Shown here: positions 1-64,000 of the stretch, one piece after another | Numbering within the stretch: position 1 is the first letter of the stretch | How the letters are laid out: the number at the start of each line of letters is the position of its first letter | Assembly (NCBI GenBank): GCA_951406725.2 | Contig: OX597830.1 | Coordinates: 67,518,001-67,582,000 of the forward strand | Source of the DNA: Octopus vulgaris | Taxonomy: Eukaryota | Reading direction: 5' to 3' | Length of the DNA stretch: 64,000 bases | The notes under the pieces: generated by a model | Told to the model about the DNA's origin: nothing | Seen by the model: the letters and a program-made list of their open reading frames with translations, nothing else | The model's database searches: none | Made by a program: the position numbers and the translations under genes

Positions 1-231
1 CTAATTTTCATAAATGTACATACAATGCTGTGCTACATGTAAATAAAAAGAGCTCAGTCTTTCTTTAAAATAGTTAAAATGACTATTCTGTTTATTATAC
101 TATATAAAAGCAACACCACTTCTACTTATATGTGCATTTTGTGTTCACCATATTAACGAAATATAAAACTGTTTTTTGAAAAGTCTTGACATGATATCAT
201 CATCATCATCATCATTGTCGTCGTCGTCATC

Positions 232-263
<32 letters not shown>

Positions 264-777
264 CATCATTCATCATCATCATCATCATATCATCATCAAC
301 ATTCTGTATGTATTATGTATGTGTGTCTATGTATCAATGGTTTCAAGCTATTTGTTTTCATCCTCAGTAGTGGACCCGTCTGCTAGAGATAGCAGTAGTT
401 CATTCCACCACGGAGCTCAAGTAGCTTGAAATTGGAGGGTCAAGTGGTCCTGTCATCTGCTACAAGATAATAAGGGTTTGCTTGCCTGCTTGAAATATAT
501 ATTGGGTGGAGATTGCCTCACTAACCAGCTGTAAACATTATATGTAAACATTGGCAAAAACACACCTTTAGTGCATATAAGTAATCTCTATCATTATATA
601 TAATTTAAACATTAATTTCCTTTGTATTTAACATTCACTATTAATATCCCTACTCTTTCTGTAAGCTACTTCTGACGTTATATTATATAACGTTTTTTAA
701 ACAATATTAATAGCGTTCAGTTAATCACTATACAAATCCATCATTTTTTGCTAAAATGTCTTATTGACGAGTTTTGT

Positions 778-873
778 TTTTTTAGTTTCCTGAAGACAAG
801 ATTGCATTGTTTATACCATTTATTCTTTTGAATAATATCAGTGGAATTTTCGAAACATGTGTCGAAAGTAAAA
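778..873 (+). ncRNA. Minimal type I hammerhead ribozyme motif (PLE-associated family, long stem II insert)
   Basis: TTTC-CTGAAGA(790-796)-CAAGA...TTTTC-GAAAC-ATGT-GTC(861-863)-GAAA. Stem I TTTC/GAAA extends. Stem II base pair is a C/C mismatch. Same family as 2177-2269 and 33461-33550. Confidence 0.65.
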
Positions 874-2176
874 ATATTTGATTTATACCTGAGTTAAACT
901 CCAGGTATATATTTATTCATATGTATCATCATCAACATCATCATCATCATTTAACGTCCGATATATGTGTATATAATACTGGGATTTTAACAACTGTTGT
1001 TCTTATAGAACTTACATATACCCGAGAAAGAATACTAGAACCATTTTACGACTGATTAGCAAAGTTATCTAATGTAGCTACCTGGCAAAGTAATCCGTGA
1101 AAAAGATCTCTTTTGAATTCTCTTGTCCAAGCAAGCAAGAAAAAGAAAAATTAATCCTACAAATGGATGAAAGATACTAAAAAATATATATATATATTTA
1201 CAGCTAAATATACAATATACCTCGTTTATGAGGTTTAATTAAATGTATATAGAGAATAGATTGAATTATAAACAGTACCAAATTACTTTTTTATATTCTG
1301 ACTTAATTTTCCTAATTTATGAGTATTGTAATAATATTTAATGATTGTTCATGCAAAACATAGAATTACTCAGAATATGGGACTTGACTATACAGTGTAA
1401 AGGAATATACATTTTCATAGGACTTCCTATGAAGTAATCCTACTTCCTAAAATTGACATCTTTGAAAGGTCACCAGTCCTTGTGAGAAAATGTGTTTATT
1501 AATAAATATATTGATAGGTATACAATGGAAAGAAGAAAGAAAGGAGAAACAAAAAGAAAAGAGCTTTGTAATGTAATTTCGAGGAATTGACCACATTAAA
1601 TTAAAAAGAAACCTCCATCTATCTATATATCTATCTACTTTAACTTCTATCTATGTATGTATCTGTCTATCCTTTCCCCTCCTATGTTATTATTCTTTCT
1701 TCTCTTTCTTGAGTTTCCTGAAACCACTCTCTCTATCTGTTTCCCCACCTCTTTGCTTTTCCCCCCAAAAACAAACACAGTATTCTCCTTTTCTAAACAA
1801 AGCAAAACAAAAATCTAATTCATATAAATGAACAGCAAAATCTTCAGTTTTTACCATTTTTATTTTGATGTTGTTTTGATGAGCTAGAAAAACGAACAAA
1901 AGCACTAATAAAGGATTATCCAAAATTCCTACTGTCCCCTTTTCTCTAAACATATGAGTGTATGTATATATATATATAAGTAGGGGAATGAATTATCCTA
2001 TGTTTATCGTCAGCATGGAAAATTCGTTAAACCGAAACCTGGGTAGCAAATTTCCGTCAGAAAACACGGTTGAAGCGACCTGTCAAGGGTAGAAACTCCG
2101 GGTTCATGTGTAGAAATTTGTGTGTTGTATATGAATAAATGAAAGAATGGAGTCGAACGAAGATGTTAACAAAATT

Positions 2177-2269
2177 CCTTTACTCTCGACACATGTTTCG
2201 AAGACAGCATATTTTCATTCCAAAGGAATAAAGGGTGCATTATGCAATCTTCTCATCAGGAAAGAAAGG
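2177..2269 (-). ncRNA. Type I hammerhead ribozyme with intact core in PLE 3' region
   Basis: Minus strand: CCTTTCTTTC-CTGATGA-GAAGA...TCTTC-GAAAC-ATGT-GTC-GAGAGTAAAGG. Stems I and II pair; stem III is AC/GT with palindromic ACATGT. Confidence 0.8.
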
Positions 2270-2715
2270 GAGCCTCTCTCGACAACAAGACAAACAAAAA
2301 TTTCGATGATTGCCTACATGGTAAACAAAGCGATAATGAGTGTTTTTTTTTAAAAACCCGTTAGAAGAATAGACGTCAAAAATAGATAGTAGGAAGAGAA
2401 GGGATAAAGTAGTGATAGTTAGGGAACAGTATGTTTGCTGTATGCATGGAAATGTGTGGGTGTGTGCTTGTGTTAATGAGTGCGTGTGTTTGTGTGTGTG
2501 TATGTGTGTGTATAACTGCATTTGTGTCTGTGTGTGTGATTGTGTGTGGAGAGAGAGAGAGACAGACGTCAAAGATAGATAGTAGGAAGAGAAGGTATAA
2601 ATGAATAATATGTAGGGAACAATTGGAGAGGGAAGGGTACATTGATTGAAAGAATTTCTCTATAGCAGTTGGGTGGACGTAAAGCTAATTGTTCAAACCA
2701 CAGTGACTATCGTTA

Positions 2716-3645
2716 TCATTTATATGAGTAGAAAGTGTGTTTCTGCCAATGTTTACATTTGTACGATTTTTCTATGAGTGTGTTTACTAGGGGAACCTTA
2801 GAGAAAATAATATGGAAGAGTTCAGAGTTACAAATGTTACAAAATCTCCTGCCCTTATCAAAAGGAAAGGATACAGACAGTATGAACCAATCTAACTTGA
2901 AAATTATATTGTTGTCTTTGAGACGCCAAACTAATTTACTTAGCCCTGTGCTATGTCGTTTTTTACTATCCCTGAATGTTGAGTAGTGGTTTGAAATTCT
3001 TTTGGATAACTGGGAAGTGGACGCTCCTATATAGAAGAAGACATCGGTACCGGAAGAAATTCTACACTGGTAAATAGAATTCTTAATCTTAGAATTACTA
3101 GACAAAAATTTAATTCTGTTGGGGTTGTCCTCCGAGATCGAGACGAAGTTTTTATTGTTATGATTGTTGTTACCATTATTATTAGCGCTAACAACTACAC
3201 TATTTCTATTATTATTAGTATTATTAATGGCATTACAACCAGTAATACCACCGACAATAATACCGTTATTGTTGTTACCATCAACACTACCATTGTTATT
3301 AACACGACTAATACTATTATTAATATTATCATTGTTAACACTTTCGCTGCTACTAATGCTGCTACTATTAATACTATTCCTATTATTATGATTGTATAAT
3401 GGGTTGGAATTGGCAAGATTAGTGTTGGAACTCCCGGGTGAAGAATCTTTGTTTAACAGCTTGTTATTGTGGGAAGATATAATTTGTGAAAGATTCCTAG
3501 TGTTAGAGAAAGCTATTCTGACCTTGTGGGAATTGATAATAGAATGATATCTAGAATTTCTGGGAAAGTTCCTAGCAACGGCTTCACGGAACTGTAAGGG
3601 AAGGTTCGATTTAATTTGTTTTCCGAAAGGTATTACAAACCAGAT
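2716..3645 (-). pseudogene. PLE ORF C-terminus: RT thumb, Asn-rich linker, GIY-YIG endonuclease
   Basis: WFVIPF..QFREAVARNFP..IISSHNNKLL; SIYQC..FYIGAS..KRISNH..TGLSKLVWRLK..CNICNSE..CKH. The ORF's N-terminal YIYIY part is (TA)n read-through. Confidence 0.85.
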
Positions 3646-3679
3646 AAATATATAATATATATATATATATTTATAAATG

Positions 3680-4100
3680 ATTGCCATCTGTTCGTGACCA
3701 AGGAAGATCATTGTTGACCTTCAGGAACATTGTGCGCTCTAGGACAAACTTTTATTTTGCATTTACAGTTCGTTGGTGGCACAAGAGCCTTGCTCTTGTA
3801 AGTATATATGACTGCAAACATTGCAAACCAACCTTTCCCCATTCACTACGCTAGCAATACGCTTTTGAGCAGCGTGTTTAAATTCTTCATGAAGAATACG
3901 TACCCTTTCTAAAGAGAGGTTATATGGAGAACTTGTTAGTGGAAAGAGACCCTGACAGAAACCAAGGCTGCGATTTAAGGACTGTCAAGTCCTCATTAAA
4001 GGCTTGTGATATGCAGGAGACCGACTGGGTGAGCAATGCCTGTCATCGCCACAGATGGAGGAGACAGGTTAAGGAGGGTGTCGATACCTTTGAAAGAGCA
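3680..4100 (+). mobile_element. RTE-like LINE 3' remnant
   Basis: LYGEL..R..G..KSSLKACD..W..A..R..WR..VKEGV..FE, a typical RTE C-terminus. Confidence 0.55.
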
Positions 4101-4108
4101 CGCACGTG

Positions 4109-4168
<60 letters not shown>

Positions 4169-4399
4169 TGTATGTATGTATGTATGTATGTATGTATGTA
4201 TGTATATATATATATCAGATTAGAACAAGAACACATTTGGTACTTTTTAATTACATATCATCCGTGCTTCATTACAAGATAAGAGTTACTTAGCTATACT
4301 TGTTGAAAATCTCTTATCTGTAATTCTTCTGACTAACATTAAGAAATAATACAAATTTACACTTTGTTATCTGTGTAGTGTGCTATGTTTTATATTTAA

Positions 4400-5750
4400 T
4401 TAAGGTAATTTTCTTTCATTGAATTTACGTGGGGAAAGGGGCCGTATGCCTGGCCTTCACCAGGCTTTCTGAGATTCATGAGAATGAGACAATTAGCATT
4501 CCTCTATGCAGTGAGAGAATTTTAGAAAGCGAATGTTCTAGGAAGGGAAAGTGGGCGTAATGTTTATAGCAAGGCTTAAAAGGGACGTGAGATGTGTGAC
4601 GGAAGAGGCGAAATGATCTAGAGGTGCCACAAGAGCACCTGACCCTGAGAAAAAAAGGCCACTGCAATAATGGTAGGAAGGCACAGAGAGAGAGAGAGTG
4701 AGAGAGAAAAGTCTGCATGTCTCTGGATTAGACGTTCATTGAGTACCTTCTAGTTAATCAGTCACGTGGATATTTTTTCATATGTTTCAGGATATCTGTG
4801 TGTGTAGCAACTATAACATCCCATATATGAGAATTACATATATTTTGGGTTTCACCTGAGCTTAATAGCAGGTTTTTGAAGTTGATGAGATGAAATATTC
4901 TTTGGTTCTGAAGTGGAAAACTAGTCTATTCAATATCAATTTTATTATGCAAAATATTAGCACTAAGAGAGCTCTTGGTCAATTCAAAATTGTTGAATCT
5001 ATCAATCAGTATGTACCAGCTTTCTTAAGATTGCTTTTGAAACTAGGAGTTGAGATATATCAATATTATTCTGATGGAGCTCATTGCACCTTACCATTGA
5101 CAACTTTGACACTGCACTATTGTCAAAGGAGCCAACAAATATGGAGTTGTATTGGTGTAGAGGTCTGACGTTTACAATACTGAAGTCTGGCATCTCAGCA
5201 ACCATCTTTCCTGTATCAGACTATCTAATAATTATATCCATTTCAACCAATAATTTGTCTTTGTCACAGTTCAAAGAACCGTAATATTTTGTGTGTGTGT
5301 TGTGTGTGTACGTGTTTTATAAGTGACTGTATTTAATGCTCTCCAGTGTTGTTGGCAAAAAATGTGGGGTTGATAGATGTTGCTTTACTTTCATCTATTT
5401 AGGGGCCATGTTTCTTACTAATTTAAGTAGAACTGTGTTAATTTGGCAGCACTGTCTGTAAAGTCCTGGGAAGATGTGAGTGTTTATGTTAGTGTGCATA
5501 TGAAGTTGACTATGTGTATTGAGGTTGAATAGGAAGAGATTGAAAACTTGTAGGAGAGAATGCATGCCCAACTGATTCCATTGGAAAATTAGTATCTGAA
5601 AGTGTTGTTCTTGTACACTACATAGACATGGCAGCTTGATAGATTGTTGGCTCACCAGCATTTTGTATTGTTCGCTGGAGAGGGAGGAGAGAGATTGCAA
5701 TATTTCCAGACTGCTATACTACGTACCATACATTTTGTAATTGAATGTCA
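4400..5750 (-). mobile_element. Highly degraded PLE remnant (tentative)
   Basis: DIIIR*SDTGKMV resembles the PLE DIII..ADKG motif. Truncated hammerhead-like CTGGTGA-AGGCC..GGCC near 4440-4465. Confidence 0.3.
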
Positions 5751-5819
5751 TAGTTAAAATGAACGGTGATGTAGGATACAGCCTAACCACCTGTATAGTT
5801 AATCGAGTTATTCAGTAAG

Positions 5820-7030
5820 ACACCATCCTCAATGACTGATGTAGTAGTATTATAGTTAGCTGTAACAAGGATAAAGGTGATGCCTTATATAGAAACAACT
5901 ACAAAGGTACCAAACTGCTAGACCAGGTCATGAAAGTTACTGAGAAGGTTATAATTCAGTTGATTAGGTATAGAATTAGACTAGATGTGATGCAGTTTTG
6001 TTTTGTACCTGCCGCAGATACCATGTTCCAAATGAAACAGCTGCAGGAAACGTATTTGGCCCAAATTAACTTTCATTGACCTGGAGAAAGCTTTCGACAG
6101 ATACCCCACTCTGTTATCTGCTGGTGTCTAAGGAAGTTAGGAATTGATCAGTGACTCGTTAAAGATGCACAAGCCATGTAAGTGATGCAGTCAGTAAGGT
6201 GAAGTCGGCCATGAATACAGTGAGGAACTTAGCATACAAGTAGGGGTTCACCAATGTTCAGTTCTCAGCCCACACTTTTTCATTATAGTCCTCCAGACCA
6301 TAACTGAGGAATTCAAAGCTGGATGCTAAAGAAAACTAATATACGCTGATGATCTTGGTCTTCTGGCCGAATCAATAGTAGAACTAGAGAAGAAATTTCA
6401 GGTACAGAAGAAAAACCTAGAATCAAAGGCCTTAAAGTTAACCTAGTAAAGAGCAAAGTTGTTGTTAACAAGAAAGCAGATAAGACTCTATTTCCATCAT
6501 TTAAATTGGTCACTTTGTAGGAAAGGAGTGGGAAGTAATACCATTCATTGCATCCAGTGTAAGCCAGGGACACATAAGAGGCGTAGTGGAATCAGAGGTA
6601 GATTAACAAATAGAGTCTTCGTATATGACATGTGCAGGAAAAATAATCTCTAAAAGCACAGGGGACTCAAATGCGCAGGAGGCTCTCTTGTGGTTGTAGA
6701 TATTTTCTGTTACCTAGGTGACCAAATTAGCAATGCTCTGAAAATATTGTTTTCAAAATAAGAATAGGATGGAGGAAGTTCAGAGAACTATTACTTCTGT
6801 TGGCAAGAAAAGGACTCTCTCTTTCTCAGAGTTAAAATAGATTAAATGATGCTTGTGTGCGAATGGCTATACTCCATGGTAGCGAGACATGGGCTATGAA
6901 TGGCTATGAATATAGACAACATGCGTAGACTGGGGAAAAGTGCAATATCAGTGTGCATATATGACAAAGTGCAAACGTATTGAGAGAAAAGTTGGGCATA
7001 AGATGAAGCAAATGCAGCATGCAATTTCAT
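5820..7030 (+). mobile_element. RTE-clade LINE RT fragment, degenerate
   Basis: FIDLEKAFD, GVHQ.SVLSP, IYADDL, CRKGVGSNTIHCIQC and FCYLGD, with frameshifts and stops. Confidence 0.8.
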
Positions 7031-8009
7031 GCCTTGCACCTAGAGTAGAAACGAACATTAGCCATATGGATTCTGTGAATCTAGTTGAATTGCAAAGTAT
7101 CTATGAAACTGCCAAGTTTGATTCTTATCCTAAATGGCTGAGCCCTCATTGGATATAATTTTACAGAAACGCTAAATATACATGGATATGATTTGATATA
7201 TTTATTTAATAACCTATTTTATATTGGTACAGTTGTAAATGTATATGTGTGAGGGAGTGTGTGAATAGATCTATTTTTTAAGGTTTGATTCCTTATCTTT
7301 GTCACTTGCCTCTGTCACATAGCGTTTTCTCCACCTTTTCTGCCACTCTTAGGAATTTTCATCACATTACTACTTGTCTTTCTTTGAGAAATTACCTCTT
7401 TCTAAATTCTTACCTTTATTCTTTGCTTACCTCTCACCCTTCATCTCTGACTGAATCAATTTCTCTTGGTATAACTTTTCAAATGCCATATAATTCCTTA
7501 AATTTTAGTTCCTTTTACATTTCCTTTATTCCATTTCATACAAAAACAATTTTTCTTCTATTTTTTGCCGATTTTGCAGATCACTTGATATATTTTGGCG
7601 AAAAATTGTAAGTCTTTTTAAATTCCTATATTTTATTTTCGCTTGATCTGTTTGCATGAATTGTGATGACTACTTTGTTGAGAATTTCATCAATGAATTT
7701 ATATAAAACGAATGTTGTATATCTTGTTTATGAATATTTTTATATATTTTCACACATTGGTACAAGTTATTATTTTTTTATTCTGATACACCAAACTATT
7801 ATTCTTCAGACTAGAAGAGCCATCTATTATTTTTCCAATTAGTAGAACTGTCTTATTGGTAGATCTATATATATGTGTTATATATTTTATATATTTACAG
7901 TAGGCTTCTATTTATTATAACATTATGGCCAGTGTAGTAGTTTTCCTTTTTGTATGGTTGGATACTGCTTTTAGTATTTGCAGCTACTATATCACATATT
8001 AGTAGAGCC

Positions 8010-8012
<3 letters not shown>

Positions 8013-8061
<49 letters not shown>

Positions 8062-8078
8062 TTATTATATTATTATTA

Positions 8079-8142
<64 letters not shown>
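8013..8142. repeat. Compound (TA)n-(ATT)n microsatellite
   Basis: Seen directly. Confidence 0.9.
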
Positions 8143-8233
8143 TCTATTTTTGAGATCAGTTATTTTATGTCACTTTGAAAAGTATATCTATCAAACAAGT
8201 GACTAGTGTCGCCATCTCTAGCCGAACAGTTAT

Positions 8234-8279
8234 TCTATGTTGATGAAGGGAAATAAACCTGAAAGCATTGATACACAGA
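8234..8279 (+). ncRNA. Degenerate minimal hammerhead motif
   Basis: TCTATG-TTGATGA-AGG-GAAATAAA-CCT-GAAA-GCATTG-ATA-CACAGA. Core C>T; stem III degenerate. Confidence 0.35.
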
Positions 8280-8445
8280 TATTGCTTTGAGCTGAGTGAG
8301 GACATTAAGCTCCCTTATTTGAAAGGGAATAGTGCGTCGTTAGCCAGCTGGAGACCCTGTTTCCTGTGGCTAAATAACAGTAACATTCGTCCAAATCAGG
8401 ATTGTCACATTATGTTCGTAAAAAATCTTTACACACACACACATA

Positions 8446-8497
<52 letters not shown>

Positions 8498-8504
8498 TGT
8501 CACC

Positions 8505-11500
8505 ATCATCATTTAATGTCCATTGTCCATGATGGCGTGAGTTGAACGGTTTTATCAGTGCTGGCAAGCTGGAGAGCTGCATCAGATTCCAGTCTGATTT
8601 GGCATGTTTTCTACAGCTGGATGTCCTTCCTAACACCAACCACTTTACAGAGTGTGATGGGTGCTTTTACGTGGAACTGCACAAGCATGTTTACCTGGCA
8701 TCAGCACAGGACTCTTGCAGAACACTCGTCTCTTTCGGGGGAAGCGACTTCATCACTTCTGATGAGGGGTGGGGTCTTCCTAAGTACAATAAGGTGCCAG
8801 GCATCTAGGTCCTTTGTTATCTCGTCTGAAAATTTAAACCTCGTGAGGTCATTCTTCAGTACTTCGTCCCATGTGTACCTGGTTCTCTCACTTCCACGTG
8901 TTCCATCAATTATAAGAGATCGGCACTTTGTGGAGCTGTCAGTATCCATTTGCATCATATGACCAAACCAGCACACTCTTTGTCTTGTGTACTCCATCTA
9001 ATTCTTCTTATGCCTAACTTCTCTCTCAAAACACTAGGACTCTGATGAACATGTACACTTATATTTTACATCCAGTGGGGCATACTTGCCTCATTCCTCT
9101 CAAACCTTCACATGTCCTTTGCATTTAAGACCCACATCTCACTACCATGTATTTACTCTCCATGTACACGCATCATACAGTCTACCTTTTACTCGGAGAG
9201 AGAAACCTTTCCTAGCCAACTGAGGTAAAATCTCACTGAATGTCCTCCATCCTATTCATATTCTAACCATCACACACTTTGTGCATCCCCTCACAACTAA
9301 TTTGATCTGATAGGCATCAGAAATTACTACTTCTAACGGCCTCCACAGCATTTGGAAGAATCAATTTCCTGAGTCTCAGTAATTTTTATGGATCCTGTAC
9401 ATCTTCTATATACAAACACGTCTGCCTCCAATAAACTTCCTATTAATCTACTGCACCTCATGTGTGGTCCATTGCTTACACTGAGTGCAGCATATGAAGT
9501 TCTTGCCTACACTTTTCCTACAAATCGAGCAGGGCCACCTACCTGAAGTGTGTAGCGTCCTGACTGTTTTCTCGCTTACTAAGATCTTAGTCTTTGCTAA
9601 GATTACCGTAAATCCTTTAGTTTTCAGGTTTTGCTACCACACTTGTAATTTCTCTTCCAGCTCTGATATGGAATCTGCTATAAAGGCAAGATCACCAACA
9701 TATAGCAACTCCCAGGGGTGGTCGGTTTTGAATTCCTTTGTTATGGCATGGAGGACAATGATGCAAAGGAGGAGACTGAGGAATGAGCCTTGATGAACAC
9801 CAACCTTTACACCAATTCTTCACTGTACTCGTGGTTAACTCTCACCTTACTAATAGCATCTCTGTACTTAGCCTGTGCAGCGTTCCCAAGCCACTCATCT
9901 ATCACTCAATTCCTCAGAACCCACCCTATTACACAGCAGAGTATTCTATCGAAGACTCTGTCTAAATCAACGAATGCCAAATGTATTAGTTTATTCTTAG
10001 CTAAGTACTTCTCTTGGAGTTTTCCTGACTAAGAAAATAACATCGGTAGTGCTTCTTCCCCGGAAGAAACCAAACAGCATTTAGTCTAGACTAATTCAGT
10101 TTCTAATTAATAGGGCTATAATTCTCTTCGTAATTTTCCTCGCCTGGTCTAGGAGTGTGATGACTCTATAATTGCTTCTATCAAAAGCATAACCCTTACC
10201 CTTGTAGCAGCTAACAATAAAGCTGCTATGCCAGTCACTGAGCATTACACCCTCCTGAATGACCTGACTAAATATGCGGGTGACAAGTCCATATCCTACC
10301 TTACCGGATAATTTGAGTATCTAGTCAGTAATTCCGGATGGACCAGTTTACATGCCTTTAATTGCTTTCTGTACCATACTGCTGTTGACTAGGATAGCTG
10401 GCCCTTCTGTTGGGTTCCTGTGTGGAGATTCCTTTATCCTATTCATTCTCCGCATTCACAACTCTTGCATAGTAACTTTTCCATGTATCCTTCTTGTTCA
10501 CATTATCCATCCATACACACGTCTCTCCCACATTGTCTCGATTCTTTCTGGCACATTGTCTAGCAATCCAGAACATTCACAGTCTCTAGTCTTTTCTACT
10601 TCTACCCTTGCTAGATATCTGATGTTTAGCTTTCTGATATAATTCTTTGCCACCCTTTCTTTTCCACTCTCTCTAGATCCATCTTTTCTGTTTTATGGCC
10701 ATGGCAACATCACTATTCCACACCACATCATCATTGGTCTGGATGAGGATTTGTCACCAACCAAAAACTTGGTCTGTTGCTCTTCCGTAGGAACTTCCAG
10801 TTGTTCTCTGTGTCATGTCTTTGCCGCTTCTTCTTTCTCATCAAAGGCCTCATTAAGGACATATCTAAATTTTTGCCCTCTTGGAGGATCCTTAAGCTTC
10901 TACAACCTTTTTTCGATATTGTCTTGTGTCTCTGGATCTTTCTGTCCCAAAGCCTGAAGTCACCAACCACTAGCTTATACTGAGTTGTACATTCTTCACC
11001 TTGATAAGATTTTGCATTTATGAGCATATATCTATCCCTGTGTCTGGTGAGGATGTAGTCAATCTGACTGGTGTAACCCCCAGATTGATAAATGGTTGGC
11101 TGGTTTTCTGAAGTTAGTGTTACAGACCAGTAAGCCATGAGCATCACAAAACCCCAATAGCCTTGTCTCCTCCTTATTTTCGGTGGTTGGTGTTAGGAAG
11201 GGCATCCAGCTGTAGAAACACTGCCAGATCAGACTGGAGCCTGGTGCAGCCTCCTGGCTTCCCAGACCCCGGTCGAAGCGTCCAACCAATGCCAGCATGG
11301 AAAACGGACGTTAAACGATGATGATGATATATATATATATATACAAGGGCAAACAATATCAATCATACATATCAATCAGAGTGTTTTCCAACATGTCCAT
11401 TGAATTCTACTCTCATGAAGAGAATGTCGCTGTCTTTCATCGTCGAGGTAGTCGTTAGAAGGGATTCGTAGAAGTGGTCCTTCTGAGTATCTGCGAGTCC

Positions 11501-11830
11501 CGCGTGTGGAAATAACTGACAATTATCTCAAACAAGGCTATTCTTAGCTTAATAATCCTATCACATACCCTGACTACCTCGATCACCTTATCCATCCATT
11601 TCTCCACTGGTAGAATACCTACGCCACCTATGACTTCATTGTTGCCTACTCTGAAAAATGTGCATCTATGCCCTTTGCTCATAAGCAGTCTAGCAGAGGA
11701 TCCCCTTCATCGTACCTCTTGGGTACAACATACATTTACATGTCTCCACTCAAGCATCTCGACTATCTCTCCATACCAACCTTTCATAGTGCCAACATTG
11801 ATTGTGATATCTCAGAGCTTCTAGAAATGG
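8505..11830 (-). mobile_element. Long RTE-clade LINE remnant (APE endonuclease + RT), interrupted at about 11180-11360
   Basis: ITISV.T, GGVGIL..EKW..V.RV.DRII, TSQIDYIL, WFGH..MD, RGR....W. The 3' end adjoins an (ATC)n-tailed repeat at 8505-8700. Confidence 0.8.
11183..11330 (+). mobile_element. (GAT)n-tailed SINE-like/RTE-tail repeat (TTAGGAAGGGCATCCAGCTGTAGAAAC family)
   Basis: Other copies at about 8510(-), 13410(+), 18190(-), 23410(+), 45835(+), 48810(-), 54090(-) and 62605(-). Confidence 0.8.
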
Positions 11831-12147
11831 GAAGAAGGTTGGAGAAATATTCTGAAAAGAAAAACATTTCTTCTGAAAAGAAAAACATTTTAAAGACCAA
11901 AGGCCAGGAGGCTGCTGGTCCCTGTGCTTAGTTTCAAAAATATCACAATTACAGTTTCAATTTCCTTTAGTCCAAGAAATCCTTAATGGGTACGCATATA
12001 CATTACAACTAGTTTGGCATTATTTGCCTATCAATTGAAATAGCGAAGGAGGGACGATGATAGATGGATAGAGACAGAGAGAGTGAGAGAGAATGTACCC
12101 GTTGCAAAGGCAAAAGAAAAGGGAATACACGCACAGACACACACATC

Positions 12148-12252
<105 letters not shown>

Positions 12253-12254
12253 GA

Positions 12255-13120
12255 CGCACTTACGAAGCTCAGGGCTAAAAGCAGAGAGTAAAGGCTTTAT
12301 ATTAGCTGTTCAAGACCAAAGCTTATTAACCTGGAACTATCAAGCCAATGTGATAAAAAATGGAGCTGACCCAAAATGCCAATTCTGTAACGATGAGATT
12401 GAAACTATAGACCACCTAATCTCAGGGTGTAGAGTCTTAGCACCTGTAGAATATAAAGCAAGACATGACAGAGTCGGCCAGTATTTACATTGGACAATAT
12501 GTCGGCATTATAAAATCAAAACCGCTGACAAATGGTATAAACACCATCCTGAAGCTGTGACTGAGGGAGAAAATGTGTCGATTCTATGGGACTTCACCGT
12601 ACATACTGACAAAACTATAAAAGCTAATAAACCGGATATTATTATAAAAGATCAGACAAAAAGGATGTGTTTATTAATTGACATGAGTATTCCTTGCGAT
12701 CAGAATATAGAGGCGAAAGAATTTGACAAGATCAGTAAATATAAAGACTTGCTAATAGAAATTGAAAAAAATGTGGCATCTCAAGGCGGCTACTGTACCA
12801 GTGATTGTAGGATCTCTAGGAATGATAAAAAAGGTACTGAAACCTATTTGAAAATGATACCAGGCTTACCATCCCTACAGGAATTGCAAAAAATCGTATT
12901 AACTGGAACGGCTCATGTACTGAGAAGAGCATTATCGCTGTGAAAACATCAATTCATGAATTTATTTATTTATTAATTTTTAAATACATATTCTACCTGT
13001 GAATTTGCATGTGTAATCTGGGAATGCATACAATGAGCTTCTCTGCCCTAGGTGTGCGGAAAACACTTGGCGAGAAACGGAAGAAAATTTGAAGAAAGAA
13101 GGAAAAAATGATAATAATAA
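12255..13120 (+). mobile_element. R4/Dong-clade non-LTR retrotransposon 3' fragment (CCHC knuckle + restriction-like endonuclease)
   Basis: LAVQDQSL..CQFC..ETIDHLISGC..RHD..LWDF..KPDIII..LIDMSIP..KISKYKDL. One late frameshift and a TAA-rich tail. The ORF N-terminus is (TA)n(GA)n. Confidence 0.9.
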
Positions 13121-13280
13121 AATGACAACAAATAAATGAGACCCCAATATTAGGTAAATAGAGGAATTTATATATGTATAGTTTAGGACAATCAGTAAAT
13201 TGTCATAATAGGACTCAGAATGCCGGAGCTAAGCTATTAGAATAACTTTCCATATATTCAAACGTTTTTTTATTGCGTCG

Positions 13281-13357
13281 GTTGTCATCATAGCTGATGA
13301 GAATGGATCGTAGCTCTTAGCTCTGGCATTTGAAACTCTGAGTCCTATTATGACAAC
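13281..13357 (+). ncRNA. Type I hammerhead ribozyme with intact core and long stem I
   Basis: GTTGTCATCATAG-CTGATGA-GAATG...CATTT-GAAAC-TCTGA-GTC-CTATTATGACAAC. Stem I pairs at 12 of 13 positions. Confidence 0.8.
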
Positions 13358-13409
13358 TTACTGATTGTCCTAAACTATACATACATACATATGCTTATAT
13401 ATATATATA

Positions 13410-13662
13410 TGGCACGTAAAAAGCACCAACCGATCGTGGTCGTTGCCAGCCTCCCCTGGCACCTGTGCCGGTGGCACATAAAAAGCACCCACTACACTCA
13501 CAGAGTGGTTGGTGTTAGGAAGGGCATCCAGCTGTAGAAACACTGCCAGATCAGACTGGAGCCTGGTGCAGCCTCCTGGCTTCCCAGACCCCGGTCGAAG
13601 CGTCCAACCCATGCCAGCATGGAAAACGGACGTAAACGATGCCAGCATGGAAAACGGACGTA
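13410..13662 (+). mobile_element. (GAT)n-family SINE-like repeat with duplicated 3' end
   Basis: Near-identical to 11183-11317. GCCAGCATGGAAAACGGACGTAAA occurs twice. Confidence 0.8.
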
Positions 13663-13715
13663 AAATATATATATATAATATATATATATATACAAAGGCA
13701 AACAATTCGTGAGAA

Positions 13716-13818
13716 GAAAAATGTAATTCTCGAAAATTAATTTGCTTAGACATTATTAATTTTGTTAAAAAATGTAATTCTCGAAAATTAATTTGCTCAG
13801 ACATTATTAATTTTGTTA
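13716..13818. repeat. Tandem duplication of about 51 bp
   Basis: AAAAATGTAATTCTCGAAAATTAATTTGCTYAGACATTATTAATTTTGTTA twice. Confidence 0.85.
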
Positions 13819-14019
13819 TCATCTGGAATGACTATTATAAAAAGGATGATAACAGAATCAATAATATAGGCGACTGCAAGCCCTGAAAAAGCATTAAATA
13901 GCTGAAGGATTATAATTAGAATTAAGTTATCATCAGTGTTAATTTTTGGCAATTTAAATAAGAGTTTTGACTGTTATTTCCAGCAGACAGACATACATAT
14001 ATATTCTTTTATTTCTTTT

Positions 14020-14347
14020 ATTCTTTTACTTGTTTCAGTCATTTGACTGTGGTCATGCTGGAGCACCACCTTTAGTCGAGCAAATCAACCGCAGGACTTA
14101 TTTTTTGTAAGCCTAGTACTTATTCTATCGGTCGCTTTTTACCGAACCGCTAAGTTATGGAGACATAAACACACAAGCATCGGATGTCAAGCGATGTTGT
14201 GGGGGACAAACACAGACATACAAGCACACACACTCACATATATATACGATGGGCTTCTTTCAGTTTCTGTCTACCAAATCCACTCACAAGGCTTTGGTCG
14301 GCCTGAGGCTATAGTAGAAGACACTTGCCCAAGGTGCCACGCTGTGG

Positions 14348-14350
<3 letters not shown>
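14020..14350 (-). mobile_element. tRNA-derived CORE-type SINE, 5'-truncated
   Basis: Reverse complement of the family at 44827, 52462 and 61208. Confidence 0.85.
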
Positions 14351-14393
<43 letters not shown>

Positions 14394-14480
14394 CTGAAAT
14401 TTATAGAAAAATAAAGACGATGACAGGTGTATGAAAAACAAGCAAGTGTATTAATTTGAAGAACGGGAAAAATAAAAAGT

Positions 14481-14517
14481 CTTTTACGTTTCAAGCCTAC
14501 GCTCTTCAACAGAAGAG
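14481..14517 (-). ncRNA. Degenerate minimal hammerhead motif
   Basis: Minus strand: CTCTT-CTGTTGA-AGAGC-GTAG-GCTT-GAAACGTA-AAAG. Related to 35411-35449. Confidence 0.4.
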
Positions 14518-14584
14518 AATAAAAGAAATTAAACAGAGAGAGAATGAAAAGAGCTTGTAGAATTCAGCAAATCAACATGGACCA

Positions 14585-15890
14585 GGTGTATATCCTGGGT
14601 GTATCAACAAAATTGTCCAAACTTTGGTTTCAAACATTTGATTCATAGAAATGACATTTTCATAAATAATTAACCATAGCTCAGTATTCAAAGCTCATAG
14701 ATGATTCGAGTAAAGATCGAATAGAAACTTCAAGATTTATTTTGAGGTGCCAAAGATATGCCTAGCTGAAATCCTACCTGTTCGGCATCAAGATTTGCTC
14801 CTCTTTTGGCGATGACTTCCTCAACACTCTACCGAACTGCACTATAAGCTCTCTTAATGAATTCCTTATCAATGCTCTCCTCCCATGGATGTTTTGCAGG
14901 TGTGCAAGTTACTGTGAATCTTCACTTTTTCTTATCAGTTCATCCCAGATGCTGACGTCTAGATGGTTCAAATCCTCAAACCTGTTCTCAAGCTCATCCC
15001 TGAGGAACTTTCCAGCCACTGTACTTGATAGACAAGGACATGTAAACTTGAAATCCTTAGCGAAATTGTTGGGGTATCCCTCGTGATTTGTCTCAGGATA
15101 TTAAGAAAGAATCCAGGTTTTTACATCTTTCAAAATCTGAACATAACAAACTCCTGTCAGTCTTCTCAAACATAATCAGTTGCATTTTCATGCCATCAGA
15201 GGCCACATGGCGAAAAGCATCATCTTAGTAGCGTTTTGCACCAAAAAATGACACTTTTGGCTCTCTCTCCTGAGGAGCTGAAGCCAAAACGTGGTTGTTG
15301 CATGTTTGTATGCTTATCTTGGGTGAAAATCTCATTTGAGCAAAGCTCAATCTAGGGTTGTGTTTCCCGTTGTTCAACATGATCTTCACTCTCTCCAACC
15401 TTCTAACCTTTTGTCCCGGAGTAACAAGGTACCTCACAGGTCTCAGTACTACTTCCTTTTCAAGTCTTTTATCACCATTCTTGGAAATTTCGTAGCCGAA
15501 AATCCACTCTTATGTGCCAAATGTCTTATGGATTGAGATGGATCTCTTCTGACCGATCTCTTCAGGTCCAGATTAAAATGATGATCTCTTTTGTAGTTAT
15601 GACATCCTGATCCAGCTCCCCTCCTTCTCTATACCCACATTTTCAAACTTATTCACAATTCTTTTGTTGGTTTTTAAAAGGATTTTGAAGATGGAAGCCA
15701 GAGAATGAATATTGGTACCATTACTGAAGGCCTGGATGATCTTAGTCCTCTCAACATTTCTCATTTTGGAAGAGATACTGAGGCTGGCACAAAACTATTG
15801 CAGCCTGTACTCTTTCTTTGCAAAATATCTCAAGGAGTAATTGACTGATTCTTACAGAAACTGGTGTCAGTATGACCAGTCGTTTCATCT
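14585..15890 (-). mobile_element. Degraded Tc1/mariner-superfamily transposon
   Basis: About 1.3 kb. Fragment LVTPGQKVRRLERVKIML resembles the Tc1/maT L.T...K..RL.R.K motif. No intact TIR pair seen. Confidence 0.5.
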
Positions 15891-16387
15891 GGAAATCCTT
15901 ATATATATATATATATAAACTAGCTAGTTAAATACAATCTATTATCAGAGATAAAGCGGTATTTATACTGGGAGTTTACCGCCACCTAAATACGGGTGTT
16001 CTCTTGGAACCGACGATACTGCTAGTTTAGCTCCAGCTTGTTATTCAATGCACTCTGCACTTGATATATATTACAAGAGTGGAGATAGCTCCCTACTATT
16101 TTAGCCCCGAGATTACTAGGCCGTATGGTTTGGATCTCCTTATGGTCATCCTTGGTGGTGGATACTCATCTGCGAGACATAGCAGTAGTTCTCCCCTTCT
16201 CACAATATATAGAAAATTTACTGCTCTGTGTAAAATCTGCTTTCATTTCTTATATGCGTTTTCTTAACTTGCTAGTATGCTTGTTGCAAAATCAGACACT
16301 GCATGTCACACCTTTTAAACACCCCTGTTTCAGATAGTGATAAACATTACATAAACATTACTTCTCCCTCTCTCTCTCTTTCTTTTT

Positions 16388-16427
<40 letters not shown>

Positions 16428-19400
16428 TTGTCACTCTGTATATATCTACACACACACACATATATAATTGAAGAAATTGAAGTCATGAAAAGGGAGTACT
16501 GTTGGACATTTGTTTGTTATTCACTACATAGTTCTCCAAGGATACAAGTATTTAATTATGCAACTGTTTGCTTGCATAAAGAGATCTAGTTGTGTTTCCT
16601 CAGGCGGTATACAAGTATTATCTCTGTTAGTTTAAAATCTTCCACTTCAAGGCCATTCTTTCTGTTTGTAGTAGTTTGAATTTGGTTGTGGCTGAGAACC
16701 TCATGGTGTGAACTCTGATAGCATGTTTGTCCGACTACTATTGAGGGTAGTGTGTGACACAGGCTAAACCTTCAGTGGTATTGACTTCTGTTTGGCTGTA
16801 TTTCCCATTTGTTCTGCATGGTTGGCTGCACATGTGAATTTCCCACTATGACCTTTAGTAGTCATTGGTCAGATACATACACACATACACATAGAGAGAA
16901 TCACACATACATTCACACACACAAATCTACTTATATATTCCCATATATAAACTCACTGAGTAGATGATGAAGGGCTGAGACTTCTCACGATTTGCTAGGC
17001 TTGAAAAAAACATGTCAAGCAAAGTAAAATCGTGGTCATCCATACATACAGGCATGTCCTGTACGACCATGACTGTCCCTTCACATTCTTATGCCACATA
17101 TACTCTATGCTACTTATACACTTCCCTGCCACTGTTCTACTTATACACTTCCCTGCCACTGTTCCATATAGGTAACCCCCCCTCTCTCTCTCACACACAC
17201 ACATACACACACACTTACTATTTTTCTCTCTCTCTATTTCTCACACTCACACACTTACTATCTTTCTCCCTCTCTCTCTCTCTCATCTCACTACCCTTTC
17301 TTGTCATATTGGGTTACCAAGTATGTCCTCTGTGGTAAGACTGCTATCCCTGTCCTTCTATCATAATCCAACTTCTCTCTCTAAGCTGAGATATTCTTGT
17401 TTTGCAAATTATTTGGAAACCCCATAGATGCTGGTGCCACATAAAAAGCATTCGTGCTAGCTCTACCTCAAAATCATTAACGTCTGCATCTCATAACAGG
17501 CACCCATGCCAGTGTCACATAAAAATGCATCTGTACCAGCCCCATGAAAGGGATCATCGATGCTACCACCATGTAAAAAAGCCACGTATTTTGATCTCTT
17601 TATTATAGGATTAAAAATACGTATTAAGAGTCAAAAAAGATGTTTGATATGTTCCCTCCAAAAATTATCATTTAAAGAACTTGAAGGTCTCTAATGACCA
17701 TGTAAATTCCAGGAACAAGGTTTCTTCTTTACATCTGCATTTCAAAAAATGCATCTTAGCAGAAATTAAAGATAGACCATTGGACACATCATAAACCATT
17801 CCAATTTGATCTGTGTAATTGTTATATGAATAATGTTTGTTGTAACATTGGTTATCTCCCCTGTGCTTTCCTCTCTGCATTCTTTCTTTCTGCCTTTTTC
17901 TAAATGAGCGTTCGTATTCAGTTGTCAACTGCTTTGAATGCAACTGAATAAGTGTCTTGTTATTACCAGCTTGAAAAATGGTGAAATAAATTAATATTTC
18001 AACCAGGAAACCCTGATTAGTTTTATTCCATAAGAGTTGGGGTTTTATTATACTAATAATTTCTTTACTTTCTTAGCTGATTGAGTGCTATATGAATTGT
18101 TGAAGCCTTACCATAATATATATATATATATATATATATATGCACGTGCACACACGCACAAACATATAATAATGTAGTAATATAATCCTTTTACTTCTAT
18201 CTTCCCTGCTGGCATGGGTTGGATGATCCAATAGGATCCACTGATTTGGAGGACTGTTTTGAGCTCCACTGTGATTTCTATTTAAAGCAAAAAGAGAAAA
18301 CTAATCAGAGAGTATAATTATGAAGTTGAATGGCACTGGCTTCATAAACAAAGGAAGAAAGACTTTGAAGAATGTACTTATAGTTGGACATTACTAAGCC
18401 TCTTACATTGGAAGATAAACACCCAGTGAACTGAGGCAGTCACCTGGTTTTAATTCTCAGTTTCAAGTCCTAGTTTCAGTTTCTGTTTGAAGAGAAATAA
18501 GAAGTTATCATAGCTTTGTATTTCTCTTCCAATAAAATTGTTGTCATGTGCTTCGTATAAAACAACCAAGATGATAAGTACTATTAAACATCATCATTAT
18601 CATTTAAACATCTATTTTTCTGTGGTGACACATTGTTGCATAGGTCAATTCTATTGTATATCACAAATCCTGTTGACCCTGCATAATTTTATTTGTTAAA
18701 CCCTGCATTCTCATGTCACAGTTCACCATTTCTTCCAGTACCTCATAATTAGTTATACTCTTCTCTATATACCTCCATTTTCTCAGCCAAACCTCTCAAT
18801 GTATAAAATGCATCAGAGACAAAGTGGGGTTAACATACAATGACTTTGTTGGCTTTGAATGAGCCATATTTCTTTAAGCTATATTCTATTATGAATATGT
18901 CATATGGAATCACCTTATGCAGGTTATTCAGAAATCTTATGGAATTATTAGATCCAGTTCCAAATATTAGCAGCCTGATAGAAAGAAAGTTTAGAATATT
19001 AGTTTTAAAAGGTCTAACAAGACTGGAGTTGCAACTTATTTTCATGGGAGCTACAAAATATTCAATAACAGGATCATTCAACTGTTTTCTATACTCATTT
19101 TCCATTCTTTTTAGCCATTTTTTAAAAGTATATGAGAGATACTGTATACATTTCATAATCTGACATAGCTTACAAGTTTTAAACAGTTATTTAAATTGAT
19201 TGAAATTCTGTTTTCATCATATTTAAATTGGTTGAAATTCTGTTTCAACCCAGATGATTTCATTCATTCATTCATATTCCATCCATTCATATTCCAGTGT
19301 ACCATACTAAAAACTATAAATAAGATTAAAAGAAATCATGTGTCTTTGTTAATATGGATTGGATTATCACCACCAGATAATCATGTCTCCATTCATGTTT

Positions 19401-19535
19401 TGCACTACAAGTATTCACTTATGTCTTCAAGGTATAATTTGTTGTAAAATTTGAGACTCCATGTTATAGAATTAATGTTAAACGGAACTCCATCATTCCT
19501 TCAAACATTCAAATTACATCTTTTTTTTATTTCAG

Positions 19536-19573
19536 GATATAAAGAAATGGATGCAGGAAAACATAAAATTGAG
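19536..19573 (+). CDS. TRPM: TRPM channel N-terminal micro-exon (DIKKWMQENIKLR)
   Basis: Polypyrimidine-TTTCAG acceptor and GTAAT donor. Matches the TRPM W..ENIK.R motif. Its phase 2 end joins the next exon in frame. Confidence 0.75.
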
Positions 19574-20429
19574 GTAATACAAAAAATATGTCCCTGGTTT
19601 TCAGTTGTGGTATATAGTGAGTTGAAAAACTTTGATCAGCTGAAATTATCCCAGTACTTAGTAGACAACTTCTTCTAAGGATGTCAATAAGGGAGATAAC
19701 TCTTAAGCTTACGTGTTGATTTTCATATGTCTCTTTTTATATGCTTGAGAGATACTAATAATGGGAGGCCATTGTTAGCCAAGATACTGGTAGGGTATCT
19801 TGTGTCTCCCATTATAAATTTAAATCCAGTCAAAGTATCAAGTTGAAGACAAAGTGAGATAACAAATCTGAATAACATTTATTTACAGGCTCGAAGTTTG
19901 GCTCTCATTAACCATCACTAGCGCAGTGTATCGTCTGGCATGTTGTATGTGTGATACAGTGGGTTGCTGCTAGTGAGATGAGCTGATTCTAGCATGAGAG
20001 GCGTGCGGGAACAGAGAATGAACACACTCAAGAGCTGTCTTATATAGGTGTCCTTCAGGAAAGGCCTACTGTCTCATTGCGTATGCCCACCGGAAGTTTG
20101 TGAGATCTTGCTCTGGTCTTGAGCAGCTAACGGCTGCCAGTGAGAGCTCAATATGGTGTGTCTGTCACTCAATATCACAAAAATCGATTCCAGGTGAGAA
20201 TGCGATCGATAAAGCCATGGGAACGTGCATTTGTATGTGCAAGTACATCAGCTGTTGCGATCGATACTACATATACGCGAGAAAATGCACGTGCAGTTTG
20301 TGCAAAAAAAGCCGGCTGGCTTGAAATAATGCCACAAAATGGGACGGTCGGACAAGTTGTTTTGAGAAAATTTGGTTTAAATGTTTGACAACTCAGCGCC
20401 ATCCATTGAACGGAGGGTCGGGGCGTTTT

Positions 20430-20475
<46 letters not shown>

Positions 20476-20712
20476 TATATATAATATCTTAATCATATCG
20501 AAGGGAAATGGAAATTGATAGAAATTTTCACTTTCAGTGGCCTAGCGTGTAAAAATTTAGTCCAAAGACTATGTACTACTCATAAAATACAGTGTACATT
20601 TAAACACATAAGAAATCCACTCGTGGGATTCAACACGCTAGAAAGAACAGCTAGGTTCCATAACCACAAAATTAAGGATAAAATTCGACAGGAACAAAAT
20701 GAAAAAATAAAA

Positions 20713-20878
20713 ACTTTTACCATCTAGTTTCCTGGACCAATTGGTTTCTGATTTGCCTCATGTTTCATATATTTAATCTAAGGTGTACCTGTTGAAGAAG
20801 ATTTCACCTAGCGAATATTATTTATTTGCTAAACTAAAATCAGAAACCAACTGGTCCAGGAAACTAGATGGTAAAAGT
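20713..20878. repeat. Inverted repeat of about 40 bp with about 85-bp spacer
   Basis: ACTTTTACCATCTAGTTTCCTGGACCAATTGGTTTCTGATTT versus AAATCAGAAACCAACTGGTCCAGGAAACTAGATGGTAAAAGT. Confidence 0.85.
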
Positions 20879-21381
20879 GTGTGTATCAATGATATCCAGG
20901 TAGGGTTACAAGAGACTAACTAGCTCTTAGACGCAGAGGCTATTTTAGTAGTGGTTGAAAAGGCAAAGAGAAGACACAGCACATCTGTGTGTCAGAATTT
21001 GATGTATATTGGTGACTTCATGCCAGTCAATTGAGTAACCTTTTTCTGGATGTTGTCTTATGATACCTGTATGTGTAGCAGAAGCACCATCCCAGATGTA
21101 GAATCTCTATTCGACTGTGTACCCCATTTTCTTCATTTACTTCTGACGGTAAAATAACTTCTTGTATTCCTTTCAGTTTATTTAAAATTAATCATTATTT
21201 TATTTAACTAAATTAAAAGATGTTTACTTCCATGAATGGATTTATGTATCTACATCTGTGGATCTTTGTATCTTTCATTGGAGTTGTTCTTTTTCTCTTG
21301 ATTTTGTTATTTTCCTTTTTCTACCTTCCCCATCACAACTTTATTTCAGTTGTTCATTTGGTTTCTGTTTGTCTTTGATAG

Positions 21382-21466
21382 AAACGCTACAGATGAAGAG
21401 CCATCAAAACCCTGTGATGCATTTGGTGAGATAAAGTTTCCAGAAGATGGTTGGAATATTGCAAAG
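21382..21466 (+). CDS. TRPM: TRPM exon (NATDEEPSKPCDAFGEIKFPEDGWNIAK)
   Basis: AG/GT boundaries; matches the TRPM P.DAFG.I.F motif. Confidence 0.9.
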
Positions 21467-21699
21467 GTAATTGCTTTTAATGTTTTTCTTTTTAATTTTT
21501 ATTGCTAACGTTTGTCAGTAGAAATTTTATTGAATAATTAGTTCATGATTTTGCCAAAGAATTTCAATAGCAGCAACAATTTACATGCATTTTTAAAAAT
21601 ATATTTACATACCTTTTCCTTTTCTGGTACAGTTGGCTCTTATTTTTCCTATTGGTGAGTAATAATGGATAGCAGTACACTTGCACTTAATGATTCTGA

Positions 21700-23050
21700 A
21701 AAGAAAGAAGTGTAAAGGTGACCTCGTTAAAGGTTCATATATGTGGAGATGGCATGAAAGAAAGGTCTTTCAAATATGGACTCAACAGAGGGACTAGTAA
21801 TTCTAGATGGTAGCAGTATCATAAATAAAATACTGAAGAATATAAAAGCAGGAAAAACTCCATGAACCATTAGGAATGACTGCTATAATGTTTAAAATAC
21901 TTTGCAGTGTGGGTTATGGCTTAGTTACTTGTATAGTCAATCAGATTATACAGGAAAGTGGTCTGCCCAGTGACAGGCATTACATTATTACAACCGACTA
22001 TCACAAGGATAAAGAAGATACTAGAGAAAGGTAATCACAGAAGTATCAAATAGCTGGACAAAGTTATGGGAACAACTACAGCTCAAATAATTAGAGAAAA
22101 AGTTACACTAGACGAGATATAGTTTGGTTTTTTATTAGGGACAAGTACTAGAGAAGTCTTTTCTTTTTTAGCGAAGTAACTGCTGCAGAAGCATTTAGTT
22201 AAAAGTAAGCTGCTCTACTGAACATTCATTGGCCTGCAGAAAACCTTTGACAGAGATCCTTATTCTATGATGGTAGTTATAGAGGGAGATAGCAGAAGCC
22301 AAATGGCTTGTGATAGCCACACAAACCCTGTATAGAATGGCTGTTAGAAATAAATTCCACGCAGTGTCCTCAGTGAAAACTATAGAAACACAGGAGTTGC
22401 ATAGTATCACAGACAGTTTAATAGAGAAAGTAAACTTCATATGCAGCTGATGCACATGCAAAAAAATTCTATATGTACATGGGAAATAGATTTTGTGAAA
22501 TGCCCAGGATGATCCTTAGACAGAAAAGATAGTTATTATTACATAGCAGTGGAGAATGTTGTTCGGAAATTATAACGACTAGAATAAAAATTAGGCTGGA
22601 GAAATTTGAAGGAGTTTTACCTTTTGTTGGTAACAAAACATTTCTCTCATAATGAAAAACTGATGGTATGATGATTATGTACGAACGACAGTGCTACATA
22701 GTAATGAGATGTGGACTCTAAACACAGTGGATATGCGAAGATGTATAAAATCTGTGTATATGAACAATAATGTACAAACATATTGAGAAAAATGTGAGCA
22801 GAAAAGGAATCGATGTTTTGTTCAAGACTGTACGAATATGTTCATGGATGCTTTTGGGTGAGGTTAGCTGTATAACGAAATGCTGTTTACTGAAAATCGA
22901 TGGAACTTGTGGAAAAGGGAGATTGGGGTTGACATGAGATGAAATAGTGATCTTAGAACTTTAAATTTCACAGAGATAACAAAGAGGACACCTGACCATA
23001 TGCGGTGCTTGAGAAGGCCACACATCTTGACTAAACAAAGGTTCTAGAAT
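21700..23050 (+). mobile_element. Old RTE-like LINE remnant
   Basis: Degenerate similarity to the 5820-7030 and 8505-11830 family. Confidence 0.6.
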
Positions 23051-23780
23051 CATAATGTCTATATATACTCTACCACTACCTCACTTAAATTCTTCATAAA
23101 ACTTTCACCCCCTTCATTTTCCTATCACTGCTCTCTCCATCACTTTCCTAACTGCAGTATTTTGCTGCTATAGTTAACTGGGGAAAATAAATGTATATAT
23201 CATCTACTCTTCTGTGATATCAGTTATCTTTCTTACTACCAAAAACTGCTTCATTTTATGTCGATGCTTCATTCTTAACATTGTCCCTCTCCACTCTTAT
23301 TTTACACTGAGTATCCCCCACCTTTTCAATGCTATCAAATTACCTTTCCTTTTCCCTCTTCACTGAACCAACTTCCCTCCACACTACATCTTACACTCCA
23401 TTTGAGGGGGTCTTGTACTGCAAGTTACTTGGTGACCTCATGGTTGCTGCAGTCACGTAAAGAGCACCCAGTACACTCAGTAAAGTGGTTGGCATTAGGA
23501 AAGGCATCCAGTTGTAGAAACCATGCCAAAATAAACTGAAGAGCTTGGTGTAGTCTTCTGATTTGCCTGTCCCCGCAAATCATCCTACTCACACTAGCAT
23601 GGTAAATGGACATTAAATGATGATGATGTTAATGATGTTATATACATATGTGTGTGAGAACCTGCTGCATGTGTGTGTGTGCGCATGTGTGTGTTTGTGT
23701 GCGTGTATGCATGTAAATGGGGGTCCTGGAAATAGCCTTTTCACACTTTAAGAGGTTTCAGGCATGCGCATTGCTTTATA

Positions 23781-23828
<48 letters not shown>

Positions 23829-23847
23829 CTACAAGGATATCCAGAGG

Positions 23848-23939
23848 TAATGCAGTACAATCGTTTCAAGCAACTCCATTTAATTCAACAATGCAATCAT
23901 TACATCAATTTAAATGCAGAGCAATCCTCAGCTGCATTA
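23848..23939 (-). ncRNA. Hammerhead-like motif, left arm of an inverted pair
   Basis: Minus strand: TAATGCAG-CTGAGGA-...-GAAAC-GATT-GTA-CTGCATTA. Perfect 8-bp stem I; weak base of stem II. Confidence 0.6.
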
Positions 23940-24229
23940 AGACATATTTTACCTAAATTTTCCTGGAGGGTAAGGAGATAGATAAAGAACATGATGTTTT
24001 CACTTCAGCTACAAAGGTATCAGGAAGAAAGACTAATTACAGATTTGCTTGTCATTGTTTTATGGGTTCAGTTTTAATTTATAGACTAGTTTATCACAAG
24101 GAGCAGTGCCTGTTAGGAAGGAGGCTGAGGGAGTCGACAGAAATCATAGTAGGTATAGTCATAAAAAACTGTCAAGATTTATTTGAAGCAATATCATGAG
24201 ATTTGCTAATTTAATTAAATTATGTGTCT

Positions 24230-24321
24230 TTATGTAGCTGAGGATTGCTCTGCACTTAAATTGATGTAATGATTGCATTGTTCAATTAAATGGAGTTGCT
24301 TGAAACGATCGTACAGCATTA
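24230..24321 (+). ncRNA. Hammerhead-like motif, right arm of an inverted pair
   Basis: TTATGTAG-CTGAGGA-...-GAAAC-GATC-GTA-CAGCATTA. Palindromic GATC loop; stem I has mismatches. Confidence 0.55.
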
Positions 24322-24794
24322 CCTCTGGATATCCTTGTTGCTTATTTTGATTTTAATCACCTTATTTTGAAATTGATGGATAATACCGTACTAAGTTCTG
24401 GTGCCTCAACATAAGTACAATATTCATCTGAATTCATATATATATATATAAATATAATGAAAGTCAGGAGGTATGAGATGGCTATATTTATTTCACCAGT
24501 TGATATCTGTAGGATGATGATTGTTTTCCAGTCAACATATTATGATAAATAATTATTACAATAAAATCAATGTCCAATATTCAATGAAATTGTTGCTTGA
24601 ATTGTCTTAACTTCATCTGAGACAGGATAAACCTATAACTTCTCAATTATTTAACGTCAAATACCACAATCTCTATATTATGGATACATACAATAAAACA
24701 TTACAATAAAATTTATTCACTAAATTGCTTTTTCCCATTATATTAAACATTAGATTACGTAAATCTGTTTTTTATTTCTTTTTCTCTCGTACAG

Positions 24795-24975
24795 TTTGTC
24801 CGTGTGGATCACCAAATCTCTATGGAAACTACAATTGATTTGATAAAACGCCTATGGTATTCATCATTGCCAAACTTACTTATTTCTGTGATTGGAGAAA
24901 GACAAGACTTTCAGTTGGATCCATTTGCTAGAGAAGCTCTTGGGCGTGGTTTGGTTAAAGCTGCACAAATCACAG
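24795..24975 (+). CDS. TRPM: TRPM MHR1/2 exon (FVRVDH...LPNLLISVIGER...GLVKAAQIT)
   Basis: AG/GT boundaries, 181 nt, phase-compatible with both neighbours; PNLLISV and GLVKAA motifs. Confidence 0.95.
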
Positions 24976-25009
24976 GTATAAAGTTTTATTTAATAATAAC
25001 AACAACAAT

Positions 25010-25150
25010 AATCTTTTCTATTATAGGCACCAGGCCTGAAATTTTGGGCAAAATCGACCTCGGTGGAATTTGAATTCATAACACAGCGGTAAACGGAATA
25101 CCACTAAGCATTTCAACCGACGTGCTAACGATTCTGCCAGCTTGCCGCCT
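25010..25150 (-). mobile_element. tRNA-derived (AAT)n-tailed SINE, internally deleted
   Basis: Head GGCGGCAAGCTGGCAGAATCGTTAGCAC. Same family at 26155-26365(-) and 57655-58890(+). Confidence 0.75.
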
Positions 25151-25189
25151 TTACAACAACAACAACAACAATAATAGTGAGAATGGAAA

Positions 25190-26080
25190 CAAAGTTGGGG
25201 TATCACCTGGGAAGAGGTACGGGAACAAAAATTGGAGCAGAACTGGACAGCCTAGTCCAGTCTGTCTGGATTTCCCCCAATGATATTAAGATGGAGTTTA
25301 GACTCTCAAAATGTGCTACAATGGTGATGAGATGAGGAAAGCTTGCCAGGACAAAAGGTACAGGTTTATCAGGTGGTGAAATGATGAAGGCAAGTCAACC
25401 TCAATCCAATTATAAATACCTGAGAATACTTGAGGCAGATAGAATCAAACACAATGACATGAAGAAAAAGACAAAAAGAGAGTACCTGCGGTGAGTGAGA
25501 ATAAATATTGCCTTCAAACGGAATGCCAGAAACATAATTTCAGCAATAAATTCGGGCGCAATCGCAGGAGTTTGATATGGCAATGGAATCATGAAGTGGA
25601 CAGAGAGGGAGGAGCTAAAGGAGATGGACAGGAAGTCAAGAAAGATGCTACCGATGCATGGAGCCCATCATCCACGTGCAGACACTGATCACCTGCACAT
25701 GAAGAGAGCCAATGGATACAGGGGACTGATAAGTGTGAAAGACTGCGTCCATATCGAAATCGAGAGCTTAATGAGATACCTAGTCCAAAGTAATGAAACC
25801 TTGCTAGTGACAGTTAGGAATGAAGGAGTATTTAGAGCAGAGAAAAAGGGAAAACAAAGGAAGAAGTACAAAAATTGAAGAATTACACCAGAAGGGACTA
25901 CGCAATCAATTCCATGTAGCCATAACAGAAGTTGCTGGAAAATAGGTGGGAGTGGCTGATGAAAGTAACTCTAAAAGAGAGACCGAGAGCACTATACTGG
26001 TAGAGCAAGACCAAAGCATCAACCTGAGAAATGAGAAAGTGTCTCCACTGTACTGCATCTGCAATAGAGTAGATAAAGAG

Positions 26081-26157
<77 letters not shown>

Positions 26158-27500
26158 CCATTCTACTATAGGCACAAGACCTGAGATTTTAGGGGAGGGG
26201 GCTAGTCGATTACATCAGCCCCAATATTTCACTGGTATTTATTTTATCGACTCTGAAATAATGTAAAGCAAAGTTGCTCCTAGTGTAATTTGGATTCAGA
26301 ACGCAGAGACGGACGAAATGCTGCTAAGCATTCCATCCGGCGTGATAATGATTCTGCCTGCTCACTCGAAAATTAAGGTTGGTGTGGTGCTCAAAACTGA
26401 CTGGGTGGAATAAAATCCAAGCAGGTAATACATGAACGATAGCATCACATCAGTATGGAGCTGGAATTATAAAATTACAAAAAGAAAGAACTGATGAAAA
26501 TAGATATGAAGTGAAAAGAATGTTGACAATGCAAGAAGCCTACTACCCTGGGAGTGAGACCGATAGGACGTACTTTTACAGAAGAAAGGTTGGGGGAGGT
26601 TTGATCAGTTGCCAGGATTTTATCTTAGCAGATGAAAAAGGCTTATTGTGATACATAAAAATGCCATAGGCCCATTGTAGAAACATGCGAAGGAGGCTGG
26701 TGCCATTAAAACTGAGAAATGTGTCAAGAAAGAAAAATTTATAGGGGAAGAAAACAGCATGGATGGAAACAAAAATGTACGTTCAGTTTGCCAGAGATAT
26801 CGGTGAGTAGTTGTAACCTGAAAATATAGACAGAAGCACTTATACACGCAGCTCAAGAACAAGTGTTAAGGACTAACTATGAGAAATGCAGAATCAACAA
26901 CACTACCGACAGCAACAAAAGCAGAATGTGTGGTGAGATGAATGAAACGGTATTGCACATCGTTAGTGAATGCCCAAAATTGGTACAACTCGAATGCAAA
27001 AGACGGCATGACAATTTAGTAAGAATGATCCGTTGGAAGCTCCGTTAAAATCATGGCCAACAAAGAGCAAAGACGTGGTATAAGAAAACCCAAGAGTCAC
27101 CGAGAATGAGAAGTGCAATGTCCTATGAGATGCAATGATTCAGTGTGATAACTTGACCATGCATCGGAAACTGGACATCGTTGTGGTGAATAAGAAAGAA
27201 AGAAAATGCACGATAATCGACATAGCATGTCCCAGTGACAACAGGATCAAAGAGAAAAAAGTAAAAGTAAACAACGCTGACGATTTGAAGTGGGAAATAC
27301 GAAAGTTGTAGTCAATGAGGAGAGTAGATGTGATACCAATAGTAATTGGTGCCCTTGGAAATATCAGCACTCAGCTACCAATGTGGCTGAAAAAGATTGG
27401 TGAAAGTGTGAAGATAGAACACCTAGAAAAATCAGCATTGTTTGGAGCTGCAAGAATTCTACACAGAGTGACACTTTCTATTATACCCAGCAAAATAAGC
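25190..27500 (+). mobile_element. Two stacked R4/Dong LINE 3' fragments separated by (AAT)n and a SINE
   Basis: YKYL, DRKSRK.L..HGAHHPRADTD.L...R..G.RGLI; LRTNY..CRMCG..ETV.HIVSEC..RRHD; VIPIVIGALG. Confidence 0.85.
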
Positions 27501-28501
27501 TGAGAGTTTTCATCAAATAATAATAATGATAATGATTATCATAGTTTTTATCGAAAGAACATTTTGTTAAACCCAAAATCCTTAACTTCCTGTATCACTA
27601 TCTTTTGATCCCTCCCTCCCTCTCTCTCCCCCCTCTCTCTCTCCCTCTCTTTCTGATACTTTTGATGATTTTATACAATACTATAAACTGCACCACACTT
27701 CCTCTAATCATACAATTCACCTTCATTTCCCTAACAACATGTATGAAACTGACTCTAAATTCTAAATTCCTATTTTAACGGAAAGTGAGCTATTTTTTAA
27801 TCATAACAATATAGGTTTTTTTTGGGGTTTTTTGAAGATCGTTGTGTATTAATCCCAAAATATTTAACTACCTACATCACTACATTTCTCACGTTCTTTC
27901 TCTCTCTCATCGATGTATGTGTTGCTCTTTTGCTTCCTCACTCAGTAACAGACTTTCCCACCTTCTCTCGTGACCAATGCACTCACCCTCTGAATTCACC
28001 ACTTCCACCACCATCTCTTGTGTACAGTCACACTAGGAAGTACATTTTCTTTCCTCTCTCATTTCTCTATCTTCCCTTTACTTCCTCTTCTTCACTCATC
28101 TCTCTTGTACTTAATTGATTCAGACACGTGACATTCACCTCTCCGCCACCACCAAGACTGAAATAGTGAAATCAAATCATATCCGAATGACTGAATGGTG
28201 ATCAACTTCCACAAAGTTGGGCCATTCTCGACTAAACCGGCAACACCCCAGAGCGCACTCTGTGAGGAGGCTCTTTTTTTATTGTTGTTTGGATCTCCTG
28301 CAGGACGAAAAACAAAACTATTCTTGGGGTGGATGAACTCTGAAGACTCAACACCCATCCAAATAATATTTGTGTATTTGTTGTACCGACGAAGGCATTA
28401 CCACTTAGGATAGCAGTAATAATTTTCCAACATCTTCGGCTTGTAGTATTCTTTGTTCAGTCTGCACAGCAACTTGTAGTAGATAAGTCTATGTAAATAC
28501 A

Positions 28502-28571
<70 letters not shown>

Positions 28572-29034
28572 GGTTTAGCCGTTGTCTGTGAAACTAGAGA
28601 CATATCTGTCTAGGTGGATAAACGTGTATAAGTGCAAATTGTAAGATTATACGTATATATGTGTGATATGTGCGTGTATACATGTTTATTGTGTGTGCTT
28701 GTAAATAAGCATAAGTATGTTTATATTTGCATGTATGTATCTAAGACATTGTATCTATTCACCCTTAGACGGTGGTAAAAGGAAAATATATATCTACAAC
28801 CTTCAACAGAGTAACAGTTATATATACAACTTGAACAGACATACATATCAGTACATAAACATTCCTTTACATGTACATACACATATACACACACACAGAC
28901 ATGTTTATACACTTACGTAAATGCTCACATACATACATACAAGCGTAAATGCATATATGCATGCATGTGCAAAACATATAGATATATGCATACATCCATG
29001 CATACATATATGCATACATACATATATACATACT

Positions 29035-29340
29035 GAGTACAGTTGTGAGAATTACCTGCCAAGCGGATGTTAACGTAAAGCCGAGGATCAGTGAATAAGA
29101 GAATACCTACGCCGACCTATTGAGAAATTTGTAGTTACTCTATCCAGATTACAAGTTCAGGTTTGTACCTGTAGTTATTGGGGCTCTGGGATATGCAATA
29201 CACTGCCTAAATACCAATCTTGAGAAATTAGGCTTCTCAAATCCAGAAAGGAGAAAGCTAATTCTGAAACTACAGATCCAATCCATCACTGGAACTGTAA
29301 AAATCTATAAAACTTTCCAGAAGTGTATCATTTAAATATA
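29035..29340 (+). mobile_element. RLE-type LINE 3' fragment
   Basis: VV.I.CP.D.N...KENTY..L....YPDY.F..VPVVIGALG. Confidence 0.6.
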
Positions 29341-29519
29341 TATGAGCATGTTTAGATATGTAACAATATGCATGAGAATACATACATAAAGCAAAAATCT
29401 GCATATATACATACAGTTGTTGATGATGAAATTCCAATGAAGGAGCCTTGGATCTAGGATGGAGACTGGCTCTTTCTTTATTGGCAAGAAATCTTGAAAT
29501 AAAACACACATGTATTACT

Positions 29520-29700
29520 AAAAAACTGCTATTCCCTCAGATTCAGCACCAAGTCTTTTCAGTGAATAGGTCACTGTTTGAAAGCAATGAAAATATCTTC
29601 ACACAAATGAAAATTAAATGTTGAAGTGAAACTAACGGTTTTTGTGTTCTTGAATGACTTACAAATATATTCCTTGCTGCAATTTTATCTCTTTTTTGTA
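29520..29700. repeat. Dispersed repeat, second copy at about 42880-43060
   Basis: Shared AACTGCTA..CTCAGAT.CAGCAC..GCAATGAAAATAT..TGTTGAAGTGAAACTAACGGTTTTTG. Confidence 0.7.
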
Positions 29701-30522
29701 ATAATAATTTATTTTGACTTGTTATAAAGATTTTATAGTTTAAGTGTTTGTGATTTAAACCAAAGTCCAGCTTAATTGAACAGATTCATGCTCAAAATCA
29801 TTGCTGCAATGACCATCCCACCTTATACAGGTTCGTCAGACAACTTTATCCAATGTGTACAGTCATTTTCTAAGGCAGTAGGGTATAATTTGATGGAGGA
29901 GATATAATTGTTGTTTTCTGAAGGTCAAATGACCATGTAGAGGTTACGTGAGGTATTGGGAAACGGAAAGAGTGATATTCATATATTATTCCATAGCATT
30001 ACTAGACTTGGGCCAATAAGTGAAACCATGCCACACTTTCATGTAAGACTTTAATCTTTCTCTCTAACACACAACACATTTCCAGTTAGCAATATGGAAT
30101 CAATAGCAATATACTGGGAGCAGACGACTGTAACTGAAAAATGCTGGACTAAATCTATTGTAGTATTTAGCTTTTGGTTACGAGTTCAAATTCTATCAGG
30201 GGTGAAATTTTATTTTGCTTATTATCTTGTCAAGAATTGATTTTAAAAAATCAATAGGAGAGTCCTGGATTGATTCAACACAGTAAATCAAGGCTTCCAT
30301 AATGAGAACTATGTCAATAATTAAATCAACCTAAGTTAATTACTGGTGAATTTCCCATTAACCTTACATGCACAAAAAGAAAATTCACTCCTTTTGTGTG
30401 ATTTGAAGTCTGAATGTGAAGGAATATAACTAAATACCAGAAATTATTTTGTCCAAAAATCTACAATCATTTAGAATAAGCAATCAATGTTTGAATATAA
30501 TTATTGTTCTCTTGTTTTGCAG

Positions 30523-30677
30523 GTGCCTGGATCATAAGTGATGGCTTACATACTGGAGTTGCAAAACATATTGGGAAGGCTATACATGATAATGAAGCTG
30601 GCAAGAAGAAAGTGGTAACAATAGGTATTGCATCATGGAACTGTGTACAAAACAAGGAATCCCTTGTGAATGAAGAG
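30523..30677 (+). CDS. TRPM: TRPM MHR1/2 exon (GAWIISDGLHTGVAKHIG...TIGIASW...LVNEE)
   Basis: AG/GT boundaries, 155 nt, phase-compatible; GAWII, GV.KH.G and IGIA.W motifs. Confidence 0.95.
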
Positions 30678-31149
30678 GTAAATTTCTGTTTAAGTTATTT
30701 TCCTTATTTTTAAACTTCTAAGTATATTCTTGTTCTATATTAATATTAAATACTGATTTTTAACATTATAGTATTGATTCTTAGAATTTCAATATTCATT
30801 GTAGGGTAAACTTAAAACATTAGCTTACATCAAAGGATTAAAAAAAAAGGCCCATATGATTTCCATTTATGATACAATGCTAATTTTGTGATAAGGGAAG
30901 TAATACATTCAAGGTTTTTCAGTTTCGTGTATTATTTTCTGTTTTACTTGAATTTTAATAGCAAAAGTGTCTGAGTGAATAAAGAGTTAAATTATCTGAT
31001 CATAGAGAATTGGTTCAATTCTTCTGCCGGTATTTCATAGTTTCTAAGGAAAAACATTTTATTCTACATTGCTCGGTTTCCTTAGTTATCAAAAGTAAAT
31101 AAAACATCAATTTGGCAATGTTCCGTCTCTTCTCAAATACTATCAATCA

Positions 31150-33100
31150 TCTTAGTCGCTTGTTTCACATCGGATCCAGTTTCTGATTCTGATTAGAATC
31201 AGTGTGCAATGAATATGACTCAACAAAGCCGCAATACAACTCCAGAACTTCCTCGGCGATGACCACTAATCTCTCTAGCAAGATTCTCATGAAGATCTTC
31301 CCAAAGATGCTGAGAAGAGAGATGCTGTAACTGTATTCACAGATTGCTCAGTCACCTCTGTTGAAGACTGTGATGATAGTCACATTGTTAAGGTCTCCAG
31401 GAACTACTGCTGCTTCCCACATGCGTTGGATAAACCTATACAACTTGATCTTCACAGTTTGACAACCGTGAAGCAGGAGCTTCAGAACTATGTTGTCATG
31501 ACCAGGTGCTCCCCATTTCTTCATGCGTTTTAGAGCCTTTTCCAGCACAAGATAATTTAGAGGGAGTAACATCCAGTCTCAGATAGGATACAGGGGATAC
31601 TTCAGAGGAGGTCAATCATTGCAGTAGATGGCCGGTTGACAAGAGTATTCCTTCCATGTTTCAAGTGTGTCTTGATTGTCCATCAAAGGGGTTAATCTGG
31701 CGGTGGATATGAGTGTATTGTTTACTCTACTAGGAGAACCAACGATTCCCCTTTCCCCAGCATAGAAACGCCTGCCTAGGGTCTTTACTGTCTGCGAACA
31801 ACTGTATCTCCCCTGCTTTTGCTAGCCACCAGAGATTTTGGAGTTCATGGATCCTGCACTGGCATTGCTCCTTGGCCTACCAGAAGCATCGCAAGTGGGT
31901 TCACATTGAGAAATCCTATACCAGACGAAATTCTCTCTTCTGATCGATCAGCTTGGCAATATGGTCGTCATTTTGGTCAAACCAGTCTTAATGAGCGTGT
32001 TTGTAAAAGCCAGTTATTCCCCCAGGAGCTTTGGTGATCGTTTTGCCTAAATCAAACCAATATACCTCCACACTGTCCACTGCCCGTCAATGATAATGGT
32101 GGGGTACCTTCTTCAGAAAGTTTCATGAGGTGTGATGAGTGATCGCCCCAACATCGTAGGTCTTCAGTTTAGAAACAAAACCATCACAGTGTCCACTCTA
32201 TCTTTGTAGATACATTGCGATATGGAAGGTTTCGCAACTAAAACCTGTGCAGTCAATGATCCCTCCAGCAGTCCTCTGTGGCAGGGAGGCTGTGGTTCAT
32301 TGGTACGTTGCTCTCATCACAGGGTCAAGTGAGAAAGTAGTCCAGGTTGTGCCAGCACTTTTATCTTGGATGCTCTTACGTGGTCTTTTGCTGGTTGGGA
32401 AAATGTAAATAACCATAAGCTCATTCTCAGCGCATAAGCCAATGAACAGCGGTATGTCTGAGTTTCAGTTTCCCACATCCTGTTTTCCCAGAATTCCCGT
32501 CCAGTGTTCATTAGTTCATCGACCCTGGCATTAAAATCTCTCTTGGCTTGTCCTGTTGAGATTAGAGTATTACAAATCTATGATCTCATATCTAGAATCA
32601 AGGGTAGCAGCAGTAACTAGGATTAACGCAAGACGATTGTTCTTGAGGCACTCAATGATAGAGGTGGGAGACGGATTGTGTCTGTTCACTACGGAATTCT
32701 TCACAAAAACATGACCGAGGATTCACTGCTCTGTAAGATTTCTACCTTTACAGAAAAAGGTGTAAACCCTTCCTTCTTCACAAAGACTGCCAGGTAGGTT
32801 TGTGATGTCCACACTGTAAGGATTCAGTTCTCCGCTCAAACAAGCAGTGCACTGTTTGGGTCTGTCTGTGTCATCCAGAGCCAGGAGTGTGCGCACATTC
32901 CAACTTCTCACAAAAAAGAAAGTTTTTCTTTTTTGCTTTTGCTTCCACTGTAATGGGTTACCAATGGCCTTGGTAAGTCAGTCAAGGAAACGAATGGTGT
33001 CCAAAGTTTGCCCTAACTTTTCTAGAGGCATTCTTGTACGGTTGCACTGCAGTAATCCCGAGTAGGCTGACTCAACGACACCACACTTCATGGATAGAAA
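31150..33100 (-). mobile_element. RTE-clade LINE 5' half remnant (APE + start of RT)
   Basis: SWNVRTL, L.EEG..YTFF..G, APG.D.I..LL..G, ISLLSIFGKI. Confidence 0.75.
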
Positions 33101-33294
33101 AATCTTTACATAAGATCTGCCAGCATGTGGATGTCTTTGAATGGCTAAAATCTCATAAATTTAAATACTTGTAACTTCATTATTATTAATCTCTATAAAA
33201 AATGATAGCAATTTTTGTCATCAGCAGCATACAATAATACATCTTCAAGCAAGAATATGATACGGGTCAATGGAGTTGCAAAAAGGTTGTATCC

Positions 33295-33420
<126 letters not shown>

Positions 33421-33429
33421 ATATATAAA

Positions 33430-34213
33430 TGGAGTTAAACACAGGTGTTATTCAGATTATTTTACTTCCGACACGTTTCGAAGACATCACTGGTTTTATT
33501 CCAAAGGAATAAAATGGTGTAAAACAATGTAATCTTCTCTTCAGCAAAATGAAGAAATGAAACTCATCAATAAGACATTTTAACAGAAAATGATGGATAT
33601 GTAGAGTCATTAACTGAATGCTATAAAGTTTGTTTAAAAAAAACGTTATAGGATATAACGTCAAAGGTAGCCTATAGAAAGAGGAGAGATAAAGGAAAGA
33701 AAAACCAAATAAATGAGAAGTATATAACTATATGTATATTAAATAAAACTATATAGACTTGGAAAAGATATATCTAGTGAATTTGAAATGTAAGAAATTT
33801 AATGTTTAAATTATATATAATGATAGATATCACTTATATGAACTAAAGGTGTATTTCTGCCAATGTTTACATCAGTACGCATGCTCTATAATCGTGTTTA
33901 CAAGGGGACTTTTAGAAAAAAGAATAAAAAATAGTTCATAATTACAGAGAAGATAGAATTCCTTGCACTTGTCATAAGGTATCAAGATTGAGAGAATCAA
34001 CCAATCTAAATTAAATTGTTTACTGTGGTCTATTAGATCTCAAATTAATTAACTAAGCCCTGTTCTGTTATGTTTATTCCTATCCCTAAAAGTAGAGTAA
34101 TGATTAGAAATTCTTTTAGATAACTGAGAAGATGTGCTTCCTATATAAAAAAAATAATTCATTACCAGTAGTAATTTTACACTGGTATATTGAATTTTTA
34201 ATTTGTGTCTAAA
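33430..34213 (-). mobile_element. Second, decayed PLE 3' fragment (GIY-YIG + hammerhead), related to 1985-3645
   Basis: 33850-34200 aligns by eye with 2740-3085 (IYQC, YIGS.SSQLSKRISNHYSTF, CKHWQK). Confidence 0.8.
33461..33550 (-). ncRNA. Hammerhead motif in PLE 3' region
   Basis: Minus strand: CTGAAGA-GAAGA...TCTTC-GAAAC-GT-GTC-GGAAG. Stem I is partly decayed. Confidence 0.6.
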
Positions 34214-34337
34214 ATCTCGTTCAGAGATTTATTATTGCTTTCAGACCGTTTTTCGAAATCAGTGACAGTGGTTACTGGGAAAAACATTAAATAGATATTC
34301 GCAAACAGGTCTCTCCTCATCGAAAACCGGTGATTAC

Positions 34338-34382
34338 CGTGTGTTGACAAGAGACAATAATCTCGAAACTGCAGTCCATGCG
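34338..34382 (+). ncRNA. Minimal hammerhead with mutated core inside a unit bounded by 24-bp direct repeats
   Basis: CGTGTG-TTGACAA-GAGA-CAATAA-TCTC-GAAAC-TGCA-GTC-CATGCG. All three stems pair. Confidence 0.65.
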
Positions 34383-34595
34383 TATCACTTAGGTTTACGA
34401 GAGGGGATGACTTCCCTTTGCAAATATCATAAGGGCACAGAAATTGTGTCTAAAGCCAGCTGGAGACGATGATCTCCTGGGGCTAAAAAGCTACAGTAAC
34501 ACCCACCCCTAGTGGTTAGCCATATTGAGATGGCTAGTATACTTTACGTTGTCGAGCGCCTACTGTTTACATCTCGTTCAGAGATTTATTATTGT

Positions 34596-34596
34596 T

Positions 34597-34675
<79 letters not shown>

Positions 34676-34708
34676 ATATATTCTATATATATGTATACAT
34701 ATATATGT

Positions 34709-34775
<67 letters not shown>
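34596..34775. repeat. Long (TA)n microsatellite
   Basis: Seen directly. Confidence 0.9.
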
Positions 34776-34778
<3 letters not shown>

Positions 34779-35410
34779 CAAGGAACGGCCATAATAGGCC
34801 ATTCACCCACTAGAAATAACAGCCAAAAGCTTCAACCGCAAAACAACATCAATTCCGTAAACCAGGAGAAAATTAAAATTATATATATATATATGTAAAA
34901 TGAAGGGTAATACTTGTAGCACCAGCAGGTGAAAGATGGCAGTCAAAACGACTCAAAACCACCGTTTCGACTTGTACACAAGGATGAAATTAATACATAC
35001 ATGATATATGCGCCCACACAGCTACACCAAAGACCACAACCTCTGATACCATTGCTGCCGAATTCTTCCTCCAGCATTAACAGATACAAAGATCACTCAC
35101 ACATACATATAAACAGTTATTACCACTTACAACACATATGCACACACACGCAGTTACCACCACCCACATACACTCACACACTCAGTTACTGCTACACACA
35201 CATATACACACACAAACACATACACACATGCTATCACACACACGCATATACTTACACATACACATATATCCCTCCTTTTACACTCTCCTGTCTTAGAAAG
35301 AACTTTTTCTTTGTCCATCTCCTTCTGGTCATTCCAAAATGTAACTACATGTGAATTGTTGGTGATTTTTTTCTTCTGTCTTCCTTTTCTCTTGGACTTT
35401 CCTCTGTCTC

Positions 35411-35449
35411 CTGTTTCTGAAGAAGAGCTTTGCTCGAAATGTAAGACAG
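35411..35449 (+). ncRNA. Minimal hammerhead motif downstream of a CA-rich, PLE-like 3' region
   Basis: CTGTTT-CTGAAGA-A-GAGC-TTT-GCTC-GAAA-TG-TA-AGACAG. ACGT appears decayed to ATGT. Confidence 0.6.
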
Positions 35450-35838
35450 CCTTTTTTTCCTTCTGTGAGCATCTAAATAATACTTTGTATGTACCACGTT
35501 CTCGTGCATTGTTGTTTTTTCTTCTGATAATGATGATGATGATTACTTCATCTTAACAGATGATAGCCATCCCATCAACGCACACACAGTACCCCATCAC
35601 ATGGCAAAATCTTTCAATTGATGAACCCTCAGATGACCTTTTGGGGCCAGCTGCTAACTGACGGTATAAAACACAAGTGATAGATAATCAAATCTCTTTT
35701 ACGTCTTTGTCCTCTGGAACCTGATTCTGAAGGAATGTTTTTTATGAACCAGCATACTTATATTAAGTCTAGATATTATCTTACAAATTTTGTGACATGT
35801 TATACATTGTTAAAAGTGGCCAGGGTTCAAGATTATTA

Positions 35839-37127
35839 CGAGGGGCGTTCAATAAGTAATGCCCCTGACCCACTTCCCATAGTAGTAGAGCAACAAAACT
35901 CGGCACAGGTATTAGTCGTTTTCTACATAGGAACCACCCAGAGTTACGCATTTCTCCCATCGTTTGATGCAGCTCTGGATACCGTTTTTGTAGAAGACCC
36001 CAGCTTGGTCCTCCAGCCACGACGTGACTTCAGAAATCAAGGCTGCATCATCTGGTAAACGCTTTCCTTTCAAAAACAACTTCATGGGTGGAAAGAGGTG
36101 AAAATCAGAGGGTGCAAGATCAGGAGAGTAGGGGGATGGGGAGAAGTTCATAGCCGCACGCCTGTGCTTTTGATCTGGCGACACGCGAGTTGTGGACCGG
36201 AGCGTTGTCCTGCAGGAGGAGGATGCCTTTGCTGATCTTGCCCCGCCTCTTGATTTTGATAGCTTCTCTTAATTTCCTCAAAAGTGAAGCATAATAGGCT
36301 CCTGTAATTGTGGTACCCTTTGCCAGAAAATCTGTCACCACTACTCCGTCCTGGTCCCAGAAGACTGTGAGCGTGACCTTGCCAGCGGAGGGCTGCACCC
36401 TTGCCTTCTTTGGAGGAGGTGAGTCACGGCGCATCTACTGCATTGACTGGGCTTTGGTCTCTGGATCATAGTGATGGACCCAGGTTTCATCCTGTGTGAT
36501 CAGTCTTTTGAAATATTTTGACTCATCTTCATGGCACATCTCCAAATTTATCCTCGAGCATTCGACGCGTTCTTGCTTCTGGAAAGGTGTGAGCAACCTG
36601 GGAATCCATCTGGCAGACACCTTTTGCATATGTAAATGGTCATGAATGATAGTTTCCACAGACCCGGTACTAATCTTGACTTCATGGGCTATTTGGCGAA
36701 TAGTTATGCGTCGATCTTCCAAAATGGCAGCCTCAACTTGACGGACAGATGCCTCATCAATGGCAGAAGGGGTGACCAGATCTGGGAGCTGTTTCCACAG
36801 AGTTCTGACCAAGTTTGAATTCACGATGCCAGCGTTTTACAAGGTCATATGATGGGGCATCATCACCATAAGTTACTTTCATTTCATCAAAAGTTTCCCG
36901 TGGTGTGCGTCCTTTCAAATACAAAAACCGGATCACTGCTCGGCACTCAACATGCTCCATTTCACACTTGACTCAGTTCAAACACCTGTAAATCAGAAAC
37001 CACAATTAGTTCAGAGCTGTAATTTCCCACTTAATCTATAAAGATATAAATAATTGCACATGCAAAATTTCAGCTAAATCAAACAACTGCAATTGGGTCA
37101 GGGGCATTACTTATTGAACGCCCCTCG
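35839..37127 (-). mobile_element. Full-length mariner element (1289 bp), irritans-like
   Basis: Perfect 34-bp TIRs CGAGGGGCGTTCAATAAGTAATGCCCCTGACCCA; TA duplication at 35837-38 and 37128-29. Confidence 0.97.
35912..36960 (-). pseudogene. Mariner DD34D-type transposase with two frameshifts and one stop
   Basis: WIPRLL, ITQDETWVHHY, QDNAPVH and PYSPDLAPSDFHLF are spread over four ORFs; TAG at 36435-37. Confidence 0.95.
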
Positions 37128-39432
37128 TATCTGCCTGAGCATTCCAACTTTCATGTGACTTCATATTATTTACATTTTCTGCTTTTTGACAACAGAACAC
37201 GATTGCACACAATACATAGCCAATATTCACTGTCGATTTCGGTTACAATTGTTCCTTTCTGACAGAACCTTTTAAGCTCAAAGCACTGAATCATCTTTTT
37301 GTTCCAAGTCTTGCAACAGCACTTCTCCACTTGTTTCAATCCAGAGCATCCATTTCACTTTTGGTGAAATCTCTCCAGTATTTTCATATGACGCCTCTGA
37401 GTGGTTCACATCTCACTTGAATAAAAAAAAGTGCAGTCAATACACATGTTTTATAGACATCGGTTTTTGTTTGCAAGGAAATACCACTATCCAATCATAC
37501 TCGTTTTTCCAGTTCTCCAAATGCAACATTTGCCTTTCCTATTTGATAGTACATCTCTACATCAAGACCAACATCTCTTGACAGTGTGCTTCCAAAATAT
37601 ATAAAAGAATCAATGACTTCTAACCTTGTTCCGTTCACAAAAATGTTTGATTCAGAATATATTTGTCCTGGAGCGGGAGCAAACACTACTTTGATTTTCC
37701 CAAGACTAATTGTGAAACCGAAAAGTGCATATGTAGTGGAAGATCTGTCTGTTATTTGTCGAATATCCTCCTCTGAGTGTCCCAACAAATCAGCACCAAC
37801 AGCGTAAAACAATTCTCTAACAAGCGTTTTAGAAGTCTTTGCTTTGCATTTAGATCAGGTCAAATTATAAATGTGACTAGATCAGTCAAATTATAAATCC
37901 GATCCTGATTCCCCTGTTGCAATCGTTGAAGGCATACCAAATCAATGTAGCAACACACATAGAGAAGCGTCAAGGAGCAGGAATGTCTCCCTGTTTGACA
38001 CCGTTCTTCACCGAAAATTCACAAGATAGCTCCCCATTAAAGACCACCTGACCTTTCACATTTCTATGTAGTTCCTTATAGATTCATACAAAATGTGTTG
38101 GGCAACCAAGTTTGCACAAAACGATCTACAGAGCCTCTCTGTTTATTGTGGCAAATGCCTTGGTTAAATCTATGAAGACCTGGTATAGTGGCATTTGTTC
38201 CCCTATGCATTTCTCCTGAACCTGCCTCACAGAAAATATCATTTCCGTTGTTCCTTGCTCAGGTCTGAAACCACACTGTTCCTCGGAAATTGCATGGTGA
38301 CACACATTTTCAATGTGACGATTTAACATGATCCTTGGAAGTATCTACCCAGTATGTTCCAGTGGGGTTATCCCTTTAGAATTACTACACACTGATTTTG
38401 GGCCCTTATTCTTAATAGGCTATGAATTTCTGATGAAATATGATTCCCACCAATCCAGGAACTTTACCTGATTTCAATTTATACAATGCCAGATTTACTT
38501 CTGTTGAAAGTGTTTTAGTCATGTGCTACACTAGCTCTCTTTGCGGAATGTTATTTATGACATCCATGTTTACCACAGAAGGACTGTGGAAAAGATCTGC
38601 AAAGCATTCTCTCCATCTACTCATTATTTCAGGAGGATCTTTAACATCATTTCCATTTTTTGACTTCAAGGGAATTCTTCTCTGGGGTTTCAATAAATGC
38701 AACAGAAGCAAGTTTGAAGCAAATATTAGCCATTTTTCATACTTTCTAGGAGCAAGGAATTAGGAAACAACATTTGCTATCAGAGGACAAAAATCATGTT
38801 ATACAGTGTTATTATTGGTATAAATGTGAATTTATAATCTGGATATAGAAGCTAGAAGCTTCGAAGCAGTTGTCCATAATTATTTGTTTCTCCTTAATTT
38901 TCAGAGTGATATTCATGTCAGCAGAACAACTGACTTTTCTATGATGGAACATACTTTTTCCTGTCTGAGCCAAACGAATAAATGTATACACCACAGGCTT
39001 CAGAACAGTTTCTGTCTACCAAATCCATTAACAAGGCGTTGGTTGCCACCTGGGCTTTAGTAGTTGTCACTTGCCCAAGGTACCATTTGTGTGTGTCTCT
39101 GCATGATGGTGTGATTATGTGTCTGTATAGCAATTCATTGGTGTTCCTTTTTCTAATGCCTGTGAACATTAAAACCTCCCCCACCAACACATTCAGTAGA
39201 TCTCAGTCCTTATTCTTATATTCTTTCTTCCTCTCCCTCCCTCTTTCCACCTCTCCCTCTTTCTCTCCCACTCTCTTCCCCTTCTCTCTTTGTCTCTCTT
39301 TGCTCCCCCTCCCGTCCCACTTTGCTGTACTTTTTTGTGTGTCATAACAAATAAAACGTGTATTATTATATTGTTAGATTACAATGATGTTGATAATATG
39401 TATAACAGATAAAATATTGATTTAACTTCTAG

Positions 39433-39607
39433 GGATCATGGCCTGCAAATTATGAGATAAAAGATGATATTGACTCAACAACATCTGCTTTGGATCCTAA
39501 TCATTCACATTTTATCCTTGTTGATGATGGCACCCAAGAAACTCTTGGAGTAGAAGCTGAGTTCAGAAAAAAGTTAGAAGATACTATTTCACAATATGAA
39601 ATCCCAG
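39433..39607 (+). CDS. TRPM: TRPM MHR1/2 exon (GSWPANY...LDPNHSHFILVDDGT...QYEIP)
   Basis: AG/GTAAG boundaries, 175 nt; diagnostic LDPNHSHFILVDDGT. Confidence 0.97.
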
Positions 39608-40309
39608 GTAAGTTGTTATTGCAAAGAAATCTAAACATAATCTATAGAGCTGAGATGAAATGTTAAAAATAACTTGTTAAATTTACACATGCGTCTTACG
39701 AAATTTCTCTTTTAATAAGGGAACAAGTCTTTTATAAGTCATAGTTAAGTTAATGGTAATATATTTCTATCGAGACAATTCTATTTGTCTATGCCATCCA
39801 ATCCACCTTTACTCAACGATACTCCTATCACGATTTTGACAAGTACAGTGATGTCGGTGCTTGGCTAATGAGGTCACAATAAGTTTGAAACATGACTGGA
39901 TTTTCTCTTTGAAGTTTTATTCTCTACATTGTTCTCATCATTATGTTTTCTCCAAATGTATTCTTCATTTTTATAAATATTTTATATAATCTTTTATGGA
40001 ATACTGTTTTTACATTTGGGCTGGTGTCCTGGTTGCTATCCTTCCTCTCTGTTCAAGTTGTATATAGAACTATTACTCTGTCGAATAGATACATACAAGC
40101 AAATATAAACATGCCTATACATATGTACAGGCACAACCAATCATATAAACACATATACACACACATTTATATGTATAATCTTCATATAAATATATATGTG
40201 TAGATGTTTATCCATCTACACATATATATATGTCTCTATTTTCACAGACAACGGTTAAACTCAAAACCTTTTTTTTTCTCATTTCTTTTGTGTTTTACAT
40301 AGACATATA

Positions 40310-40816
40310 GATCTATATGTGTATACAAACATACATACCCATATGCACATGCATATACACAGTCATACACATACATACATGAGTATGTATGCGTGTATGA
40401 ATGTTTATATGCATGTAATTTGGGTATTGTGTATATATATGTATATTACATATGTGTGTATGTCTATGTACTATATGAAAATAAAAGGAAAAAGAAAAGT
40501 TTACATGTATATACACATATACACATGCAGACACGTCTACACATGTAAATACTCAAATACATATGTACATACGTACATACATACATACATACATACATAC
40601 ATGCATGCATACATATATGCGTATATGCATGCATACGCATGTACACATGCATACTTACATACAAGTATGCATACATACATACATACATACATGCATGCAT
40701 ACATATATGCGTATATGCATGCATACGCATGTACACATGCATACTTACATACATATGCATACATACATACATACATACATACATACATACATACATACAT
40801 ACATACATACATACAT
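40310..40816. repeat. Compound (TACA)n/(TG,CA) low-complexity tract with internal duplication
   Basis: Seen directly; source of the YIHT/MYVC pseudo-ORFs. Confidence 0.9.
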
Positions 40817-40819
40817 AGC

Positions 40820-42840
40820 AGCTGTCTACTTTTCATGCAGAGTTTGACCACCTCCTGTACCTACGCTTTAGAACCATCATGGCATCTGATGTGGCTTTTT
40901 AAACCAGACAATATTTTGAAAAGCCATTCACATAGATTGCATATCTGATTTGACCAACAAGAGCTGCAGTTAAGTTCTGATCTTTGTGGATCTTAAAATG
41001 TCTTTTGAGGCCTCCGTTAGATTTGCAAACCTCCTGGCATACATTGCATTGGAAGGTGTGCACAGACATACAGGCAAAATAGCTGGTGGAGATTTGCTTT
41101 CCATGGATTCACAAATGATATTTGAGCCCAACGAAAGAAAGGCATTATCTGTCACATACTGTACACACAAAATATCACTCTAGCTGTCATATCTTGATGC
41201 AAAGCCCTGACCATGTTAACAAATTTTTCTGGGCAACCTATTTTCCTTAGAATTAGTCACAGAGTATTTCGATTAACAGTATCGAATGCTTTGCTTCAAT
41301 CAACAAAGCAATGGTATAGGGCAAGATTCTGTTCAATGCACTTTTCCTAAAATTGTCTGATAGTAAAGATACAATCAACTGTTCTCCTGGAGGAGTGAAA
41401 AATCACATTAAGAATCAGACACCTTATTTGGAACTATGAAGGTATTTAAACGTTCTAACAGAACGCGGGCAAGTACCTTTCCAACCACAAACAAAAGCTA
41501 AATCCCACGAAAATTACCACACAGATCCTTTGGCCCCGATTTATACAAGGAAACTAAAATGGCATCAATCCAGTCTTGAGGCATTTTCTTAGTTCTCCAA
41601 CATTGACTAATTAATATAGTTAAGAGTACAAACATTTTGTCACCCCCATATTTCAAGACCTCTGCACAGATTACATCAGACCCTAGAGACTTATTGCTAT
41701 TAAGCTTATTCACAGCTACATAAATGTCATTCAGAGTTGGTTCAAACGCCATCTCTTCTATAGCTAGGTGTTCAAATGTTTCTATCATCTTCATGTCATC
41801 AGATGACGGTCTATTCAAAAGTGCAGAAAAATGTTCCACCCAGCACTTATGAATAGAAGCTGTGTCAGTCAGAAACAAACGTCCATTTGCTGTTCTCACT
41901 GGAGCTATTGAAGAGGATTTGGGGCTGTATAGTTCCTTGGCATAAGAGTTCAAACCCATGGCATCATTTCTATAAGCTGCTTCTTTTACTCTATCATTCC
42001 ACCATTCCTGTTTAATTTTCCTTGGAGCAGTTAGCACTTTGCCTTTCAGCTTTTGGTAAGCTTTGTTTGAGTTGGGGTTCAAGGACTGAGAAAGAAGTGT
42101 ATTGCCTAAGTTTTGTTTTTCGAAAAGTAGGTCATGAATTTCTGTTGATTTTATCTGAGAACTAGTCACTGGACGTTCGCGATTTAAATCCCACTGATGA
42201 ACTTGCAGCCTGAAATACTTTTGTTTCTAAATCTTCCCATAGATTGTTTTGAAGTTTGCAACATTTAACTTTTTGCATACCATAGGACCAAGCAGTCAAC
42301 TTTTAGGCATTATCAAAAAAATTATTTTTCCACACACTAGATAATGGTTAGTCCAGCCCTCTGCTCCTCTCATGACCCAAACACTAGAAACATCTTTCAT
42401 ATCACATTTTCTGATCAAAATATAATCTATGAGATGCCAGTGCTTAGATCCTGGGTGCATCCAGGTGGTTTTATATTTATTTTTCTGCTTAAACAGATTG
42501 TTGGTAACAACCAGATTATTCTCAGTTCAAAACGTCAAAAGAGCTACTCAATTTTTATTATATTTTTCAATCCCATGTTCACCTAAAACAAGCCATGAAA
42601 CGTAGTCATTTCTAACTCTTGCATTGATATAAACATATTTACACATATTTGTTGGATGGCCATTTACAGCTTATGAGTTCCTCCGCCTTCTAACAGGTCT
42701 TATTTTTCATCCCGCAGGTTGTCCAACAATCATCTTACTCACCATGCAAGCTTGGTGGGGTTGCCAGTTTAGTCACCGACGACCCAACCATGCAACAGAT
42801 TTTAATGGGTTACATGTTACCAGTAGCACTCAAGTGTGAT
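40820..42840 (-). mobile_element. RTE-clade LINE remnant
   Basis: WVEHFSALLN..KSLGSD.I.AEVLKYGG..PQDWIDAILVSLYK.G...CGNFRGI, then KAFDTVNR. Confidence 0.85.
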
Positions 42841-43199
42841 CTGACATATATACATACGTAAACACACATATATATCATAAACTGCTACTTTCTCAGATGC
42901 AGCACAAAGTTTTGTCAGTGAACAGGTCGCGGGTTCAAAGCAATGAAAATATTTGGACACAAGTTAAATTTAATTGTTGAAGTGAAACTAACGGTTTTTG
43001 TATGTTCTTGAATGGCTTAGAAACATCTTGCATGCTGAAATTGTTTTTGTTTCAGCACACGATCTCAGATCAAGTCCCTTGCTATGCAATTACATCTCCG
43101 TAATTAAAGACTTTAATTTTGGTTTAAAGTGATGCTGAATTAAGGCATGAATTTCATTGTTACTTTTTTAATTTTGGGATCGCTGGTTGGGTCTGATGG

Positions 43200-44760
43200 A
43201 AGTCACTTGACAACAACACAGCTACTCTGCCTTTTGGAAATCTATCGTCATACTATCCTTCATTGATTTGCCTAGAGCTTCCAAATAATCCAAGACTACC
43301 ATTTGATCTCTCTTAAGAACTTGTCTGATTCTCAAACTCATGACAATGTGATACAGGGGTACATCAAGACCAAGAAGAGTTTGAAAACAGAATTCGCTAA
43401 AATACAGCAGAAAAGGATGTAGCATTATATTGATAGACACTCTTTATTGTAGTAGGGGTTTGCATGGCTCATTAACTCTGAGGCCAATGCAGACGGTATC
43501 TAGCACTCTTGTCAGACCGCCCATGGTGATAAATTTAAAAATTGAACCCAGACAGAATATAACCAAACTTTTCAAGATCCCTGTCACAGAGTAAACAGAT
43601 ATAGACAACAACAATAGTTAATTACAATAGTATTTGAACTGGAGAAGGTGGACAATGGCAGATGAACTGGCTAAGCTTGTACTACTCAGAACTAGAACTG
43701 AGTTATTGGGAACCTGATATTGCCCTTGGTAGTGGAGTTTTACTGTATTCCATGGTAAAGTTAATATTATTGTTTATGCTGTTGAGTAGAGTTTTGAAAT
43801 CTGTAAGTTGTTCAAATGTGTGCGTCTTGATAATAGATAAACATGTTCCCTAAACCACGCCGGCCCTCTTTTTAGGTGCAAAATATACTGTCACCTGACA
43901 CTAAAGCACGGACGTAATGGGAAACATACAAAAGGTTATAAACTTAATCATGTGTTCATTCCCTACAAACATTTAGCAGAAAACATTTAGAGCATTGATT
44001 GTTTGGATTCGTTCAGTCAACCGTATCAGCCTTAACTTACAACGCCAAACATCGTCACTTAATACTAACACACGGACGGACGTAGCGGAGAAGCCACAAA
44101 AGTTTCTAAGATTAGTCATGTGACTATCCTCTACCAAACAATTCCTATTCAAAACATATGCTAATTTGAACCATGAACACACCAATAAAAACGGGGCAAA
44201 CTTCAAACACTAGTCAGAAACAAGACAGTTGCAACATTGTCCTAGTATCATGCTAAAAGCCCCCTATGAATTTCAGTACCTGGCACACCTTCAAAGTTTT
44301 GTTTCATTAACTTTATATATAGTTTAGACGGTAATGACAATTGTCGTTATCAAATATTTATATATCCATAATTGTTATATAAATCAAACGCTGGAGTTGG
44401 GTTTTTTTATATATATTTTTCTTATTTTGAACGGCTTGGCGTTCAAGTAATTTCCTCCTAGCATTATTTAATTATTTGTTCCTGTCTGGGCTATTAAAGG
44501 TGTTTATAAATATTTTTTGTTGCTGGTACATATTCATTCCAATAAGTAATTCCTGAAGAAAAGCCTAATTCTGATTTCAAAAAGGACTTTTTCATTTTTG
44601 TTTTTGGAATTAATTAGGACTGGAGACAATTTGTAGAATTTTTATTGGATTTGTACCAATTTTAGATTAAAGATTAAAAGATTGTCTACGCCTATATTTT
44701 TTTCCTTTCCTTATACTTTATTTATTGATTATACCAATACTGAATATATTGTTTTTATAT
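43200..44760. mobile_element. Rearranged PLE remnant (RT fragment on -, 3' region with hammerhead on +)
   Basis: Minus strand 43730-43830 reads EQLTDFKTLLNSINNNINFTMEYSKTPLP (PLE RT, after YxDD). Hammerhead-like motif at 44548. Confidence 0.5.
44548..44640 (+). ncRNA. Degenerate hammerhead motif
   Basis: AATTC-CTGAAGA-..CCTAATT...AATTAGG..-GAGAC-AATTT-GTA-GAATT. GAAA is mutated to GAGA. Confidence 0.5.
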
Positions 44761-44826
44761 ATTCTTTGCTTGGATTGTACTGGTGGACTCGGATGTTTAA
44801 CATCCCTTTGAAGGGTTTTGGTCCTT

Positions 44827-45210
44827 AGGCGTAGGAGTGGCTGTGTGGTAAGTAGCTTGCTTATGAATCACATGGTTCCGGGTTCAGTCCCACTGCTTGG
44901 CACCTTGGCCAAGTGTCTTCTACTATAGCCTTGGGCCAACCAAAGCCTTGTGAGTGGATTTGGTAGACAGAAACTGAAAGAAGCTCGTCATATATATGTA
45001 TATATGTAAGTGTGTCTGTGTTTGTCCCCCAAACTTCGCTTGACAACTGATGCTGTTTATGTCCCTATAACTTAGCAGTTCAGCAAAAGACACCGATAGA
45101 ATAAGTACTAGGCTTACAAAAATAAGTCCTGGGGTCGATTTGCTCGACCAAAGGCGATGCTCCAGCATGGCCACAGTCAAATGATTGAAGCAAGTAAATG
45201 AGTAAAAGAA
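44827..45210 (+). mobile_element. Full-length tRNA-derived CORE-type SINE
   Basis: A-box TGGCTGTGTGG, B-box GGTTCAGTCC, CORE-like CCTTGGCCAAGT and GTAAAAGA tail. Confidence 0.88.
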
Positions 45211-45222
45211 TATATGTATATA

Positions 45223-45265
<43 letters not shown>

Positions 45266-46357
45266 TTGTGTGTTTGTGTTGATGGAACCTAAGGAAAAGA
45301 GAAAGTCCTAGTAAATTGTACGACAAAGTGGGGGAAATATGACCTCCAGATTTTGAGATTCACAGGGGAGATGACAAAGGACTTTGATGTTTGGTACTTT
45401 GGGCTTCAGAGGACCTGTTCAACTAAGTAAAAATTTGAGGCCCTAAAGGCATAATTATTTATGTCTATATCCCTGCACACAGTCTGTGTCCCTGATGAAG
45501 CTCTCACCTACACCGTATCTTCCTATACTCCTCTCTCCGCCCAGGTTCACCTCTCACTGCATTCCTCTCCCCTCTATCTTCTACTCTCCTTTCACACTCA
45601 CACACTTACCTACCCACTCACCATATTCAATCTCTGTACCAGTTCCTATATATACACCTCCCTGTAATTTGATGGAATGCCCCAACACATCTTCTTCACC
45701 CTCTTCTCTCTCCCTCTGCTTCCACCTGGAATAGCATTGTATCTCCTCTACTGCAACATACCTGTTTCTATCCCATCATTCATCATCACCTGGCACAAAG
45801 CCACCTCACTTAACACTGATCTCTTCCTCAGTTGAGTGGTCTTGTCCTGCAAGTTACTTGGTCACCTCACTAGTGTTGGTGCCACATAAAAATCACACTG
45901 AACTCTGTAAAGTAGTTGGTATTAAGAAGAGCATCCAGCTGTAGAAACCATGCCAAAAGAAATAGTTGGGCTTGACATGATCTTCTGCCTTACCAGTTAC
46001 TGTCAAACTATCCAATCCATGCCAAGTGGCTAGAGGACATTAAATGATGATGGTAAAGAGGATATAGATTTGTTTTTTTTTAAATTCAGAATGCTGAACT
46101 GATACCAAATTTTATTGTTTAGTCAAGTCATATTTTATACATTACTCAAATGTATTCCATACCCTGTTTTAGACCTAAATTGGGTTATATTGTATATGTG
46201 AATTAGGTATATTTTAGAATGTAATCATTTGCCTTAATCAGTTATAACTTCTTTCAACTTAACCAGTTGTTTTTTGTACCTTAATCAGATATAGTTTATG
46301 GACTAATCAAATATATTTTGTATCTTATATATGTTATATTTTCTCTTGTAATTTTAG

Positions 46358-46467
46358 GGACTCGATTCAAGGTTCCAGCTGTTGTAGTATTGGTTGGAGG
46401 TGAACTGGAAACTCTGAAGTCAGTCTCTGATTCAATATCACGCAACATCCCAGTTGTAATAGTAAAG
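46358..46467 (+). CDS. TRPM: TRPM MHR1/2 exon (TRFKVPAVVVLVGGELETL...IPVVIVK)
   Basis: AG/GT boundaries, 110 nt, phase-compatible; VP.V...V.GG and PVVIVK motifs. Confidence 0.93.
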
Positions 46468-47089
46468 GTTAGTAAACAGACTATTCTGTAAATAAGATTA
46501 TTAAATGTTTATTCAGTCTATAATGATTGCATATCTGATGAAGTCTGTAGTTAGGAAACCTAAAAGGAAGGGCTATATGAGTATTTCGTTGGTGCAGAAT
46601 TTTATATCAATATTTTATTTAATGATTTACCTGGTTGTTGGTTTTCTGGTCAACTGGTTAAATCTTATAATTATTTTCATTGGATAAATGTATTTAATTC
46701 TGAGTATTTTATAACAAATGTTCTTTAAAAAGTATGTCTCTAAATTGAACCAAGTAGAGTAATTTATTTTCTTAATATTATCAACTTATGGAAAATGGTC
46801 TCATAGACACTGTGGTTCCAACTTGTTGAAAGTCATGAGGTAATTAGAAAACTGTAGTACCTTCTGTCTTTAATAACTTGTTCTTCCTACTAAATATTAT
46901 CAACAATACCTTCACTAGAGCTTAGCTGAAACAAACTATACACACTGTTTAGCCCCATATTTGACCAGCACAAAGATCCATCATGCATCACACCAGTCCT
47001 GTCTGGACCCCTAATCTCTTAATTAATTCCAACAATCTTCAAAGACAACTAAATAGTACACTTCACATCCTTACGAACTATGTATAAAT

Positions 47090-47373
47090 AAGTTCTAAAT
47101 TTGAAAGATGAGGAATTATATACATTATTTACATTTGACGGATAATTGTCCTCATCTTGTTTGTAGCTAATACGTTTAGGCTGATATACCCTCCAGCCTT
47201 CATCAGGTGTCCTGGGGAAATTTCGAACCTGGGTTCTCATTCCTAAGGTATTTTTCCGATGTTATTATTATTATTATTCAGGTTACTGCCTGGAATCGAA
47301 CTCAGAATCTTGGGGTTAGTAGCCTGCACTCTTAACCACTACGTCATATGCCCGTGGGCAATTATGGAGTGAA
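47090..47373 (-). mobile_element. tRNA-headed short element carrying a hammerhead-like motif (retrozyme-like)
   Basis: tRNA-like 47281-47353 (TAGTGGTTAAG; GAGTTCGATTCC), then (AAT)n, then CTGATGA-AGGCTG-GAGGGTATAT-CAGCC-TAAACGT at about 47170-47206. Confidence 0.7.
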
Positions 47374-47473
47374 NNNNNNNNNNNNNNNNNNNNNNNNNNN
47401 NNNNNNNNNNNNNNNNNNNNNNNNNNNNNNNNNNNNNNNNNNNNNNNNNNNNNNNNNNNNNNNNNNNNNNNNN
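47374..47473. other. Assembly gap (100 N)
   Basis: Run of exactly 100 N, the usual placeholder for a gap of unknown size. Confidence 0.99.
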
Positions 47474-48470
47474 TTCATCCTCTGCAAGAAGCACTTTGTG
47501 GTATTAAAGAAACTTAGGCCAAATTTTCTAAAATGTTAAGAAAAAATTATAGTTTGGCATGATGCTCTTTGAATTCCACATGAGGCAGAAGTTTGTTCAT
47601 TCTGTACAACACGATAGGTATCCATCAACTTTGTCTTCTCTCATCCCATCTTTTTAACATGTTGGAGCATGTTATGACCAATATCTGTATGAACAAAACC
47701 ATATGAACACAGTCAACATTTGAGGGAGGAGCATGAAAAACTTATTTGCTGACAAAACTGAAGATCTGGTAAGAAGGAAGGTGAAGTAGTTGACTTAAAG
47801 AAGAAAGAAAAGAAAGCTGGAATATTAAGGTCATGCACTGAGATCCAGTAGCTTTGTAAAGATCACTGAATCTTGTTCTTCAAGGACCAATGGGGGGAGG
47901 GAGATATAGAAGGAATGAATGATGGACACACAACATGAAGAAATGGACCTTAGCTCTGGTACAAAACCACATCAGATAGAAAAGTTTGGTGGACAGTAAG
48001 TCCTAAAAGTACCTCTACATCACCATTGGAAGTTGAGGTCTCAAGCAATCAACAGATTGGTAGTACATATATCATAAGGTAGTTGCTAGAGGGTTTAGTT
48101 CTAACAAACAGGTAACAATGTAGTGGCTGTGGAATGAAGTTGCATATATAAGAATTTATGAAGCATAATGGTAACACAAAGAGTTATAGAGGCAATGCAG
48201 TGAATAAAGTGTAGTGGTTATGAAGATAATTAGGCTGTTGTGGCTATGGATTATAGCAGTAATAACTGGGTAAAGTTTTAGAGGATCCTTTGTTATGGCA
48301 TATACCCCTGCTGTTAGTGACTAACAAACAGATTTCTTGCAGACACCTCAGTTATGTAGTATAGTGATACAAAATATCTCTAACAGTAAAAACTGTATCC
48401 AATAATAGGCAGAAGTACAAATTTGGAAAATCACAAATAATAGAAATAAAACAAAGAAAAAGATATTTAC

Positions 48471-48661
48471 AAAATAGGTATTTTATTTTAGGCCTCTCAT
48501 CTTTTGTCGTTTGATACAGATAACGACAAAATTGGTAGATGTTACTGAGTATTACAAACGGTGGAGGCAAAGGAGGGCGGATAGAAAACTCATTGATAAT
48601 GACATATCTTTGGAGGGACCAGTGGAAATGACTTTTTTCCTGAACTTTGTTATAAGTAGAA
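48471..48661 (-). CDS. TRPM: TRPM TRP-domain exon (STYNKVQEKSHFHWSLQRYVIINEFSIRPPLPPPFVILS...)
   Basis: TTTTCAG acceptor; in frame with the S6 exon; TRP helix and LPPPF motif. The donor position is less certain. Confidence 0.93.
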
Positions 48662-49739
48662 CTGAAAAGGGAAAACAGAAAATATTATGGAGTACAACTA
48701 ATTTTCATATTGAGATTTCAATAAAGTCAGATAAATTTTATTATCACTCAACTACAAATGAATTAACTTTATTTCTATATTTTAATTCTATATTTATATC
48801 ACATCGATCATCATCATCATCATCATCATCGTTTAACGTCTGCTTTCCATGCTAGCATGGGTTGGACGATTTGACTGAGGTCTGGCAAACAAAATGGCTG
48901 CACCAGGCTCCAATCTGATCTGGCAGAGTTTCAACAGCTGGATGCCCTTCCTAACGCCAACCACTCTGAGAGTGTAGTGGGTGCTTTTACATGCCATCAG
49001 CACGATGGCCAGTCAGGCGGTACTGGCAACAGTACTGGCAATCAATATTTCTGTAAATTTTCAGGGCCTTTGCCAATCAAGGCTGAACAGGCATTTTTAT
49101 ATGTTTGACCAGACCCAGTCAAGCATTTTTGTAGGAGATGAGCAGTTACCCATACATGTGTATTTTACCCATACATCCATGCTGCTGATGTTTATCAGAA
49201 GAAAAGCCTGACAACTTGCTTCAACAGAGTTTTGATATCTGTGTTATCTTAGGCTTTGCAGGGAGAACAGAAATCTAGAATAAATACTGCAGGGCATTTT
49301 GCCTGATTCTCTACAGTTACACTTCCCTGGATAAGCACTGGACAAATCATTGTAATGGTGAAAGGTAATGTTGTCTTTTGTGGGATTTGAAAAGTCAAAG
49401 CACCACAAGGCGTTCAGCCCAGCCCTTTTACAAGAAATATAAAAAAAAGAGGTTTATTCTTATTTACACAGTTATTTCCACATAGAGTGTCATTAGAGGT
49501 CCTTGGGCTGGCTACTTTGAGTCAGTATCAAGATTTAGAAATAGCAAATATATATCATCAAAGAGGAGAATAAATTTTCAGATAGAGTTGAAGTCAATGT
49601 GCTTGTTGAAAAGAGAGCTGAATTCTCTGGTAGGTTTATGTGTTAGGAGAGATTTATCAAGGATGGGCAGTGTGAGAAAGAGGGACAGAGACAGTAAGAG
49701 AAATATCCCTATTGTTATTATTGCTATTATTATTGCCTT

Positions 49740-50890
49740 TGCACAGCTTCTAATGCTGGATATGTACTACAGTGTCAGTTGTACACTACCAGTGAACTAA
49801 GGTAACACCCCTTATTTTTCAAGCACCTTCTGGAGTATTCGAGCAGTTCCAAGCAGTGCTGTTTTCTGCAAGTACTCCACCCTTATTGCAGCCCCTATTT
49901 GTTCCACGTACTTCTTGAGATTTTTGCACACTGTTCCCAGGGCTCCAACAATTATTGGTACTTACTGCTGCCTTTTTCATCGACCACAACTGCTTAATTT
50001 CCCAAGCTAACTTGTCATATCTCTCAACATTTCATTCTTCCTTATCGCATACCTTGTTGTCAGCTGGATATGCTATGTCTATGATCCAGCATAGTTTGTT
50101 TTCTTTCTCAATTAATACTATGTCTGGCTTCCTGTTCTCAATCTCATGGTCATACTGAATCATAAAATCCCACAGTATCTTTGCATTTCTGTTTTTGACA
50201 ATGCCTTCAGGTTTGTGGTCATATCAATTTTTTGCTTTGTCAAGTCCATACTTGTTGCAAAGTGTCCAATGGACAAGCCTGGCTATATTATTGTGGCATC
50301 TCTTATATTCCTTCTGGGCAAGTGGCGTACATTGGCTGGTAATATACCATACACTTTCACCGTTTTGTCCACAGATTCTGCACTTATCACTTTCTGCTGT
50401 GTTGTCTACTCTATATTTTATGTAGTTTGTTCTTAGTGTTTGCTCTTGGGCAGCACAGATTAGAGCCTCTGTCTCTAGTTTTAAATCACTTTTAGTCCTC
50501 CACAGCCATCTTTTTTCTCTGTCAGTCTTATTTTCACTATCTCTATGAAATTGACTATGCATTCTTATCTTTATCCACTTATTTTCAGTTTCATTCATTT
50601 TCAATTGCTTCTACTGTGCTTTATCTTTGCAATCTTTCATCCTACACAAGCCTGACCTTCTTACTTCTAGTAATAGTGGTTCTGTGGCATATTTTACATA
50701 CCATGCTACGTTGTTTTCTCCTGCTCTAATACTGTGTTCGCATCCAATAAGTACTCTTCCCTCTCTTTTTCTTGGTACATATAGTCTATCTGTGTCACTT
50801 TTTGGGTGGAGTGGCCCATATCTAGTTAGCAACTTCCTTGTCTTTCAATCTAAGCTGTTTAGTTTGTCTACTGTCCATGCGATTACCCCG
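49740..50890 (-). mobile_element. R4/Dong LINE 3' fragment
   Basis: LHPKSDTDRLYVPR..GR.L, ETEALICAAQEQTLRTNY..CRICG..ESV. Confidence 0.88.
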
Positions 50891-51049
50891 ACTTTCTATT
50901 TAAATAATAGTAATAATAATTTATTCTTTTATTGGCCACAAAGGCTAATGTAAAGATACATAAAATTACATGATACAAACATAAACGACCACACAAGACG
51001 ATACAATGGATTTTCGAATCAAATAAACATTATAAAAAAGCAATGAAAA

Positions 51050-52440
51050 ATTGAAGTTGGGGGAGGCGCTTTAAGATCACCATGGAAAACCCCACAAAAC
51101 TCACAAGTGCCTGATCAACAGGGTAGAGCCCTTCTCCTATAATTTCCTTTTTTGTAGGTGTATGCTCAGAATTGGTACTTTCACACTGGCAATTCTTCCA
51201 TTCACCCACCTTTCAATAAAATTGCTAGAAGACAACACTTCACTCTCCACTCTCTCTTTTCTCTTCAAGTGAAGCTTGAAGAAGTTTGTGAGGGCTTGGC
51301 CAAAGAGGAAAGTGTCTAACTTTAGCCCTTTCAGACGAGCCCACCATAATACCTCTTTTGCTCCAGCCACCAGACAAATAAAAACTTGTTGCCCCTCACA
51401 GCCAAAGGAGGGTGGTGGGGCAATCTTCACTATGGATTCAGCTGATAGCTGGAACTGTCCTGCATGTAAGAACAGGTGTTTGACAAAAACCCACAGGTCA
51501 GCAATACTCGAACACTGGACAATGGCATGCAGAGCAGTTTTATCACTCTGGGTGCACCTTGGGCAGGCCCGGCTAGTGGCATTTCCATGTCTGTGAAATT
51601 TATCCTGGACAGGCAGTGCCCCTCGGTAATACTGCCAGGCAAGAGATTTCTGGAAGTTATTCCTAGGCTCAGGCCCAAAAGTTCTTCAAAACAGACTGGC
51701 TAGTTGATCCTTATCGACACCTAGAGTTTCTCCGAGAATGTTGTCACACTTTCACTCCACTAACCCTCTAAAGAATGCTAGAGTGGAACTACCACCAACC
51801 ACATTGCCCACTTGGTTGAGAGCTGTGAGTGCTTGATGGCACTCAACATGCCAACCACCCTTCCTTGGTCTATGCCTAAACCAGGTTTCCAGCTCTATCA
51901 AAGAGATGAGCTAGGGAAAAGTGAGTCTTACAAATGGCAACCATATCTGTTCACTATCAAGGAAATACTGGAGTGAGACTGGCTACCCTGCTTGTCACCT
52001 TGTCCCAGCTTTTCTTCACCTGGAGGTCTGGACCAAACTAGACTCTGAGCAATTTAACAGGACTGCCTGTCCATCATCCCACGATGCTGTTGGACAGCAT
52101 GAACTTGCCTCTCCAGGTGCTGAGGAGGACCCGTTGTAGCAAAAGAGGTAGTATGGTGGACACGTTTGAAAGGGCTTAAGATAGCCACTTTCCTCTTAGG
52201 CCAAGCCCTCATCAACTTTTTCAAGTTTCACTTGAAAAAAAAGTTGAGGGTGAAGAGGGAAGTGTTGTCTTCTAGCAAGTTTGCTGAAAGGTGGGTGAAT
52301 GTTGAAAGAATGGCAAGTGTGAGCGTGGACCTGTAAAAAAAGGGAATTAAATGAGAAGGGCTCTTTCCCTGTTGATCAGTCAGCTGTGGGTTTTGTGGGG
52401 TTTTGCACGATGACTTTAAAGCGCCTGCCCTATTGGGAGT
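51050..52440. mobile_element. L1/Tx1-like 3' fragments in inverted arrangement
   Basis: 51060-51335(-) and 52170-52440(+) are diverged reverse complements (FFK.HLK.K..V..EVLSSS.F.ERW). Confidence 0.6.
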
Positions 52441-52461
52441 TTTAATTTCTTCTTCTTTCTT

Positions 52462-52860
52462 CTTTTACTCGTTTCAGTCATTTGACTGCGGCCATGCTGG
52501 AGCACCGCCTTTAGTCGAGCAAATCAACCCCAGGACTTATTCTTTGTAAGCCCAGTACTTATTCTATCGGTCTCTTTTTGCTGAACCACTAAGTGATGGG
52601 GACATAAACACACCAGCATCGGTTGTCAAGCAATGCTAGGGGGACAAACACAGACACACAAACACACATGCATACATATATATATATACATATATATGAC
52701 AGGCTTCTTTCAGTTTCCGTCTACCAAATCCACTCAGAAGGCATTGGTTGGCCCGGGGCTATAGCAAAAGACACTTGCCCAAGATGCCACGCAGTGGGAC
52801 TGAACCCGGAACCATGTGGTTGGTTAGCAAGCTACTTACCACACAGCCACTCCTGCGCCT
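52462..52860 (-). mobile_element. Full-length tRNA-derived CORE-type SINE
   Basis: Reverse complement of the 44827/61208 family. Confidence 0.9.
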
Positions 52861-54960
52861 ATTTGTTTAATTTACTTGTTATTTATTGTTTACATGCTGT
52901 AAAACCTATTGTATTTTCCTGCTTTTGTCTTTTTATGTGTTATCATGTCATTTAATGTTACTGTATTTGAGGCCTTGTGGCTAATAAAAGAACTGACTAT
53001 TATTGTTGTTGTTGTTGTGCCTTGGTTGGGTGTGTTTTTGGAGCTCTCCATAAGTGGTTATTAATTGTTGTGTTTCTTGAATTTTGTTGAGTTGTTTTGT
53101 TTTCTGAACCCCTTTTGAGGATGGGAAGGAAGACTGGCACATGGTCCTCCAAAGAAAAGAAAACGCAAAACGAAAGAGGGTAGGCACACACAGGCAGAAC
53201 AATTCAACAGCAGCAAAACACAGACACAACCACCAGCAACCTACACCAGCACTATTTTCACCAACACTACCACCCCAAACACACACATTAACACAAATTG
53301 TAACATCAAAAGACCCCACAAGCACCATGAAGCTTTCTTTGCTTTCTTTGCTGAATGTTTCGTTTTTTGTACACATCTGCATTGTATTTTTCATTTGTTC
53401 TGTCATAGTTCGGATTCTGTGTATCATACATTTTGTTCTCTACAAGAACAGACATTTCTTTCTGCATATTTCATCTGTGTTTGTACACATGCATTGTTCA
53501 AACAACTGTTTTACCATGTTTCATTTTTCTGTGCCTTTCCATTGCACACATACATTTCGCCCACCTTCCTTTTGTTCAACTGTTTGCAGTCTAAGGAAGG
53601 GGCACATGCACAGTTATCTCCCCTGACAGATGTTGTCTAAATAGCTTGCCACTAAGTGGCATGGCATGTAACTTTGAAGTTCCAGGGACTTCCTTCTTCC
53701 TCTTTGTCACCGGAATCAGTAGTGTGTAAGGACGTAAACTCCTTAGGTCTTGCATGAGGTACACAACAACTAATAGTCTTTGAGTAGCTATGACATATGA
53801 TACACAGAAGTTGAACATGGCCTTTCGCTTGTAAATACCTTTTGTGATTTATTCAACTCGTATACATTTTGTGACACCAGGAGTAAAAGCATTTAAAAGC
53901 TACAGTTTGGTTCTGAGAATTCATTGTATCAGTATCCAGTACCTATGAATGTAGTTAGAGGTGGAGAGAAAGATAGAGAGAGAGGGGGTGTGGAGAGAGA
54001 GAAACTTATTCAGAACATTAACTGGTGAATATTTTAAAAACATTTTCTTATGGTAATGTTCTGGATTTTCTTACAACAATTAGAAATGTTGTCATCGTCA
54101 TCATCTTTTGATGTCCATTTCCCATGCTGACATTGATGGACAATTTGATAGGAGTTGGCAAACCAGAGAGCTGCACCAGATTCCAGTTGTCTATTCTGGA
54201 ATGGTTTCTATGACTGGATGCCCTTCCTAATGACAACCAATCTACAGAGCATACTTGGTGCTACTTACGAGGCACCAGCAAAGGTGCATTATATGTGGCA
54301 ATAGCATGGGTGGTTTATACATGGAACTGGCACAAGTGCTTTATGTGTGGCATCGCCATAGGTTCATTTTATGTGGTACCAGCACCTGCAAGTTTGCAAG
54401 ACAAGGACTTCTCAGCTGAGAGAGTGTGAGTAGAACCAAGGGAATAGAGTATGATGGGACATCTTAGATCAAAAGTAGCCCACTTACTATCAAGGAGATA
54501 CTTGGCAACCTTGGCAGGACAAGGAAAGAGTTAGGGAGAGAGAAAGAGATAGAGAGACAGTCAAGGTGATAGAGAGAGGGCCTGACCACAGGGAACAGTG
54601 AGGGTTGTATAAGTCGCATAGAGGGGAAAGATGGGGATGTTCCTTAAGAGTGTGAGGGGAGATGTTTTGAGATAACAAAAAATAGCAAGAGCTGTTAAGT
54701 GGAATTGGAGAAGTTGGGAGGTGGGTATGGTAAATATGTGAAGGCATGCAGTGTGTGTGGATAGGTACGTGAGGGAGAATGGAAGAGAGTTCAGCAGTGG
54801 ATGGTGGGTGTGTGAAGAATATGGGTTAAAAGTTTTATCTTACATTTCCATTTTGATTACATTTCAATTATTTAACAATAAAATCCATTAATGTATGTTA
54901 CCTCATACTAAGTCTTAATTAGCACACACACTCATAGACATGTAAAATAAAAGTTCTTAC

Positions 54961-55093
54961 CTAAACATGGCAATTAATAGATTGAGAAGTAAAATATTTG
55001 TTAGTAAAACATATATACACATCAAAATTATTGCGCTATAAGTAGTGATTTCAGTGGGACATGTGCTGTTGTTTTCCTTACAATTGGAATTTC
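54961..55093 (-). CDS. TRPM: TRPM outer pore + S6 exon (NSNCKENNSTCPTEITTYSAIILMCIYVLLTNILLLNLLIAMF)
   Basis: TTTCAG/GTAAG boundaries, 133 nt, phase-compatible on both sides; NILLLNLLIAMF signature and the pore-loop Cys pair. Confidence 0.97.
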
Positions 55094-55689
55094 CTGAAAC
55101 AAAGCAAATGAAAAGACATTAGATATCTTAACAATTATAATAATACTGTAATAGCATCTTAAACTTTTACTTAAGAACTCTTCCCCTAAGTAAGGTGTTG
55201 GCAACATGATCTTTGTGAGTTATTATCAAACAATAATAAAATTAGAGCCTGGTACTCTTGCATGAATTCTCTATTGTAGAAAATTATCATAACTTAGGTA
55301 GCAGTGAAACACTGGAGTTGATGTAATCAACAATCCCTTCCCCCCAAATTTTATTATTATTATTTATTGTTCCATATTTCATAGATTGAGGTAAATTTCT
55401 ATTGCATCACCTGCTACTCCTCCTTGTTGCAGGACTGTATAGTAGTGTGTGTTCTTTTCTGCTGTTGGGGGTGTGCAAGCTCTTTCCAGTACTTTATTTT
55501 GTTAGTTTTTCTTTTCTTTAAAGCGTGGTGCTGTCTTTTGTCATGTTACTGCTTGTATTGTGTGTTGAGTGTGGAATGGTTTGGTACCTTAACTTGCTGG
55601 TGGGGGTTTATTTCACTGGATAAATGCTGTATAGAGTGTATCTAGTATTTGTGGGTTGTTTTGTTTAGATTGTATTACTAGATTGATAG

Positions 55690-57650
55690 TGTCGTCTTGC
55701 ATTGGATGTGGACTGTTCCCAGCAAGGCTATTTTTTCGACAGTGTGTAGTGTTGAGGATTTAAGTATAGCTTCTAAGTTTTTGTTCATATCTTCTTTTAT
55801 CATGCCCAATATTCTCTCATTGGTATACACCACATTTTGAATACATCAATTTCGTGGTCTTTGTACTTTGACAACTTTTCCACTTCATTTTTGACAATAT
55901 TTTGATCAGAAGGGACCACAATGTCTATCAGTAAGTGGATGTTTTTTTCCCAATCCTTGACTATTATGTCTGGGAGATTCAGTTTTATTTTTTTTGTTAG
56001 TTTGAACCAGCAAATCCCAGATGATTGTGGCCTTGCTTGGCACATGTTAATACCACCTGTAGTCAGTTTTGATGTTGTAATGTTGGCATATTGTCCAGTG
56101 GATATAACTGATTACTCTGTTGTGTCTATATATATATTCATACTTGGCAAGGACTGAGCATCACAAAATGATGTCAACTTTCTCATTGTGCTGGTTGCAC
56201 ATTCTGCATTTGGTGTTGAAGCCTTTTTTCATTATTTTGTTTTGATAATTGTAGTCAGGTATTGATCTTGTGCAGCAAGAATCAGTCCTTCTGCTTCAGT
56301 TTTCAAGTCCAGAGCTTTTGAGCCATTGTTGGCCTTTACTTCAGTCCACTTATCTCTGTCATGAAGTGATTTTTCTCTCCATTTTTTCTTGAGTATCTTT
56401 CGTAATTCAGTTTTCATGTTGTTTTTTGTCCCTTTGACCATTTCTGCTATGTTGTCACCTGAGGTCACTGTGTCAGATTAGTTTGTTTCTGTTTTGTATT
56501 TTGTTGCCTCCTTGTTTGTAGAGAAAGGCATTTTCTTTTTCTCGTGTTGCTTTACTACATGCAGTAGTCTTCCATTATCTGCAATCTAACTGTTGTTATT
56601 TTATAGTAATTCCCTATCTGTATAAGACCATGGTCTCCTTCTGAATGGGGTAGATATATCCTTTCTACATCTCCTTTGGGGTTGTGACTGGTATGTTGTT
56701 AGTAGTTTTCTGGTTTTTCTATCTAGGTTTCTCAATTCACTAGCCTTCCAGCTTATTACATCAAAACTGTAATTTACAACTGGTATGGCTAGCATGCTTA
56801 TCCCCATTATCTTATTAAGTTCAATGTTTAATATTAGTCTACCTCTTCTGTAATATTCTCTCCAAATTTTCTCTTTCATTTCTGTGTTGTAATTTTGCTC
56901 TTTTGTCTATTCTTAGATATTTGTATGGGTGCTTGTAATCTGATTCTCTAGTTTCTGTTTCTATGTTAAGTGCAGTGTTTTCAGTACTGAATAATTTGCT
57001 TTTTCTCAGTGTGATTTTGGCACATTTGTCCAGCCCAATCTCATTCCGATGTCATTGCTGAAACTCTGAACAATTTTGACAAGGTTTCTCTGTTCCATGG
57101 TGCTTTTAGCAAAATGTTTTAGGTCATCCGTGTACAGGAGATGGCTTATTTTTTGTCCATAGCACCCATGGTGGTTTTGTTTTACAAGTTTGTTAGTGGG
57201 GTCAGAGAAAGACAGAAAAGCAGGAGTGACTGTAAGTCTCCATGGGAAATCTCTCTTCTTATGGGTACAGGGTAGGTTTTAATAACTTGTGAGTCATTTT
57301 TTAATGTTATACTGGTTTTCAAGCTTGCCATTGCATGTTTAATATATTTTAGTAGTGGTAGTGTAGTACCATATTTGTGTGGATGGATTCCAGTATCTAT
57401 GAGTGTGGAACACTGTAGAATGCTTTCTGGTAATCAATTCAAGTCATGTTTGTCTTTTTCTTCTTACAGTTCTTTATTATGGCTTGGTTTAACTAGAAGT
57501 TGCTCCTTACAAACATACATCCCTCTCAGGTACCCTTTTTTGCACTTCTGCTAAAACATTGTCATTTTCCAGGTACTTTATAAGCTGGTTATAGATGACT
57601 GATGCTAGGGTTTTGTGGGATGTTGATAGGCATGTTATTGATCTGTAATT
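55690..57650 (-). mobile_element. R4/Dong LINE fragment (RT + RLE)
   Basis: NYRSITCLST, ISHLLY.DDLK, GLDKCA, LAIPVVNYSF, EAEGLILAAQDQ, PDIIVKD..IDIVVPSD..KLSKYKD. Confidence 0.88.
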
Positions 57651-57654
57651 ATTA

Positions 57655-58091
57655 TGGCAAGCTGACAGAATCATTACCATGCTGAGCAAAGTGCTTTGTG
57701 GAATTTTGTTCATGATCTGGGTTCAGATTCCACTGAGGTCAACTTTGCCTTTTATCCTTTTGGGATTGATAAATTAAGAACCAGTGAAACACTGGGGTCA
57801 ATGTAATCAACTAGTTCTCTTCCCACCAAAGTCCAGGCCTTGTTCTTATAATAGAAAGGATTATTGTTATTATCATTACTATTACTATGGTAAGCAGGCA
57901 GAATCATCAACATGTTGGACAAAATGATTTGCAGTATTTTGTTCATGCTCTCGATTAAAATTCTTCTGAGGTCAACTTTGCCTTTCATCCTTCCAGGGTT
58001 AATTAATTAGGTAATAGTTGAGTACTGGAGTCGATGTGATCAACTGTCCCACCCACTAAAAAATCCAGGCCTTTTGCCTATAATAGAAAGG

Positions 58092-58136
<45 letters not shown>

Positions 58137-58889
58137 GAGTGAGAGAGCAGTGCATGCCATCAAAGTGATACTGGGGTAAAGTATATGAAGCCCAGTATAT
58201 CCATCATGACTCCCCGTCTGATAAGGGTACACCAGGCACATGCATCACAATCATATGCACGCAACATGGTTATCTTATATTAAATTAAGCTGAGCATGAC
58301 CTTGCAGGTGAGGCTTAGTTAGAATATTCTTCCGGTCAAGTAGCCCATCCCACTAAGAAGGTCCTTGAATAAGGGTTGCTCAAGGATGTTGAATGAAACA
58401 CCTGTGTTTCCAGAAGTGAATTATCCAAACCCCAAAGAATTCCTCTCAGCACATGGCTATGATGCTCCCCCACTACTTCTGATGACGATCAAAGATGCAC
58501 AATATTGCCAACCACTAAGGGATATACTCAACTGGTTATGGTCAAACAACTGACAAGCACGTCTGTTGTATTGAGCAGATTATTTGCTGTAGGCCATCTT
58601 TTATATCAAGACAAAACAATGTACATGTACTTCCAATCAGTCAAGATCAGAAGTGATATTATTGTTATTGTTATTAAGGTGGTATGCTGGCAGAATCATT
58701 AGCACGCTGAACAAAATGCATCATGGTATTTTGTCCATCGCTATGTTCTGACTTTAAATGCCACTGAGGTAGACTTTGCCATTCATCCTTTCAGGATAGA
58801 TAAATTGGGTATCAGTGAGACACTGGGGTCAATGTAATTGACTAACCCCCTCCTCTCAAATTTCAAGCCTTGTGCCAATAAAAGAAAGG

Positions 58890-58944
<55 letters not shown>

Positions 58945-58950
58945 CCATTA
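57655..58950 (+). mobile_element. Cluster of three (AAT)n-tailed tRNA SINEs with a Nin-like domain, plus an unrelated repeat at about 58137-58650
   Basis: Copies at about 57655, 57890 and 58677; each has CTTTGCCTTTCATCCTT..GAT..ATTAAG..CAGT and ends AGAAAGGATTATT. Confidence 0.8.
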
Positions 58951-59503
58951 TTATTGAATATTTCTATGATTATTGTTATCATCATCATCGATGATGATGA
59001 TGATGATGATAATGATGATTATGATAACTTATTAAATATGGAGTCAAAAGTTTCAAATGACATATTCCTTTTCATTTTCTTGTATCAACTGCAATTAGGT
59101 AACAGAACAAAACATTTCTTCTTGAATGGAGCATGTAAAAGGCATTACAATTGGATGTTATTGGTCATGTTATCCAAAATATTGTCAAAAATAGAAAATA
59201 TAAAAATTTATTTTCTCAAAGCACATGGGCGGATTTTGTCTAGATTAAATCAAATCCTAAATAATACAAGAACTTAATGTATTGATAACAGATGAATAAA
59301 AGCAAAGTTGAATCAGACATGATTTCATTTGAGAATTTAGAGGGTAAAAATATATTCTTTAAAACTATATTTACAATTTCTGCTAATACATTCCACCAAA
59401 TTAGAAAATTACTTTTCCTAATGAAACTCAAGAATATGTTTGCAAGCCATTGTTTCTGCCAATTCCCCAAACAGAAATTGAAAAATATATCAAATTTGTT
59501 TAC

Positions 59504-59678
59504 CTTCATATTCTTCAAGAAAAAGTTCTGCATATATAAGAAAATATGCTTTTCTAAATACTTCTTTAAACAAATCAAATGAAGCCGGTGTACTTGGATT
59601 GAGAATTGATTGGGTAGCAATGCCAAAGGCAGTCATGAAAGTGAAAATAATCATGGCAAAATATCCAAGGTCTCGCAT
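59504..59678 (-). CDS. TRPM: TRPM S5 + pore helix exon (MRDLGYFAMII...AFGIATQSILNP...AYFLIYAELFLEEYE)
   Basis: CTTCAG/GTAAA boundaries, 175 nt; DL..F..I......FG.A.Q.IL.P motif. Confidence 0.95.
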
Positions 59679-60404
59679 CTGAAGTTAAAGAATTTTGTTG
59701 TAAAGCAGAAACAATTAACTATTTGTTAAGTTAATATTAATTGATGCATTTAACATTACAAAATAACAAACTATCAAGTTAAAAGATATTCTATTCAAAG
59801 TGAGATTTAATTAATATTTGATTTTTTCTTTACTGTGGTGGATGTAATGGAGAGAACCTCCACAATTATGATAATTAGTGGTTGAACTGAATGTTCCTAA
59901 ACTTTTATTGTTTCCCTTCTGGAACAAGTATGCAAAAATCTGTTTTGGAAGTTTTCTTATATTGTAATTGCTTTAGTAAATACTATATCAAATGCTGCTA
60001 TAGCAACTGCTAAGAAAAATGTTAAAAATCTCTCATCCTTGTTTTTCACTTCACATCTCAGCTTATAAATTAAAATGGTGCTGAATGATTTGGCTTTAAA
60101 AGTGTCTCAATAAAATCCCTGTGTAGGATTGCGGTAGCGAAAATACATGTCTGATAATACATAACCGATAAAATCTGAAGAAATACCTCTTTAGATAAAT
60201 TATGAAAATATGGCTTTCTAATAGTTTAATATTTTATAAACAGATTTATAAAAGAGACAAGCATTTAGTTATAAAATGGCACAATTGACTGCATTTTCCA
60301 GTTTCTATGAAGTCTTTGAACTATTGTCCCAGAGGTTAACAAACCCTGCTTCCCATCCACCTGATTAGTAAACTTTTATTTACTGCTCACCAGATATCTT
60401 ACTC

Positions 60405-60620
60405 TTAATCCTTTAGCAGTCAGATTAATTTGGCAAATTTAATGCGTATTTAGTCACATTGTTTTGAAATAATCATGCATTATCTCCTAGCTTCAAAATT
60501 TTGATGATATAATTGTTTATTTCTAGAATCACATTGTTGAGTAGGTGTGAAAAGCCAGATCTGGCTTGTTTGAATATAAAAGAAGTAGAATATTTGGGCT
60601 GGATATGGCTGGTTTATTAC
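60405..60620. mobile_element. Possible TTAA-type MITE, decayed right end
   Basis: Starts TTAATCCTTTAGC; no clean second TIR. Confidence 0.3.
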
Positions 60621-61207
60621 TACATTGATAGTTACCGATAATCTGAACTCATAAACAGCAGTCATTTGACACATCACATTCTTACTTCCATTACTTCCAG
60701 AGACACATCTGAATCTCATTTTCAAATTATTTCATTCTTGGTAATGTATAGATAATTCTTCAATATCAATTTCCATCTTTCAACATAATTTACCCTTGGT
60801 TACTAATTGTGACAATTCAAGCTGAGTTAGCATTTCCTACTCTTGGAAAATAAAACTAAAACTATGTGTAAATGGAAACTGAAAGAAGCTTGTGTGTATG
60901 TGTGTGTGTCTTATCTGAAAATATGTAATGAAAACAGATAAGGGTTGGTGACAGGAAAAGAATCATCCTGTAGGAAATATGCTTCCATGAATTCTGTGTA
61001 AGACATGCAAGCATGGCAGAGTGGACATTGAAACATTAAAGGTATGATGATGATGAAGATAATGATGAGGAAGATGATGGCAGTATATACATCCAAACAC
61101 ACACACACACAGACTCACATTATTTACTCTGGTATCATGCAAGAAATTAGATATAGAAAATCAGGGCGATAATTTGGGAGAGGAGAGGGAATAGTATGGG
61201 TAAAGAT

Positions 61208-61383
61208 AGGCGCAGGAGTGGCTGTGTGGTAAGTAGCTTGTTTACCAACCACATGGTTCCGGGTTCAGTCCCACTGCGTGGCACCTTGGGCAAGTGTCTT
61301 CTACTATAGCCTCGGGCCGACCAAAGCTTTGTGAGTGGATTTGGTAGACGGAAACTGAAAGAAGCCCATCGTATATATGTATA

Positions 61384-61416
<33 letters not shown>

Positions 61417-61928
61417 TGTGTACAGTGCTCAGGTGCACTACAACTCATCTAAAGTGTATATATATAATCAGGTGTAGTTTCGGCGGATTTCGGAAAGCAT
61501 GAGGGCCTTAAAGGATGCAGTGTCATGGCAGTCAACAACTGATGCAGGCAGTTTATTCCATGCTTCAGCAACTCTGAGCGTGAAAAAATGTTTCCGAAAG
61601 TCATGGGAGCTGTGTTGTTTTCTGACTTTGTAGGCATGTCCACGTGTGTTAGACACATGGAGATCAAAAAGGTGTTCAGTGTTATTGTTGGTGAGGTGGT
61701 TGGTGAGGTGTGTGTTTGTGTGTCTTTGTTTGTCCCCCTAGCATTGCTTGACAACCGATGCTGGTGTGTTTATGTCCCCGTTACTTAGCGGTTCGGCAAA
61801 AGAGACCGATAGAATAAGTACTGGGCTTACAAAAGAATAAGTCCCGGGGTCGAGTTGCTCGATTAAAGGCGGTGCTCCAGCATGGCCACAGTCAAATGAC
61901 TGAAACAAGTAAAATAGTAAAATAGTAA

Positions 61929-61930
<2 letters not shown>
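61208..61930 (+). mobile_element. CORE-type SINE split by a CR1 insertion
   Basis: SINE head at 61208-61380 and tail at 61710-61930. Confidence 0.88.
61392..61705 (-). mobile_element. CR1-clade LINE 3' end with (ATT)n tail
   Basis: NTRGHAYKV..RKHFFTLRV..WNKLPASVV..SFK. Confidence 0.85.
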
Positions 61931-61970
<40 letters not shown>

Positions 61971-61997
61971 CTTAAAATTGAATAGAAGATCTGAAAT

Positions 61998-62043
61998 CCA
62001 CCTGATGAATGTCCTTTGAAGAGACATGAAACAATTGTAGTGG
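61998..62043 (+). ncRNA. Canonical minimal type I hammerhead ribozyme
   Basis: CCAC-CTGATGA-ATGTC-CTTTGAAGA-GACAT-GAAAC-AATT-GTA-GTGG. All core bases and stems are intact; predicted cleavage after A62039. Confidence 0.88.
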
Positions 62044-63067
62044 CGAATTTAATTTTATTTAATTTATATTAAATTTTTTTATGTATTGGATTAAGTCTTT
62101 CTTTGTTTGATTTGCAAAATAGTGGTTTTGTCTCTAATTAATATTATATTATATATATATATATATATATATTCAGCATAAACTTGTGCAAATGAAGATA
62201 TCAAAGTCAGTGACCCTGAGACATGTAATGACTAAAATATACAGTTTAATGCCACAGTATGTATAGCAGGAAATTGTGTTTGTATTTTGGTGGTATGTAG
62301 CTTGAAAATTGCATTACAGACATGATACAAGTGAAAAATGTTCAGCATACACGTTGAAGCGAAAATAATAAACATGTTGAGGAACAAATAATGAAAACAT
62401 AAAAGTACAGAGAAAAAAATGATTGCTCACAGTCAAGGTCGGATTTATAGTGGGGTAGAGTGGGCAACTGCCCTGGGCGTCTGTTAGATATTGGGAGCTG
62501 CCTGCTAAGAAGGGTATGTAACAGTCAGGCATGAAGAGGCTCAGTTTGAATATACAAGGGTAGTTTGACTTCTTAAAAAATTGATGGGTTCTCTTTTATG
62601 ATAAATCATCATCATCATCATTCATTGTCCATCGTCTATGCTGGTATGAGTTGGATGGATTGACCATAGCTAGCAAACTAGAAGGCTGCACCAAACTCCA
62701 GTCTGATTTGGCATGGTTTCTGCAACTGGATGCTCTTCCTAACACCAAGATGGTAATGGATGCTTTTACATGCTACTAGCAAGGGTGCTATATGCATGAC
62801 ACCAGCATCTGCAGCAACTGCAATTTTACTTGGCTTGATGGGTTTTATTTTCAAGCACAACAATGCCAAGGATCTCAGTCATTTCTCATTGCCTCTGTGA
62901 GGCAGATTTTGCCACATTGGAGACACTAATTAATACAATTAATTACGCTGCTTCAGTCTCAAAGCAGCTTACAATTCTCAAGGGAATTGTAAGCTGCTTT
63001 TGAGACAACAAAGAAAAGGGAAACAACAGAACACTCCTAGAAATGTATGTATGTATTTATATATGTG

Positions 63068-63099
<32 letters not shown>

Positions 63100-63311
63100 T
63101 GTATGTATGTATGTATGTATGTGTGTATGTGTGTATTTATCATTGAGTATATGTGTGTTTGAGTGTGAGTGTGTAAGTATGAATGTATATAAAAATAAAG
63201 TGATTGATAGAAAGAAATTATTGTCTCTAGGCCAAATTCCTTCTTTTGACACATGACTGAGCAAATGAACTTTGGTTGACCATTTTCAGTTAAAAGTGCA
63301 CATGTGTGCGT

Positions 63312-63343
<32 letters not shown>

Positions 63344-64000
63344 TTCTACTTCTAAACTTATTTCTGTGAGGCATTGAAAACTGGTTCTATTTTATGAAAC
63401 AAGTAAATAAATATGTAACAAAATTTAAATTTTGAATTTAGCTTTAATTGTATATATTATAAATTACATCTTTCAACAGCTAAAATCATTCTTTTTTGAC
63501 TTTAGAATTATTGCATATACATTCAAATGTATTTCATTAAATTGAACCCTTTTTTTTTACTTATTTTTTCCTATATTTTTTGTCATTTTGTCAAACACTT
63601 AGAAGTACTATATGGAAGTGGGACAAAATGAATAATTTTTGATTTCTTGTTACTTTTTCACATTTTGTACCATTGCATAATCTTTGGGAATAAAATTTGG
63701 TCGGTAGAGGTTACGTTGTTGGGAATAAAAATTGGTCAGTATAGTTTACATAATTGTTGTTGAAGTGGAAACTTTCAAACATAGGTGACAGGTGTTTATT
63801 TTCAAGAAATTTTTCCTCAAATTTGACCCAACTGTAATTGAAGTAGCTCATAAAATATCTATAATTTTTGAAAAAGCTACACAGAATATTTTTTGTTGAA
63901 TTTTTAGATTTCATTGACTTTCATTAATTTCATATCATGTGCTATTTTTCTATGATTCTCTTTCATTTGTCCAAGATATTTCAAATTTGTTGCATTTCTG

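Follow-up and report, generated by a model that had tools for sequence, protein, structure and literature searches.

Results

A hammerhead-bearing unit close to a PLE fragment

The window (the whole stretch of Octopus vulgaris DNA analysed here, 64,000 nt of contig OX597830.1) contains a short unit that is bounded by a direct repeat and lies close to a fragment of a Penelope-type element (PLE). This raises the question of what kind of element the unit is, which enzyme inserted it, and whether its neighbour had a part in the insertion. A preliminary description, made from the letters of the window, had proposed one monomer-plus of a non-LTR retrozyme copied from a circular or tandem RNA, with a long target-site duplication as the alternative, and had taken the junction with the PLE as a hint of co-mobilisation. 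The oppositely oriented GIY-YIG fragment is present, and so is the (TA)n that follows the unit; this proposal drew on both. The unit and its immediate surroundings comprise the following features:

34214..34597, + strand: retrozyme arm made up of a 357-bp lap and 27 further nt; it stops at the family's distal fixed end, site B
34214..34240, + strand: lap overlap, copy 1 (24-mer plus 3 nt), holding a conserved 5-bp hairpin
34571..34597, + strand: lap overlap, copy 2, ending at site B
34330..34388, + strand: type I hammerhead; its core has U3-A8, its loop III is palindromic, and the cut is predicted after 34376
34551..34597, + strand: 47-nt tail, from fixed end A (34550) to fixed end B (34597)
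34598..34776, no strand assigned: (TA)n target tract, adjoining the arm on its 3′ side

The exact 24-bp direct repeat was found as described, at 34214-34237 and 34571-34594, with a period of 357. The match stretches to 27 nt with one mismatch, and the end of the element is therefore placed at 34597. On the circular unit the longest ATG-started frame has 36 aa and the longest stop-free frame 79 aa; in agreement with the earlier view of the segment, the unit is non-coding, and it is without LTR features.

The hammerhead is made up of stem I, the core UUGACAA, a 4-bp stem II, GAAA, a one-pair stem III and a UGCA loop. Folding compared to shuffled sequences gave z = −4.5 for the whole unit and only z = −1.4 for the hammerhead by itself, and the Rfam scan of the window returned zero hammerhead hits. 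The palindromic TGCA loop stands as first described, but the core that had been called decayed is a covarying one. We obtained 85 motif hits, left 20 of them unparsed and counted the other 65, in which positions 3 and 8 formed U-A in 47 and C-G in 15, with a mismatch in the other 3. When 33 copies from across the lineages were aligned, pair 3:8 was Watson-Crick or wobble in every copy (15 C-G, 13 U-A, 5 U-G). Double changes occurred in 14 of 48 named pairs versus 8.6 in shuffles, a value that gives support and not a probability, since the sequences are related. They fell mostly in stems I-II and in two downstream hairpins, and the helices round both fixed ends were conserved with zero double changes. 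U3-A8 is a known natural variant in schistosome PLE hammerheads (PMC4209133). The core of the unit is not decayed: U3-A8 is a compensatory variant of C3-G8, and activity is predicted for it. Over lineages about 30% apart, the hammerhead has been retained through compensatory change.

The unit belongs to a family with many copies

A search of the assembly (2.8 Gb, 227 contigs) gave 773 exact matches to the 24-mer genome-wide and 0 for the reversed control, so that the unit is not single-copy. A first look with the unit itself yielded 4138 candidates, of which 40 were scored. Copies are tandem and circularly permuted, with 357-bp laps in tandem and arms of up to 864 nt, and they hold the 24-mer internally to the laps. 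It is therefore not a target-site duplication; an exact direct repeat does flank the unit, but 773 copies, their position within tandem laps and the absence of the 24-mer from the PLE sequence leave that reading a negligible probability. The monomer-plus of a retrozyme with a circular or tandem template is supported by these copies.

Non-LTR retrozymes are recognised by tandem units of about 170-400 nt (PMC7229834). Judged by its sequence, through which it is known here, the unit has the characters of a metazoan non-LTR retrozyme and is a young copy of an abundant genome-wide family. It is covered by assembled contigs of four runs; that these are RNA runs is a guess, and the coverage speaks neither for nor against expression. 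The family includes a very young sister lineage of 360 bp, with a CCGAUGA core, a CAUG loop and near-identical copies on many chromosomes, whose arms reach 8 laps (L003:1-1459; L273-L292).

Six copies with identical boundaries have common flanks, and thus are segmental duplicates of one event. The composite of PLE fragment and unit lies inside this segmental duplication (window 32555-36254 compared to L002-L006), which has at least six copies, five on C17 and one on C60. In two of the duplicates (L002 and L005) the right (TA)n holds a sequence that we take to be LINE-like, and one 360-bp sister array was placed in the (TA)n that ends a duplicate of the window locus. Further downstream, the window has a 3′ stub at 35290-35525 (+ strand) from a second PLE-like family that is abundant and bears a hammerhead (4192 candidates at first look), and the broken frames at 35912-36836 (− strand) resemble a mariner transposase in their motifs.

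Copies end at two fixed sites and are often two-armed

To describe the insertions, we drew two samples. The first comes from the first 100 of the 24-mer matches listed, from which 79 independent loci were obtained; 8 ids were dropped (6 already-sampled places, 2 duplicates). These loci comprised 56 with two arms head-to-head, 22 with a single arm and 1 complex locus. Of their 134 arms, 117 ended at one of two sites, and 5′ ends were scattered. Site A corresponds to unit 326-339 (mode 337) and site B to unit 22-32 (mode 26-27), with a spacing of 47 nt. The two-arm loci had the ends A+B in 41 cases, A+A in 0 and B+B in 0, and in 15 an end lay elsewhere. The second sample, 46 further loci chosen by the site-A motif, contained 30 two-arm loci (22 A+B, 0 A+A, 0 B+B, 8 with another end). 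Taken together, head-to-head inverted arms were present in 86 of 125 loci, and all pairs with both ends at fixed sites were A+B (63/63). The window copy is without an inverted arm. For the 360-bp sister lineage, where the loci were long top matches and thus a non-random choice, 20 long arrays gave 17 A+B, 1 B+B, 1 with B and another end, and 1 single arm.

Many of these ends adjoin (TA)n: 62 of 117 A/B ends in sample 1, and nearly every end in the 360-bp sister lineage; of the older 3′ ends, roughly half are without it. Of 14 single arms whose 3′ end is in (TA)n, 6 also have a non-TA 5′ flank. Two loci that are 0.7 Mb apart (L062 and L064) have an inversion junction in common (unit 232 to 149), but their flanks differ and the A and B ends are swapped between the arms.

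A footprint of the PLE type, with an inverted arm, a tail at one end and an AT-rich or (TA)n target, is present in the family, as read from its insertions. The mirror-image arm pairs ending at fixed points suggest that a Penelope-type enzyme inserts the family.

Comparison to resident PLEs

PLE insertions can consist of an inverted, 5′-truncated copy with a tail at one end (PMC8557442). In the anole PLE the tail lies between two internal start sites, which are used on both nicked strands (PMC11167929), and published PLE tails have 30-40 bp. Our search for a partner covered two Hydra families, the stubs of the third hammerhead-bearing family and one Neptune-type family. The resident young Hydra-clade PLE, with open frames of 778 aa, was tallied by eye at 29 loci, and the 14 scorable ones gave 12 A+B, 2 B+B and 0 A+A. 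Its tail is about 150 nt long, versus 47 nt for the retrozyme. Copies of this young family are 97-99% identical (L150, L152-L154, L243-L246), and their tail exceeds the published 30-40 bp.

The marks of Hydra-clade PLEs are DKT, RWK, and CxxC plus CxH in the C-terminal endonuclease (PMC8557442 section 11). In the 778-aa sister ORF we found RWL, DKT and, around the conserved E and N, CLLC and CKH. The Hydra placement is by motifs; a CxCX5C linker was not recognised in the Hydra-type ORFs, and Pfam assigned no family to the Hydra proteins. A further family (L323-L352), which from its motifs we take to be a Neptune-type PLE, has a weak GIY-YIG match; at 30 loci it showed a single fixed end, the 3′ one, in (TA)n, and a second was not seen.

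Since the layout of the retrozyme family is the published PLE layout and is also seen in the resident Hydra PLE, the partner enzyme is likely a PLE, perhaps of the Hydra type. Against this count the Hydra tail of about 150 nt, the single fixed end of the Neptune-type family and the lack of sequence in common between the unit and the PLE ends examined. PLE stubs themselves combine the inverted-plus-tail layout with hammerheads (PMC8557442, PMC4209133), and the unit might be merely such a stub, namely the terminal repeat (pLTR) of an autonomous PLE. The long arms, however, wrap into more unit laps, and none was seen entering an ORF. Within 300 nt upstream, 38 single arms and the window copy have no sequence in common; together with the lack of any ATG-started frame above 36 aa, this argues against the unit being the terminal repeat of any coding element. 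Comparison of the unit to the PLE ends examined (73 loci plus 30 loci) revealed no common sequence beyond nested copies. With these data we regard a pLTR stub as very improbable.

Arms run through the ribozyme cut site

An arm length beyond that possible from a self-cleaved linear monomer was found in 93 of 192 arms, and only 3 of 192 had their 5′ end at the cut site (unit 160-168). As the arms run through the cut site, they were copied from a circle or from a multimer that had stayed uncut. Within a locus, both arms tend toward the same lineage: 27 of 63 arm pairs were within the lowest 5% of cross-locus distances. In the older family, however, only 9 of 63 arm pairs were as close mutually as to the nearest other locus, and the tandem copies L009 and L024 join laps that are 8-9% apart; both observations weigh against a circle as the template. 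Six young arrays (L273, L281-L284, L292), with arms of 7-8 near-identical laps, carry identical variants lap after lap in both arms. One such lap-repeated variant was tested and is present at 23 places, at 8 of them in both arms; it is therefore the mark of a sub-lineage and no proof of a single circle. Three other arrays (L274, L275, L279) have variants in some laps only, e.g., in laps 1 and 4 or in laps 2 and 4, which suggests template switching, multimeric circles or later unequal exchange.

PLE-type insertion could also start from linear read-through transcripts of tandem arrays, in which case circles would be a by-product and the hammerhead would be unneeded. Arms that cross the cut site, the existence of hetero-lap dimers and the many possible source arrays of the tested variant are compatible with this, and the anole PLE used mainly uncut RNA in vitro (PMC11167929). 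However, the young arrays, with 7-8 near-identical laps and matching variants on each side of the inversion, are obtained more simply by going round one circle, and the compensatory maintenance of the hammerhead over such distant lineages is a second point against a linear template, which we consider rather unlikely. We tentatively prefer that a PLE dimer copies one retrozyme circle from two fixed sites, one per nicked strand, and by rolling round it produces the multi-lap mirror arms, a proposal to which we give somewhat less than an even chance.

A putative promoter within the unit

Two features of the window copy bear on transcription:

34258..34263, + strand: ATCAGT motif, likely a U-snRNA-type proximal promoter core by its position 61 nt before the putative start
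34315..34319, + strand: putative transcription start region (unit 102-106), placed by U2-like spacing and an adjoining repeat

Nine of the ten U2 genes that we examined carry ATCAGT/C at −57 to −61. In the window copy ATCAGT lies 61 nt ahead of unit position 106, and in most other copies the distance is 56-62 nt. The 3′ end of a repeat abuts +1 of the tenth U2 gene (L318) and replaces its upstream sequence; the same repeat abuts unit 102-105 in L021 (891-1243) and L203 (1734-2118). A local alignment between the unit and the DNA upstream of U2 genes gave at best p = 0.05 and was not significant. An snRNA-type promoter in the unit is likely, judged from the spacing of a 6-nt motif and from two insertions.

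A source copy would need this promoter and two hammerheads, by arithmetic about 650-700 nt. The window copy has 384 nt, a single hammerhead and nothing past site B, and for this reason it is probably a dead end that is unable to serve as a source of circles.

The retrozyme arm is younger than the neighbouring PLE stump

The following features lie on the other side of the unit:

33428..34204, − strand: 5′-truncated Hydra-clade PLE stump with the end of the GIY-YIG ORF and the 3′ UTR; it ends in (TA)n at the proximal fixed end of its family
33470..33544, − strand: the PLE's own minimal hammerhead motif
33298..33427, no strand assigned: (CA)n(TA)n tract that follows the stump on its 3′ side
34205..34213, + strand: 9-nt junction patch, equal to unit 233-241 (window 34446-34454)

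The unit had been placed exactly at the truncation point of the PLE. This needs correction, as nine non-PLE bases (34205-34213) lie between them, and other copies of the PLE family match only from base 10 of the fragment. The identity of the 9-nt patch with the unit has a chance expectation of 0.004, and unit 232-233 is a recurrent 5′ end (6/192). Fillers of at least 5 nt are present at 20 of 86 arm junctions, some of them merely diverged unit sequence.

For an age test, we took the majority state of the six duplicates, i.e., the state before the local duplication, and compared it to a PLE consensus from 24 copies and a retrozyme subfamily consensus from 28 laps. The PLE arm differed from its consensus at 29 of 776 positions and the retrozyme arm at 1 of 357 (Fisher p = 2e-4). 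Two nonsense changes in the PLE arm are common to the six duplicates and are thus older than the duplication. All 24 sampled PLE copies are 3.9-7.2% from their own consensus, so that this family was probably inactive by the time the retrozyme arrived. Among 24 non-duplicates, with 40 of 3750 candidates scored, none was a close sister of the PLE arm, the nearest being 6.9% away. As the PLE arm is far older than the retrozyme arm, a later landing of the retrozyme is the better reading, and most likely it inserted beside or into an old Hydra-clade stump.

We had first favoured a one-event chimera, in which one strand is primed on PLE RNA (site A) and the other on retrozyme RNA (site B); the age test and the shared stops count against it. 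Such an event would give the A+B head-to-head geometry, with both outer ends at (TA)n and no TA at the junction, and would fit a junction patch copied from the unit. It is difficult to reconcile with 3.7% private changes and two stops in the PLE arm while the retrozyme arm has 0.3%, with the lack of a close PLE-arm sister in a probably inactive family, and with the lack of a second example in 37 single arms. We therefore think a single chimeric event improbable; the variant in which the transcript came from an already decayed PLE is about equally doubtful.

Both PLE and retrozyme use (TA)n targets, and elsewhere retrozyme copies occupy (TA)n at PLE or retrozyme ends (L003, L175, L323). A PLE head-to-head junction without intervening (TA)n was present in 0 of 37 other single arms; the layout of the window junction is uncommon under sequential insertion too. 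A tblastn search with 35 Hydra frames, run against the window and the single-arm flanks (38 arms), found L144, which is a retrozyme nested within a decayed PLE, plus a 21-aa match in L086. The opposite flanks of 37 single arms contained no hammerhead motif, and in this comparison PLE clades other than Hydra were covered by the hammerhead scan alone. The flagged junction is probably ordinary nesting at a common (TA)n target. Of the suggested co-mobilisation, mobilisation of the PLE type is backed by the anatomy of the family, but the junction does not support it, as the PLE fragment is much older than the retrozyme arm.

In summary, we are fairly confident that the window holds a young, one-armed retrozyme that a PLE enzyme likely wrote into (TA)n from a fixed site of a likely circular RNA, in all likelihood beside an older stump.

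Discussion

The cycle that we propose would begin with long tandem copies transcribed from the snRNA-type promoter. Two successive hammerheads would cut the transcript, and ligation would close the product into a circle (about 357 nt). Both strands of an AT-rich target may then be nicked by a PLE enzyme, with each nick priming a cDNA, one at site A and the other at site B. For the window copy, the cDNA from site B would have run for more than one lap, which explains the apparent direct repeat, and would have been joined to the PLE stump via the 9-nt patch copied from the unit itself. If a PLE dimer does copy single circles from both sites, the insertions are a genomic record of it and would be direct evidence for the long-proposed cycle in which retrozymes are PLE-driven and templated by circles, with an snRNA-type promoter feeding it.

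The value of the locus lies in a testable mechanism at the level of the family and not in the flagged junction. The family supplies exact predicted start sites, A and B, and a young, near-identical sister lineage; candidate intact PLE ORFs are present in the same genome. In combination, these make a direct in vitro test of the mechanism possible with the existing PLE assay. In the open-licence literature we found no paper on a two-site, two-arm footprint in retrozymes, nor on octopus retrozymes.

Mobilisation of retrozymes by PLEs was proposed by Cervera and de la Pena 2020 (PMC7229834), and Li, Clavereau and Pollet 2026 (10.64898/2026.07.22.740005) treat retrozymes as PLE-mobilised, non-autonomous derivatives, with vertebrate co-occurrence and pLTR similarity as evidence. 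The enzyme that moves animal retrozymes and the use of the circle as template are both proposed, not shown, in the Discussion of PMC7229834 and in 10.64898/2026.07.22.740005. Unlike in the latter, the evidence in octopus is insertion anatomy, and pLTR similarity was not found in the PLE ends examined.

Compared to EN+ PLE insertions (Craig et al. 2021, PMC8557442; Frangieh et al. 2024, PMC11167929), the retrozyme copies share 5′ truncation, an inverted 5′ copy, a tail at one end, two internal start sites and AT-rich or (TA)n targets. They differ from the EN+ PLEs of these reports in that the retrozyme has no ORF and its tail has 47 nt versus 30-40, and in that copies go round the unit repeatedly, with as many as 8 laps in the young sister lineage. 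Both the neighbouring stump and the intact family that is its sister share DKT, the RW motif, CxxC and CxH with the Hydra-clade PLEs of PMC8557442 (section 11), and are Hydra-clade-like in having a hammerhead of their own and (TA)n targets; the octopus tail of about 150 nt sets them apart from the Hydra-clade PLEs published there.

The retrozymes described in PMC7229834 differ from the octopus family in two respects: the youngest octopus lineage has the U3-A8 core, and most octopus copies are short inverted insertions whose two arms stop at two fixed sites, an anatomy that we did not find mentioned there. In other respects the family closely resembles metazoan non-LTR retrozymes as given in that source, with non-coding tandem units (about 357 bp here, 350-390-bp repeats in mussel), one type I hammerhead per unit with a short stem III and a palindromic loop, and thousands of dispersed copies in a genome where PLEs co-occur.

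Follow-up and report, generated by a model that had tools for sequence, protein, structure and literature searches.

The unit at positions 61967 to 62147 of a 64,000-nucleotide stretch of Octopus vulgaris DNA (contig OX597830.1, positions 67,518,001 to 67,582,000 of the forward strand; the whole stretch is referred to here as the window) is an intron-less and promoter-less end fragment of a Penelope-like element (PLE), lying in (TA)n and probably reverse-transcribed from a capped, spliced 5' leader. It belongs to a family in which we observed a removed GT-AG intron, a 5' limit situated 27 nt ahead of the donor and marked by an excess of G, two discrete 3' ends, inverted pairs and an upstream ORF with reverse transcriptase (RT) and GIY-YIG regions. 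The hammerhead ribozyme within the unit is of an ordinary and already known kind, and the value of the locus lies in its splice junction. The features of the region are as follows.

59504..59678, minus strand: exon of a TRPM-like host gene
61209..61915, plus strand: unrelated SINE, its head (61209-61372) and body (61716-61915) split by other sequence
61931..61969, no strand: (TA)n target, left part
61967..62147, plus strand: intron-less, tail-less pseudo-LTR end, or 5' leader copy, of a PLE assigned by its motifs to the Hydra clade
61967..61988, plus strand: 3'-terminal 22 nt of the 27-nt exon 1, running into (TA)n at its 5' side
61988..61989, plus strand: exon-exon junction AAG/ATC, where longer copies hold an intron
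61998..62043, plus strand: minimal type-I hammerhead, located by descriptor search
61998-62001 (CCAC) and 62040-62043 (GTGG), plus strand: hammerhead stem I, 4 bp
62002-62008, plus strand: hammerhead core CUGAUGA
62009-62013 (ATGTC) and 62023-62027 (GACAT), plus strand: hammerhead stem II
62028-62031, plus strand: hammerhead GAAA
62031-62038, plus strand: palindromic helix/loop III, ACAATTGT, suited to a dimeric fold (ACGATCGT in sister subfamilies)
62037-62039, plus strand: GUA triplet, with the predicted cut between A62039 and G62040
62130..62149, plus strand: 'short' 3' end, one of two recurrent ends (the second, the 'tail', being some 80-88 nt further on) and a putative start site of reverse transcription
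62148..62172, no strand: (TA)n target, right part

A first-pass annotation had described the motif as a textbook minimal hammerhead suited to dimeric folding. Stem I, CUGAUGA, stem II, GAAA, the palindrome, GUA and the flanking (TA)n are all present as it had placed them, and its reading of a dimer-type minimal hammerhead is upheld. A strict descriptor gave no match in 300 dinucleotide shuffles of the window, and a loose one gave three matches in the real window versus 0.023 per shuffled window. The additional statement that every conserved nucleotide is present holds for the core, the stems and GUA, but not for pair 10.1-11.1. Minimal hammerheads were reported to have a strongly conserved G10.1-C11.1 here, accompanied by an additional base following A9 (Cervera and de la Pena 2014, PMC4209133), whereas the window motif has A-U. 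Among 66 arms of the same subfamily, this pair was A.C in 45, A-U in 20 and A.G in one; an origin of T62027 by CpG decay peculiar to the window copy is consequently not supported, the same T being found in 20 of the 66 arms. The missing G10.1-C11.1 weakens the label 'textbook', not the label 'hammerhead': the motif at 61998-62043 is real and of a described class. Rfam hammerhead models gave no match at E<=5 in 58000-64000 and none at gathering score across the window, and the free folding of the motif was unremarkable (z of 0.5 and -0.47).

Nor is it the only motif of its type in the window, where it had been called the best candidate: two further type-I motifs exist, at 2259 (minus strand) and 13294 (plus strand). 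The former (2190-2265, core at 2259) has a long stem II, G-C at 10.1-11.1 and the palindrome ACATGT, in a unit that ends in (TA)n near 1978, and represents a separate high-copy family with 2,830 first-look candidates, of which 40 were scored and were 96-100% identical, some of them in inverted pairs. The latter (13288-13350, core at 13294) is hammerhead-like, with a near-palindromic helix III and (TA)n near 13400.

The unit had also been termed an orphan, with a search for family copies and a parent PLE proposed as a check; both were found. The genome search with the unit returned 1,417 first-look candidates, and among the 40 scored the full-length matches were 94-100% identical; many matches were arranged as head-to-head pairs, and no head-to-tail tandem of hammerhead units occurred among the loci examined. 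A 27-mer from the 3' part of the unit, common to several subfamilies, had 1,131 exact matches in the genome. In an alignment of five diverged subfamilies (one row, L070, was left out for wrong coordinates), the hammerhead core, stem I and four stem-II pairs were fixed. Loop III differs by subfamily, being either ACAATTGT or ACGATCGT, with the change on both sides and the palindrome kept (computed self-duplex energies of -6.4 and -10.0 kcal/mol, respectively). This combination of a fixed core and stems with a palindrome kept through change points to selection on the motif in the parent lineage and suits a dimer; we therefore infer that the ribozyme has been conserved there as a dimer-dependent motif.

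Several insertions with shared flanks are later segmental duplicates (L028, L029, L155 and L156 on C28; L195/L196; L217/L218), which inflate raw copy counts slightly. No empty insertion site was found in eight stretches at guessed paralogous places. One family copy abuts a 4.7-kb tandem array with a period of approximately 76 bp (L064:635-5347).

Longer copies of the family contain, between the positions equivalent to 61988 and 61989, an intron of 1,062-1,093 nt with the ends GTATGT...TTTTAG (GT-AG), and 19 distinct donor contexts of the form AAG/GTATG were recorded. The window unit is thus the spliced form, from which this 1.1-kb intron has been removed. Exact junctions in the genome numbered 51 for the spliced and 35 for the unspliced form, so that the retention of the 5'-UTR intron expected of genomic PLE copies does not hold for this family, and both forms are also present in sister subfamilies. 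The ORF-linked pseudo-LTRs examined, for their part, retain the intron. The GT..AG joint was also seen in contigs of X1, X2, X15 and X16, its short side being only 20-25 letters; as the joined form exists as DNA, these contigs say nothing on expression. At a separate locus with a short pLTR-ORF-pLTR arrangement (L071, G000:C10:100768644-100772825), another exon-like sequence, with CTG as its last bases, stands before the hammerheads; in L033 near 335-345 it is followed by GTAAGT, which suggests a second, upstream splice donor.

Spliced copies share a common 5' limit, the A of TCACTTC, which lies 27 nt before the donor; the window copy begins 5 nt short of this putative start site. Of the spliced arms reaching that A, 37 of 43 stop there (three are ambiguous), versus none of 14 unspliced arms (p=5e-9), the search patterns for both forms having dropped copies with C eight bases out. 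In a hand count, the base before the A was G in 18 of the 43 spliced arms, compared with 28 of 301 at seven positions further out (p=4e-7), and it was C or T in unspliced copies. The G directly follows (TA)n in two copies; in inverted joints, many of the extra G's may instead come from the partner arm through microhomology, and the joint is the same in four or five cases. An extra G of this kind has been read as a cap mark of full-length L1 insertions (PMC11702581). The common 5' limit and the extra G are what would be expected of a capped mRNA start, a site that is read here from DNA ends. At least two spliced copies run upstream of it, L024 (by 366 nt or more) and L030, which indicates that the intron was sometimes spliced in longer RNAs too.

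With regard to the parent, ORF fragments were found upstream of units 95-97% identical in L127 and L133, and one locus (L158) comprises a whole pLTR-ORF-pLTR of a sister subfamily, 80% identical in the unit. In nine of 20 loci examined, a frame beginning with one Met stays open for 820-852 aa; it is situated approximately 65 nt behind the tail where a pseudo-LTR was present. None of the 35 unspliced sites examined had an intact ORF of the window's own subfamily; the intact ORFs with a pseudo-LTR belong to sister subfamilies, 80-88% identical. Pfam and PDB sequence searches gave no name to the ORF or its relatives, and the homologues that could be named came from Argonauta and Octopus. A structural model built from a 30-sequence alignment reached a pLDDT of 83 (34 without alignment), and its best fold matches were telomerase RTs (E 5e-9). 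The motifs RIKWK (41), DKT (128), YRDD, CxCX5C (691), VVYK..YIG, CYLC (797; CxxC) and CRH (826; CxH) were present, and the predicted product is a single ORF with a telomerase-like RT and a putative C-terminal GIY-YIG, as in EN+ PLEs, the GIY-YIG call being drawn from motifs and secondary structure with no match in Pfam. Other traits of EN+ PLEs, namely hammerhead pseudo-LTRs, inverted 5'-truncated copies and a one-sided tail, were present as well.

The RWK-type, DKT, CxCX5C, CxxC and CxH motifs, together with the (TA)n target, are those of the Hydra clade, which was defined by these motifs (Craig et al. 2021, PMC8557442), and by this match we assign the parent to that clade. The element is classed as a new Hydra-clade family, set apart from Hydra-1_Obim by eye. 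An earlier assignment to Neptune was dropped, as the motifs fit Hydra. The ORF at L072:1153-3675 carries a long asparagine-rich insert (residues ~490-605), and N-rich inserts have also been described in Adineta Penelope ORFs (PMC3846280). Two other PLE-like sequences were encountered: a GIY-YIG-type ORF fragment 6-7 kb past the end of the window (L233, minus strand, ~6070-7040) and the RT of another family beside an insertion (L061, plus strand, 357-2234).

The 3' ends of the copies fall into two classes approximately 80-88 nt apart, 'short' and 'tail' (92 arms, from 64 of the 66 listed loci on chromosome C1). One short and one tail end were combined in 26 of 28 two-armed C1 loci and in 34 of 38 pairs with a ribozyme in both arms. 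These 38 pairs comprised 21 spliced/spliced and eight unspliced/unspliced cases, the remaining nine having an unclassified arm; hence, none of the 29 classifiable pairs, all from loci that came from junction searches, was mixed (p=4e-7 under independence). In 18 pairs, the short arm reached further 5' in 10 and the tail arm in seven, with one equal. Because either arm may reach further 5', the pairs are incompatible with the snap-back of one cDNA and fit two RNA-templated cDNAs. From this we infer one cDNA per break end, primed at different start sites on the same or a like RNA; the concordant splicing of the arms could also stem from one RNA molecule or from later gene conversion. A possible third 3' end was noted in L124, where one arm passes the tail and stops just before the ATG. 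Inverted pseudo-LTRs with a one-sided tail have been described for PLEs (PMC8557442), and the Poseidon element of Anolis uses two RT start sites in vitro, extends both strands and has uncut RNA as its main substrate (PMC11167929); the octopus pair pattern agrees with such two-start-site extension of both strands.

The window copy has no promoter region, start site, tail or ORF. The intron that encloses it belongs to a TRPM-like gene of the minus strand and has its acceptor at 59679 and its donor approximately 1.7 kb past the window end, in phase. Minus-strand exons of this gene were found at L233:1578-1985, L234:8613-8912 and L236:1528-1848 (Ion_trans, E 1.3e-6; TRPM2 domain, E 6.8e-11). We take the segment at 59504-59678, which has no Pfam match, to be a further exon on the grounds of splice signals, phase and likeness. 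Since the unit is antisense within the host intron, host transcription makes its antisense strand. On the upstream side, the 3' end of the SINE abuts the (TA)n target, and its tail simply supplied or abuts that target.

Among 200 listed arms reaching 62044 (the first 100 of 222 plus the first 100 of 297), approximately 180 read on through the cut and approximately six start within 2 nt of it, as judged by eye; this read-through in about 90% of the listed copies implies that the templates were mostly uncut. A surplus of 5' ends was nonetheless seen in the 17 nt at or after the cut (34/74 versus 7/40), which persisted (28/68 versus 7/40, p=0.012) when seven rows were dropped, four with the cut site further up and three from duplicated loci. 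In the C1 sample, the cut itself is the first base of three arms, while no arm begins at any of the three bases that follow, and the same was found for three of 49 with the truncated-arm pattern, which excluded read-through copies and describes truncated arms only. Mapping of ends to one reference was confounded by subfamilies on the 5' side and stayed noisy after remapping. The surplus just 3' of the cut may mean that some templates had been cut, and it could also have arisen from microhomology in AT-rich sequence or from stopping of the RT. That cleavage at GUA actually shapes the insertions, through a good share of cut templates, RT run-off and trimming of the cDNA to the nearest microhomology, would fit these ends and the fixation of core, stem I and stem II across diverged subfamilies; we find it rather doubtful in view of the predominant read-through, of the AT-rich, self-complementary character of the zone after the cut and of the fact that the same picture would result if an extended stem I halted the RT. 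A related proposal is that splicing switches the ribozyme, with exon 1 pairing with the sequence after the cut and extending stem I. When stems I and II are enforced, exon 1 of the spliced RNA is predicted to pair with 62053-62065 in an AU-rich helix of 13 bp, and different hammerheads have been described for spliced and unspliced D. virilis Penelope (PMC4209133). However, the helix is not kept in sister subfamilies (by eye), and in unconstrained folding the active-like fold was rarer in the spliced (0.0002-0.002) than in the unspliced context (0.004-0.008), which makes such a switch very unlikely.

The remaining alternatives concern what transcribed or multiplied the short copies. The first-pass annotation had set the unit just downstream of a SINE Pol III promoter, from which read-through would transcribe a self-cleaving, active ribozyme. 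The SINE is indeed on the same strand, the core is intact, the A-U variant of the window copy pairs at 10.1-11.1, and transcription would terminate shortly after the ribozyme at the T-runs of 62053 and 62074, provided that Pol III had passed the TTTT at 61618; a run of four T's is a Pol III terminator. That run lies between the ribozyme and the A/B-like boxes (61219 and 61262), which are approximately 740-780 bp upstream, so that only the 3' end of the SINE is adjacent. Of 60 sampled family loci, only 18 had SINE pieces at a distance of up to 1.5 kb, in any orientation. In addition, the copy has a single motif, whose active-like fold makes up 0.2% of the predicted ensemble, and minimal hammerheads of this class were inactive as monomers and weak as dimers in PMC4209133, with monomer cleavage dependent on protein in PMC11167929. 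With no promoter in the copy, its antisense position in the host gene, a single motif and a rare active-like fold, neither the read-through nor the claim of the best active ribozyme found support; we regard this reading as highly improbable, and the window copy is probably a dead end with an inert ribozyme. It is also unlikely, to nearly the same extent as a splicing switch, that the short copies form a self-propagating non-autonomous family (SINE-like or a monomeric retrozyme) descended from one intron-less master and served by PLE proteins in trans. The copies are young and numerous, and non-autonomous PLE derivatives and retrozymes are known (10.64898/2026.07.22.740005; PMC8557442). On the other hand, spliced copies lack promoter sequence upstream of the start site, and the loci examined contained no head-to-tail tandem of the spliced unit. 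Moreover, within a subfamily the spliced and unspliced forms carry the same stem-II variants, and both forms occur in several subfamilies, which argues that splicing has recurred.

Under the preferred reading of a reverse-transcribed, spliced leader, Pol II would start at the initiator-like TCACTTC in the pseudo-LTR and the cap-proximal intron would be spliced out. The endonuclease of the element would cut (TA)n, and its RT, primed within the leader at either of two TA-rich sites that precede the ATG, would run towards the cap through a mostly uncut hammerhead. For the window copy, the cDNA end would have been joined to the target by microhomology, while in inverted pairs it would have been joined to a second cDNA, primed from the other break end at the other start site. 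Leader-primed copies, having neither promoter nor ORF, would be dead ends. Priming in the 3' pseudo-LTR, by contrast, would yield copies that keep intron and promoter, and this difference would account for the 'intron retention' of working PLE copies. A more far-reaching reading, which we consider unlikely as a whole, takes the family as a fossil record in which a dimeric RT used capped, spliced, sense RNA as template and began at two internal start sites, one per (TA)n cut end; PLE 'intron retention' would then be survivor bias, spliced leader copies being promoter-less dead ends, and the palindromic hammerhead would stay mainly uncut and bring two RNAs of like kind together on the enzyme, which would account for the constant agreement in splicing between paired arms.

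Dozens of intron-less copies that end at the same 5' base with an extra G indicate that a capped, spliced, sense RNA was copied and inserted, and such copies may map the start site of the element from DNA alone. They also supply figures against which the in vitro picture of two-ended insertion from two start sites can be tested, and with intact relatives present in the genome an in vitro test is within reach. Furthermore, spliced leader copies bear on why PLEs usually keep their introns, a retention whose reason has been called unknown (PMC8557442) and which has been ascribed to selection (PMC2377424) or to an antisense or unspliced template (PMC3846280). In the open-access literature we found no report of intron-less genomic PLE copies, and none on octopus hammerheads beyond Craig 2021. 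Hammerheads in PLE pseudo-LTRs, also beside the intron end, inverted ends and tails are already known.

Compared with the minimal hammerheads described in PLE pseudo-LTRs (PMC4209133), the octopus motif has the same 4-bp helix I, palindromic helix III and place in the pseudo-LTR, and single and opposite-strand copies are dispersed in both cases; a hammerhead close to the intron's 3' end is likewise described for D. virilis Penelope. Unlike those described there, the octopus family lacks G10.1-C11.1 in both registers, the pair being A.C, A-U, A.A or U-A depending on the subfamily; its intron stops 9 nt short of helix I and not at helix I itself, and its spliced form exists as genomic copies. 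An initiator in the pseudo-LTR, a short exon and a 5'-UTR intron are shared with D. virilis Penelope and Chlamys-3_cRei, whose described copies keep the intron, whereas intron-less octopus copies are as common as intron-bearing ones (PMC2377424, PMC3846280, PMC8557442). Hydra-1_Obim (PMC8557442) has in common with the octopus family R.KWK, DKT, YRDD, the CxCX5C linker and, at the C-terminus, GIY-YIG with CxxC and CxH, and the (TA)n target, the hammerhead and inverted ends with a one-sided tail are also found in both; it differs in stem I and loop III and in a visibly divergent protein (by eye). Relative to the Hydra clade as described there, the octopus element is longer (6-7 kb versus <3 kb), has a tail of ~80-88 nt instead of 30-40, and possesses a 3-3.5-kb 3' region, a 1.1-kb leader intron and an N-rich insert. 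Non-LTR retrozymes (10.64898/2026.07.22.740005) resemble the octopus unit in being non-coding and PLE-derived, with a type-I hammerhead; octopus units, however, are single or head-to-head, with no head-to-tail tandems among the loci examined. Finally, the Poseidon element of Anolis (Frangieh et al. 2024, PMC11167929) has two internal RT start sites from which both strands are extended, as we propose for octopus, and the two systems are alike in uncut RNA as the main substrate and in AT-rich targets. The 3' ends differ in that those of octopus are TA-rich, lie ahead of the ATG and resemble (TA)n, while those of Poseidon are inside the ORF and not homologous to the target.
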